Shown here: piece after piece, positions 1 through 64,000 of the stretch
How the letters are laid out: every line of letters starts with the position of its first letter
Position numbering within the stretch: position 1 is the stretch's first letter
NCBI RefSeq assembly: GCF_044704955.1
Contig: NC_091990.1
Coordinates: forward strand, 5,828,001 to 5,892,000
Reading direction: 5' to 3'
Origin: Pristiophorus japonicus
Taxonomy: Eukaryota
Length of the DNA stretch: 64,000 nt
Program-made: the position numbers and the translations under genes
Notes under the pieces: generated by a model
The model's input: only the letters and a program-made list of their open reading frames with translations
Databases searched by the model: none
What the model was told of the DNA's origin: nothing

Positions 1-438
1 CTACATCTCCAGAATCCATTGCAGCCAGGAATGTTTAGGCCGCACTCCTGCCCATGTTTAAGCCAGATCACCATAAAAGCCACTATATCTTAATCCCATG
101 TGGCAAGTTGTGCTTGCAGCTGTCGGTCCTGTATTAACACTCACGAATTCCAATACCATGCTTTGCACTATTTCTCCCTCTGATTCCTGCTCTCTCTACA
201 CTATTCTTTATTCTGTTGCTGCATTTCCCTGCGAGCTTTCTCTGAACCTTGTTTCTGCTCTCTTCAGCTACTTCCTCCAGTTCCCCTCCCTCTGCCAAAT
301 GAGTTTAAACACTCCCCCTCATCATCATCATAGGCAGTCCCTCAAATCAAGGATGACTTGCTTCCACGTCAAACAGTTCACAGGTGTTTCAATGAAGGAC
401 CTAATATTCCGGATCCCGAACTACATCCTGAAGGGTGG

Positions 439-3310
439 AAACATAGAAACATAGAAAATAGGTGCAGGAGTAGGCCATTCGGCCCTTCTAGCCTGCACCG
501 CCATTCAATGAGTTCATGGCTGAACATGCAACTTCAGTACCCCATTCCTGCTTTCTCACCATACCTCTTGATTCCCCTAGTAGTAAGGACTTCATCTAAC
601 TCCTTTTTGAATATATTTAGTGAATTGGCCTCAACAACTTTCTGTGGTAGAGAATTCCACAGGTTCACCACTCTCTGGGTGAAGAAGTTTCTCCTCATCT
701 CGGTCCTAAATGGCTTACCCCTTATCCTTAGACTGTGTCCCCTGGTTCTGGACTTCCCCAACATTGGGAACATTCTTCCTGCATCTAACCTGTCGAACCC
801 CGTCAGAATTTTAAACGTTTCTATGAGGTCCCCTCTCATTCTTCTGAACTCCAGTGAATACAAGCCCAGTTGATCCAGTCTTTCTTGATAGGTCAGTCCC
901 GCCATCCCGGGAATCAGTCTGGTGAACCTTCGCTGCACTCCCTCAATAGCAAGAATGTCCTTCCTCAGGTTAGGAGACCAAAACTGTACACAATACTCCA
1001 GGTGTGGCCTCACCAAGGCCCTGTACAATTGTAGCAACACCTCCCTGCCCTTGTACTCAAATCCCCTCGCTATGAAGGCCAACATGCCATTTGCTTTCTT
1101 AACCGCCTGCTGTACCTGCATGCCAACCTTCAATGACTGATGTACCATGACACCCAGGTCTCGTTGCACCTCTCCTTTTCTTAATCTGTCACCATTCAGA
1201 TAATAGTCTGTCTCTCTGTTTTTACCACCAAAGTGGATAACCTCACATTTATCCACATTATACTTCATCTGCCATGCATTTGCCCACTCACCTAACCTAT
1301 CCAAGTCGCTCTGCAGCCTCATAGAATCCTCCTTGCAGCTCACACTGCCACCCAACTTAGTGTCATCCGCAAATTTGGAGATACTACATTTAATCCCCTC
1401 GTCTAAATCATTAATGTACAGTGTAAACAGCTGGGGCCCCAGCACAGAACCTTGCGGTACCCCACTAGTCACTGCCTGCCATTCTGAAAAGTCCCCATTT
1501 ACTCCTACTCTTTGCTTCCTGTCTGACAACCAGTTCTCAATCCATGTCAGCACACTACCCCCAATCCCATGTGCTTTAACTTTGCACATTAATCTCTTGT
1601 GTGGGACCTTGTCGAAAGCCTTCTGAAAGTCCAAATATACCACATCGACTGGTTCTCCCTTGTCCACTCTACTGGAAACATCCTCAAAAAATTCCAGAAG
1701 ATTTGTCAAGCATGATTTCCCTTTCACAAATCCATGCTGACTTGGACCTATCATATTACCTCTTTCCAAATGCACTGCGATGACATCCTTAATAATTGAT
1801 TCCATCATTTTACCCACTACCGATGTCAGGCTGACCGGTCTGTAATTCCCTGTTTTCTCTCTCCCTCCTTTTTTAAAAAGTGGGGTTACATTGGCTACCT
1901 TCCACTCCATAGGAACTGATCCAGAGTCAATGGAATGTTGGAAAATGACTGTCAATGCATCCACTATTTCCAAGGCCACCTCCTTAAGTACTCTGGGATG
2001 CAGTCCATCAGGCCCTGGGGATTTATCGGCCTTCAATCCCATCAATTTCCCCAACACAATTTCCAGACTAATAAGGATTTCCCTCAGTTCCTCCTCCTTA
2101 CTAGACCCTCCGACCCCTTTTATATCCGGAAGGTTGTTTGTGTCCTCCTCAGTGAATACCGAACCAAAGTACTTGTTCAATTGGTCCGCCATTTCTTTGT
2201 TCCCCGTTATGACTTCCCCTGATTCTGACTGCAGGGGACCTACGTTTGTCTTTACTAACCTTTTTCTCTTTACATATCTATAGAAACTTTTGCAATCCGT
2301 CTTAATGTTCCCTGCAAGCTTCTTCTCGTACTCCATTTTCCCTGCCCTAATCAAACCCTTTGTCCTCCTCTGCTGAGTTCTAAATTTCTCCCAGTCCCCG
2401 GGTTCGCTGCTATTTCTGGCCAGTTTGTATGCCACTTCCTTGGCTTTAATGCTATCCCTGATTTCCCTTGATAGCCACGGTTGAGCCACCTTCCCTTTTT
2501 TATTTTTACGACAGACAGGAATGTACAATTGTTGTAGTTCATCCATGCGGTCTCTAAATGTCTGCCATTGCCCATCCACAGTCAACCCCTTCAGTATCAT
2601 TCGCCAATCTATCCTAGCCAATTCACGCCTCATACCTTCAAAGTTACCCTTCTTTAAGTTCTGGACCATGGTCTCTGAATTAACTGTTTCATTCTCCATC
2701 CTAATGCAGAATTCCACCATATTATGGTCACTCTTCCCCAAGGGGCCTCGCACAACGAGATTGCTAATTAATCCTCTCTCATTACACAACACCCAGTCTA
2801 AGATGGCCTCCCCCCTAGTTGGTTCCTCGACATATTGGTCTAAAAAACCATCCCTTATGCACTCCAGGAAATCCTCCTCTACCGTATTGCTTCCAGTTTG
2901 GTTAACCCAATCTATGTGCATATTAAAGTCACCCATTTTAACTGCTGCACCTTTATTGCACGCACCCCTAATTTCATGTTTGATGCCCTCCCCAACATCA
3001 CTACTACTGTTTGGAGGTCTGTACACAACTCCCACTAACGTTTTTTGTCCTTTGGTGTTCTGCAGCTCTACCCATATAGATTCCACATCATCCAAGCTAA
3101 TGTCCTTCCGAACTATTGCCTTAATTTGCTCCTTAACCAGCAATGCTACCCCACCTCCTTTTCCTTTTATTCTATCTTTCCTGAATGTTGAATACCCCTG
3201 GATGTTGAGTTCCCAGCCCTGATCATCCTGGAGCCACGTCTCCGTAATCCCAATCACATCATATTTGTTAACATCTATTTGCACAGTTAATTCATCCACT
3301 TTATTGCGGA
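439..3310 (-). mobile_element. CR1 LINE, 5'-truncated at the start of ORF2
   Basis: (TTTCTATG)n tail, 3' hairpin and open ORF2. Confidence 0.97.
534..3299 (-). CDS. CR1 ORF2 (APE endonuclease + reverse transcriptase), 921 aa, uninterrupted, missing only the first few residues
   Basis: ITETWL, GDFN and SDHN endonuclease motifs; GVPQGSVLGP and KFADD RT motifs; C-terminal RTRGHSL...FFTQRVVNLWNSLP. Confidence 0.95.
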   Translation of the reverse strand: MDELTVQIDVNKYDVIGITETWLQDDQGWELNIQGYSTFRKDRIKGKGGGVALLVKEQIKAIVRKDISLDDVESIWVELQNTKGQKTLVGVVYRPPNSSSDVGEGIKHEIRGACNKGAAVKMGDFNMHIDWVNQTGSNTVEEDFLECIRDGFLDQYVEEPTRGEAILDWVLCNERGLISNLVVRGPLGKSDHNMVEFCIRMENETVNSETMVQNLKKGNFEGMRRELARIDWRMILKGLTVDGQWQTFRDRMDELQQLYIPVCRKNKKGKVAQPWLSREIRDSIKAKEVAYKLARNSSEPGDWEKFRTQQRRTKGLIRAGKMEYEKKLAGNIKTDCKSFYRYVKRKRLVKTNVGPLQSESGEVITGNKEMADQLNKYFGSVFTEEDTNNLPDIKGVGGSSKEEELREILISLEIVLGKLMGLKADKSPGPDGLHPRVLKEVALEIVDALTVIFQHSIDSGSVPMEWKVANVTPLFKKGGREKTGNYRPVSLTSVVGKMMESIIKDVIAVHLERGNMIGPSQHGFVKGKSCLTNLLEFFEDVSSRVDKGEPVDVVYLDFQKAFDKVPHKRLMCKVKAHGIGGSVLTWIENWLSDRKQRVGVNGDFSEWQAVTSGVPQGSVLGPQLFTLYINDLDEGIKCSISKFADDTKLGGSVSCKEDSMRLQSDLDRLGEWANAWQMKYNVDKCEVIHFGGKNRETDYYLNGDRLRKGEVQRDLGVMVHQSLKVGMQVQQAVKKANGMLAFIARGFEYKGREVLLQLYRALVRPHLEYCVQFWSPNLRKDILAIEGVQRRFTRLIPGMAGLTYQERLDQLGLYSLEFRRMRGDLIETFKILTGFDRLDAGRMFPMLGKSRTRGHSLRIRGKPFRTEMRRNFFTQRVVNLWNSLPQKVVEANSLNIFKKELDEVLTTRGIKRYGEKAGMGY

Positions 3311-4380
3311 AGATGCCTGTGTGTGGATTTTTTTAACGTGGGGTGGCCGTTGCACACCAGCCACCACACGGGCTTGACAGAGCGAGGTCTTGAACCAGTG
3401 GCAAGGGTTAACCAGGACGACTGGAGACCTGCTCTGCTGCACAGACCTAGTGCGCTCACATATCGCAGTGTGGGCTGGGCCCTCGCCTCTCCTGGGCCCC
3501 AAACTCGCACCTCTCCTGGGCCCCGATCACGTCGCTCTGCAATCTCTCGCCGCTCCTTCGCCCCGACCTCGCTGCTCCTGCTGTACCTGCCCGCGTTCCA
3601 ATCACCCTCCCCCACAGCACTAGGTACCCTCCCCACGAGAACATTGGTCCCAGCCCTGCTCAGGTGGAAATCCCCTGACTCGTGCAGGTCCTGCCGGCTC
3701 CACAATTGATTTAGCAACGTGTCTAATCCAGCTTTTTGGCATCGATAGAAGCAACAATTGTCCTTTCTACTTGAGAAAGCAGAGAGCAGCAGTGCTGCTG
3801 TTCATTTCTGATGTGTCAATATCACAAGCTTGTGACGATGCGTCGCAATATAATGGATGCCATATTATCATTAGGGACATTGCATTTCAGTGTTTAGCAA
3901 ACGCAGCAGAAAGGTATATAAATGCTTTTCCATATTGAGTGTCTGTCATTAACTAAAAGACTGCACTCATCACCAGCCCTCCCAGCTGTTGTCTGTCTCA
4001 GTGGAAGTGGTGATTGTGCCGTAATAGGATCGTGAAAAATAACACTTGTGATGATGTAACAACCGATTGTGGAACTCACTCCCACAAGGCACAGTTGAGG
4101 CGAATAGCTTCGATGCATTTAAGGGGGAGCTGGAAAAAGACTGGAAGCGAAAGGGAAACTGGGCACACGGCTATTTCAATGGCCAATGACGAGAGCAAAC
4201 ACGCTAGGAGTGGGTCTGCTTTTATATCAAAGAAAGGTTACCCGATATCATTCACTGCCTGCCTGTGGTTTTCAGTTCATTGCTTTGCTACACCTAGACT
4301 GTGTGAAGTGTATCAAACAGTTCCTTGCCAGGTTAGTCTCCCAGAAAATGCCAGGGATTCAGTCAAAAGCTACTGTAAAA

Positions 4381-5442
4381 AGAAAGACTTGTATTAATAT
4401 AGCACCTTTCACAACCACCGGACGTCTCAAAGCGCTTTACAGCCAATGAAGTACTTTTTGGAGTGTAGTCACTGTTGTAATGTGGGAAACGCAGCAGCCA
4501 ATTTGTGCACAGCAAGCTCCCGCAAACAGCAATGTGATAATGACCCAGATAATCTCTTTTTTGTTATGTTGATTGAAGGATAAATATTAGCCATGACACC
4601 GGGGATAACTCCCCTGCTCTTCTGCGAAATAGTGCCATGGGATCTTTTACGTCCACCTGAGAGAGCAAACAGGACTTCGGTTTAACGTCTCATCCGAAAG
4701 ACGGCCCCTCAGACAGTGCAGCACTCCCTCAGTACTGCCCCTCCAACAGTACAGCACTCCCTCAGCACTGCCCCTCCGACAGTGCAGCATTCCCTCAGTA
4801 CTGCCCCTCCGACAGTGCAGCATTCCCTCAGTACTGCCCCTCCGACAGTGCAGCATTCCCTCAGTACTGCCCCTCCGACAGTGCAGCACTCCCTCAGTAC
4901 TGCCTCTCCGACAGTGCAGCACTCCCTCAGTACTGCCTCGCCGACAGTACAGCACTCCCTCAGTACTGCCCCTCCGACAGTGCAGCACTCCCTCAGTACT
5001 GCCTCTCCAACAGTACAGCACTCCCTCAGCACTGCCCCTCAGACAGTGCAGCACTCCCTCAGTACTGCCTCTCCGACAGTACAGCACTCCCTCAGCACTG
5101 CCCCTCAGACAGTGCAGCACTCTCTCAGTACTGTCCCTCCGACAGTGCAGCACTCCCTCAGTACTGCCCCTCCGACAGTACATCACTCCCTCAGCACTGC
5201 CCCTCCAACAGTACATCACTCCCTCAGCACTGCCCCTCCGACAGCGCAGCGCTCCCTCAGTACTGCCCCTCCGACAGTGCAGCATTCCCTCAGTACTGCC
5301 CCTCCAACAGTGCTGCGCTCCCTCAGTACTGTCCCTCCGACAGTGCTGCGCTCCTTCAGTACTGCCCCCTCCGACAGTGCAGTGCTCCCTCAGCACTGCA
5401 CTGGGAGTGTCAGCTTAGATTTTTTGTGCTCAAGTCTCTGGA
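4381..5442 (-). mobile_element. Deu-type SINE with L2-like tail, head truncated, with an internal tandem array
   Basis: Same body as 10071-10542; tail GCTATAT..ATACAAGTCTTT. Confidence 0.9.
4709..5400. repeat. 33-bp tandem repeat, about 21 units (CAGTGCAGCACTCCCTCAGTACTGCCCCTCCGA)
   Basis: Direct reading; 11-aa periodic ORFs in several frames. Confidence 0.97.
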
Positions 5443-6354
5443 ACTATAACGATTTTGGACTTTTTTTTAATCTTTTGTTTTGAAAAATGTTGTCTATTGT
5501 CCAAGTTAAACATTTGCTGTGTCTTTCTGCATCTGTGTAACACCTTATTTGTAGATAAATGCGTCTGTTATTTTTAGCATGAGCATAATTTTTTATTTCA
5601 TTATTCATTCATGGCCCATCTCTTGAGAAGGTGGTGGTGAGCCGCCCTCTTGAATCGCTGCAGTCCGTGTGCCGGACTGACAGTCTGACGTTTGCCACTT
5701 CTCAGGGTCACAGAGAGTGTGACGTGCCTTCTGCACGGTCTCAATTGTGATGGACCATATTTCACGGGCAGTGGGACCGTAAGCCTCTCCGGGCAAGCAC
5801 AAGGCCGCTGGTTTCAGGTAAAAGGAAATGCGGTTTGTTTGGGGAAACTGTCCTTTTGTTGCGAACACAAATGAAATGTGTTGGGAGAAAGTTTGAGCCG
5901 CAACAACTGGCATCACACAACATCGACACCTCCACATCTGTGAGGTTGCATTTCCACCGGACGCAGCTCTCGCCCGCGGTGCCTCAGTGAGGAAATGCTT
6001 ACAGAGCACAGGAAGATCCCAGGTTCCTGCTCCGAGTCGGTGCTGCACGAACTGGTCTCAGTCAGGGTGGGAACATGGGCACTTCAATTGAATTCAGTGT
6101 CCCTGGGGCAGGGAGAGGCAAACAAAGAGCCAACCAGCCAGTCTGCTTCCCCTGGTTGCTATCCAATGAGCTCTGCTGGTAACTACAAGTAGGGTCAGGA
6201 CCCGATTCTACAGTGGCGCTACCCTCTGCTGACACTCGCGCTCCGATTTTGACTGCACACCCGCCCGGGGGACACTGGGAGCGAGGGGTCAGGGGTCAAG
6301 CAAATTAACGTCAGTCAGTTACCCGTCTCTCCTGCTTCCTTCCTCGGTTCACTC

Positions 6355-7757
6355 GACTGATCCCTGAGATGAGAGGGTTGTCCTATGAAGAGAGATTGAT
6401 TAGAATGGGCCTATGGCTCTATGGCCTATGTCAGCCGTGGCTCAGTGGGTAGCACTGAGTCAGAAGGTCGTGGGTTCAAGTCCCACACCAGGAATTTGAG
6501 CACATAAAATCTAGGCTGAGACTCCAGTGCAGTACTTGAGGGAGTGCCGCACTGTCGGAGGGGCAGTACTGAGGGAGCGCTGCACTGTCGGAGGGGCAGT
6601 ACTTGAGGGAGTGCCGCACTGTCGGAGAGGCAGTACTAAGGAAGTGCCGCACTGTCGGAGGGGCAGTACTGAGGGAGCGCTGCACTGTCAGAGAGGTAGT
6701 ACTGAGGGAGTGCCACACTGTCGGAGGGGCAGTACTGAGGGAGCGCTGCACTGTCAGAGAGGCAGTACTGAGGGAGTGCCGCACTGTCGGAGGGGCAGTA
6801 CTAAGGAAGTGCCGCACTGTCGGAAGGGCAGTACTGAGGGAGTGCTGCACTGTCGGAGAGGCAGTACTGAGGGAGTGCCACATTGTCGGAGGGGCAGTAC
6901 TGAGGGAGTGCCGCACTGTCAGAGAGGCAGTACTAAGGGAGTGCCGCACTGTCGGAGGGGCAGAACTGAGGGAGTGCCGCACTGTCGGAGGGGCAATACT
7001 GAGGGAGCGCCGCACTGTCGGAGGTGGCATCTTTCAGATGAGACGTTAAACTGAGGCCCCATCTGCTCTCTCAGGTGGACATAAAAGATCCCATGGCACT
7101 ATTTCGAAGAAGAGCAGGGGAGTGAACCCAGGTGTCGTGACCAAAATTTATCCCTCAATCAACATAACAAAAAACAGATTATCTGGTCATTATCACATTG
7201 CTGGTTGTGGGAGCTTGCTGTGCACAAATTAGCTGTCGTGTTTCCCACATTACAACAGTGACTGCACTCCAAAAGTACTTCATTGGTTGTAAAGTGCTTT
7301 GAGACGTCCGGTGATCATGAAAGGTGCTATATAAATGCAAGTCTTTCTTTCTTTCTATACTCTCTGGAGTTTAGAAGAATGAGAGATGATCTTATTGAAA
7401 CCTGTAAGATTCTGAGGGGGATTGACAGGGTAGATGCGGAGAGGTTGTTTCCCCCCGGGCTGGGGAGTCTAGAACCAGGGGTCACAGTCTCAGGGTAAGG
7501 GGTCGGCCATTTAAGACTGAGATGAGGAGGAATTTCTTCTCTCAGAGGGTGGTGAATCTTTGGAATTCTCTGCCCCAGAGGGCTGTGGATGCTGAGTCTC
7601 TGAATATATTCAAGGCTGAGATCGATAGATTTTTGGAATCAAGGGATATGGGCATCGGGCGGGAAAGTGGAGTTGAGGTCGATGATCAGCCGTGGTCTCA
7701 TTGAATGGCGGAGCCGGCTCGAGGGGCCGTGAGACCGACTCCTGCTCCCAATTCCTC
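6355..7757 (+). mobile_element. CR1 3' fragment interrupted by a SINE
   Basis: LSYEERL..GL at 6375-6415 resumes as YSLEFRRMR at 7355. Confidence 0.85.
6430..7352 (+). mobile_element. tRNA-headed Deu-type SINE with about 15 x 33-bp units (6526-7025)
   Basis: A box TGGCTCAGTGG, B box GGTTCAAGTCC, tail GCTATATAAATGCAAGTCTTTCTTT. Confidence 0.92.
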
Positions 7758-8395
7758 TGCTGTTAGGTTCCTGCCGTGACCCGATATTAACATTCTCTTT
7801 TTGGCCGGCTGTCGGACGGGAGGTCACAGCAGATTATTTAAAAGATTGACAGGGCCTGTGTGTGCACCCTCTCCGCCTCACCAGCAATATCGGGGCCGCA
7901 CTGACTACCTTCACACATAACCACGAGTGTGAGGTATTACAGAGCTGCTGGGACCTGTGGAACCATACCTTCAAAGCATCGGGCCACCATCCTCAGGAGC
8001 GGAAGCGAAGAGGATTCGATTGGCTGTGAGAGTGAATATATTTAAACAAGGCTGTGATCTGGTACTTTCAAGAATCCAGATATGGTACGAAAATGTAACA
8101 CATTTGTTACTGGTCTCGTAGTTCACAAAAAACAAATGGAATGATCAACCACAGCAAGCAAAACATCTGCCAACTGCCAATATAACATGGCACGCTCATT
8201 GAGGGCTGCAGGAACATAAACAGAAGCTTGAATTGTGCCAGAAATATAGATGAGAGCAGCCATTGCCTTTAATTCCATTGGCAAACCTGTATTCATTTCA
8301 GAATCTGTATATAAATTAACATAAGACATATCACAAAACATTGGCTTTGGCAACTGGAATCACTGGAGACTTTAGTTGCTTGTCCAACTAGAAAT

Positions 8396-8930
8396 CATCA
8401 TCATCATCATCACAGACAATCCCTCGAAATCGTGAGTCCTCGGGTGACTGAACAGTCCAATACGGGAATTACAGTCTCTGTCACAGGTGGGACAGACAGT
8501 GGTTGGAGGAAGGGGTGGGTGGGGAGTCTGGTTTGCCGCACGCTCCTTCCGCTGTCTGCGCTTGGTTTCTGCATGCTCTCGGCGATGAGACTCGAGGTAC
8601 TCAGCGCCCTCCCGGATGCTCTTCCTCCACTTAGGGCGGTTTTTTGGCCAGGGACTCCCAGGTGTAGGTGGGAATGCATTTTAACAAGGAGGCTTTGAGG
8701 GTGTCCTTGAAACGTTTCCTCTGCCCACCTGGGGCTCGCCTGCCGTGTAGGAGTTCCGAGTAGAGCGCTTGCTTTGGGAGTCTCGTGTCGGGCATGCAGA
8801 CAATGTGGCCCACCCAACGATGTCTCCGCAAGATCCTGCAAATCCCTTGGGAGGACAGACGCACCAACTTTAGCGTCCTCGATCGAGCCAACATCCCCAG
8901 CATTGAAGCACTGACCACACTCGACCAACT
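8396..8930 (-). mobile_element. RTE LINE 3' fragment with an inverted 5' segment and 12-bp TSD
   Basis: Minus part WVGHIVCMPDTRLPKQ... to the (TGA)n tail; plus part QRCLRKILQIPWEDRRTN...DQL; CCAACTAGAAAT at 8384 and 8925. Confidence 0.9.
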
Positions 8931-9126
8931 AGAAATATATAATTGGTGCCTCTGCACCCTGACAGAAAGACGCCGCCTCTTCTGCATATATGCCAGTGTA
9001 CTCAACATGTCATTGGTCCTGCAGTAAAACTTTGCTCATTTTCCTCTGTAGTTACACGTACCAATATTCTCATTTAACCAATGTGACAGTCCATAGTCAA
9101 GGATTCTTCTCTGGGTGGGTTCCAAC

Positions 9127-9275
9127 GCTGTGGCTCAGTGGGCAGCACACTGGCCTCAGAGTCAGAAGGTTGTGGGTTCAAGTCCAACTCAAGGCACTTG
9201 AGAACACAAATCTAGGCTGACACTCCAATGCTGAAGGAGTGTTGTCCTTCAAATGAGATGTTAAACCAAGGCCCC
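9127..9275 (+). mobile_element. SINE 5' fragment (tRNA-like head)
   Basis: A and B boxes; similar to the element at 6430. Confidence 0.75.
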
Positions 9276-9331
9276 TAGTAATTAGTGCTTAGAATTGTTA
9301 TATTAAGCAGGGGTTAGATGAAAAAATTAAG

Positions 9332-9623
9332 TATTATGTCTGTAGTGTACCTATGAATGACTCCATGAGGCAATGTGTTGTACTCAAACTGTAGTGACCT
9401 TGGTCCTTTACTCGTAACTCCAGAGTGAGGCAGCCGCATGGTGGCTCCCCTTTTATACAGCCCCTGCCACCAGGGCAGGAAACCCCGGTCTCCACCAGTT
9501 GCACCCTCTAGTGGTGCCAGCATAGTATATACACAGTGTAAACCTTATTGATAGTACATCAGGTAAACAAGTCTCCATCTTATGCAACTACACAGAGTAT
9601 ATCTATAGTTTGCATATATAACA
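9332..9623 (-). mobile_element. Solo LTR related to the LTRs at 23013 and 24971
   Basis: Shared blocks GTATAAAAGG, CTCACTCTGGAGTTAC, GGAGTCATTCATA; TGTTATAT start. Confidence 0.8.
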
Positions 9624-10070
9624 AAAATAACAAAAATAGGTGGGAAAGACAATGGGGAAGGGAAAAAGTGGAAAACTAAAAAGATTTTATGGCAAAATTC
9701 TAAACACGTTCAACAGACATGCTTACCCTTTGACTATGTACAGGAAGTCTCTGAGCAGAAGTAAAGTGTACCTTTTTTCCCCATTAAATTAGTGCATTAA
9801 CTGTTTAATTTAGAGGTGTACAATTAACTCAACTGTAATAAAGCTGTCTCTGATAGAGAAACACGGTCCACATTTGTCTCTGTGACACTTTGCACATGTT
9901 GAAAACTGAAAAACAACCGGTCCCAGAAGACTGGACGTTCCCCAGATCTGCCCACCCTCGAAGAGTTAAAATCTGAATTCCTTGCTGATTGACAACTACC
10001 TTAAAGTCAAGTGGAATTATCTGTTCACTATTCCAGGAAATCCTGTGACCCATTTCACCCATGGGTGAGG

Positions 10071-10542
10071 TGTCAGCTGTGGCTCAGTGGGTAGCACCCT
10101 CGCTTCTGAGTCAGAAGGTTATGTGTTCAAATCCCACTCCAGGGACTTGAGTACCGAAATCTAGACTAACACTCCCAGTGCAACACTCAGGGAATGCCAC
10201 ACTTTCAGAAGTGCTGTCTTTTGGATGAGACGTTAGACCGAGGCTCCGTCTGCTCTCTCTTAGGCAGACGTAAAAGATCCCATGGCACTATTTCGAAGAA
10301 GAACAGGGGAGTTATCCCCAGAGTCCTGGGGACAATATTTATCCCTCAATCAACATCACTAAAACAGATTATCGGGTCATTATCATATTGCTGTGTGTGG
10401 GAGCTTGCTGTGCGCAAATTGGCTGCTGCGTTTCCCACATTACAACAGTGACTACACTCCGAAAGTACTTCATTGCCTGTGAAGTGCTTTGAGGCATCCG
10501 GTAGTCGTGAAAGGCGCTATATAAATGCAAGCCTTTCCTTTG
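10071..10542 (+). mobile_element. Full Deu-type SINE without array expansion
   Basis: tRNA head, single hairpin unit, L2-like tail. Confidence 0.9.
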
Positions 10543-10734
10543 GCAAATTGAGGAAGATTCCTTTCCTGTTGGCTGTGCCTTTCACAATTCCTCTTCAACT
10601 TGGAATTATCCTGCCTCCAGCTCACTACATTGCCTGGCTATTTTTTTGTAAGGAGTTTTATATCTCCCGCAGCCTCCTTATAATTATCGTGTGTAATAGT
10701 CTGGTGGCAGTGTATGGTTGCCGAAAGCAGTTAA

Positions 10735-11215
10735 CGAATACCCACTGTAAGTTGCACCACAGCAACTCGCCAAGGCTTCTTCGGCAGCACCTCCCAAACC
10801 TGTGACCTCTACCACCTTCAACACTCACTCCCTCCACCACCGGCGCACCGTGGCTGCAGTGTGTACCATCTACAAGATGCACTGCAGCAACGCGCCAAGG
10901 CTTCTTCGGCAGCACCTCCCAAACCCGCGACCTCTACCACCTAGAAGGACAAGGGCAGCAGGCGCATGGGAACACCACCACCTCCACGTTCCCCTCCCAG
11001 TCACACACCATCCTGACTTGGAAATACATTGGCCGTTCCTTCATCGTCGCTGGGTCAAAATCCTGGAACTCCCTCCCTAACAGCACTGTGGGAGTACCTT
11101 CACCACACGGACTGCAGCGGTTCAAGAAGGCGGCTCACCACCACCTTCTCAAGGGGCAATTAGGGATGGGCAATAAATGCCAGCCTTGGCAGCGATGCCC
11201 ACATCTCAGTACAAA
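10735..11215 (+). mobile_element. CR1-group LINE 3' end (second family), with a short duplication at its 5' edge
   Basis: HSLHHRRTVAAVCTIYKMHC...KSWNSLP; tail GGGCAATAAATGCCAGCC. Confidence 0.85.
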
Positions 11216-11599
11216 TAAATAAATAATAAACACATCACATTACAAAATAAAGTAAAACACATCTCTTGCCTAACTGAGCATTCCAGGCATATTTTCTTCA
11301 GATATACAAGACTCTGTTGTGCTTGTGGTGGTAATAAATCTTGGGTCTTTCATACTCATGAAAGAACTCACTGTTCTTCAGTTGTGACTGGTGGAGTTGT
11401 TCGTGATTTAATAGGTGCTTTGATGTTTTCTATCTGATAAAGATCTATTAGATACCAAATTTGTCACAGGGGTGTTACCGTCGAATGTCAACTTCCTTTC
11501 TCCTCCGATTCACAACAACATGTTTCGAGTAAACACGGGACTTCACAGTGGAGTATGTGGAACAGGCTTTATTGATTCACAGTAAAAGTGACTGGCCTT

Positions 11600-12284
11600 A
11601 ACAACAATAACAAATTGTATTTATATAGCTCCTTTAACTTAGTAAAATGTTCGAAGGCGCGTCTCAGGAATATTATGTCAAAAATTTGACACCGAGCCAC
11701 AGAAGGAGAAGTTAGGGCAGATGACCAAAGGCTTGCTCAAAGAGGTATGTTTTAAGGAGCATCATAAAGGGTGAAGGAGAGGTAGAGAGGCGGAGAGGTT
11801 TAGGGAGGGAGTTCCAAAGCTTGGGACTCAGGCAACCAATGGTTGAGTGATTATCATCAGAGATGCTCAAGAGGGCAGAATTGGAGGGGTGCAGACATCT
11901 TGGGGCGTTATAGAATCATAGAACGGTTACAGCACAGAATGAGGCCATTCGGCCCATCGAGCCCGTGCCGGCTCTCTGCAAGAGCACCTCAGCCAGTCTC
12001 ACTCCACCGCCCTTTCCCTGTAGCCCTGCAATTTTATTTCCTTGTGGGGTCGGAGGAGATTACAGAGATAGGGAGGGGCGAGGGCCATGGAGGGATTTGT
12101 AAACAAGGATGAGAATTTTGAAATCGAGGCATTGCTTCACCGGGAGCCAATGTAGGTCAGCGAGCACAGCGGTGATGGATAAATGGGCAGCCAAGTTTTG
12201 GATTACCTCAAGTTTACGTTAGGGTAGAACGTGAAAGGCCAGCCAGGAGTGCTTTGGAAAGGTCAAGTCTAGAGGTAACAAGGT
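11600..12284 (-). mobile_element. L2 LINE 3' fragment containing a short CR1 3' piece (~11910-12030)
   Basis: LVTSRLD motif; PKLWNSLP; tail GCTATATAAATACAA(TTG)n. Confidence 0.8.
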
Positions 12285-12793
12285 TGTATATAGAGAGTGA
12301 CCCTTCCAATTTCTGTATCTTTCGAGCCCTCTGGGATACTGTTGAAAAGCATGATCTTTTGCATGATATTTTGACGACATCAAAGGAAAATGTCATAGAT
12401 AAGACTGTCAGATGAATCTATTCCCAAACCCTTTGAAAAAAGGCAATTCATGTAAACGGTTTGCAATTATTTACTTCAGAACTACTTCCTTTAAACAAGA
12501 TGTAACAGTTACTAACATCTTTGAAGAGAACGCTTTATCAACTGCTCTCTGTAGCTACCAGTATTTTATTAGCCTAACACTAACAATACATTTTATTACC
12601 TACACTTATTTCCGTACTTTACACATCAGAAGACAAACCGTGCTTTCTCCTCACCACACTTCAAAGTCATCGTGTTTAGATATCGGAAAGCCTGCTGCTT
12701 CAAGACACAAAATAGTTCGACGGTTTGCCCTCCACTCCCCAAGATGTCCACCTCACATTTCTCCAGGACGTCCAACATTGAGTACAGCATGAC

Positions 12794-13499
12794 AGGCTGG
12801 ATTTTTGGCTTGGCCGTTTTCGCGGCGAAAACGGAGGCGGGGCGGGAGATATGTTTGTATGGGGTACTGAAGTTGCGTGTTCAGCCATGAACTCATTAAA
12901 TGGCGGTGCAGGCTAGAAGGGCCGAATGGCCTACTCCTGCACCTATTTTCTATGTTTACTATGTTTCTATTTACTGCCTGATTAACGTTTGCACTTTGTG
13001 GAGCAACTTTCGTCACTTGGGCCCTGCCCCGGGGCGTGGCGCAAAGGGAAGCGTTGCACTAGCTTCACGACGCATAAACGGGATCCTTGCCAGGCGTGCG
13101 CCGAGAGAGGCCTCGGGAGGGGGAAAGAAACAAAAAAAATTCACAAAGACTTTCAAATAAAACATTGCCAACACCCTTACCAAACAAATCGCTGCAAAAA
13201 ATATAAAACAATAAAAACTTTAACTTAGCTTTTTTATCCAAGTCACCGCCGTTGGCAGGGCTGCTCCGTTGTGTTTTCCCTGGCGGTCACCACGAGGCGC
13301 GTTTTGCGGCGTACCGGTCGGGTGTTTGACGAGACCTCTGCCGGTGTCGCACTGCGAGCCGTTGCTTTCCCGGCGGTGTTTCGAAGCTCCGCCGCATAAA
13401 CCGGCCCGAGGATCGCGCCCGGACGATAAACAGCTGAGTGCCCCATTTACCGCCGCGGAGGGTGAAAACCCGGTCGCGAACGACCCGAAAATCCACCCC
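12794..13499. mobile_element. GC-rich non-autonomous DNA transposon (Harbinger-type MITE) containing a CR1 3' tip (12857-12968)
   Basis: Termini GGCTGGATTTT / AAAATCCACCCC. Confidence 0.7.
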
Positions 13500-13919
13500 A
13501 TTATATTGCACGTCCAGGCCCAACAGTAAGTAATGTCTGTGTTCCTATCTGTCTATATATCTGTGAGCCTTTTACCACACGCTAAAGCTCTTTCCATTTC
13601 AGATACTGACTGTTATCATTGTTGCTTGACGTTCCTTTATCCACAAGGCTGCCATTTCAACTCCCTAATTTGCCTCCAATTGCTCAAGGCCACTGCTTTA
13701 ATTCTTTAAGCTTTCCCTCTTTACCCGGACCACCATTCCTCTCGCCACTGCTCTAATCCCCAGGCTACAATTTTAATTTTCCAATCTATCACTTGTCTTT
13801 TACAAAGTCATTTCCATTATCTAGATCACTGATTCTGTTCACAAAGCCGCTGTTCTCCCTCAAGGCCCTCACCTTGAGAGACCTTCGCTGTTGCTCCCTC
13901 AGGTTCAAAAATATACACA

Positions 13920-14055
13920 AATAGCAAAACACTGTGAAAAGCTGAAACCTGTGCAAGAGTCCGCAGATCTGAATTGCCAACTGACTGACTTCTGTTTTTC
14001 CACAGATGTTGCCTGACACGCTGAGTATTTCCAGCTTTTTCAGTTTCTGTTTTCA
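13920..14055. mobile_element. Penelope-like terminal remnants in inverted arrangement
   Basis: CACAGATGTTGCCTGACACGCTGAGTATTTCCAGC matches 34090-34145 and 42935-42962. Confidence 0.6.
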
Positions 14056-14202
14056 AAAGGCTATGTTTCCCTCCAAGGACAATGGCCAGCTCATCACCAC
14101 ACCATTGCGCTCACCTCATTCAAACCACTTCGCGATTTACTCCTCTGAAAGTTCATGAATAATTATTTTGAAAAAAAAGACGACTTTTAGATGCTTTACG
14201 CA

Positions 14203-14400
14203 TAGAATCATATAGAGTCTCTCAGCACAGAAGGAGGCCATTCGGCCCATCGTGCCTGTGCCGGCTCTTTGAAAAGCTATTCGGTAAGTCCCACTCCTCT
14301 CGTTCTTTCCTCATCGCCTTTCAATATGTTCCCCGACAAGTATTTATCCAATTCCCTTTTGAATGCTACTATTGAATCTGCTTCCACTGCCCTTCCAGAT
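14203..14400 (-). mobile_element. CR1-group 3' fragment
   Basis: CACAGAAGGAGGCCATTCGGCCC 3' hairpin. Confidence 0.7.
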
Positions 14401-14719
14401 TATAATCTGAGTAAAAATAATTCCTCTTACCTCCCCTCTTGCTCATTTGCCATTTACCTTGGAGCACCAGCACTTGACATTCTAAAAGCCGAGCAGGATT
14501 CCTGGGCACTGCAGAGCATGGTGGGCGAAGGGTTCTCCCGCTTGTCTGTCGTAACTTTGACGGAAGAGCCATGTGATCCCGGAGAACCGGCGTAAACACC
14601 AGAGTCAATCGGTTTTCAATCCGCCTGTTGTCAGGTTTCTGTATTTAACCCGATTATTATTTGTGTTGCTGTATATGAATTAAAAAAAAGTATTTTCTGC
14701 AGCCCTGTTTTTATTTTGT

Positions 14720-15605
14720 GGGGCTATCCCTATCTCTCAGAAGGTTAGCTCACAGAATTCCCGGGCGTGCGGTAATCACTCAGAAACCGCTGGAAATACA
14801 AAGGCGCGCTCCCACCGCCCGTCAATACTGTGCGTAAATAAAACCCCCAGCAATTTCAGGCACGGAAGAGGTACGTTGCAAGTTGGGAATCGCCACAAAT
14901 TGCTGGACAATTTCCGCTGATCAGCCATAAACCCCGCAAAAACGGGAGTTCACCATCAACCGCCCCGGTGACATTCATTGAGTGGCAAGAAATTACTGGG
15001 TTTGTGCGGCAAATATGAAATAATTTAGGGCTGGTAATTCATGTTGCAATAATGATACCTGCTAATGAGAAGATTTATGGTCCTAAATTGACTCTCAACC
15101 TTGGAGGCCCAGAGAGATGAAATGAAACTGTGGTGTATCACTCTCGCAGGTAGTAAATTGTTCCTGGAGAGTTTTAAAATTTGAACTTATAATTTTTTTC
15201 CTTCCCGTCTCCTAATCCACTCTCTTTCTTTTCCTCTCTTACTTACCCGCTCTTTCTGTATCTAATTTATCTCTCCCTTCCCTGTCGTTCGCTCGGTTTC
15301 TCTCACTATCCATATAATTCATTGGTTAAGGAGCTAGACCAGGGAGCAAAGGCACGCGCAGTTCGTAGCGGACACTGCCGCGTGGACAGGCCCCTCCCTT
15401 TCCATTAAAGGGGAGGGGCCATGCTGCCGGCTCTGCGGGTGGGAAAGGGGGCCGTCGCCGGACCACCGGGGAGCAGGCCGCCATAGCAGCAAGCAGGACG
15501 CCGGGACTGCGGGATCGCAGCAAGGACCCCGGGATCCACCAACAAGTCCGCCACCGGTAAATCGGACATTTTTCTTTTTACTGCTCCCCTTTAATTTTCG
15601 CCCCA
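14720..15605. mobile_element. Composite degenerate non-autonomous DNA transposon(s)
   Basis: GC-rich block ending AATTTTCGCCCC, like the other MITE ends in the window. Confidence 0.45.
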
Positions 15606-15624
15606 AGAGTGGCCTACAAAATGC

Positions 15625-16358
15625 TGCAGGACAGAGGGACCTGGGGGTCCTTGTGCATGAAACACAAAAAGTTAGTATGCAGGTACAGCAAGTAATCAGG
15701 AAGCAAATGGAATGTTGGCCTTTATTGCATGGGGGATAGAGTTTAAAAACAGAGAAGTCCTGCTACAACTGTACAGGGTATTGGTGAGGCCACACCTGGA
15801 GTACTGCGTACAGTTTTGGTCTCCGTATTTAAGGAAGGATATACTTGCATTGGAGGCTGATCAGAGAAGGTTCACTCGGTTGATTCCAGAGATGAGGGGG
15901 TTGACTTATGAAGATACGTTGAGTAGGTTGGGCCTATACACATTGGAGTTCAGAAGAATGAAAGTGATCTTATCGAAACATATACGATAATGAGGGGGCT
16001 CGACAAGGTGGATGCAGAAAGAATATTTCCACTCATAGGGGAAACTAAAACTAGGGGACATAGTCTCAGAATAAGGGGCCGCCCATTTAAAACTGAGATG
16101 AGAGGAATTTCTTCTCTCAGAGGGTTGTAAATCTGTGGAATTCTCTGCCCCAGAGAGCTGTGGAGGCTGGGTCATTGAATATATTTAAGGCGGAGATAGA
16201 CAGATTTTTGAGCGATAAGGGAATAAAGGGTTATGGGGAGTGAGCAGGGAAGTGGAGCTGAGTCCATGATCAGATCAGCCATGATCTTATTGAATGGTGG
16301 AGCAGGCTCGAGGGGCCGAATGGCCTACTCCTGCTCCTATTTCTCATTTTCTTGTGTT
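15625..16358 (+). mobile_element. CR1 3' fragment
   Basis: LVRPHLEYCVQFWSP; 3' hairpin and tail. Confidence 0.92.
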
Positions 16359-16624
16359 CTAACGAGGTTCTAATGAATTTTCGCTGCGAGGCAGAAACAG
16401 GTTGCTGCGCACAGTGATGACATCATCCTCGCCGCTGAAGCGGGCCAGGGCGCTACAGGTTACCACTGCCGCTAAATGCTTGGGCAATTTTCGGGGAATT
16501 TTCGGGGAGTCAGTCATGATGCCACGCCTCGGCGAAAACGTCGTTTGCGTTGCGTTAGCCCCCCGGGAAGCGTTCATGGGAGTCACAAATGTCCCACATT
16601 TCCCCCCTGCGCTTCACTTACTAG

Positions 16625-16935
16625 AGGGAGTGAATGGGAAGGACCTGTTTCCCTTGGCAGAGGCGTCAACAACCAGGGGGCATAGATTTAAAGTAATTGG
16701 TAGAAGGTTCAGAGGGGAGTTGAGGCGAAATGTTTTCACCCAGAGGGTGGTGGGGGTCTGGAACTCACTGCCTGAAAGGGTGGTAGAGGCAGAAACCCTC
16801 ACCACATTTACTTGGATGTGCACTTGAAGTGCCGTAACCTACAGGGCTACGGACCGAGAGCTGGAAAGTGGGATTAGGCTGGGTGGCTCCTTCTCGGCCA
16901 GCACAGAAAGTATCGGCCAAAATGACCTCCTTCTG
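16625..16935 (+). mobile_element. CR1 3' fragment (divergent family)
   Basis: TTRGHRFKV...FTQRVVGVWNSLP. Confidence 0.85.
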
Positions 16936-17458
16936 TACTTGCTTGACAGTGACCAGTTTACTCTGCTCAATATGTGGTACAGGGAGCTGATTAGCTTTAA
17001 CTGGTGATCAGTGACCTGAGGCGTTTTGTTAGGTTAGCCTGTTTCTCCACATATGATTCACGTGAAGAGAAAACCACACACGCGCTATAATGTGTATTAG
17101 TAAACTCAGATCCACTTTAAATGTCTGTGCAGTACGGCGCTTACAAGATTTTCAACAATAATATATTGACTTGGATTCAAAACATGCATGAACCTTTTCA
17201 ACTGGTCCTTCAGTCTTGATGGACAAATCCTATCCAGTCCCTGAACTAAAAATTGCAAAGTTTGAGCTGAGGCTAATTGTCGCAATATGATATCGGTTTG
17301 TTCTTCGTTTTCAATATGTTTGTGTATTGACCTTTGGTGTACGCCATGGACCCTCACAATTTGCCCTTATGTTTCAGGGTTTTGCCAGGTCCTGCACCTT
17401 CTGGTACCGAAGGGGTGATCCCAAATCTCCACAAATGCCTTCACTGGTTGGCTGATGG

Positions 17459-17997
17459 AATCCCCTGGGAGGACAGACGCACCAACGCCAGTGTTCTCGA
17501 TCAGACCAACATCCCCAGCATCGAAGCACTGACCACACTCGATCAGCTCCGCTGGGCAGGCCACATTGTCCGCATGCCCGACACGAGACTCCCAAAGCAA
17601 GCGCTCTACTCGGAACTCCGACACGGCAAGCGAGTCCCAGGTGGGCAGAGGAAACGTTTCAAGGACATCCTGAAAGCCTCCCTGATAAAGTGCAACATCC
17701 CCACCGACACCCGGGAGTCCCTGGCCAAAGACCGCCCTAAGTAGAGAAAGTGCATCCGGGAGGGCGCTGAGCACCTCGAGTCTCATCGCCGAGAGCGTGC
17801 AGAAACCAAGCACAGGCAGCGGAAGGAGCGTGCGGCAAACCAGACTCCCCACCCACCCTTTCCTTCAACCACTGTCTGTCCCACCTGTGACAGAGACTGT
17901 AATTCCTGTATTGGACTATTCAGCCATCTGAGAACTCACTTTTAGAGTGGAAGCAAGTCTTCCTCGATTCCGAGGGACTGCCTATGATGATGATGAT
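17459..17997 (+). mobile_element. RTE LINE 3' fragment
   Basis: IPWEDRRTN...RWAGHIVRMPDTRLPKQ; CPTC zinc finger; (TGA)n tail. Confidence 0.92.
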
Positions 17998-18087
17998 TTT
18001 AAGCCAGTCATGGCACATCTATCCAATTGTCCCTCTCCATACCTCACCCACTGCGAGATGCTACTGCCTCTATTTATGTCTCTTGTG

Positions 18088-18729
18088 CCAGCTGTGGCTC
18101 ATTGAGTATCACTCTACCCTCTGAGTCAGAAGGTTGTGGGTTCAAGTCCCATTCCAGGAACTTGAGCACAAAAATCTAGGCTGACTCCAGTGCAGTGCTG
18201 AGGGAGTGCTGCACTGTCGGAGGGACCATCATTCGGATGAGATGTTAAACCGAGGCCCCGTCTGCTCTCTCAAGTAGACGTGAAAGATCCCATGGCACAA
18301 TTTCGAAGCGTGTTGGGACACCCGCTGGTCATGAAAGGCACTACTCCTTGTGATATCCCAAAATGGGGTTGTATGGACCATGGGATAGGTCTCCACTCTC
18401 CAGCTCTGCCTATTTTGTTTCCATCGCTTGACTTTCCTTGCCTATTTTTCCTAACACGTCTTTTTAAAAACTGAATTGGATGTAAAAGGTTCCATGGCAC
18501 TATTTTGAAAAAGAGCATGGGAGTTCTACCCAGTGTCCTGGGCCAATATTTAATCGATGATCAGGTCATTATCACATTGCTGTTTGTGGGAGCTTGCTGT
18601 GCACAAATTGGCTGCTGCGTTTCCCACATTACAACAGTGACTACACTCCAAAAATACTTCATTGGCTGTAAAGCGCTTTGAGGTGTCCGGTGGTCGTGAA
18701 AGGCGCTATATAAATGCAAGTCTTTCTTT
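18088..18729 (+). mobile_element. Deu-type SINE, rearranged with an internal duplication or insertion
   Basis: tRNA head at 18090, body repeated at ~18480, tail at 18705-18729. Confidence 0.8.
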
Positions 18730-19215
18730 AATGAAACCTCTCCTATTGGAGGTTGGCCTCTCTTCAGTGACCGAATCACAGGTCGGGATCTGAGCATAGT
18801 CTCGGGCCACTTGAAGTCAAGGCTGATTTGTCAGATTTGGATTCTTTAGTATTCCACAAGGATAATGGCTCAGAAAAATTAGCAAGTGAATCTGGCATCT
18901 ATTTGAAATTCTAAGCAGGGTATCGGAGTCCTTGGCTACTGTAACCTGACCTGCTGTCTAATTTACATTCCCCAATGTGACGTTCCTCCAAAAGGTATGT
19001 GTGTCATTTGAAACATGCATACATTAGAGGAAGCTCTGTGTTAATTCAGTCCCTGCAAATGACCAGTTCCTTTTCTTCTTTGAGTGTTTTTTTGGAGAAG
19101 CAACAGCCATTATTTGTGACTGAATTCTGTAGTCCTGCTTCTGACAGAACATTCCGGCTCTGACTCCAAGACTCTGCTTCAAATTTACTTGTTGTAATGC
19201 ACTTGGGGAGGACTA

Positions 19216-19560
19216 TCATCATCAGAGGCAGTCCCTCAAAGCCTCACTGATAAAATGCAACATCCCCACCGACACCTGGGAGTCCCTGGCCAAAGACCAC
19301 CCTAAGTGGAGGAAGAGCATCCGGGAGGGCGCTGAGCACCTCGAGTCTCGTCGCCGAGAGCATGCAGAAATCAAGCGCAGGCAGCGGAAGGAGCGTGCGG
19401 CAAACCAGACTCCCCACCCACCCTTTCCCTCAACCACTGTCTGTCCCACCTGTGACAGAGACTGAAGGCCCCTCATTGGAGTCTTCAGTCACCTGAGAAC
19501 TCATTTTTAGTGTGGAAGCAAGTCTTCCTCGACTCCGAGGGACTGCCTACGATAATGATG
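19216..19560 (+). mobile_element. RTE 3' fragment with an inverted copy of the tail at its 5' end
   Basis: ATCATCATCAGAGGCAGTCCCTC fused to AAAGCCTC... Confidence 0.85.
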
Positions 19561-19664
19561 TAGGCCGTGAGCTTGGTGCCGGGTTTGAGATTCAGATCTT
19601 CGAACACTCGTTTTCTCAGGTGACCGAAGGCTGCACTGGCACACTGAAGGCAGTGTTGGGACGT

Positions 19665-19950
19665 AGTTAAAACACTAGTTAGGCCACAGCTGGAGTACTG
19701 CGTGCAGTTCCGGTCACCACATTACAGGAAAGATGTGATCGCATTAGAGAGGGTACAGAGGAGATTTACGAAGATGTTGCCTGGACTGGAGAATTTTGGC
19801 TAGGAGGAAAAACTGGATAGGTTGGGGTTTTCTTTGGCTACTGCCTAAGACCTGGAAAGTGGGATTAGGCTGGATAGCTCTTTGTCGGCCAGCGCGGACA
19901 CAATGGGCCGAATGGCCTACTTCTGTGCTGTAAGTTTTGAGGATTCTATG
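19665..19950 (+). mobile_element. CR1 fragment, internally deleted
   Basis: [12 protein letters not shown]; [13 protein letters not shown]. Confidence 0.75.
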
Positions 19951-20106
19951 AGGCGGCCCTACGCAGCTCGCTCAGAAACTGTCGAAACCTACGTGTAGGA
20001 AATAGAATTACCGCTTCTCTCGGGTGATGCGGTTGGTGATTGTTCTGTACGGTGCCGTGCGCAGCCAAGGGGATCCAACCAGCAGTACCTGGTCTGTGGT
20101 CCCTCT

Positions 20107-20730
20107 CTCATAGGCAGTCCCTCGGAATCGAGGAAGACCTGCTTCCACTCTTAAAGTGACTCCATAGGTGACTGAACAGTCCAATACGAGAGCCACAGTC
20201 CCTGTCACAGGTGGGGCAGACAGTGGTTGAGGGAAGGGGTGGGTGGGACTGGTTTGCCGCACGCTCCTTCCGCTGTCTGCGCTTGATTTCTGCATGCTCT
20301 CGGCAATGAGACTCGAGGTGCTCAGCGCCCTCCCGGATGCACTTCCTCCACTTAGGGCGGTCTTTGGCCAGGGACTCCCAGGTGTCGGTGGGGATGTTGC
20401 ACTTTATCAGGGAGGTTTGAGGGTGTCCTTGAAACGTTTCCTCTGCCCACCTTTGGCTCGCTTGCCGTGAAGGAGTTCCGAGTAGATTGCTTGCTTTGGG
20501 AGTCTCGTGTCAGGCATGCGAACAATGTGGCCCGCCCAACGGAGCTGGTCGAGTGTGGTCAGTGCTTCGATGCTGGTGATGTTAGCCTGAATGAGGACGC
20601 TAATGTTGGTACGTCTGTCCTCCCAGGGGATTTGTAGGATTTTGCAGAGACTTCGTTTGTGGTATTTCTCCAGCAACTTGAGGTGTCTACTGTACATGGT
20701 CCATGACTCTGAGCCATACAGGAGGTCTGT
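20107..20730 (-). mobile_element. RTE LINE 3' fragment
   Basis: LLYGSESWT...RWAGHIVRMPDTRLPKQ. Confidence 0.92.
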
Positions 20731-21343
20731 GTTAAACCAGTAAGGACAGCAAGCAAGGTGTTTCGGGTCAGGAAGCGACGGTAAAAGAAATGTTGGCTCC
20801 CTACAGTGACTGGTATCCAAATGGAATGTGCACATTTGTGGATTTTGGACGAGGACAGAGACAGGGTTTTGGCTGCAATGCCCTCTGTGGTTAAAAACTA
20901 AGTCTAGTAACTCTCAGTCTCCAGGCATGCACATGAAGAATGTCCACTTGGCTGAGGTATCCAACAGTCACTGGCCCTGGTGGAACCGTATCACGGTGGA
21001 CGTCACCACCTTCAGGAGAGGAGAGAAATCATTTCAAATATGCACTTTCCATGCGCCAATAATGGCCATGCATGAAACGTTATCCGCCTGCAGTAGTAAT
21101 ATGCTGGGTTTTAATTGGAAATTCTAGCCTGTAAACAATTGGCTTTTAATAAACAGAAAATTCCTCCAGCGGTCAGGTTCCAAGCAACAATTCATTTCTA
21201 TAATTTCATCTGCAGCAGGAATCAGAGTTTAATCGTGATGTTTTCCCCACTGCCTGAGAGCAGCGCGTTATGATGCTGGAGAGAGAAAGCAGAGCTCGGC
21301 TCCCAACGGATGACCTGACAGCATTCACCGACTAAACTATCAT

Positions 21344-21809
21344 GGGCGAGAAATTCGGTCGGAGGGTTCCTAAGGCGCTAATGTCAGGCGGGCGCTAAAC
21401 TTAGCGCCGGAAATTTGTTAGCGACGGGAAAAGCAAAATTCAGTTTCTGCACCCTTAGGGCGCTAGGCCGGGTGAGCAACTGAATATCCCGGGCTAAAAA
21501 GCCGGCTTTGGAGCGCCCTGAGAGAGGCCACCCTGCAAAAATAAAAATCAGAACAAAAAACACAAAAAACATTACCCATACATTACTCACCCCAAATAAA
21601 GTTAAATCACAAAAAAAACATATCGATCACGGTTAACTTCCTTCCCTCAGTGCCCCGTGACAGCTCTGCTGGCCAGCTTTCTCTGGCGAGCTCACTAGGG
21701 GGGCAATCTGCATGACCCCTGACCCAGGAAAAGGGGCCGGGGTTACGGCAGGGTCAGGCCGGCGCCCAGCTCTACCACTACCCTGCCACGAAGAGGAGAA
21801 TCCAGCCCC
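21344..21809. mobile_element. Harbinger-type MITE
   Basis: GGGCGAGAAATT / AATCCAGCCCC ends; internal block shared with 58977-59579. Confidence 0.7.
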
Positions 21810-21874
21810 TCAAATCTACTCATGTGACCACGGGGGCCTAAGCTTTGCTCGGCAGTGAGGGAAAGGAGAAATGA

Positions 21875-22037
21875 TGCAGGTATAGCAAGTGATCAGGAAG
21901 GCCAATGGGATGTTGGCCTTTATTGCAAGGGGGATAGAGTATAAAAGCAGAGAAGTCCTGCTACAACTGTACAGGGTATTGGTGAGGCCACACCTGGAGT
22001 ACTGCGTGCAGTTCCGGTCTCCGTATTTAAGGAAGGA
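21875..22037 (+). mobile_element. CR1 fragment
   Basis: KANGMLAFIARG...RPHLEYC. Confidence 0.85.
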
Positions 22038-22038
22038 T

Positions 22039-22240
22039 GATCATCGTAAGCAGTCTCTCGGGGATTTGCTTCCACACTAAAAATGAGATCTCAGGTGACT
22101 GATGAAAATGCCTGTGTGTGGATTCTTTTAACGTGGGGCGGCCATTGCACACCAGCCACCACATGGGCTTGACGGAGCAAGGCCTTGGTCCCAGTGGCAA
22201 GGGGGATCCCAGACGTCTGGAGACCAGGCTCGGCCACATG
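22039..22240 (-). mobile_element. Short non-autonomous RTE-tailed element
   Basis: Core shared with 3311-3430 and 60360-60480, joined to an RTE 3' end. Confidence 0.75.
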
Positions 22241-22252
22241 TGCCAATACACA

Positions 22253-22553
22253 ATCATCATCATCATCATCATCATCATAGGCAGTCCCTCGAGATCGAGG
22301 AAGACTTGCTTCCACTCTTAAAGTGAGTTCTCAGGTGACTGAACAGTCCAATTACAGGGAATTACAGTCTCTGTCACAGGTGGGACAGACAGTGGTTGGA
22401 GGAAAGGGTGGGTGGGGAGTCTGGTTTGCCGCACGCTCCTTCCGCTGCCTGCGTTTGGTTTCTGCATGCTCTCGGCGACGAGACTCGAGGTGCTCAGCGC
22501 CCTCCCGGATGCACTTCCTCCACTTGGGGCGGTCTTTGGCCAGGGACTCCCAG
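22253..22553 (-). mobile_element. RTE 3' fragment with a long (TGA)n tail
   Basis: WESLAKDRPKWRKCIREG...CPTC. Confidence 0.9.
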
Positions 22554-23283
22554 GAATACACACAGACAAACTCAAACATACTCCAAATAACTGAGACTTG
22601 ACAGGTACATCACCTTCCAATGGATTACACACGCGATCTGTACCATCTGCAGCACGTCCTGTACCCACCAGCCAGTACTATGGCTCACTCACTGGTTAGC
22701 AGACAACGGCGTTGCAAAAATAATTTAAATGAGTTTCCCCTCTTGCGTAACAATCCACAACAAAGTTCAACAAATTATTGTACAGACTGTCGCAAACACT
22801 TTACCCCCTCCAACCCTCCCCGTCACCCCTCTTCCTCGCCACCCGTCCCTCACTCCTCCTCATCCTCCCTCCCCCCATCTGTCCAGCTCGCTCACCAAAC
22901 TCGTTGTCATGACGCCCTCACGAATAATAATAACAAGGAAGGATATACTTGCATTGGAGGCAGCTCAGGGAAGGTTCACTAGGTTAATTCCAGAGATGAG
23001 GGGGTTGACTTATGTCATGTATGTAGACCATGTATACTAACTGTATAACCACATAAGGTGTGCCACCAGAGGGCACTGCGGTGGGAGACCTGAGGGTCAC
23101 CTGCATAGGTGTGCAGGGCCCAGTATAAAAGGCTGCCCACCGTGCTTGTGCCTCACTCTGGAGTTACAATAAATGGGACTAAGGTCACAACAGCTCAAGT
23201 ACAACACTAGACCTCGTGGAGTCATTCATAAGAGTATTAAAGACATAACAACTGGCGACAAGGTTACGAACTTTCACGCAAAA

Positions 23284-23940
23284 ATGAATAACGTTGGTGC
23301 ATTAGAAAAGTTCTCCGAGGGTGAAGATTGGGAAGCCTTTATGGAACGGCTCGACCAATATTTCATGGCAAATGACCTGGTAGGCGCTGATCCGGCCACG
23401 CTGGCAGATAAGCGCAGAGCTATCCTGTTGACCAGTTGTGGGCCCGCGGTCTACGGCCTCGTCAGGGACTTGCTTGCACCAGAAAAATCAACGACCAAGT
23501 CATACGAGGAGCTGAAAGTGCTAATTCGGGACCAACTCAAACCGAAGGAGAGCATTCTCACGGCCAGGCATCGATTTTATATACACCCCTGCCCCGAGGG
23601 CCAGGAAATCGCGAAGTACGCTGCCGACCTCAGGAGGCTGGCAGGACCGTGTGAATTCGACGCATCCCTCGCCGATGCCTTGCGGGACGTCTTCATAATT
23701 GGCATCGGTCATGAGGCCCTTCTTCACAGGCAACTGTCTGCTGAAACCACCGTCACTCTGCAGAAGGCCATCAGCATCAGCCAGGCGTTCTTGACCTCGA
23801 GCTGCAGCTCCAAGCAAGTGATGACTCACTCTCAGGACTCAAACCTGGCAAGTACTGTCAATAGAATGGCGCCTTTCACAGGCAGAACTGTTGAACGTGA
23901 ATCTGCCCAGGGCAGAGCGTACAGGCTCCCGAGTCTTTAA
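23284..23940 (+). pseudogene. Gypsy gag (capsid part), truncated
   Basis: EDWEAFMERLDQYF...LRRLAGPCEF...LRDVFIIG; homologous to the gag at 37535. Confidence 0.88.
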
Positions 23941-24038
23941 CTCAGAGTCCGCCGAGGGGTGCAAACGTAAGTCGAGTAGCATCATGCTGACGTTGCGGAG
24001 GTAATCACAGGGCTCCTCAGTGTCGGTTCAGAGACATT

Positions 24039-24402
24039 GAAACATAGAAACATAGAAAATAGGTGCAGGAGTAGGCCATTCGGCCCTTCGAGCCTGCACC
24101 ACCATTCAATGAGTTCATGGCTGAACATGCAACTTCAGTACCCCTTTCCTGCTTTATTGCCATACCCCTTGATCCCCCGAGTAGTAAGGACTTCATCTAA
24201 CTCCTTTTTGAATATATTTAGTGAATTGGCCTCAACAACTTTCTGTGGTAGAGAATTCCACAGGTTCACCACTCTCTGACTGAAGAAGTTTCTCCTCATC
24301 TCGGTCCTAAATGGCTTACCCCTTATCCTTAGACTGTGACCCCTGGTTCTGGACTTCCCCAACATCGGGAACATTCTTCCTGCATCTAATCTGTCTAAAC
24401 CC
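24039..24402 (-). mobile_element. CR1 3' fragment, nearly identical to 439-800
   Basis: Direct comparison. Confidence 0.93.
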
Positions 24403-24439
24403 GTACAACAACAAAGGGTGTAGCCCCATTCAAGCAAGG

Positions 24440-24966
24440 TCAGTGAGGAGCAGGCGACGTAAGGCTCTTGCTGCGGCCACATCTCCACGCAGCCTCCCCT
24501 GTGGTTGTGGTCAAACTGCAGTGGCTTCCTCGCCAGGCTCCTCGTCCTCCTCCTGAGGTGGTCCTGCAATCTCCACTGGCAATGCCTGGCCCCTCATGAT
24601 GGCCAAGTTGTGCAGCATGCAGCAAACGACAATGAATTCGGAGACCTGTTGAGGGAAGTATTGAAGGCTGCCTCCAGAGCTGTCCAGACATCGGAAGCGC
24701 TGCTTCAGCACACCAATTGTCTGTTCGATGATGTTCCAGGTGGCTGTATGGGTCTCATTATATCGCTGCTCGACTTCTGTGGCAGGGTTCTGGAGGGGGG
24801 GTCATGAGCCAGGTGGCCAGGCTGTATCCTTTGTCAACTCTGGTCTTGTCTTTGTCACTGAAACATTCATGAGATGAAAGCATCAAGTGTGCTTCCTGGA
24901 TAGCGGGCATTCACTGTGAGGATGCGCTGCGTGTGGTCGCAGACCAGCTGTATGTTATGGGAGTGG
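24440..24966 (-). pseudogene. Harbinger DDE transposase C-terminal fragment
   Basis: HSHNIQLVCDH...ARYPGSTLDAFI; LKQRFRCLD...CCMLHNLAI. Confidence 0.88.
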
Positions 24967-25749
24967 TCTCTGTCATGTATGTAGACCATATATACTAACT
25001 CCCACCAGAGGGCACTGCGGTGGGAGACCTGAGGGTCACCTGCATAGGTGTGCAGGACCCAGTTTAAAAGGCTGCCCACCATGCTTGTATCTCACTCTGG
25101 AGTTACAATAAATGGGACTAAGGTCACAACAGCTCAAGTACAATACTAGACCTCGTGGAGTCATTCATAAGAGTATTAAAGACATAACAACTTATGAAGA
25201 TTGGTTGAGTAGGTTGGGCCTCTACTCATTGAAGTTCAGAAGAATGAGAGATGATCTTATTGAAACATATACGATAATGAGGGGGCTCGACAAGGTGGAT
25301 GCAGAGAGGATGTTTCCACTCATAGAGGAAACTAAAACTGGGGGACATAGTCTTAGAATAAGGGGCCACCCATTTAAAACTGTGATGCGGAGGAATTTCT
25401 TCTCTCAGAGGGTTGTAAATCTGTGGAATTCTCTGCCCAGAGAGCTGTGGAGGCTGGGTCATTGAATATATTTTAGGTGCAGGTAGACAGATTTTTGAGC
25501 GATAAGGGAGTGAAGGGTAACAGGGAGCAGGCGGGGAAGTGGAGCTGAGTCCATGATCAGATCAGCCATGATGTTATTAAATGTGGAGCAGGCTCGAGGG
25601 GCCAAATGGCCGACTCCTGCTCCTATTTCTGATGTTCTTATGTAAATGAATATAATGCCTGAAATTATGTGATGCGTTAGAACACAGATTTTATTGGGGG
25701 TAGGGGAAGGAGAGCAGAGGGGTATACAAATTCATGCAACCTGGTTAAA

Positions 25750-26975
25750 AGTTTAGAAGAATGAGAGGTGATCTCATTGAAACATACCAGATTCTGAGGG
25801 GGATTGACAGGGTAGATGCAGGGAGGATGTTTCCCCCGGGCTGGAGAGTCTAGAACCAGGGGTCACAGTCTCAGGATAAGGGGTCGGCCATTTAGGACTG
25901 AGATGAGGAGGAATTTCTTCACTCAGAGGGTGGTGAATCTTTGGAATTCTCTGCCCCAGAGGGCTGTGGAGGCTCAGTCGTTGAGTATATTCAAGGCTGA
26001 GATCGACAGATTATTGGACTCGAGGAGAATCGAGGGATATGGGGATCGGGTGGGAAAGTGAAGTTGAGAAAAAAAAAGAAAGACTTGCATTTATATAGCG
26101 CCTTTCGCGACCACTGGACGTCTCAAAGCGCTTTACAGCCAATGAAGTACGTTTGGAGTGTAGTCACTGTTGTAATATAGGAAATGCAGTAGCTCCCACA
26201 AACAGCACTGTGATAATGACCAGGTAATCTGTTGCAGTGGTGTTGATTGAGGGATAAATATTGACCAGGACATCGAGGATAACTCCCCTGCTCTTCTTCG
26301 AAATAGTGTCATGGGATCTTTTACATCCACCTGAGAGAGCAGACGGGGCCTCGGATTAATGTCTCAACCGAAAGACGACACCTCCGACAGTGCTGTGCTC
26401 CCTCAGTACTGCCCCTCCCACAGTGCGGCGCTCCCCCAGTACTGCCCCTCCGACAGTGCTGTGCTCCCTCAGTACTGCCCCTCCGACAGTGCAGCGCTCC
26501 CTCAGTATTGCCCCTCCGACAGTGCAGCACTCCCTCAGTACTGCCCCTCTGACAGTGCTGTGCTCCCTCAGTACTGCCCCTCCCACAGTGCGGCGCTCCC
26601 TCAGTGCTGCCCCTCCGACAGTGCGGCCCTCCCTCAGTACTGCCCCTCCGACAGTGCGTTGCTCCCTCAGTACTGCTCTTGACAGAGCAGCGCTCTCTCA
26701 GTACTGCCCCTCCGACAGTGCGGCCCTCCCTCAGTACTGCCCCTCCCACAGTGCGGTGCTCCCTCAGTACTGCCCCTCCCATAGTGCGGTGCTCCCTCAG
26801 TACTGCCCCTCCCACAGTGCGGTGCTCCCTCAGTACTGCCCCTCCCACAGTGCGGTGCTCCCTCAGCACTGGACTGGGAGTGTCAGCCTAGATTTATGTG
26901 CTCATTGAATTGCGGAGCAGGCTCGAGGGGCCATGTGACCTACTCCTGCTCCTATTTCTTATGTTCTAATGTTCA
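25750..26975 (+). mobile_element. CR1 3' fragment interrupted by a SINE
   Basis: ORF2 C-terminus at 25750-26060; 3' hairpin resumes at 26905. Confidence 0.85.
26069..26905 (-). mobile_element. Deu-type SINE with about 15 x 33-bp units (26383-26872)
   Basis: Direct reading. Confidence 0.92.
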
Positions 26976-27351
26976 AAGGAGTAATAGGGTTGCATGACCA
27001 GTTTGTGATACTGCACTATATAAGGAGAAGGCTGTTAACAGAAAGATGGAGTGAAACATTTAAATGTTTTCTACGAAGAATCACATTCAGTTTGGATCAA
27101 GTTAATCCGAGTTGAGTGTGCGATGATATATACACAGCAATACTGCATTAAGGTCAGGTTAACCGATCCTAAACTCAAAGTATGCTGCCATCAGTATTTT
27201 ACTCATCTTTAACTACTCTGTTTTAAGTAATTCGAACCTTCTCCTTGTACAGCACAGGACATATTAACACTGTCCAGTCTCTCCCGATTAAATTGCCAGC
27301 CTGATAGATGGACCCCGTTTTCCTTTGTAGCAGACAATGGCAAGAGATGAA

Positions 27352-28074
27352 GGGGTAGAAATTGACTGAATTGTGGCGTACCCTTCATTTTTATAAGTTT
27401 TTCTCGTCGATATTCGGCACTTTGACGTTTTTTTGGGCTCGAGGTTGAAGTGCCGTGGCAGTAAGTCTGCCTCACTCATCGTGCTGATGTGTCAAAACGT
27501 CTCACACCTTCAGTTAAAGGGGAGGGCCGCTGTGAGCCCTGCATACGTTTAACTTCGGCCCACTGGACCACCAGGGAGGGTTTCGGTCGGGCCAGCGGCC
27601 TGGCACCCAAGAGGGGGTGCGGGGGGGGGGGGCGGTTGCCAGGCTGCCTGTTGGCGGCCCGGCCGAACCCGGGGGCATAATTGTCGACCCGGCATAGCAG
27701 TCGGTCAACAAAAAAAGAAATGACAAGGTGGCCGCGGCAGTGTGCCCTCCCGTTTAAGGGGGGCCGAACCGCCGTGCCACAGAGAGTGCACCGACACAAA
27801 AAGCTGCCGGGGGGCACCGATCGACAAGTGCCGCTCTCGCGGGGCAATACCGGGGAAAGGGGCCTTTTCCCGAGGGGCAATTTCTCGAGGGGGTCCCCGC
27901 CGGTCGGTAAGGGGTCGGTGCGGGCACACCGTGGCGGGAAAATGGGTGCACCGGAGCCGGGCACCGTTCCTAAAACTCATGAACGGCTTTTCAAAATGGC
28001 GGCCCCTCCGCCAGCGAGTTGGCGGCCATTCCGCGCCGCCCCGTGGCCTTATCGGGAGGGGCAATTTCAGCCCC
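27352..28074. mobile_element. Harbinger-type MITE, CpG-rich
   Basis: TIR GGGGTAGAAATTG / CAATTTCAGCCCC. Confidence 0.78.
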
Positions 28075-28145
28075 TCACAATGGTCCAGTTACACTAAACG
28101 AACATGAATCCCAATTTCTGCGAGCTTCACCCTGTTCATACTCAC

Positions 28146-28216
28146 TATTCCGAGGTCCCACCTTTTGTTGGTGAAAACCTCCGCCATTTACACTGTGGAA
28201 AGTTTTGCAAAGAAGT
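28146..28216 (-). other. Candidate 71-bp exon
   Basis: Acceptor gttctttttttag, donor gtgagt, in unique sequence. Confidence 0.35.
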
Positions 28217-28394
28217 CTAAAAAAAAGAACATGGTCACAGATTTAAAAAATATATGCCCCCGAGGCGCCCAACTGCTTCATACAATGCCAGAATGAGCAT
28301 TGTCCTCTGGGTGAAGCTGGGATTCAAACACTTGTCTCCTTGGCATGTTGTCCCATTGTCTTAACCACTTGCCCAACTCAGGATGTCCCCATCT

Positions 28395-29210
28395 TACATA
28401 GTAACATAGAAAATAGGTGCAGGAGTATGCCATTCGGCCCTTCGAGCCTGCACGACCATTCAATAAGATCATGGCTGATCATGAAACTTTAGTACCCCAT
28501 TCCTGCTTTCTCTCCATACCCCTTGATCCCTTTAGCCGTAAGGGCCATATCTAACTCACTTTTGAATATATCTAATGAACTGGCCTCAACAACTTTCTGT
28601 GGTAGAGAATTCCACAGGTTAACAACTCTCTGAGTGAAGAAGTTTCTCCTCATCTCAGTCCTAAATGGCTTACCCCTTATCCTTAGACTGTGACCCCTGG
28701 TTCTGGACTTCCCAGCATTGGGAACATTCTCACTGCCTCTAACCTGTCCAATCCCGTCAGAATTTTGTATGTTTCCATGAGATCCCCTCTCATTCTTCTA
28801 AACTCCAGTGAATACAAGCCCAGTTGACCCAGTCTCTCCTCATATGTCAGTCCTGCCATCCCGGCAATCAGTCTGGTGAACCTTCGCTGCATTCCCTCAA
28901 TTAGGAGATCAAAACTGAACACAATATTCCAGGTGTGGCCTCACCAAGGCCCTGTACAACTGCAGTAAGACCTCCCTGCTCCTATACTCAAATCCTCTAG
29001 CTATGAAGGCCAAGATGCCATTTGCTGCCTTCACCACCTGCTGTACCTGCATGTCAACTTTCAATGACCATGACACCCAGGTCTCGTTGCACCTCCCCTT
29101 TTCCTAATCTGTCACCACTCAGATAATATTCTGCCTTCCTGTATTTGCCACCAAAGTGGATACCCTCACATTTATCCACATTGCACTGCATTTGCCCGCT
29201 CACCTAATCC
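28395..29210 (-). mobile_element. CR1 3' fragment
   Basis: Similar to 439-1300. Confidence 0.93.
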
Positions 29211-29471
29211 AATCATCTTCTCTTATGGTGGTGTAATCTAATTGCTTCCTGGGTTCTTTGCTTAAGAGTTCATAGCAACACTTTGCTATTTAGAAATAGT
29301 TGGTTTATTAGCAAAGGTTTAACAATCAAACTACACATTACCAGTTAATCCACCAGGCTCACAACCACCTGCCCCATCGTGGATCCCCCAAACCCAACTG
29401 GCTGGAGTTTTATTGAGTCTTGTGAGCATCACGTGACTGGCTAAGCCACTCACAATGCAACAGCTCTACAA

Positions 29472-30329
29472 CTCTTTCTGTTGTAAACAAAATAAACAGT
29501 TAAATCAAGTGCCCCCTGATCTGGGGGACACTCCAAACACTTTTCAATGCCCTTTTTTGTTTTTAGTTTTTTGGGGGGTTTTTTGTGCTTTTTTTTTGTG
29601 TTTTTTTTTGGGGCACTAAAACTATAAATTTTACAAGTGCCCCCTGGCTAAAAGGTGGGGGGCACTAAAACCCGGCAATAAAACAAATTTAACTTTAAAA
29701 CATATCAAATCAAATTAAAATTTGGTTGCCAGGGTAATGATGCACTGCAGTCCCTCCGGCGCCCACCGCTTCCTCGCTGGACGGCTCCGGAGAGAACAGA
29801 GCCCCGTAATATTCACGGGCCCTGTTGTTGACGCCCTCCGGATCCGAGACGAGAGAGCCGTCGTCGGCCAGCAGCGTCAAGAGCTGCTTACGGACACCCT
29901 GTCTTTTTTCCAGCGAGTAGAAGAAGGGGGAGCCGCGGTCCAGACCCCGCAGGAACCGGATCCGCGACCTCACGAACGCGCCTCGGGACCCGACGAACTG
30001 CAGGTCCTTCAGCGCGGCCTTCTTCGCTTCGTACACCGTCCGCAGGGCCGGGTCCTGGACGACTTGACCGAGACGGGATTCCAGGTCGAGCACCTCCTTT
30101 TCTAGGCGCCCGACTCTGGCCGCCCGCCTCTTGGTCGACCCCCTCGCGTACTCTTGACAGAAGACGCGGACGTGAGCCTTGCCCACGTCCCACCATAGCC
30201 TCAAGGAGGGGAAGCCCCCCTGCTTCCTTCTCCAGTCGGCCCAGAATCGACGGAACGAGTCCCGGAACCGCACGTCCTCCAGCAGCTGATTGTTAAAGTG
30301 CCAGTACGCGGACCCCGTCCTCGCGCGGA
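29472..30329 (-). mobile_element. Tx1-clade LINE, 5'-truncated and internally deleted
   Basis: YWHFNNQLLED... joined at GAGGAAGCG to the ORF2 end and 3' UTR. Confidence 0.9.
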
Positions 30330-30344
30330 GCAACAGCTCTACAA

Positions 30345-33300
30345 CTCTTTTGGGGAAAACATAATAAATTAAATCAAGTGTCCCCCGATCTGGGGGACAC
30401 TCCAAACACTTTTCACGTGCACTTTTTTGGGGGTTTTTTGGGTGATTTTTGTGGTTTTTTGGGGGGTTTTTTGGGCACTAAAATCATAATTTTTCAAGTG
30501 CCCCCTATAAAAGGGGAGGGGGACACTAAAACAGGCATTTAAAATAAATTAGACTTTAGAACATATAAAATCAAATTAAAATTTGGTTGCCGGGGGTGAT
30601 GATGCACTCCAGTCCCTCCGGCGCCCACCTCTCGGGGAAGGCCGCGAGCGTACCGGTGGACACCGCGTGCTCCATCTCCAAGGACACCCTGGCCCGGATG
30701 TAGGCGCGGAAGAGAGGCAGCCAGTCGGGCTGAATGACCCCCTCGACCGCCCGCTGCCTGGACCGGCTGATGGCCCCCTTGGCCGTGCCCAGGAGCAGTC
30801 CTACGAGGAGGCCCTCGGACCTACCCGCTCCCCTCCGCACAGGGTGCCCAAAGACCAGGAGTGTGGGACTGAAGTGCAACCAGAATTTGAAGAGCAGCCC
30901 CTTCAGATATCGGAAGAGGGGCTGCAACCTCGCACATTCCATAAAAACATGGAACACGGACTCCTCCAGACCGCAGAAATTGCAGGCGGCCTGGGAGCCC
31001 GTGAACCGGCTTAAAAATTTATTGCACGGCACTGCTCCGTGCACCACCCTCCAGGCCAAGTCCCCGATAAATCGTGGGAGGACTCCCGCGTAGAGTGCAC
31101 TCCATTAGGGACCCCCGCCTCCTCCGGACGGCAAGATGGTATGCCATGACGTGTCCGGATGGCAGACGAGGATGGCAAAGTTGAGAGTGTGCAGGAGCAG
31201 CCCGTACAGGAAACCCCTCCGCGCAGAACTGATTTCCCCGAGGCGGCTCAAGTTGTGAGGCGCCGGCCCCCGAGGGAGGTTCCGGGGTTTGGCGCCGATG
31301 AGGAATTCCGTCCGGACGGGGGTCAGTTCGGACGGGATCTCCCCACGTGCTTGAGCCTCCTCGTCGCACCTAACGGAGTCAGGGCCCAGAGCTGTTTTTA
31401 GCGACTCGATGGCATCGGCCGCGCGGCGGACGTCGGCCGAATTTAGGCGCCGTGCCAGCGTGTCTGGCGCCATCCAGCCCGTTCCTCCGCCATCGAGCAG
31501 GTCCCTGACCCTGGTCACCTCACCAGCCACAGCCCTCTCTTCCGACCGCCACATAAAACCTCGGTCGTGGAGGTACGGATTCCCGAGCAGCGGCTCCTGC
31601 AGGACAGCCGCCACTCCAGCCGGTGGAGAGCTGCGCTTGGTGGAGACTTTGTTCCAGACCCTGGTGAGTTCCTTGTAAAAGACAGGCAGCCCCTGGACGG
31701 CGGTCCTGACGCCCCCCGAGCTCACAAACAGGAGCTGCGTGTCGTAGTTGAGGCCGTGCTGCTGGTGGAAGAAATACGTCGCCAGAGCACGCCACCTGGG
31801 AGGGGGCTCGACGTAAAGGTATCCCTGCAGGGTCTGAAGATGGAAAGTCGCGAGCTGGGCGCTGACGCACACCAACGACTGACCGCCCTCCCTCAGCGGG
31901 AGACTCAAGACCGTGGCAGAGACCCAGTGCTTCCTGTTGTTCCAGAAGAAGTCCACCAGCTTCTTCTGTATCTTGGCAACAAACGCAGGGGGAGGGGTCA
32001 AAGTGACCAGCCGGTACCACAGCATAGCGGCCACCAGCTGGTTTATGACTAGCGCTCGACCCCTGTAGGACAGCACTCGGAGCAGTCCTGTCCAGCGCCC
32101 TAGGCGAGCGGCGACCTTGGCCTCCAGTTCCTGCCAGTTCGCCGGCCAGGCTCCCTCGTCGGGGCTAAGGTAGACTCCCAGATAGAGGAGATGGGTCGTG
32201 CTCCAGGCAAAAGGCCTGAGCTCCTCCGGCAGGGAGTCCACCCGCCACTGACCCACCAGGAGTCCGGAACATTTCTCCCAGTTGATCCTGGTGGAGGATG
32301 CGGGCGAGTAAATCTCCTGGCACTCACGCATCCTCCGCAGGTCAGCGGGATCCTCTACCGTGAGGAGCACGTCATCGGCGTAAGCCGAGAGGACGACCTC
32401 CACGCCCGGCCCTTGCAGAGCCAGTCCCGTCAACCTCGTCCGCAAGAGGCGCAGGAAAGGCTCCACGCAAACAGCATATAACTGGCCGGACATGGGGCAT
32501 CCCTGGCGCACCCCTCTCCTAAAGCGAAGGGGCGCCGTCAAGGACCCGTTAACCTTAATCAGACACTCCGCGGCGGCGTACAAAAGTCGGATCCGGGCGA
32601 CGAAATGCGTCCCGAACCCGAAAGCGTGCAGAGTTCCGAGCAGATAGTCGTGATCCACCCTGTCGAACGCCTTCTCTTGGTCGAGAGATAGGAAGGCGAC
32701 CGACAGACCAGCCTCCTGGGAACAATGGATGAGGTCCCGGACCAGATGGATGTTATCGTGGATTGTCCGGCCCGGGACCGTGTAGGACTGGTCGGGGTGG
32801 ATCATGTGGTCCAGCACGGCACCAAGGCGAGCAGACATCGACCTGGCGAAAATTTTGTAGTCCGTGCTGAGGAGGGAGACCGGGCGCCAGTTCTTAAGGA
32901 GGCGGAGATCGCCCTTCTTAGGCAGCAGGACGATGACTGCCCTGCGCCAAGAGAGGGGCATCTCCCCGGTCGCCAGACTTTCCCCCAGGACCCGCGCGTA
33001 GTTGCCCCCCAGGACGTCCAAGAACGCCCTGTGGAACTCCACGGTCAGCCCGTCCAGCCCCGGGGCTTTTCCCCTCGAGAGCCGGTCGAGGGCGCCGGTC
33101 AGCTCCGCCTGGCTTACCGGAGCTTCCAGATTTTCGGCGCCCTCCGGGCCGACCTTCGGCAGGTCCTCCCACAAAACTCTACGCGCTTCCTCGCTGGACG
33201 GCTCCAGAGAGAACAGAGCCCCGTAATATTCACGGGCCCTGTTGCTGACGCCCTCCGGATCCGAGACGAGAGAGCCGTCGTCGGCCAGCAGCGTCAAGAG

Positions 33301-33746
33301 CTGCTTACGGCCACCCTCTCTTTTTTCCAGCGAGTAGAAGAAGGGGGAGCCGCGGTCCAGATCCCGCAGGAACCGGATCCGCGACCTCACGAACGCGCCT
33401 CGGGACCCGACGAGCTGCAGGTCCTTCAGCGCGGCCTTCTTCGCTTCGTACACCGTCCGCAGGGCCGGGTCCTGGACGACTTGACCGAGACGGGACTCTA
33501 GGTCGAGCACCTCTTTTTCTAGGCGCCCGACTCTGGCCGCCCGCCTCTTGGTCGACCCCCTCGCGTACTCTTGACAGAAGACGCGGACATGAGCCTTGCC
33601 CACGTCCCACCATAGCCTCAAGGAGGGGAAGCCCCCCTGCTTCCTTCTCCAGTCGGACCAGAATCGACGGAACGAGTCCTGGAACCGCACGTCCTCCAGC
33701 AGCCGGTTGTTAAAGTGCCAGTACGCGGACCCCGTCCTTACGCGGA
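30345..33746 (-). mobile_element. Tx1-clade (L1 group) LINE, 5'-truncated just after the endonuclease
   Basis: RT and CCHC domains; 3' UTR with GGGGGCACT hairpin repeats. Confidence 0.95.
30571..33745 (-). pseudogene. Tx1 ORF2 (RT + CCHC zinc knuckle) with one in-frame TAA at 31105
   Basis: KNWRPVSLL, LDQEKAFDRV, GVRQGCPMS, AYADD, CNFCGLEESVFHVFMEC. Confidence 0.93.
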
Positions 33747-34079
33747 GCGACAGCTCTACAATCCTGTGGGCATCCTCACAGGTGCATACGCTACGGAAAT
33801 ATTTTGTATTGAGCTGCCTATCTCACCATAATAAAATGAGATTGAAAAATCAGATTTGTTTCAATTCAAAACTGTGGAGTTTTTTTTTTAAATTGTTTTT
33901 GTGCAGTGTCTGATCCCCTCCATCTTTCCCTTCCTGCTATAAGCTGGAGGTTTTGAAGATGTAAGCTTGATGTCACCAAACTAACGCATCTTTATTATTC
34001 AGTTCTTCCTGTCATGCAACGTTTCCTTCCCTGCGGAGCCCGGTCTTTCCCGAGGTCACATACACAAAACACTGCGGAG

Positions 34080-34730
34080 GCTGCAAATCTGAAATAAAAA
34101 CAGACAACGCTGGAAACACTGGGCGGGTCGGGCAGCATCTGTGGGGAGAGAAACAGAGTTAACGTTTCGGGTCGATGACCCTTTATCAGAACTGGAAAAC
34201 GTTAGAGATGTAACAGGTTTTTAAGCAAGTGTCGGGGGCGGGGGGGGGGGGGGGGTGGGGGGAGGGGGAAGGGAGAACATAAGGGAAGGTCTGTGATAGG
34301 GTGGAAGGCAGGAGAGATTAGAGAGACAAAAGGGATGATGGTGCGAGGCAAAAGGAGACGGTAATGGGACAAGTAAAGAAACAAAAGATGAGTCTAGAGA
34401 GGGTGTACATGGGAACGGCAGAATCAGTAACAGCTGCTCTGGGAAAAAATAGGGGCAGAGGTTACGCTCTGAAATTGTTGAACTCGATGTTGAGTCCGGG
34501 AGGCTGTAAAGTGCCCAAACGAAAGATGAGGTGCTGTTCCTCGAGCTTGCGTTGAGCTTCATTGGAACAGTATAGGAGGCCGAGGACGGAGAGGTCAGAG
34601 TGGGAGTGGAGCGGGGAATTAAAGTGACAGGCGCCCGGAAGCTCAGGGTCACACTTACGGACTGAACGGAGGTGCTCCGCAAAGCGCTCACCCAATCTAC
34701 GCTTGGTCTCCCCAATGTAGAGGAGACTGC
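34080..34730 (-). mobile_element. Penelope-like element 3' part: GIY-YIG endonuclease C-terminus and pseudo-LTR
   Basis: LYIGET..RLGERFAEHLRSV...CHFN...RKLEEQHLIFRLGTLQPPGLN. Confidence 0.9.
34157..34193 (-). ncRNA. Minimal type I hammerhead ribozyme motif with a core variant (CUGAUAA)
   Basis: AGTT-CTGATAA-A-GGGTC-ATC-GACCC-GAAA-CGTT-AACT. Confidence 0.75.
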
Positions 34731-35542
34731 TTTATACGATCAGAACTTTTGTCATTCCTGCCTTCCACCCTATCACAGACCTCCCCTTTTGTTCATCCTC
34801 CCCTCCCCACTTTCCCTGCCCCTGCACTTGTTTAAAATTTGTTACATCGCTGACTTTTTCCAGTTCTGACGAAGGGTCATCGGGCCAGATTTTCCACTTT
34901 TTTTTGCATGCTTAACGCCCACTTAATGCTTATTTTAACACTGAAATGACGTATAATGCCCACTTAGCCACAAAATGGAAACTGACGGGCATTTTTCAGA
35001 AACTTATTGCCGAGCGTTACTTTCCCCATGTGCTTAACGCCGGGAAAAAATAATACCGCCCGCTCACTTTTTTTGGGTGGAATCAGCAGAATGGGTGAAA
35101 TCAACCCCATATCGCCCAGTGTTACTTTCCGCACGGATTTAACACCGAGATTCAATAATACCACCCGCCCACTTTCTTTGTCATAAAGAGCATATTTACT
35201 GAAACTAGCGGCCATGAGATCGGCCAGCGTCAGTTTCACCACCTCGCACACATATCGCCCACAATATCGCTCACCCAAAAAAAACGGCGAGAGAAAGTGG
35301 AACTAACCGGGACAAATCACGGCGTTATGGACGCCATGTTGTAGATCACATGTCGTGTCCTTTAAAAGGCTGCTGTGCTTCAACCTCGGCGGAGTTCGAA
35401 TGTACTCTGCAGGTCGTTGGAGTTGATGTGAACATCTGTACAAACATCTTGAGCATACTGTGAACGATTCGAATTGAATAGGTGTCTTCGTCAGGACATT
35501 CATTGTTTGTGACCAATCGGTGGAAAACAGAGAGCTACTGCA

Positions 35543-36704
35543 ATGGGGCCTGTCCTTTCTCACCTTCTCTTGATGACCAATTACATGCAGCAGACTCGAG
35601 ATCACTGAAGGAACGCTGCACTGCATTATGTGCCCTATGTGAGACGTGACAGACTGATGAGGAGGACCAGACATTACACCCCCCGCAAGTACAGGGAGAA
35701 GCATTCTTACCTCGACTTGCCTGACATCACCTGCCTTCGGAGACTGTGCTTCCACAAAGAGGTTATCACTGAGGTATGCCAGCTGATAAGGGGAGATATG
35801 CAGCCTGCCAGCACCATCAGCACTGCACTGTCCATCAAGGTCAAAGTCACTGCGGCACTGTCGTTCTACGCCTCGGGTTCTTTTCAGGCCACAGCTGGCG
35901 ACATTTGCGAACTTTCTCAGCATGTCATACAGCGCTGCATTAGACAGGTCACTGAAGCCCTGTGCGCACATAGGAGGGACTTGGTCAGCTTCCTTATGAC
36001 CAGGGAGGCACAGAGCGAGAGGGCTCTAGGATTCTCCAGAATTTCAAACTTCCCCAAGGTGCAGGGAACAATAGACTGTACGCACATCGTGATGCGAGCA
36101 CCTTTTCAGGATGCAGAGGTTTTCAGGAACCACAAGGAATTCCATTCCCTGAATGTCCAATTCGTTGTCGACCACCAGCAAATTATACTGGCAGTGAGTG
36201 CTCAATTTCCAGGCAGCATTCATGATGCTCACATCCTGCGTGAGAGCACTGTATCTGACTTGTTTAACAATCAGCCACAAGGTCAATGCTGGATGCTTGG
36301 TGACAAAGGATATGGCCTCGCCACCTGGCTGATGACCCCCCCCTGCGTGACACCCACATCGAAGCCGAGAGGCGATACAACGAGAGCCACAGAGCCACTC
36401 GCAATATCGTGGAGAAAACCATTGGAGTGCTTAAACAGCACTTTAGATGCCTGGACCACTCAGGAGGCGAGCTCCAATACCACCCTGAGCAGGTAGCTCA
36501 ATTCGTGGTGGTGTGCTCCATGCTACACAACTTGGCTATCAGGTGGGGACAAGAATTGCCTGATGAGTCTGACAGTCCACCTCACCAGAGAGAGTAAGAG
36601 GAGGATGAGGAGGCTGATGCTGTAGACTGCATGAAAGGGCCAGTGGTGGCATGATAGCTGCAAGAGCCTTATGTCAGGAGCTCATCAACGATCGCTTTGC
36701 CTGA
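35543..36704 (+). pseudogene. Harbinger DDE transposase with stops and a frameshift near 36340
   Basis: GTIDCTHI, FHSLNVQ, PGSIHDAHI, LGDKGY, IGVLKQHFRCL, MLHNLAI. Confidence 0.93.
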
Positions 36705-36895
36705 AAGAACGTTGATGTTATTTCCAAGGCTGACACACTGCTGGGTGTGCAGATGATACATCAATAGTGGGCATCACCTTGTTGACAGTTAAAGTTTAAG
36801 TTGATTGAAGCTAAGTGTCATTATACCTTTGATGTTAAGGAATCACCAGCATGTAATGGTGCAGCTATCTGAGCCAATGTGCAATTTTGTTTTGT

Positions 36896-37291
36896 TCAAT
36901 AAAAAACATTTAAACTGAACATTTGTCTGAAAGCATCAGTATTTCTGTAAAAACCAACCCTTCCCGCCCAAGACTTCTCCTCTCCACCTCTACCCCTTCC
37001 CCTTCCCCTCCTGACTCCAAGCCACCTGGCCGAGGAGCTCCTCAGGCGATGCTTCATTGGTGGGGGGGCAGGGGATGACGGCCGACCCGCTGCTTGGACA
37101 GATATGGGAGAGGACGGTCCAAAGGTGGGAACGTGCTCCGAGCCAGAAGCAAGATGTTGCTGCTGGCTCTCATGTGTCATTGTCAATGGGGGTGCAGCAC
37201 CTTGGGGTGCAGTGCCACACTCCGGGACCACTGGGAGCCCTCTGCCACCAGTGTTCCTGGCTACCAGCTCCAGGGCCTCCTCCATCCCTTC
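36896..37291 (-). pseudogene. Probable C-terminal remnant of the convergent second Harbinger ORF (Myb/SANT-type)
   Basis: Open frame ending in RGRGRGRGG, convergent with the transposase; the Myb domain itself is not seen. Confidence 0.45.
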
Positions 37292-37534
37292 TGTTGTGTA
37301 TCTGTAAAGCATGCACTCCCATGTTCCGCCACCAGGGAGTGCATCCCCTAAAGTCCCAAGGGATCCCAGCATCCCTTGGGAGCACTGTATATAAGCCGGC
37401 CCCTAAGGCCTGTTCCTCACTGTGGAGTGTCTTAATAAAGACTGAGGTCACTGTTACTTTAACCTCCCTGTGTGCAGTCTCATCTGTGTTAGGAACACAA
37501 TAACTGGCGACGAGAATACGAATCCAATGCAAAG

Positions 37535-38040
37535 ATGCAGCAAACTGTGAGCATCTTGGAGAAGTCCTCGGCGGGTCAGGACTGGGAAGCCTATGTCGAA
37601 CGGCTAGACCAGTACTTTGTAGCCAACAAGCTGGACGGAGAAGGAAGTGCTGCAAAAAGGAGAGTGGTCCTCCTCACAGTCTGCGGGGCACCGACCTACA
37701 GCCTCATGAAGAATCTTCTGGCTCCAGTGAAACCCACAGATAAGTCACATGAGGAGCTGTGTACACTGGTTCGGGAGCATCTTAACCCAAGCGTGCTGTT
37801 GGCGAGGTATTGGTTCTACATGTGCCAGCGATCTGAAGGTCAGGAAGTGGCGAGCTACGTCGCCGAGCTAAGGCGACTTGCAGGACAATGTGAGTTTGAT
37901 GGCTACCTGGAGCAGATGGTCAAAGACTTTTTTGTACTGGGCATTGGCCACGAGACCATCCAACAAAACCTTTTGACTGTAGAGACACCGACCCTCAGTA
38001 AAGCCATTGCGATAGCACAGGCGTTTATGTCCACCAGTGG
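37535..38040 (+). pseudogene. Gypsy gag, interrupted
   Basis: DWEAYVERLDQYF...ELRRLAGQCEF. Confidence 0.9.
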
Positions 38041-38042
38041 TA

Positions 38043-38740
38043 AACATGGAAACATAGAAAATAGGTGCAGAAGTAGGCCATTCGGTCCTTCGAGCCTGCA
38101 CCACCATTGAACAAGATCATGGCTGATCACCCACCCCAGCACCTCCCCGACCCCCCCAGCCGCAAGGACCACATCCAACTTCCTCCCGAACACATCCAAT
38201 GAACTGGCATCAACAACTCTCGGCGGCAGGGAACCCCACAGGCCAACAACTCCCAGAGTGAAGAAGTCTCTCCCCATCCCAGCAATAAACAGCCCACCCC
38301 CCCATTCCAAGAACATGCCCCCCCCCCCACACATGCTCCAGACCCACCCAACACCCGCAACACTCCCCCCGCACCCAACCCGCCCCGTCTCGTCAGAATC
38401 CTTCCCAAATGCCGAACACCCCCGGATGTCGAGCCCCCAGCCCCGGCCACCCCGGAGCCACGCCCCCGCGATGCCAACCACACCACATCCACCAACCGCC
38501 ATCTGCGCAGTCAACCCGTCCACCCCACTCTGAACACTCCCCGCACCGAGGCACAGAGCCCCCAGACCAGCCCCTCCAACACACTTCGCACCCCCCCCCA
38601 CAGACCTCCGCTGCAATGTGGCCCCTCCTGTCCCCCGCCCTGGGTTTCTCCACCCCCCCCACACCTCCACCACTCTCCCCTCCATCCCCCGCTCCCGTCT
38701 CCCCTCATCTTCCCTCTGCCTCCCCGCACAGGCTCCCATC
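38043..38740 (-). mobile_element. Internally deleted CR1 copy with massive A-to-G change on its sense strand
   Basis: Aligns to 44440-44790 and 3175-3305 with differences that are mostly T>C on the plus strand. Confidence 0.9.
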
Positions 38741-38907
38741 TTGGGGGCGGTAACCTTCTGGGGCAGGGAATTTTAGCCCCCAGCCTGGAAGTCCTGCTCC
38801 CGCCACAGAATTGGCCTTACCCCCCCTCAATGGAAGGGGAGTGTAATTTCCCACACTCCACTTCCTTTGGGGGCAGTTACCGGGGCACGACTGGATGCTC
38901 CTGTGAC

Positions 38908-41900
38908 AGACGAGCTGCAAGCTCTGCAAAACCTGCTAACCACCACGTGGCAGAGGAAGATCGGTCCATGGTGGATCAAAGCAATTTCGAGCCACAGAGA
39001 GAAGAGACAGATGCTGAAGTACACTGGGTGCACACATTTTCGACGAAATGTCCACCTATAATGCTAAATGTAAAATTGAATGGCTTACCCGTAGCCATGG
39101 AACTGGACACTGGCGCTAGCCAATCCATCATGAGTAAAAAGATGTTTGAGAGACTGTGGTGCAACAAGGCACTCAGACCAGCCCTGAGCCCCATCCACAC
39201 GAAACTGAGAATGTACACCAAAGAGCTTATCACTGTCCTGGGCAGCGCCATGGTCAAGGTCACCTACGAGGGCACAGTGCACGAACTGCCACTCTGGATT
39301 GTCCCGGGCGATGGCCCCACACTGCTTGGAAGGAGCTGGCTGGGCAAAATCCGCTGAAACTGAGATGACATCCGAGCGCTATCACATGTCGATGAGGCCT
39401 CATGTACCCAGGTTCTTAACAAATTTCCTTCCCTTTTTGAGCCAGGCATTGGAAACTTTTCTGGGGCGAAGGTGCGGATCCACTTGGTCCCAGAGGCACG
39501 ACCCATTCACCACAAGGCGCGAGCGGTACCTCACATGATGAGGGAGAGAGTGGAAATCGAGCTGGACAGGCTGCAATGTGAGGACATCATCTCCCCAGTG
39601 GAATTCAGCGAGTGGGCCAGCCCGATTGTTCCAATATTCAAAAGTGATGGCACGGTCAGGATTTGCGGCGATTATAAAGTAACTATTAATCGTTTCTCGC
39701 TACAGAACCAAATCCCACTACCTAAGGCAGACGACCTGTTTGCGATGCTGGCAGGAGGCAAGCTCGACCTGACTTCGGTCTACATGACGCAGGAGCTGGA
39801 GGAGTCTTCGAAGGGCCTCACCTGCATCAACACGCAAAAGGGACTGTCCATCTACAACAGATGCCCGTTTGGAATTCGGTCGGCTGCAGCGATTTTCCAG
39901 AGAAACATGGAGAGCCTTCTCAAGTCGGGATCACGCATGGTGGTTTTTCAGGACGACATATTGGTCATGAGTCGGGACACCGTCGAGCACCTACAAAACC
40001 TGGAGGAGGTCCTTCAGCGACTGGATTGCGTAGGGCTGCGGCTGAAAAGGTTGAAATGCGTCTTCATGGCAATAGAAGTGGAGGTTTTGGGGAGAAAGAT
40101 CGCGGCGGACGGCATTCGGCCCACAGACACCAAACAGAGGCTATCAGGAATACGCCCAGGCCACAGAACGTCACGGAGCTGCGGTCGTTCCTGGGACTCC
40201 TCAACTATTTTAGTAACTTCCTTCCGGGATTAAGCACCCTCTTAGAGCCCCTACATGTGTTATTGCGCAAAGGTGAGAACTTGGTATGGGGTAAAAAAAC
40301 AAGTAATTGCTTTTGAGAAAGCCAGAAACATTTTATGCTCCAACAAGCTGCTTGTATTGTATAACCCGTGTAAAAGACTTGTGCTAGCTTGTGATGCCTC
40401 ATCGTACGGAGTCGGGTGTGTATTACAACAAGCTAACATTGCGGGGAAGTTGCAACCTGTCACCCGTGCCTCCAGGAGCTTGTCTAAGTCCGAGAGGGCC
40501 TACAGCATGATTGAGAAAGAGGCATTAGCGTGTGTGTTCGGGGTACAGAAAATGCATCAGTACCTGTTTGACCTCAAATTTGAGCTGGAAACCAATCACA
40601 AGCCCCTCATATCCCTGTTCGCTGAAAATAAGGGGATAAATACTAATGCCTCAGCCCGCATACAAAGGTGGGCACTTGCGCTATCAGCATATAACTATAC
40701 CATCCGCCACATGCCAGGCACCGAGAACTGTGCGGATGCTCTCAGTCGACTACCATTGCCCACCACGGGGGTGGAAATGGTGCAGCCTGCAAACTTGCTG
40801 ATGGTGGCACAGTCCGCAGACTTGTTGATGGTCATGGAAGCGTTTGAAAATGATAAATCACCTGTCACGGCCCGCCAGATTAGGACTTGGACCAGCCAAG
40901 ATCCTCTGCTGTCCCTAGTAAAAAACTGTGTACTGCATGGGAGCTGGGCCAGCATCCCTGTTGAAATGCAAGAGCTAATCAAGCCGTTCCAGCGGCGAAA
41001 GGACGAGCTGTCCATTCAGGCAGACTGACTGTTGTGAGGTAATCGCGTAGTGCTACCCAAAAAGGGCAGTGAGACATTCATCTCGGATCTCCACAGCACA
41101 CACCCGGGTACAGAAATGATGAAAGCGATAGCCAGATCTCATGTGTGATGGCCCGGTATCGACTCTGACTTAGAGTCCTGTGTACGACAATGTAGCGTAT
41201 GTGCTCAGTTGAGCAACGCGCCCAGAGAGGCACCACTAAGTTTGTGGTCCTGGCCCTCCAGACCATGGTCGAGGATCCATGTCGACTATGCGGGCCCGTT
41301 TCTCGGTAAAATGTTCCTGGTGGTGGTGGATGCTTTTTCAAAATGGATTGAATGTGAAATAATGTCGGGAAGCACCGCCACCGCCACCATTGAAAGCCTG
41401 AGGGCCATGTTTGCCACCCATGGCCTGCCTGACATACTGGTCAGCGACAACGGGCCATGTTTCACCAGTGCCGAATTTAAAGAATTCATGACCCGCAATG
41501 GGATCAAACATGTCACCTCGGCCCTGTTTAAACCAGCCTCCAATGGGCAGGCAGAGCGGGCAGTACAAACAATCAAACAGAGCCTTAAACCAGTCACAGA
41601 AGGCTCACTCCAAACCCGCCTGTCCAGAGTACTGCTCAGCTACCGCACGAGACCCCACTCACTCACAGGGGTGCCCCCGGCTGAGCTACTCATGAAAAGG
41701 ACACTTAAAACCAGACTCTCGCTGGTTCACCCTAACCTGCATGATCAGATAGAGAGCAGGCGGCAGCAACAAAATGTAAACGATGGTCGCGCCACTGTGT
41801 CACGGGAAATTGATCTGAATGACCCTGTGTATGTGCTAAACTATGGACATGGTCCCAAGTGGATCGCGGGCACGGTGATAGCTAAAGAAGGGAATAGGGT

Positions 41901-41964
41901 GTTTGTAGTCAAACTAGACAATGGACAAATTTGCAGAAAGCACCTGGACCAAACGAGGCTCTGA
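38908..41964 (+). pseudogene. Gypsy pol (protease, RT, RNase H, integrase), disrupted
   Basis: ELDTGAS, RICGDYK, FQDDIL, CDASSYG, IEKEALA, HVDYAGP, SDNGPCF, SNGQAER. Confidence 0.95.
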
Positions 41965-43207
41965 ACAACCCACAGCAGACACCACCTTTTTCGAGCCCAC
42001 AACACACACCCAAAGGATCAACAACACCATGCCGGACCAGGAAATCGAACCCATCACGCCCAACAGCCCAGCAAGGCCAGGCTCACCCAGCAGCCCTGCA
42101 GGGCCAACAACACACCAGCCCAGCGAGGGCACAGCCAACACACCAGAACAGACATTTGTACCGAGGCGGTCCACCAGGGAAAGAAAGGCTCCCGACTGCC
42201 TCACCTTGTAAATAGTTTTCACTTTGACTTTGGGGGAAGTGATGTTGTGTATCTGTAAAGCATGCACTCCCATGTTCCACCACCAGGGAGCGCATCCCCT
42301 GAAGTCCCAAGGGATCCCAGCATCTCTTGGGAGCACTGTATATAAGCCGGCCCCTAAGGCCTGTTCCTCACTCTGGTGTGTCTTAATAAAGACTGAGGTC
42401 ACTGTTACTTTAACCTCCCTGTGTGCAGTCTCATCTGTGTTAGGAACACAATACCTTCCATGTTATATCTTATTTGTTGGAGAAAAACTCGGTTATGTTC
42501 TTGGTGCTTAGTAGGTTTTTTGCTGTTGGTGAATCTCCGTCATGCCTCCCACAACAGCCAGACAAGCCCACACCACAGCCACACACGCTTTCTGTCCCTC
42601 TCAGCTCCCTCTCTCTCTATCTCTCTTCTGCGCATGTCATGATGACCCGCGACGTCCTGAATCGCGGGAATCGAGCGTTGCTATGCCGTTGCTAAGGACG
42701 GCGACACTTTACGGCAGAAGATCGGCCGATTTAACACGACTGCCCATTTGATATCGCTCGCGGTAACGCCCATTTTTTAAAATGGAGACTAGGTGCTTTG
42801 AGAATGGGCGAGAAGCCGGCGACCTGAAAACCCTTTTTTACTGCCCACACCGGAAATAACGCCCATTTTTGGGCAATAAGCACAAAAGTGAAAAATCTAG
42901 CCTATCGACCCGAAACGTTAACTCTGTTTCGCTCTGCACAGATGCTGCCTGACACGTTGAGTCTCCCCTTCTCGAGATTCCTCAATTTAAAAAATGATGA
43001 ACTGGGGACAGCCAAACATAATCACAAGGGTTTCACATTCAGACAACATGGAACAAGTGAGGCCCAGAGTTAAAGGATCATTTTATTTACTCAGAAAGTA
43101 TAAAGCGATGATTCCACAATCAGCACTGCTGACAACCTTCATTCCCAGGAAACCCGTTGCAAAATTGTAACCTGCAGCCTCTGATAATCCATCCACTAAT
43201 TTTAATA

Positions 43208-43573
43208 TAGGCAACTCTCGACTATCCGCACACGGATGCAACGGGAAACCGCTGTAACAGCATTTAAAATTCCGTGTGTGTGTGCATGCTACTGCAGCCG
43301 CTGTCTCTCGCGGTCGCCGCTGATGTCGGAGTCCCTTCGGCCTGGGAAGGCAGCGGGCTCGGAACCCCGGAGCTAGTCAATGTCCTCCTCAAGGCCACCT
43401 GCATGCATGCTGGTAATGTTCATACGTAACTGCCTTGTTTACTGTTTGTAGCTGATTGCACAGTATTTATTCACTGAAGTTTTAACTTTATAATGTCAAC
43501 TTGCTCTAATGGAGAAATCGTTTACCCGGCATAGCCCAATCCCCGAGGGACCCGGATAATCGAGAGTTGCCTG
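43208..43573. mobile_element. Tc1/mariner (Tigger/pogo-type) MITE with TA TSD
   Basis: TA|TAGGCAACTCTCGACTATCCG ... CGGATAATCGAGAGTTGCCTG|TA. Confidence 0.85.
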
Positions 43574-44307
43574 TAGATGCAAATCACTGGCTGTGGGTCC
43601 TGGATATTCCAGTCTGCTCTTACTCGAAGCCCCCGATCGTAGAATCAGCCCTCGCATTCTCAAGGTTTATAGTCACAAACAGAAACTGCAATGCAATGAT
43701 TTGGCTCCTGCGTGCAATTATAGGCAGGGCACGACATTCAGAGAAAAATCAGTAGATACAGAATGAAGAGAGTAATTAACCCTTGCTCTAATCCCTTTAG
43801 TTAATTAGCCGGCTAAAGTAAGTTGTTTAATTTCCAACAAATACGAGGTTACAGGTGTAAATGACAAAACTCTGGTTCACACAGAGTGCGGCCTAACTCT
43901 CTGTTCCCGAGACAATTCACCTTTCAGGTGTCCGCAGATGATAAACTAGCTGTTTTGTTTGCAACACAAATTTAGACATATTACAAGAAGGTACCTTCAG
44001 GGTAAAAAGAGATGACAAAATCATGAAAACCAGTTGTTTTTGATTCCGAATGGGTCTACCGAACCGTTAAAATGTGTGATTTATTGTCCAATGCTCCGAC
44101 ACATTGCAGGTTGAGAGTGTGAATGCTTGCTCTATTTTCTGTTGCCTGATTGTAGCCATCAATGTGAATTATACAGGCTGAGGTGGGAAATTCCAGGGTA
44201 CTGAGCCCGTGACGACATAGGAATGGCGATAATGTCCTGGTCAGGGCGATGTGATTTGAAGAGCTTGGAGGGGACGTAGTGAATTCATCAATTTTTTTCA
44301 CTCTTGT

Positions 44308-46510
44308 GTCAGCTATGGCTCAGTGGGCAGCGTTCTCTCTCGCCTCTGTCAGAAGGTTGTGGGTTCAAGTCCCACTTCAGAGAGCTGAGCACTAAAAATT
44401 CTAGGCTGATACTCCCAGTGCAGTAAAACATAAAACAACCATAGAAAATAGGTGCAGGGGTAGGCCATTCGGCCCTTCGAGCCTGCACCACCATTCAATA
44501 AGATCATGGCTGATCATTCCCTCAGTACCCCTTTCCTGCTTTCTCTCCATACCCCTTGATCCCTTTAGCCATATCTAACTCCCTCTTGAATATATCCAAT
44601 GAACTGGCATCAACAACTCTCTGCGGCAGGGAATTCCACTCGTTAACAACTCTCTGAGTGAAGAAGTTTCTCCTCATCTCAGTCCTAAATAGCCTACCCC
44701 TTATCCTAAGACTGTGTCCCCTGGTTCTGGACTTCCCCAACATCGAGAACAATCTACCCGCATCTAACCTGTCCCGTCCGTCAGAATCTTGTATGTTTCT
44801 ATGAGATCCCCTCTCATCCTTCTAAACTCCAGTGTATAAAGGCCCAGTCGATCCAGTCTCTCCTCATATGTCAGTCCGGCCATCCCAGGAATCAGTCTGG
44901 TAAACCTTCGCTGCACTTCCTCAACAGCAAGAATATCCTACCTCAGATTAGGAGACCAAAATTGAACACAATATTCCAGGTGAGGCCTCACCAAGGCCCT
45001 GTACAACTGCAGTAAGACCTCCCTGCTCCTGTACTCAAATCCCCTAGCTATGAAGGCCAACATACCATTTGCCTTCTTCACCGCCTGCTGTACCTGTATG
45101 CCAACTTTCAATGACTGATGAACCATGACACCCAGGTCTCGTTGCATATCCCCTTTTCCTAATCTGCCACCAGTCAGATAAAATTCTGTCTTCGCGTTTT
45201 TGCCCCCAAAGTGGATAACCTCACATTTATCCACATTATATTGCATCTGCCATGCATTTGCCCATCACCTAACCTGTCCAAATCACCCTGCAGCCTCTTA
45301 GCATCCCCCTCACAGCTCATACCGCCACCCAGTTTAGTGTCATCTGCAAATTTGGAGATATTACACTCAATTCCTTCATCCAAATCATTGACATATATTG
45401 TAAAGAGCTGGGGTCCCAGCACTGAGCCCTGCGGCACTCCACTAATCACTGCCTGCCATTCTGAAAAGGACCCGTTTATCCCGACTCTCTGCTTCCTGTC
45501 TGCCAACCAGTTCTCTATCCACGTTAGTAGATTACCCCCAATACCATGTACTTTTGATTTTGCACACCAATCTCTTGCGTGGAACCTTGTCAAAAGCCTT
45601 TTGAAAGTCCAAATACACCACATCCACTGGTTCTCCCTTGTCCACTCTACTAGTTACATCATCAAAAAATTCCAGAAGATTTGTCAAGCATGATTTCCAC
45701 TTCATAAATCCATGCTGACATGGACCGATCCTGTCACTGCTTTCCAAATGCGCTGCTATTTCATCCTTAATAATTGATTCCAACATTTTCCCCACCACTG
45801 ATGTAAGGCTAACTGGTCTATAATTACCCGCTTTCTCTCCCTCCCTTTTTTAAAAGGGGTGTTACATTAGCTACCCTCCAGTCCATAGGAACTGATCCCG
45901 AGTCGATAGACTGTTGGAAAATAATCACCAATGCATCCACTATTTCTAGGGCCACTTCCTTAAGTACTCTGGGATGCAGACTATCAGGCCCCGGGGATTT
46001 ATCGGCCTTCAATTCCATCAATTTCCCTCACACAATTTCCCACCTAATAAGGATATCCTTCAGTTCCTCCTTCTCACTAGACCCTCGGTCCCCTAGTACT
46101 TTCGGAAGGTTATTTGTGTCTTCCTTCGTGACCCAGATAATCTGAGGGAGTGCTGCACTGTTGGAGGGGCAGTACTGTCGGAGGTGCCGTCTTTCGAAAG
46201 AGACATTAAACCGAAGCCCCATCTGCTCTCTCAGGTGGATGTAAAAGATCCCATAATACTATTTCAAAGAAGAGCAGGGGAGTTATCCCCGGTGTCCTGG
46301 GGCCAATATCAACAATCAACATAACAAAAACAGATTATCTGGGTCATTATCACATTGCTGTTTGTGGGAGCTTGCTGTGTGCAAATTGGCTGCTGCGTTT
46401 CCCACATTACAACAGTGACTACACTCCAAAAGTACTTAATTGGCTGTAAAGCATTTAGGACGTCCGGTGGTCATGAATGGCGCTATATAAATCCAAGTCT
46501 TTCTTTTTTT
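44308..46510 (+). mobile_element. Deu-type SINE split by a CR1 (44308-44425 and 46142-46510)
   Basis: CCCAGTGCAGTA|...|CTGAGGGAGTGCTGCACTG. Confidence 0.88.
44426..46130 (-). mobile_element. CR1, 5'-truncated, RT region frameshifted
   Basis: KSPGPD, LDFQKAFDKV, KFADD. Confidence 0.95.
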
Positions 46511-47597
46511 CTTCTTCAGCCTGATTGCGTTCCTGGGCCGATCAGCCAAGACAGGCAGACCAGAGTATGCAAGTTATGCAAAGTGAGCTCAGTCCTTCGC
46601 TGTGTGCCATACTGTGGAATGAATGTGAATAGGTCGGGAATCGGGTTAATTTCAGCCAGTGTGCAAGGTGCCAATAGCCTTTTGGTGGAGCAGTGTGGTC
46701 AGTTAGTTAGCTTTGCAATGCAAGTTTTCTTCTGAAAGGGTTTGGGAGTTTTTGTTTTGCGTTCGTTTAGCCATGGAGCATTGTTGCTCACCATTCATCA
46801 TTTCTTTTGTTATGAGATGAAATCAAAACCATTGTCTCTCGCTCTGGTTCCTGAGCTCCTGTCCAACCCACACTGAGGGGATAAAAGCCCCCTTTCTCTG
46901 GCCGTTACTAACAGGTCTAAAGTGAGGCAAGTTCTGGCAATCTCCATCTGCTTCCCAGTGGCTGGAAGGATGTAGCACAGAAACTGCTCACACAATTCAC
47001 AATTAACAGGGAGGGAAAAGCAATAAATAAAACAGGCACTGGGGACTGAAACCCAGATAAGCGCATGCTTTTAAATCCATTGTTGTCATTAGATTACAGC
47101 GGTTATGCAGTTGGGATGGGTCTCCCTTTTGGCTTTGAATTTTACAGTCAATAAATCACAATATTCTGAATCGAAGCCAAGCTGTGCAGTACTCTGTTCT
47201 GTCGGAATACTGCTGACCTGGATGTCATGACTACCTGCTAATCCATTATTCTCTTATTGTTGGAACACAAGGAATACTGAGCCATAAATGGCCAGGAGCT
47301 GCTACTGATTTTAGTGGAGAGAGAAAATGCGAGGAAAATGATAGTTTTGCTGCAAATGCATTTCTTGTGCGAAATGATTGTCTGATAGAAGAGCAGAGTT
47401 TACTGATGTAATTGTAGCTTTAACCTTGTTCAAGGGGTGGTACAGCACTCATTTATATATATTTGCTTGGGTCTAGAAATATTATGGTGTTAAGGCAGGC
47501 ACTTCACTTCTCCTGTGCTAGATTGTTCTGCAAATGGAAATGCCAATTGCAGGTTGTGAGCTGCGGACATGTTCGCCTCCTCCATTGCCAGAAACCC

Positions 47598-48326
47598 AGG
47601 CAACGGAATTCAGCTCCTTGGCCCCGATAGTTATGGCCGCTTTCTTTTTAACAATGGTGTCCGCCCACTGTCGAGGCTCAGGGGCCGATTTTCAGTAGGG
47701 CCTCCGCCCCTCCAAGTGCCGCCCAAAAGTGCCGCCGATGGCCGCCAAGGTACCAGACGGCACTTTGGGCAGGATATTCATCGCCGAGGTCCCACGAAGG
47801 TCAGTGGATGGCAAATGGACGACGTACGCCGTCAATCTGGGCGGCAGCGGGCGGGAGCTCTCATTCCCGGCGGCAGAGGCGCTTGCTGCCCAAGTGCCAC
47901 CGAGGACGGAGCCGGGCCCAGGGAGGGTCGACGACCTGAAAAAAATATCACCAATGAAAAATACAAAAACTATCGGGAGACCTTCAGGGGACCCCATGCA
48001 GGTAAATCACTGTGGAAAATGTTTTTCAAATTGTTCACTTATCTTTTTTTCTGGTTCTTCAGATTCACCGTCGGGGACAGACCGGCCTCCAGCCAGCGGC
48101 CCGCCCCCGTTCTCCCGCCGACTCCCGCCCGCAGGAATCTGGGAGCTCAGTAGGCAGGAGGCCAATCGCGCCACTCGGCCCTCTGCTGATGTCCCTCGGC
48201 GCTTCCCAGCGACTCTCCCCTCCCGCTCGCTCCAGGCCACCCCGAAAGTGGCACGGGGCAGATCTTCAGGAGGAATGTCGGCAGGAGCGGGCGGCAGTAG
48301 GCGGTGAGGTGATGAATTCCAGCCCC
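47598..48326. mobile_element. GC-rich MITE(s)
   Basis: GGGGCCGATTTT at 47681; GAATTCCAGCCCC end. Confidence 0.6.
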
Positions 48327-48509
48327 TCAGACTTTGAATATATTCAAGAAATCGATCGATAGATTTTTGGATATTAAGGGAACCCAGGGATCTGGGGATC
48401 GGGTGGGAAAATGGACTTGAGGTCGAAGATCAGCCGTGATCTCACTGAATGGCGGAGCAGGCTCGAGGGGACATAGGGCCGACTCCTGCTCCTAATTCTC
48501 ATGTTCTTC

Positions 48510-50327
48510 CGGCGAGGCCCACGGTGTTCGATGTCTTGGTGCGTTGGTGGTGTGGGCAGTGTGTGTGTGCACCGGCAGGACACAAGCTGTGACGTCAGTC
48601 TGTTGATCCATGACCTGCTATTTTTGGATGTCGCCGCTCCTTTCAAGGCCCTCTCCTAAAGACGCAGGGCTGAACGTGTGTTCAGCTGCACTAGGGACCC
48701 TCCCCCGCAGGGCATCCCCCAGCCCCTCCCAGCGCAAGCAGCGGGATACATCCAACGTGCAGTAACGTTGATTATTGCTTTTGTATTAGCGCCTGCAAAG
48801 TTTGTAGGAGTACTGGGTTGCTGGAGGTGATGTGAAAAGTTGCTGAAGTGTGCAGGGAGGGTTGCTGGAGGTTGGGGAGGTGTTGGCTGTGACTGGAGGG
48901 CCTCGGAGTCCACCACTTGTTGCCCGCCGATTGGCTGCTGCTGTCTGCGAGTGTGACCTGCCTACGGGTGGGAGCTGTCTGTGGTGGGAGCTGTCTGTGG
49001 TGGGAGCTGTCTGTGGTGGGAGCTGTCTGTGGTGGGAACTGTCTGTGGGTGGGAGCTGTCTGTGGTGGGAGCTGTCTGTGGTGGGAGCTGTCTGTGGGTG
49101 GGAGCTGTCTGTGGTGGGAACTGTCTGTGGTGGGAGCTGTCTGTGGTGGGAGCTGTCTGTGGTGGGAGCTGTCTGTGGTGGGAACTGTCTGTGGTGGGAA
49201 CTGTCTGTGGTGGGAGCTGTCTGCGGGTGGGAACTGTCTGTGGTGGGAACTGTCTGTGGTGGGAGCTGTCTGTGGTGGGAACTGTGTGGTGGGAACTGTC
49301 TGTGGTGGGAGCTGTCTGTGGTGGGAACTGTCTGTGGTGGGAACTGTGTGGTGGGAGCTGTCTGTGGTGGGAGCTGTCTGTGGTGGGAGCTGTCTGTGGT
49401 GGGAGCTGTCTGCGGGTGGGAACTGTCTGTGGTGGGAACTGTGTGGTGGGAGCTGTCTGCGGGTGGGAACTGTCTGTGGTGGGAACTGTCTGTGGTGGGA
49501 GCTGTCTGCGGGTGGGAACTGTCTGTGGTGGGAACTGTCTGTGGTGGGAACTGTGTGGTGGGAGCTGTCTGCGGGTGGGAACTGTCTGTGGTGGGAACTG
49601 TCTGTAGTGGGAACTGTCTGTGGTGGGAACTGTGTGGTGGGAGCTGTCTGTGGTGGGAGCTGTCTGTAGTGGGAGCTGTCTGTGGGTGGGAGCTGTCTGT
49701 GGTAGGAGCTGTCTGTGGTGGGAGCTGTCTGTGGTTGGAACTGTCTGTGGTGGGAGCTGTCTGTGGTGGGAGCTGTCTGTGGGTGGGAGCTGTCTGTGGT
49801 GGGAACTGTGTGGTGGGAGCTGTCTGTGGTGGGAGCTGTCTGTGGGTGGGAGCTGTCTGTGGTAGGAGCTGTCTGTGGTGGGAGCTGTCTGTGGTTGGAA
49901 CTGTCTGGGGTGGGTGCTGTCTGTGGTGGGAGCTGTCTGTGGTGGGAGCTGTCTGTGGGTGGGAGCTGTCTGTGGTGGGAGCTGTCTGGGGTGGGAACTG
50001 TCTGTGGTGGGAGCTGTCTGTGGTGGGAATCACCTTGCCCTACAAGGGAACGAGAAGTGTGTCAGTGAGTGCGGTGCGATGTGTTTTGCTGATGTGCCTG
50101 TCATGGTTGAATAACTGGCAGCGTGTGCAAGGTGTGGGGGGATGGGTGTGTGGCTTGCAGCAGCAGTAAGTGTGTGAGGCCGGGGGGTGAAGCTATGAAT
50201 GTGAGGTGCGAGCTGTGCTTGATCGAGATTGTTGGTAGGGGGGTGTGGTACGTTGACCGTGTGTGAGGCTCGTGCTGCAGTTGGTGGGAGACGGTATTTG
50301 AAGGTGCATTCACTGACCTTGACCTTG
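48510..50327 (-). mobile_element. Possible degenerate Harbinger Myb/SANT gene region flanking the minisatellite
   Basis: AAG|GTCAGTGAATGC donor-like site at ~50315; AANRRATSGG exon-like piece at ~48910-48955. Confidence 0.35.
48967..50028. repeat. G-rich minisatellite, 16-bp unit GTGGTGGGARCTGTCT with 17- and 12-bp variants
   Basis: Direct reading, ~1.06 kb. Confidence 0.97.
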
Positions 50328-51022
50328 TGCATGCAACACAACAAGTTAGTATGCAGGTACAGCAAGTGATCAGGAAGGCAAATGGAATGTTGGCCTTTAT
50401 TGCAAGGGGGATAGAGTATAAAAGCAGGGAAGTCCTGCTACAACTGTACAGGGTATTGGTGAGGCCACACCTGGAGTACTGTGTACAGTTCTGGTCTCCG
50501 TATTTAAGGAAGGATATACTTGCATTGGAGGCTGTTCAGAGAAGGTTCACTAGGTTGATTCCGGAGATGAGGGGATTGATTTATGAAGATAGATTGAGTA
50601 GGTTGGGCCTCTACTCATTGGAGTTCAGAAGAATGAGAGGTGATCTTATCGAAACATATAATATACTGAGGGGGCTCGACAAGATGGATGCAGAGAGGAT
50701 ATTTCCACTCATCGGGGAAACTAAAACTAGGGGACATAGTCTTAGAATAAGAGGCCGCCCATTTAAAACTGAGATGAGGAGGAATTTCTTCTCTCAGAGG
50801 GTTGTAAATCTGTGGAATTCTCTGCTCCAGAGAGCTGTGGAGGCTGGGTCATTGAATATATTTAAGGCGGAGATAGACAGAATTTTGAGCGATAAGGGAG
50901 TAAAGGACTATGGGGAGCGGGAGCTGAGCCCATGATCAGATCAGCCATGACCTTATTAAATGGCGGAGCAGGCTCAAGGGGCTGAATGGCCGACTCCTGC
51001 TCCTATTTCTTATGTTCTTATG
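50327..51022 (+). mobile_element. CR1 3' fragment with an open ORF2 C-terminus
   Basis: 202-aa ORF matching the ORF2 C-terminus. Confidence 0.93.
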
Positions 51023-51348
51023 ACCACTCGTGTGAGGTCATTAAACTTCTTTTGACATTGGATCCAAGTTGTTGCGGCAAGACTGTTAACCCATTAACTG
51101 CTGAATCTGGATTCTGGAAGCAGGCATCGGGCTTTGGGTCTGACGGTTCGCTGGAGACACCTGCCACTGACTTTTATAAAATGTCCAGCGTTATGTACCT
51201 GGTACAGAACGATTGATGCCCCTAACTGCGTCGTCCTGTTTGAAGAAACCTTTTGGCTAAACACTACAGGGTAAACCTTGCAGATGTGTACATCCAGCAT
51301 GGAGCCTCCCTTCACCTGCACATGTACCCCACTGCACCAGAGATACTC

Positions 51349-52640
51349 TGGGGCCAGAATTTCCCTGTTTTGTGCCAGTCGGCGCCTCCGGGGGGAGGGA
51401 ACTGTTATCACCTGGGGAGGGGGTTTTGGGCTCCCGCGGGAATTCACGGAGGCACTGCCGTGGTAGTGCAGCAACCCGCCGGTAGCACCCCGGAGCCCAC
51501 CGATTACATCATCACCGTGCGCGGCGACCCCTGAGCGCAGTGCACCGACCCCGTTCCACCCCGCGGCGGACATCGGCCTGCACCCGGCGAGGCTGCCGCG
51601 AGCGGGTGTCAGCGCCAGCCCGGCGGGTCGCAAACCGGGCCGATCTCCGCACACGGGGCGGAGGTTCAAGGGGAGGTCGGGAGCGCCACGCGTCGCCACA
51701 CCGTGCAGGTTTGGCCAGCTCACCGGTCGGCCCGTCTTCGTCCTCCATTGCGCGGTCCGGGCTGCCACCGTGCAGCCCGCCGCTCCGTTTGCGTGATGGG
51801 CTGCGGCCTCACGCCGCCCTGGTGGCCATCGCAAGCCGTGCAGAGTGCGCAGCGGCCTGCCCCTTTAAGGGAAGGGGAAGGGAGGTGAAACGTGTTACAG
51901 AGCGCCTCCCCCCCCCCCAAACCCGCCCCAACAGGAAGTGAAGCGTGCGACATTGTGCTCCACTTCCTGTGAGAGGCGGTAACCGCGATTCCGCGGCGGG
52001 GACGTGACCTCCACGCCGGGCGCAGAACGTCCTGCCCCGAGTCGGTTACCGCCCCCAATCGGGGCGCTGGGGAAGTTCAGAAAATCACAATGGGATGTTT
52101 AATTTTCTCAGCCACTCCCAGCAGCTGAGAGCGCTGCACCAGGAGAGTGCGTGTGGAAAACCGTATATATTGGGACAATTTTTTTTTAAACCAATGTGAA
52201 CATTAGAGGGGGAGAAATCCGGGTAATTTTCTCCTCCTGTTACCCCCAGGGGGCGCTAACAGGGCGCAAACAACGTTACAATCGGGCGCGGTGCCGCTAA
52301 CGACTCCCGCTAAATTCGGCGGCAGTTTAGCGGCGGCGGTAACCCGTAGCGCCCCGCTCCGCTGCGCCGGCAATGCTGACATCATCACCGTACGCAGCGC
52401 CCCGGACTCTAAATTGGGTTTCGCCCCCCCGAAGCATCGCCGGGCGGTGCCAGTGACAGTTTCGCGGGGTGCGTACCCACCGGCCGGCCGCTCACGGGGC
52501 GCAACTTAAAGGGGAGGTGGCCGGCTATTGGTTAAAAAAAAAATGGCCGGTTTTCTTGTGCGCCCCGTTGCCGCTTTGAACAGGGGGTCCGTGCCGCGAT
52601 CGTTCTGCTCGAGTGCCAGGCTGATCACACGGCACCCCGT
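51349..52640. mobile_element. Two CpG-rich MITE-like elements (51349-52080 and 52207-52640)
   Basis: GGGGCCAGAATTT and GGGGGAGAAAT starts; shared ACATCATCACCGT block. Confidence 0.6.
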
Positions 52641-53190
52641 TCCCGACAGTCCAGAGTTTGGAGCGTGTGGTACCAGGTGGCGTTAGAAATAGAATTTTGA
52701 AATCTTGGTGTCACATGGAAACCTTACTTTCTCCACTTTCCTCCTCGTGGTTTTCCAAAAGAGGAATTAAGTAAAAATGAGAAAAGCTGGGTGAATCGGA
52801 ATTTGGTTTCAAAGTAGCATTTTTGATTTTTGGATCTGAACTTAAATACAGGGTATTCCATTTTCTGAACATGGTATTTTTTCTGGCTCTTTAGTAATAT
52901 CAAATCTGTGCTCAGACACAGCCAGCGCGCAATAGTCAAAATCCGCATCTCTCGCGACTGAGGGAAGTTGGCATGGCCTTCATTGTAAATTTAATTTGGA
53001 AAGAAAAGTGGAGTTGAGGTCGAAGATCAGCCATGATCTAATCGAATGGCGGAGCAGGCTCGAGGGGCCGAATAGCCGGCTCCTGCTCCTATTTCTTATG
53101 TTCTTAATTTGAATCAAAGTTCGGCTTTTAATCTAAACCTGGATTCTAACAATGAATGAATTAGACGATTGCTCAGTTTCTGCCACTTAC

Positions 53191-53321
53191 AATCAGACAT
53201 TGTTAGCAATTTATGATTTGCTGTTGCTTGACCATGGCCTCTATCTTGCTCGTCGGCTCGGCTGGGCACAGCTTTCTCTCCCGTCCTCTTGGTTTGAAGG
53301 ATTGAGCGTGACTGGGGAGAC
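53191..53321 (-). other. Candidate 131-bp exon of an unidentified transcript
   Basis: Acceptor tctctgcatcctctgttccag, donor gtaagt, one open frame; no protein recognised. Confidence 0.4.
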
Positions 53322-53884
53322 CTGGAACAGAGGATGCAGAGAGTATTAAAACTGAGGTGTTTCTGCGTCCTAATAAGTGTGTAACTATCTCGCCATTAAA
53401 TGTATTGAGCATCCGTTATGATTCCCACAAACGACAAGATGCCAAATATCTGTGACAGAGCAGCTCAACTGTTCATTCAGTCAAATTAAAATCAAATACA
53501 AAGCTGAAGAAAACAAAAGGTGCATGCTATGCACAAGGGATTTGCTTTTGCAGTATGCTGCTGTACTTCAATGAAATTGGGAATTATAAAGTAGATACAT
53601 CAGAGCCATTCCAAACTCGGGTCAGGACTTGCTGTCTGAGGATGTGAATACTGAGATTCCACCCTTACATCAGGCACTTTGGGTTCATTCAATCGGCATT
53701 TGTTTGCATTTCAACAAAGGCTTGTGCGCACTGGAGAAGTCTCACAAGTCCTGCGAATGTGCATCAAGAACTGGACCATCTATGCAATGCAGAGGACGTG
53801 ACCGGGGAATGAATGGCGCCCTGCTCTATCCTTTCATCTTTGATAAGCCAGAATTCTCCTAGAATCAAAGAATGATACGGCACA

Positions 53885-54540
53885 GAAGTAGGCCATTCGG
53901 CCCCTCGAGCCTGCTCCGCCATTTAATACGATCGTGGCTGATCTGATCATGGACTCAGGTCCACTTCCCTGCCCGCTCCCCATAACTCCTTATCCCCTTA
54001 TCGGTTAACAAACTGTCTACCTCTGTCTTAAATTTATTCACTGACCCAGCCTCCACAGCTCTCTGAGGTAAAGAATTCCACAGATTTACAACCCTCTGAG
54101 GGAAGAAATTCCTCCTCATCTCAGTCTTAAATGGGCGACCCCTTATTCTAACATCATGCCCTCTAGTTCTAGTCTCCCCCATCAGCGGACACATCCTCTC
54201 TGCATCCACTCCCCCTGCACTTTCCCCATTGACCTGAAAATGGTTCCTTATCAACTATTTATCCAATTCCCTTTTGAAAGTTACGATTGAATCTGCTCCA
54301 TCGCCCTTTCAGGCAGCGTGTTCCAGATCACAACAACTCGCTGCGTAAAAAATTGTTTCCTCATCTACCCTCTGGCTCTTTTGAAAATCACTTCAAACCT
54401 GTGTCCTCTGGTTACCAAGCCTCTAGGCAGCGGAAACAATTTTTCTCTCTGTACTCGATCAAAACTCCTCAAAATTTGAACACCTCTTTTAAATCCCCTC
54501 TCAACCTTCTCTGCTCCAAGGAGAACAATTCCAGTTTCAC
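53885..54540 (-). mobile_element. Two adjacent CR1 3' fragments
   Basis: FFPQRVVNLWNSLP; LFSLEQRRLRGDL. Confidence 0.85.
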
Positions 54541-54832
54541 TCGCCTGTTTCCTCTATCTATTGGTGCAAGAGTCTTATGAAATACATTTTGGCCAGACCT
54601 TTTGTAACGTGGGCTCCCCCAAGTATAGGTCTTGTGCATCTGGCTGCAAGCTAAATGTAAAACCACTGGGACTCATTAAAATGGGTCTTCCAGGCAGGCA
54701 GACTTAGTAAGTCCCAGCAGTTCAACATCTGGCTTGTAGCTAGCTGTGCAAGACTCACACTCAGGGAACTCAGCAACACAAAAGCACATTCAATCTGCTT
54801 CCTGGTAGAGGAGTATCATTCTGCTCCCAAAT

Positions 54833-55445
54833 TAGAAACACAGAAATATAGAAAATAGGAGCAGTAGTAGGCCATTCGGCCCTTCGAGTCTGCACCGCCA
54901 TTCAATATGATCATGGCTGATCCTCTATCTCAACACCATATTCCCACTTTTTCCCCATACCCCTTGATGCCTTTTGTTTCTCGAAATCTATCTATCTCCC
55001 TCTTAAATATATTCAGTGACTTGGCCTCTACAGCTTTCTGTGGTAGAGAATTCCACAGGTTCACCACCCTCTGAGTGAAAACATTTCTCCTCATCTCAGT
55101 CCTAAATTTCCTACCCCGTATCCTGAGACTGTGACCCCTTGTTCTAGACTTCCCAGCCCAGGGAAACATCCTCCCCGCATCCAGTCTATCCAACCCTGTC
55201 AGAATTTTATACCTTTCAATGAGATCCTCTCTCATTCTTCTAAGCTCTAGTGAATACAGGCCTAGTCGACCCAATCTCTCCTCATACGACAGTCCTGCCA
55301 TCCCAGGAATCAGTCTGGTGAACCTTCGCTGCACTCCCTCTATGGCTAGTATATCCTTCCTTAGGAAAAGAGAACAAAACTGTACACAATACTCCAGGTG
55401 GGGTCTCACCAAGGTCCTGTATAACTGGAGTAAAACATCCTTGCT
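54833..55445 (-). mobile_element. CR1 3' fragment
   Basis: ORF2 C-terminus and tail. Confidence 0.93.
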
Positions 55446-55859
55446 GCTAATATTGGTGGATTCACTTAGGCCACATAGATGAGGGGGCATGACAAATGGA
55501 AATGTGGCTCTGGTAAATTAAGAATGGTTTTCTGATGACTAAGACACATGTTGGGACTGAGCAATGGGAGCTTTACTCTGTCGCTAAACTCCACCGTGTC
55601 TGACTTCAGAATGGTTGACGTACATGCTGGATGTCTGACAATGGCAAGGGTTTCGTTTCCCCAACACATACAAATCTGAAATCTTGAGGATCACAAAATT
55701 CCTCTCCCCTGAACCCCAAGAGTATCCCTTTGTTACCAAAACAGAGCAATTTCTTCAGAAACACTAATAAATCAGTTTCAAAAGCAATCCTTTTTATCTG
55801 CATCATCTGACCAGTCAAACATGTCAAGTGATGAGTAGGAATGTTTTAACTGTACACGG

Positions 55860-56178
55860 CAACAACAACGTGTATTTATATAGCGCCTTTAATGTAGTGA
55901 AACGTCCCAAGGCACTTCACAGGTGAATTGTAAGATCTTTAAAAATTGACACCGAGCTGCATAAGTAGAAATTAGGACAGGTGACCAAAAGCTTGGTCAA
56001 AGAGGGAGGTTTCAAGGAGCGTTGTGAAGGAGGAAAGAGAGGTAGAGAGGTGGAGAGATTTAGGGAGGGAGTTCCAGAGCTTGGGGCCCAGGCAGCAGAA
56101 GGCACGGCCACCAAAGGTGGAGCGATTATAATCAGGGATGCTCAGGCGGGCAGAATTAGAGGAGCGCAGACATGTCGG
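55860..56178 (-). mobile_element. L2 3' fragment
   Basis: GGRAFCCLGPKLWNSLP; tail GGCGCTATATAAAT. Confidence 0.85.
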
Positions 56179-57124
56179 GGGGGGGGGGGGGGGGGAGGAG
56201 CAAGATAAACTCGAGAGCAGGCACAGTAAATCGCCATCTTTCAGTGCAAGGTGCAATTAAGAATTGTTTTATGGTTCCTTCCTCCTTATGTACTTCGTAA
56301 TATACAGTTCGAAGCCTGTACAGAAACTCCTTACTGCAGGTTTTATACAAGAGGCGTTGTGTAGATTCCCCAGCTGCAAGGGGGGCTTTAATAAACAAAC
56401 ACAGCACCATTTACACAGCACCTTATCACATCTTTCAGAAATACCTCCGTGCCTCGCACACAATTAGTTGCTGTGACGTGCAGTCACTATTGTTACATTG
56501 GCAGTTCTGAAGGGAGAGAGGAGGCACTCGTTAAGATAATGCAATTTATTTATTTCGTCGCAGGGCATCTAATGATCAGCTGATGCAAGAAAAATGAGGA
56601 CCGACAAACTGGTCCTGCCCCAGTGCACGTACGTCTCGGTGATCAGTGCACCCGCAGTCTCAATACAGTAAGTGAAGGAACAACCGACTGGTTGCTGTAG
56701 GGAATACCAAGGCATTCACCCCATTGCTAAATAACTCCGACAGTGCCACAGAGCATCGCTAGGTATAAATTCACTAACAGCCTATGCTATTTTGAAAAGC
56801 TTTTACCGTGTACACCTGGGCATTACAAAAATGTAATGATCTGGAGTAACACTGGGCAAGTTTTATTGCTGACCCGAGGAATTTTTAACCTTGTTGAGTC
56901 TGACTTTGTTTTAACCCCAACTAAAACCTCCCTGAGACCATCGAGGTGAATTTGAGCTTTGTGTGTGTAGACACAGAGATAGGCATACACACTTTACTGT
57001 AAGGCAAATTCTCAATGGAGGCTGCTGAGATATTGGTATTCACTACAAAATCCAAGAACAGATGGATGAGCAGCCCCTCAGGTAGAAATGCAGGCAGTTG
57101 CTTCAATCATTTGTGCTGGATTTG

Positions 57125-57265
57125 AGAACAGAGGAGCAGGGGGAGGCCATTCAGTCCCTCGAGCCCGTTCCTCCATTCAATTAGATCATGGCTGAACTAT
57201 ATCTTAACTCCATTTACCCACCTTGGTTCCTTATCCCTTAATACCTTTATCTAACAAAAATCCAT
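57125..57265 (-). mobile_element. CR1 3' tip
   Basis: GGCCATTCAGTCCCTCGAGCC hairpin region. Confidence 0.7.
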
Positions 57266-57529
57266 CTTGTTTAACAATGATCGCCGGGTACGTGACTTGT
57301 TACTCAGTATTGAATTGCAAGTTTTAATGAGGATTGGCATCTGTATTGACAAAAGGCGTTAGACCGTTTGAATGAAATGGGCCCAGCTACAATGCATTGT
57401 GCAAAGGCTGGATTTGTGGAAAGACCAGGCCCTTGGCTGGACATGGTTTATAACAATGCCAGCTATGGAAGGCTAGCTTTTTAAAATATTATCCCTCGCT
57501 TTTTAGGTCCCCTGCGCTATATAGTAAAA

Positions 57530-58391
57530 AGAAAAAAGAGACTTGGATTTATATAGCGCCTTTCACAACCTCCGGATGTCACAAAGCACTTTACAGTCAA
57601 TGGAATACTTTTGGAGTGTAGTCACTGTTGTAATCTAGGAAGTATGGCAGCCAGTTTGCGCACAGCAAGCTCCCACAAACAGCAATGTGAATAGATAATC
57701 TGTTTTTTTTTGTCATGTTGATTGAGGGATAAATATTGGCCAGGTCACCGGGGATAACTCCCCTGCTCTTCTTTGAGATAGTGCCGTGGGATCTTGTACG
57801 TCCACTTGAGAGAGCAGACGGAGCCTCGGTTTAACGTCTCATCTGAAAGACGGCATATCAGACAGTGCTGCACGCCCTCAGTACTGCCCCTCCGACAGTG
57901 CGGCACTCCCTCAGTACTGCCCCTCAGACAGTGCGGCGCTCCCTCAGTACTGCCCCTCCGACAGTGCGGCACTCCCTCAGTACTGCCCCTCCGACAGTGC
58001 GGCGCTCCCTCAGTACTGCCCCTCCAACAGTGCGGCACTCCCTCAATACTGCCCCTCCGACAGTGCGGCGCTCCCTCAATACTGCCCCTCCGACAGTGCG
58101 GCACTCCCTCAATACTGCCCCTCCGACAGTGCGGCGCTCCCTCAGTACTGCCCCTCAGACAGTGCGGCACTCCCTCAGTACTGCCCCTCCGACAGTGCGG
58201 CGCTCCCTCAGTACTGCCCTGTCGACAGTGCGGCGCTCCCTCAGTACTGCCCTGTCGACAGTGCAGTGCTCCCTCAGTACTACACTGGGAATGTCAGCCT
58301 AGATTTTTATGCTTAAGTCTCCAAAGTAGGACTTGAACCCACAACTTTCTGATTCCGAGGCGAGGGTGCTGCCCACTGAGCCACAGCTGAC
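57530..58391 (-). mobile_element. Full Deu-type SINE with about 13 x 33-bp units (57860-58285)
   Basis: tRNA head at 58391, tail at 57530. Confidence 0.93.
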
Positions 58392-58976
58392 ACATAAAAA
58401 TGACGCACAAAGACTGAAGCTCAGGATCTTTCACCGACAATATTGGTTTCATTATAAATATGACTTTACTGTAAATACCTAAATCTGTGGTTCCTGTGAA
58501 CATGGATTATGAAATCCAGCACCGCACTCATGTATCCACACTGGGCTTGCTAAAACAATGCTGTAATTGGACACACCATTGATTGTTCCTGTCTAATGAT
58601 GTTCCAGTTGGTGAATCTTGTGTGCCTAAGCAAATAATGTTACGGTTTGTCATTCCAGATGCTGAGCAAATTAATTCACAATAGCTCGGTCTTTAGCTTT
58701 GTTTTCTCTTTCACACGACAGATGTTACAGTAAAGCTCGCTGTAATTGTGCAGCAGCTGTACTGATTGCAAATACTGGAAACCCACAGCATAAAAACAGA
58801 AGACGTTGGAAATATATGGCAGATCCGAATCGAGAAACAAATAAGCTAACATAGACCCTCCCAATGCTCTCCACTTCTCAAAATCGCGGGAAACACACCA
58901 CAGGTCTGTCAGTCAGTGTCTGAAAAGGTAGGTCACTGTTTTGGGCAGAGATCAAGAGATCTGTTGGATCTTCCTC

Positions 58977-59579
58977 GGGGGAGAAATCGACTCGTGCCTC
59001 AGTTAGGGCGTTGTCCCGGGCGGAGCGTCTGCCATCGCAAAGTTCACCAGCTGAGCTCGGAGTGTGGGGCGGAGCGCTAAGGGAAGCATTGCGCACCTCT
59101 TTTAGGGCACTAGGCCGGGTGAGCAAGGGGAAATCCCGAGCTAAACAACCGGCCTCGGAGCGCCGAGAGAGAGGCCTCGAGTGGGGGGGGGGAAAACCTG
59201 AAAGAGAACCACCAAAAACATTCCCTATAACTCACGCCACCACAACATAAATCGCAACCCCTCCCCCCCCCCACCCACCGCCCCAAAAAACAATCCCACT
59301 TACTGACCTCTCTCGGGCCGCTCCAGCTCGAACTGCCCACTTTCGCAGGCGGTCCCAGCAGAAGGCGCTCTATGGATCGGGCGGGAGCCAAATATCGAGC
59401 CGGTGTTGTAACCAGGGGCGTTGCACGCTGGCTCGCCATTTCCGGGCGGTAATACTCTGCGCCCCGTCGAAAGCGGCCCTGAATGTCCCGGCGGGGAACT
59501 GGGAGCTGGCCCCCCGCCCGGAGCTGCTTACTGCCGCCATTGCTAACAGGGGCGGCAGAAGACCGACAAATCCAGCCCC
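58977..59579. mobile_element. Harbinger-type MITE
   Basis: GGGGGAGAAAT / AAATCCAGCCCC. Confidence 0.72.
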
Positions 59580-60224
59580 TTGTATTTTCCGCTTTATTTT
59601 AGTGTAACAGTAATCAAGTTAAGTTCCGACAGTTTATAGAAGAGAAATCACCTGGTTGCTTCAGTTTCTCTTTCACCTCACTGCGTTTAATTGATGCTGG
59701 TGAAATATTATAGCCCTGATCAATTCCTATTACCGACTCGGAGACAGAAAGTCAAATGGACCGGGGTAGATTAGCTCAGAGCTCTGACAGAATACAAAGA
59801 AAATTCATTAGCAGTTTTGGTTTGTTTGATGTGAGCTCCGTATCTCAGAGCAGCTCATCAGAGTGACACTTACATTGTGCACTCCAGCTCTCTCCACTGA
59901 TCCTCTCCAACCTTTTACATTTTACAGCTTCCAACTGACCTTCCAATAAAAAAACATGACTTTTCTAAAAATACCATCCAAGGTTTTTTTGCCCCCAAAG
60001 AGACAGTTTTACAGGACTGGTTATCTGTATATCCATTCCCGTTTTCATTGTTTGAAGTCAGCTTTTAAAATGCATCACGCACAACATTTATATCATTTCT
60101 CTCAGTGCCAAAAAAAGACAATCATTTATTCCTAATAACCCGCATTGTCTTCAAGGACAATTCAGTGAAATTAAGAAAGATTTTCAATCAGCGACACTCA
60201 TTGCTGAAGAAAAATGAAATGAGA

Positions 60225-60650
60225 ATCATCACCATCATCATCATAGACAGTCCCTCGTATCGAGGATGACTTGCTTCCATGCCAAAAAGGACGAGTTCAC
60301 AGGTGTTCCAATAAAGGACCTAATATCCTGGATCCCGAACTACATGGTGAAGGGTGGAAGATGCCTGTGCGTGGATTTTTTTAATGTGGGGTGACCGTTG
60401 CACACCAGCCACCACACGGGCTTGACAGAGCGAGGTCTTGGTCCAGTGGCAAGGGTTACCCAGGACGACTGGAGACCTGCTCTGCTGCACGGACCTAGTG
60501 CGCACACATATCGCAGTGTGGGCTGGGCCCGTGCTGCCCCTGGGCCCTCGCCTCTCCTGGGCCCCGATCACGTCCCTCCACAATCTCTCTACCGCTCCTT
60601 CGCCCCGACCTCGCCGCTCGCTCTGCTGTATCTGCCCACGCTCCAATCAC
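60225..60650 (-). mobile_element. Uninterrupted non-autonomous RTE-tailed element
   Basis: Colinear with 320-438 plus 3311-3604. Confidence 0.88.
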
Positions 60651-60934
60651 AGACCTGATAGTAGCCTCCTGAATACAGAAAGCTTTTAAGATTGAATTAA
60701 ACTTTAATCTTACCATAGCTCTGCTTTTTAACAAAATTCTTTTCCCAGTTATCTCCATTTACCCCCTCCCTTCTCTGAAGGCAGTGGTTGATTCTGGGGT
60801 TTGGTTCTGTGATTACTATCGGTTCTCTGGTACCTCATCTAACTGACCTTTCCTTATCTGCAGGTCAAGCCGGTGAGTGTCAGCAAGCTATTCCACCCTT
60901 GGATGTCTCACGTTAAAAAAAAAACATTTTATGG

Positions 60935-61312
60935 ACGTGGGCCTCACTGGCAAGGCCAGCATTTATTGCCTGTCCTGCAGAAGTTTGATACAACCGAGTG
61001 TCTCGCTGGGCCATTTCAGAGGGCAGATAAAAGTCAACCCCATTGCTGTGGGTCTGGAGTCACGTATAGGCCAGACCGGGTAAGGACGGCAGATTTCCTT
61101 CCCTAAAGGACATCAATGAACCAGATGGGTTTTTACAACAATCCTACAGCTTCATGGTCACAGTTAATTTCACACGCTTCTTTGCCCCAGAATTTTTAAA
61201 CTGAATTAAAATTCGCAAACTGCCGTGGTGGGATTATGAATGTGTTCTTCTGGATTATTAGTCTACGACATTACATTGCTAGACCAATAAAATGACCACT
61301 ACTCTATCGTAC
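60935..61312 (-). mobile_element. Second SINE family: tRNA-like head, core resembling the Meta domain (from memory), CR1-type tail
   Basis: GATGTCCTTTAGGGAAGGAAATCTGCCGTCCTTAC core; tail GGCAATAAATGCTGGCCTTGCCAG shared with 11170-11195. Confidence 0.7.
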
Positions 61313-61827
61313 CCTGACTGTATTCCCCTCTTTACTCAATTTCATTAATATGCACGTTTCCTGCAGAATAATGAACACAATGCTGGCTGATTATCTGCTC
61401 CCTTCCTTCGCCAGATACAATCAAGGAGCCCACTCCAGCCCTGCTCAAGTTCAGCCAGTTCTTTGCAGAACCTGATGATCGGCAATATGAATTAGTCCGT
61501 GCAAAGCTCAACAGGAAGCAAGTCTTCACAGTTACGCGCTGTCCACGATGCGGTCTCCTCTACATTGGGGTGACCAAGCGTAGATTGGGTGACCGTTTTG
61601 CGGAACACCTCCGTTCAGTACGTAAGTGTGACCCCGAGCTTCCGGGCGCCTGTCACTTTAATTCCCCGCTCCACTCCCACTCTGCCCTCTCCGCCCTTGG
61701 TCTCCTACACTGTTCCAATGAAGCTCAATGCAAACTCGAGGAACAGCCCCTCATCTTTTGTCATTTAATCTCTCCTGCCTTCCACCCTATCACAGACCTT
61801 CCCTTTTGTTCTTTCCTCCCCTCCCCC

Positions 61828-63497
61828 TGTAATGTCTGCACCCGTGAGTATGCTAACAAGTTTGTAGAGCTGTTGCACACGCAGCTCCTGTTTGTGAGCC
61901 TGGGGGGCGTCAGGACCGCCATGCAGGGAGTGCCTGTGTTTTACCAGGAACTCACCAGGGTCTGGAACAGAGTGGCCACCAAACGCAGCTCTCCACCGTC
62001 TGGAGTGGCGGCTGTCCTGCAGGAGCCACTGCTCAGGAATCCGTACCTCCATGACCGAGGTTTTAGGTGGCAGGCGGACGAGAGGGCTGTGGCTGGTGAG
62101 GTGACCAGGGTCAGGGACCTGCTCGATGGCGGAGGAGCGGGCTGGATGGCGCCAGACATGCTGGCGCGGTACCTAAACTGGGCCGATGTCTGCCGCGTGG
62201 CCGATGCCATCGAGTCGCTAAAAACAGCTTTAGGCCCTGACTCCGTTAGGTGCATCAAGGAGGCTCAAGCAGGTGGGGAGATCCCGTCCAAACTGACCCC
62301 CGTCCGGACGGAATTCCTCATCGGCGCCAAGCCCTGAAACCTCCCTCGGGAGCCGGTGCCTCACAACTTGAGCCTCCTCGAGGAAATCCTCTCCGTGCCT
62401 TTCAGTTCCGCGCGGAGGGGTTTCCTGTATGGGCTGCTCCTGCACACTCTCCACCTTGCCATCCTCATCTGCCGTCCGGACACGCCATGGCGTACCATCT
62501 TGCCGTCCAGAGGAGGCGGGGGTCACTAATGGAGTGCACTCTACGCGGGAATCCTCCCACTATTTATTGGGGACTTGGCCTGGAGGGTGTTGCACGGAGC
62601 AGTCCCGTGCAATAAGTTTTTAAGTCAGTTCACAGGCTCCCAGGCCGCCTGTAATTGCTGCGGTCTGGAGGAGTCCGTGTTCCATGTTTTTATGGAATGT
62701 GCGAGGTTGCAGCCCCTCTTCCGATATCTGAAGGGGCTGCTCTTCAAATTCTGGTTGCACTTCAGTCCCACACTCCTGGTCTTTGGGCACCCTGTGCGGA
62801 GGGGAGCGGGTAGGTCCGAGGGCCTCCTCGTAGGACTGCTCCTGGGCACGGCCAAGGGTGCCATCAGCCGGTCCAGGCAGCGGGCGGTCGAGGGGGTCGT
62901 TCAGCCCGACTGCCTGCCTCTCTTCCGCGCGTACATCCGAGCCAGGGTGTCCCTGGAGATGGAGCACGCGGTGTCCACCGGTACGCTCGCGGCCTTCCGC
63001 GAGAGGTGGGCGCCGGAGGGACTGGAGTGCATCATCACCCCCGGCAACCAAATTTTAATTTGATTTTAATGTCTAAAGTTTAATTTGTTTAAGTTGTCGG
63101 TTTTAGTACCCTCCCTCCCTTTTAGCCAGAGGGCACTTGTATATTGTGTTTCTAGTGCCCTCAAAAAAAACCCAAGGGGGCATTTGAAAAGTTTTTGGAG
63201 TGTGCCCCCTGCCCCCCCCCCCTTTAATCAGGGGGCACTTGATTACTGATACAACTCAAAATAGTTGTAGAGCTGTTGCATTGTGAGTGGCTTAGCCAGT
63301 CATGTGATGTTCACAAGACTCAATAAAACCCCAGCCAGTTGGGTCCATGTCATCCACGATGAGGTTGTGAGCCTAGTGGATGAACTGGTAATGTGTCGTG
63401 TGATTGTTGAACCTTTGTTAATGAACCAACTAGTTCTTAATCGCAATGTGCTGCTATGAATTCTTAAGCAAAGAACCCATGAAGCAAATACATTACA
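61828..63497 (+). mobile_element. Solo LTR (61828-61877 and 63265-63497) with TGTAATG...CATTACA termini
   Basis: Perfect 7-bp inverted termini; AATAAA. Confidence 0.85.
61878..63264 (+). mobile_element. Tx1-clade LINE 3' fragment with 16-bp TSD TTGTAGAGCTGTTGCA
   Basis: Near-identical to 30345-31745; TSD at 61862 and 63265. Confidence 0.95.
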
Positions 63498-64000
63498 GCC
63501 CCTGCACTTGCTTAAAATCTGTTACGCCTCTAATAATTTCCAATTCTGACAAAAGCTCATCGGAGCTGAAATGTTAACGCTGTTTCTCTCTCCACAGACG
63601 CTGCCTGACCTGCTGAGCGTTTCCAGCATTTTCTGTTTTTATTTGTCCTTCATTTATCATGTTTGAATGAGTTTCCCCGGCTCAGTATTTTGACAAAAGT
63701 GTTAAACTATTTATGGTGATCATGAATTTGTTCAAATGCTACGATTGCACAGCAGGCTTTCACCTCGTTGCAGTTCTGATGTAATTCAAAAAATTCCCAC
63801 GGCAGCCTGAACCGACACGACTCTGGTGTCCCTCAATCCCACGGCTGACATTGCATCTACCCACTGGGTCGTGAGGGAGTTCTACTTGCACGTTGCTATG
63901 AACCTTCCTCTGCCCTGGTTCAACATATGCCGGGACTACATTTTCATCATTGTGACTCAAATTTCAATTATAGTTTCCTTTATCACCCAATCATAATTTT

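What the first reader, a model, noticed from the sequence alone, without database searches (positions are those of the whole stretch)
29232..33795. Site-specific Tx1 LINE that targets another retrotransposon's LTR
SEEN: all three Tx1 copies in the window are bounded by the same sequence TTGTAGAGCTGTTGC(A) (29456-29471, 30330-30344, 33747-33761 with one mismatch, 61862-61877, 63265-63280). It lies ~35 bp inside a ~270-bp solo LTR (TGTAATG...CATTACA), in the same relative orientation at two loci whose LTRs are clearly diverged. Each Tx1 3' end reads ...AAA(G/T)AG|TTGTAG. KNOWN: Tx1-clade elements are often sequence-specific (Tx1L into the Tx1D DNA transposon, Keno into U2, Mutsu into 5S, Dewa into tRNA spacers). 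INFERENCE: a Tx1 family parasitising an LTR family, possibly using the LTR as a multicopy safe site or its downstream AATAAA for 3' processing. I do not know a description of this pair.
Basis: partly seen in the sequence, partly recalled or inferred. Interest (0 to 1): 0.8.

Follow-up and report, generated by a model that had tools for sequence, protein, structure and literature searches.

The report
Tx1 LINE with two-part, switching target
A jumping gene of the Tx1 family does land again and again at one spot in an LTR-like repeat, but it appears to pick its sites by a six-base signal about 18 bases upstream of the cut, and its nearly identical descendants kept that signal while moving on to two other repeats, which offers a rare chance to test how such elements change targets.

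Summary
Observation confirmed. The motif is a 14-15-bp target-site duplication 35 bp inside a 274-bp TG..CA repeat with 5-bp TSDs; empty copies exist; no internal region was found, so 'LTR' is unproven. Of 30 Tx1 copies chosen by ORF2 alone, 23 sit at this site. Tx1-into-LTR is already known (crocodilians, PMC4494074), and this scan noted it on other DNA. New here: off-target insertions carry CANNTG ending 17-19 nt upstream of the TSD in 17 of 31 sites (control 0.6; random TG sites 1.1%), and LTR heads with an intact hexamer are more often filled (34 of 47 filled versus 16 of 53 empty). Two younger sister families, about 95% identical in ORF2, moved to two CR1-type LINEs that have the same hexamer spacing (1,131 and 15,664 junctions), with only 7 diagnostic endonuclease residues. 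Arrays grow at the 5' side and copy the neighbour's truncation point (22 of 34). Best reading: an R2-like two-part target in an APE-type LINE. What reads the hexamer is inferred, not shown.

The parts
29232..29456 (-). Locus 1: 3' part of the LTR-like repeat, downstream of the insertion site
   Evidence: 87.7% to an empty copy
29457..29470 (-). Locus 1: target-site duplication, 3' copy (14 bp)
29471..30329 (-). Tx1 copy A1: 5'-truncated, with a 2.6-kb internal deletion; starts at the same element position as A2
   Evidence: two blocks on the full-length unit; starts 3783 and 3785
30330..30343 (-). Target-site duplication between the two tandem copies
30344..33746 (-). Tx1 copy A2: 3.4 kb, 5'-truncated just after the endonuclease; RT domain in a 905-codon open frame; 50% identical to Xenopus Tx1L ORF2 over 875 aa
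33747..33760 (-). Locus 1: target-site duplication, 5' copy (one mismatch)
33761..33795 (-). Locus 1: 35-bp head of the LTR-like repeat
33779..33784 (-). Upstream hexamer CACCTG, ending 18 nt before the duplication
61828..61862 (+). Locus 2: 35-bp head of the LTR-like repeat; hexamer position 61839-61844 reads CACCCG (one change)
61863..61877 (+). Locus 2: target-site duplication, 5' copy (15 bp)
61878..63265 (+). Tx1 copy at locus 2: 1.39 kb, 5'-truncated, older 3' UTR type, 91% identical to A2
63266..63280 (+). Locus 2: target-site duplication, 3' copy
63281..63497 (+). Locus 2: 3' part of the LTR-like repeat, AATAAA at 63322-63327, ending CATTACA; flanking 5-bp duplication matches 4 of 5

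Best explanation
One Tx1 lineage (7.2 kb, two ORFs, no poly(A) tail) chooses its sites by two signals at a fixed distance: an E-box-like hexamer, mostly CA(G/C)CTG, ending 18 +/- 1 nt upstream of the first nick, and 2-4 bases right at the nick (TGT in the older LTR-type family A, TCTG in family C, TTC in the young family B). SHOWN: the hexamer and its spacing at all three repeat targets and at unrelated off-target sites; the excess of intact hexamers in filled LTR heads; 14-bp median duplication; shared truncation points in arrays. INFERRED: the ORF2 protein holds the upstream DNA with its thumb/wrist/C-terminal part and so places the endonuclease about two helical turns away; the second nick falls about 14 nt downstream; the top-strand end then anneals to the cDNA wherever it finds homology. 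After an insertion the hexamer and the duplication stay together at the 5' junction, so new copies stack upstream of old ones and often take over the neighbour's 5' end. Full-length copies carry a remnant of the target duplication at their head, which gives homology for a precise 5' joint. The LTR head is a high-copy site that fits the rule well, not a host recognised as such; the lineage moved from it to one CR1-type family and then to another by changing only the short nick-proximal preference (through a few endonuclease changes, or through the flank carried on the RNA), in the order A, C, B.
For: Prediction noted from the LTR and CR1 sites (both TGCACCTG + 18 nt) before the off-target loci were fetched. 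17 of 31 off-target sites have CANNTG at 17-19 nt, against 0.6 per 3-offset control window and 47 of 4,327 random TG sites; the set fetched after the motif was widened gave 7 of 14 (control 0.3). Family C sites (L106, L109) have CATTTG/CACATG + 18, and a family B off-target (L240) CAGGTG + 18. L208 is an LTR head with foreign downstream DNA that was still hit. LTR heads: intact hexamer in 34 of 47 filled and 16 of 53 empty, P = 5e-5 (first 100 of 1,026 rows, hand-scored). Age order by CpG decay 178/691, 226/1132, 114/881, 8/492 and terminal branch lengths; nested head remnants. Array polarity 13 versus 3 of 32 pairs, 16 same type, P = 0.02. Shared truncation 22 of 34 pairs, shuffled mean 1.5. 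In L1 the upstream DNA is anchored by thumb, wrist and CTD (PMC7617806, passages).
Against: 14 of 31 off-target sites lack CANNTG at 17-19 nt (13 lack even a one-mismatch CASCTG). The same filled-versus-empty test on held loci was only a trend (15 of 36 versus 3 of 18, P = 0.077; CANNTG P = 0.24), and on the young CR1 target it was uninformative (changed hexamer in 5 of 78 filled and 3 of 22 empty, hand count). The two-part rule alone is too common in a 5.9-Gb genome to explain why 30-77% of family A copies sit in the LTR, so further determinants exist. The folded C-terminal 500 aa match only L1 ORF2p (E 6e-6, TM 0.32) and show no known DNA-reading module. The tree is midpoint-rooted, has no outgroup, and the family B clade (support 0.88) holds 4 tips of other types. 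All off-target loci come from the start of one contig, and there is no biochemistry.
Confidence: 0.65

Rival explanations
1. A host E-box-binding factor (a bHLH dimer or a Snail/ZEB-type zinc-finger protein; names recalled) sits on the hexamer and tethers the Tx1 particle or bends the DNA, so the spacing comes from a host-element contact rather than from ORF2 protein reading the bases.
For: The hexamer is a canonical CANNTG; the palindrome CAGCTG is the commonest form (11 of 17); both family B off-target flanks read CAGGTG (L240, and L239 without a scorable duplication); no DNA-reading module was recognised in the ORF2 C-terminus.
Against: In family A off-target sites CACCTG occurs 4 times and its reverse CAGGTG 0 times at 17-19 nt, and near-misses keep the CA(G/C) half, which suggests directional reading (small numbers); the tight spacing has held through all subfamilies.
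Confidence: 0.2
2. Classical model, close to the first reader's: the endonuclease alone recognises the 15-mer in the LTR, and the hexamer is only a passenger of the repeats hit.
For: 23 of 30 unbiased copies and about 68 of 100 early-type junctions (hand count) carry the 15-mer; Xenopus Tx1L endonuclease nicks almost only its own site in vitro (PMC1950540, passages).
Against: Off-target sites keep only TG(T) of the 15-mer but carry the hexamer in otherwise unrelated DNA; LTR heads with identical 15-mers differ in occupancy by hexamer state; families with wholly different duplications differ at only 7 of 235 endonuclease residues.
Confidence: 0.1
3. The switch of the nick-proximal preference is carried by RNA, not protein: transcripts run a few bases into the flanking duplication, and these bases must pair with the nicked primer, so a master copy in a new repeat sends its offspring to that repeat. 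(Compatible with the upstream hexamer; a rival for the switch only.)
For: The 3' copy of the duplication differs from the 5' copy at position 2 in 6 of 30 sites against 15 of 300 at positions 3-12 (P = 0.007); the element has no poly(A) tail; heads of full-length copies carry layered remnants of successive targets; 3' homology aids R2 priming (PMC10499050, passages).
Against: Three near-fixed endonuclease changes (E15G, N21D, I163M) and a cluster at residues 855-972 separate A from B; family B copies also stack at an off-target site that begins TAT or GAT (L212); no LTR tail is transduced to off-target sites (0 of 31).
Confidence: 0.4
4. Hitch-hiking or duplication: a Tx1-filled repeat was amplified as a unit, and arrays arose by unequal crossing-over.
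For: Four neighbouring units of one array are 99.8-100% identical; L098, L099 and L100 share flanks; shared truncation points are also what duplication gives.
Against: Filled heads are followed by many different Tx1 start points; neighbours with the same start often belong to different subfamilies and differ by several percent (L234, L014, L021, L024, window A1/A2); younger types lie upstream.
Confidence: 0.05

Closest known systems
Tx1L of Xenopus laevis (YTX2_XENLA)
   Same: ORF2 49% identical over 99% of its length; APE endonuclease plus RT; inserts into another mobile element (PMC4494074, passage).
   Different: Target there is the piggyBac-type Tx1D; specificity is ascribed to the endonuclease (PMC1950540, passages). 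The paper on its target site (PMC85248) was not held, so an upstream motif there could not be checked.
Crocodilian Tx1-Mar group, including Tx1-8_Crp and Tx1-4_AMi
   Same: Tx1 families preferring other transposons, two of them LTR retrotransposons; tandem insertions sandwiching a 16-bp duplication; related families with different targets (PMC4494074, passages and section 14).
   Different: Old families (85-87% to consensus); no upstream determinant or order of switches in the passages read; supplements not readable.
R2Bm two-part target (RUM at -34 to -22 plus RASIN at the nick)
   Same: Upstream motif at a fixed distance with about one base of tolerance, plus a short motif at the nick (PMC10499050, passages).
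   Different: R2 has a restriction-like endonuclease and reads the RUM with N-terminal zinc-finger and Myb domains and an RT loop; this ORF2 starts with the APE endonuclease and has no such domains by Pfam. That paper contrasts R2 with other non-LTR elements, where the endonuclease is taken as the only determinant.
R1 tandem arrays of Drosophila
   Same: APE-type, 14-bp duplication, arrays that grow at the 5' duplication, target sequence at the 5' end of full-length RNA giving precise joints (PMC2718515, passages).
   Different: Target is 28S rDNA; copying of the neighbour's truncation point was not seen in the passages read.
RTE/Bov-B insertion signature
   Same: An upstream signal at a set distance from the duplication in APE-type LINEs (PMC6007223 and PMC13295347, abstracts).
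   Different: A thymine stretch about 10 nt upstream, not a defined hexamer at 18 nt; no repeat-specific targeting.

Membership tests
Tx1 clade | ORF2 with N-terminal APE endonuclease and RT, L1-like architecture | tested here: met
   Pfam Exo_endo_phos 13-234 and RVT_1 519-768 on a family B copy; L1 ORF2p best solved relative, E 3e-82; window copy lacks the endonuclease through truncation.
Tx1 clade | Closest named relative is a Tx1 element | tested here: met
   Xenopus Tx1L ORF2 49% over 99%; window copy A2 50% over 875 aa.
Tx1 clade | Placement in an RT phylogeny with clade references | not tested
   No reference tree was built; the tree holds only copies from this genome.
Tx1 clade | ORF1 with a CCHC knuckle | tested here: inconclusive
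   ORF1 of about 702 aa with a C-x2-C-x4-H-x4-C pattern seen by eye; Pfam gave no hit.
Target-specific Tx1 (criterion of PMC4494074) | More than 20% of flanks belong to one sequence type | tested here: met
   23 of 30; about 68 of 100; 22 of 72 for the latest A type and 25 of 28 for family B; hand counts.
Solo LTR | TG..CA ends, 4-6-bp duplication, internal AATAAA | tested here: met
   274 bp; 5-bp duplication exact in 10 of 12 whole empty copies, one mismatch in 1, absent in 1; AATAAA at window 63322-63327.
Solo LTR | Paired copies around an internal region with primer site and polypurine tract | tested here: inconclusive
   No shared sequence after the end in 31 TGG-selected hits, before the start in 76 purine-selected hits, or among 63 downstream and 61 upstream flanks. 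A short non-autonomous DNA transposon with 10-bp inverted ends is not excluded.
R2-like two-part targeting | Upstream motif at a fixed distance from the nick | tested here: met
   17 of 31 off-target sites; 34 of 47 versus 16 of 53 LTR heads.
R2-like two-part targeting | N-terminal zinc-finger/Myb reader domains | tested here: not met
   ORF2 begins with the endonuclease; it works like R2 in this respect but is not an R2 member.
R2-like two-part targeting | Motif required for cleavage in vitro | not testable with these tools
   Needs purified protein.
CR1-type LINE (targets of families B and C) | Endonuclease-RT ORF2 of CR1 type | tested here: inconclusive
   Flanks match the window's EN+RT LINE at 53-92% (family B) and 34-69% (family C) amino-acid identity, insertion just past the RT; the label CR1 is recalled from the sequence style and comes from no call.

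The most novel reading that the evidence does not exclude
An APE-endonuclease LINE of the L1/Tx1 group reads an E-box-like hexamer two helical turns upstream of its nick with a part of ORF2 outside the endonuclease, and uses a few bases of RNA flank to set the nick-proximal choice. Target switching then needs no protein change: landing in a new repeat that has the hexamer re-addresses the lineage, and each switch is recorded at the element's 5' head. The same rule could lie behind the scattered, seemingly unrelated targets of the Tx1 clade and would give a compact, partly RNA-addressable insertion system.
Probability: 0.3. Interest if true: 0.9.

Novelty: new variant of a known kind. Interest (0 to 1): 0.72.

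Why it matters
How site-specific LINEs find and change their targets is an open question; for APE-type elements the endonuclease is usually taken as the only determinant (stated in PMC10499050, passage). Here three successive targets are used by families about 95% identical in ORF2, the youngest with intact reading frames and over 15,000 junctions, and a shared upstream signal survives each switch. That narrows the cause to a handful of residues or a few RNA bases and makes it directly testable. It also shows one mobile family occupying about half of an LTR-like family's sites (47 of 100) and most sites of a CR1-type family (78 of 100), and building arrays of up to 9 units (60 kb).

Tried and rejected
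Internal region of the LTR-like repeat: three searches found none; Gypsy-type pol pieces lie near some loci but never between two paired copies in the held DNA. Segmental duplication of the two window loci: rejected. AATAAA use: no LTR tail at 31 off-target sites. Endonuclease hairpin loop as the switch: the stretch matching the L1 loop has no diagnostic change between A and B apart from I201V next to it, which is polymorphic in A (loop definition from PMC1950540). Fold of the C-terminal 500 aa (mean pLDDT 71): only L1 ORF2p matches. Hexamer test on held LTR heads: trend only; on the CR1 target: uninformative. RNA runs: no RNA holder listed, so nothing was laid. Look-ups of earlier scan notes by sequence and by place gave nothing. 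Rows dropped before the count of 31: of 72 loci, 24 gave no automatic duplication call, 4 were miscalled or internal junctions (L032, L033, L044, L209), 11 were LTR heads, 2 belonged to families B and C. The off-target loci were 20 of about 50 off-target rows and 18 of 29, taken near the top of the lists, plus 2. Six of 20 full-length-type A loci held only the head and gave no ORF2. Literature searches for a published upstream motif in Tx1 or an E-box at non-LTR insertion sites found none; Repbase reports and most subscription papers are not covered, PMC85248 was not held, and the supplements of PMC4494074, which list crocodilian target alignments, could not be read.
Full report
1. Observation. 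The longer copy carries an RT domain and is 50% identical to Xenopus Tx1L ORF2 over 875 aa. The genome is 5.92 Gb; the closest protein fragments (68-71%) come from a stingray and a horn shark, so the host is probably a cartilaginous fish (inference).

2. The target repeat. A 38-mer made of the motif and what follows it has 1,171 exact matches; of the first 30, 17 are preceded by a Tx1 3' end and 13 by the repeat's own head. Whole empty copies are about 274 bp, run TG..CA with 10-bp inverted ends, and have an exact 5-bp duplication in 10 of 12 cases; 764 exact empty sites exist. This fits a solo LTR, but no shared internal region was found after the end (31 hits), before the start (76 hits) or among 63 and 61 flanks. 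The two window loci are independent insertions.

3. How specific. Choosing copies by an ORF2 31-mer alone (4,065 matches), 23 of the first 30 sit at the repeat's site or in arrays built on it and 7 do not (scored by eye). By 3' UTR type, about 68 of 100 early-type junctions but only 22 of 72 late-type junctions carry the motif (hand counts; P = 4e-7). Nearly all others still begin TTG or TTA. The pair itself is therefore a new example of a known habit.

4. Sister families with other targets. A 39-mer from the window copy has 6,327 matches, many spaced 7.2 kb apart. Of 13 such loci fetched, none had the LTR motif: 11 had a duplication beginning TTCATGCAC (family B) and 2 one beginning TCTGT (family C); three of the 11 share flanks and may be one event. 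Both targets are endonuclease-RT LINEs hit just past the RT, at the same position in two families (the name CR1 is recalled). Exact junction counts are 15,664 for B and 1,131 for C. B units are about 7.2 kb, many with open ORF1 (702 aa) and ORF2 (about 1,300 aa); ORF2 is 49% identical to Tx1L over its length. A copies are 93-97% identical to a B unit in the endonuclease; 7 of 235 endonuclease residues and 46 of 1,299 ORF2 residues are diagnostic, with a cluster at 855-972 (16 A and 13 B copies). CpG decay falls from 178/691 and 226/1132 (early A types) to 114/881 (late A) and 8/492 (B); a midpoint-rooted tree of 91 copies is ladder-like with B nested among late A and C (support 0.88, 4 tips of other types inside, no outgroup). 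The heads of full-length copies keep a record: 54 of 58 A heads abut the LTR motif once, and the 4 at CR1-type sites still carry part of it; C heads show the C duplication followed by that remnant, and B heads a shortened form of both. This gives the order A, C, B (inference).

5. The upstream signal. The empty LTR site and the empty B site both have TGCACCTG ending 18 nt before the duplication (noted as a prediction). I then fetched off-target loci and located their 5' junctions with a script blind to the motif. Of 72 loci, 48 gave a duplication call; after dropping 4 miscalls, 11 LTR heads and 2 B/C sites, 31 remained. CANNTG ends 17, 18 or 19 nt upstream in 17 of 31 (5, 6 and 6), against 0.6 per control window and 47 of 4,327 random TG sites; 11 are CAGCTG and 4 CACCTG. 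The motif was widened from CACCTG after the first set was seen; the second set gave 7 of 14. Fourteen sites lack it. Duplications have a median of 14 bp and start T in 27 and G in 26 of 30 genomic copies. C sites and one B off-target keep the spacing. A natural mutagenesis test agrees: among the first 100 of 1,026 LTR heads matched with the hexamer left free, it is intact in 34 of 47 filled and 16 of 53 empty heads (hand-scored, odds ratio 6, P = 5e-5). The same test on held loci gave a trend only (15 of 36 versus 3 of 18, P = 0.077), and on the young B target it could not discriminate.

6. Arrays. Of 32 neighbouring pairs, the upstream copy is of a later type in 13, the downstream in 3 (two of these have miscalled ends), and 16 are of one type (P = 0.02). 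This is expected if the hexamer plus the duplication at the 5' junction is the reusable site, as in Drosophila R1 arrays (PMC2718515, passages). In 22 of 34 pairs with a truncated downstream copy, the upstream copy starts within 15 nt of the same element position (shuffled mean 1.5), including the two copies at locus 1 and pairs of different subfamilies, which simple duplication does not give. The likely cause is that the top-strand end includes the first bases of the old copy and anneals to the new cDNA there (inference). Some runs of near-identical units may be duplications.

7. Mechanism. Best reading (0.65): a two-part site, hexamer plus nick-proximal bases, measured by ORF2 protein. In the L1 complex the upstream DNA is held by thumb, wrist and C-terminal domain (PMC7617806, passages), the natural place for a reader, but the predicted fold of that region shows only likeness to L1. 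For the switch, protein changes and RNA flank pairing are both open; the excess of differences at position 2 of the 3' duplication copy (6 of 30 versus 15 of 300, P = 0.007) hints that the first bases can come from RNA. The two-part rule does not by itself explain the strong LTR share, so longer context, 5' homology and array growth must add to it.

8. Comparison and novelty. It is a Tx1 element by domain content and closest relative; clade placement by a reference tree was not tested. [quoted passage not shown] RTE elements have a looser upstream thymine stretch (PMC6007223, PMC13295347, abstracts). Searches found no report of a fixed upstream hexamer for Tx1 or of this LTR-to-CR1 series; Repbase reports, PMC85248 and the supplements of PMC4494074 were not seen and could bear on this. 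Also seen: PMC1950540 (passages), PMC3747384 (passages), PMC7265360 (abstract). Verdict: the reported pair is a new member of a known kind; the two-part rule with serial target switching is a new variant; interest 0.72.

Noticed in passing
window 38203-41964 (+): Gypsy-type pol in four separate frames (protease, RT, RNase H, integrase by Pfam); not linked to the 274-bp repeat.
   Followed up: partly
window 534-3332 (-): Endonuclease-RT LINE frame of 932 aa, related to the targets of families B and C.
   Followed up: partly
window 35609-36496 (+): DDE_Tnp_4 transposase fragment.
   Followed up: no
window about 61500-61820 (+): The locus 2 repeat sits in DNA that reads like a Penelope-type endonuclease remnant (read by eye, label recalled; Pfam gave no hit).
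   Followed up: no
L162, L163, L164, L172, L176, L179: 6 of 20 full-length-type A loci keep only the first 100-250 bases of the element; cause unknown.
   Followed up: no
L108 and rows: About 17 of 100 family B target sites begin with a tiny insertion of only the last 9-12 bases of the element between two duplications.
   Followed up: no
L098, L099, L100, L110 (5' junctions): Family B heads joined directly after the hexamer, with the 18-nt spacer and the duplication missing; perhaps a master carrying upstream target sequence.
   Followed up: no
L031, L225: Repeated off-target insertion in another abundant repeat whose site resembles the LTR motif.
   Followed up: no
G000:C1:9710120-9769915: Array of 9 family B units (about 60 kb) in one CR1-type copy; the two 5'-most units share one truncation point.
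   Followed up: yes
window 33761-33795 and 29232-29456: Head and tail of the locus 1 repeat have no matching 5-bp duplication; possibly two copies joined by a rearrangement.
   Followed up: partly
window 48000-50500: Strongly skewed stretch (GC skew 0.35, AT skew -0.33) with overlapping long frames; probably a simple repeat.
   Followed up: no
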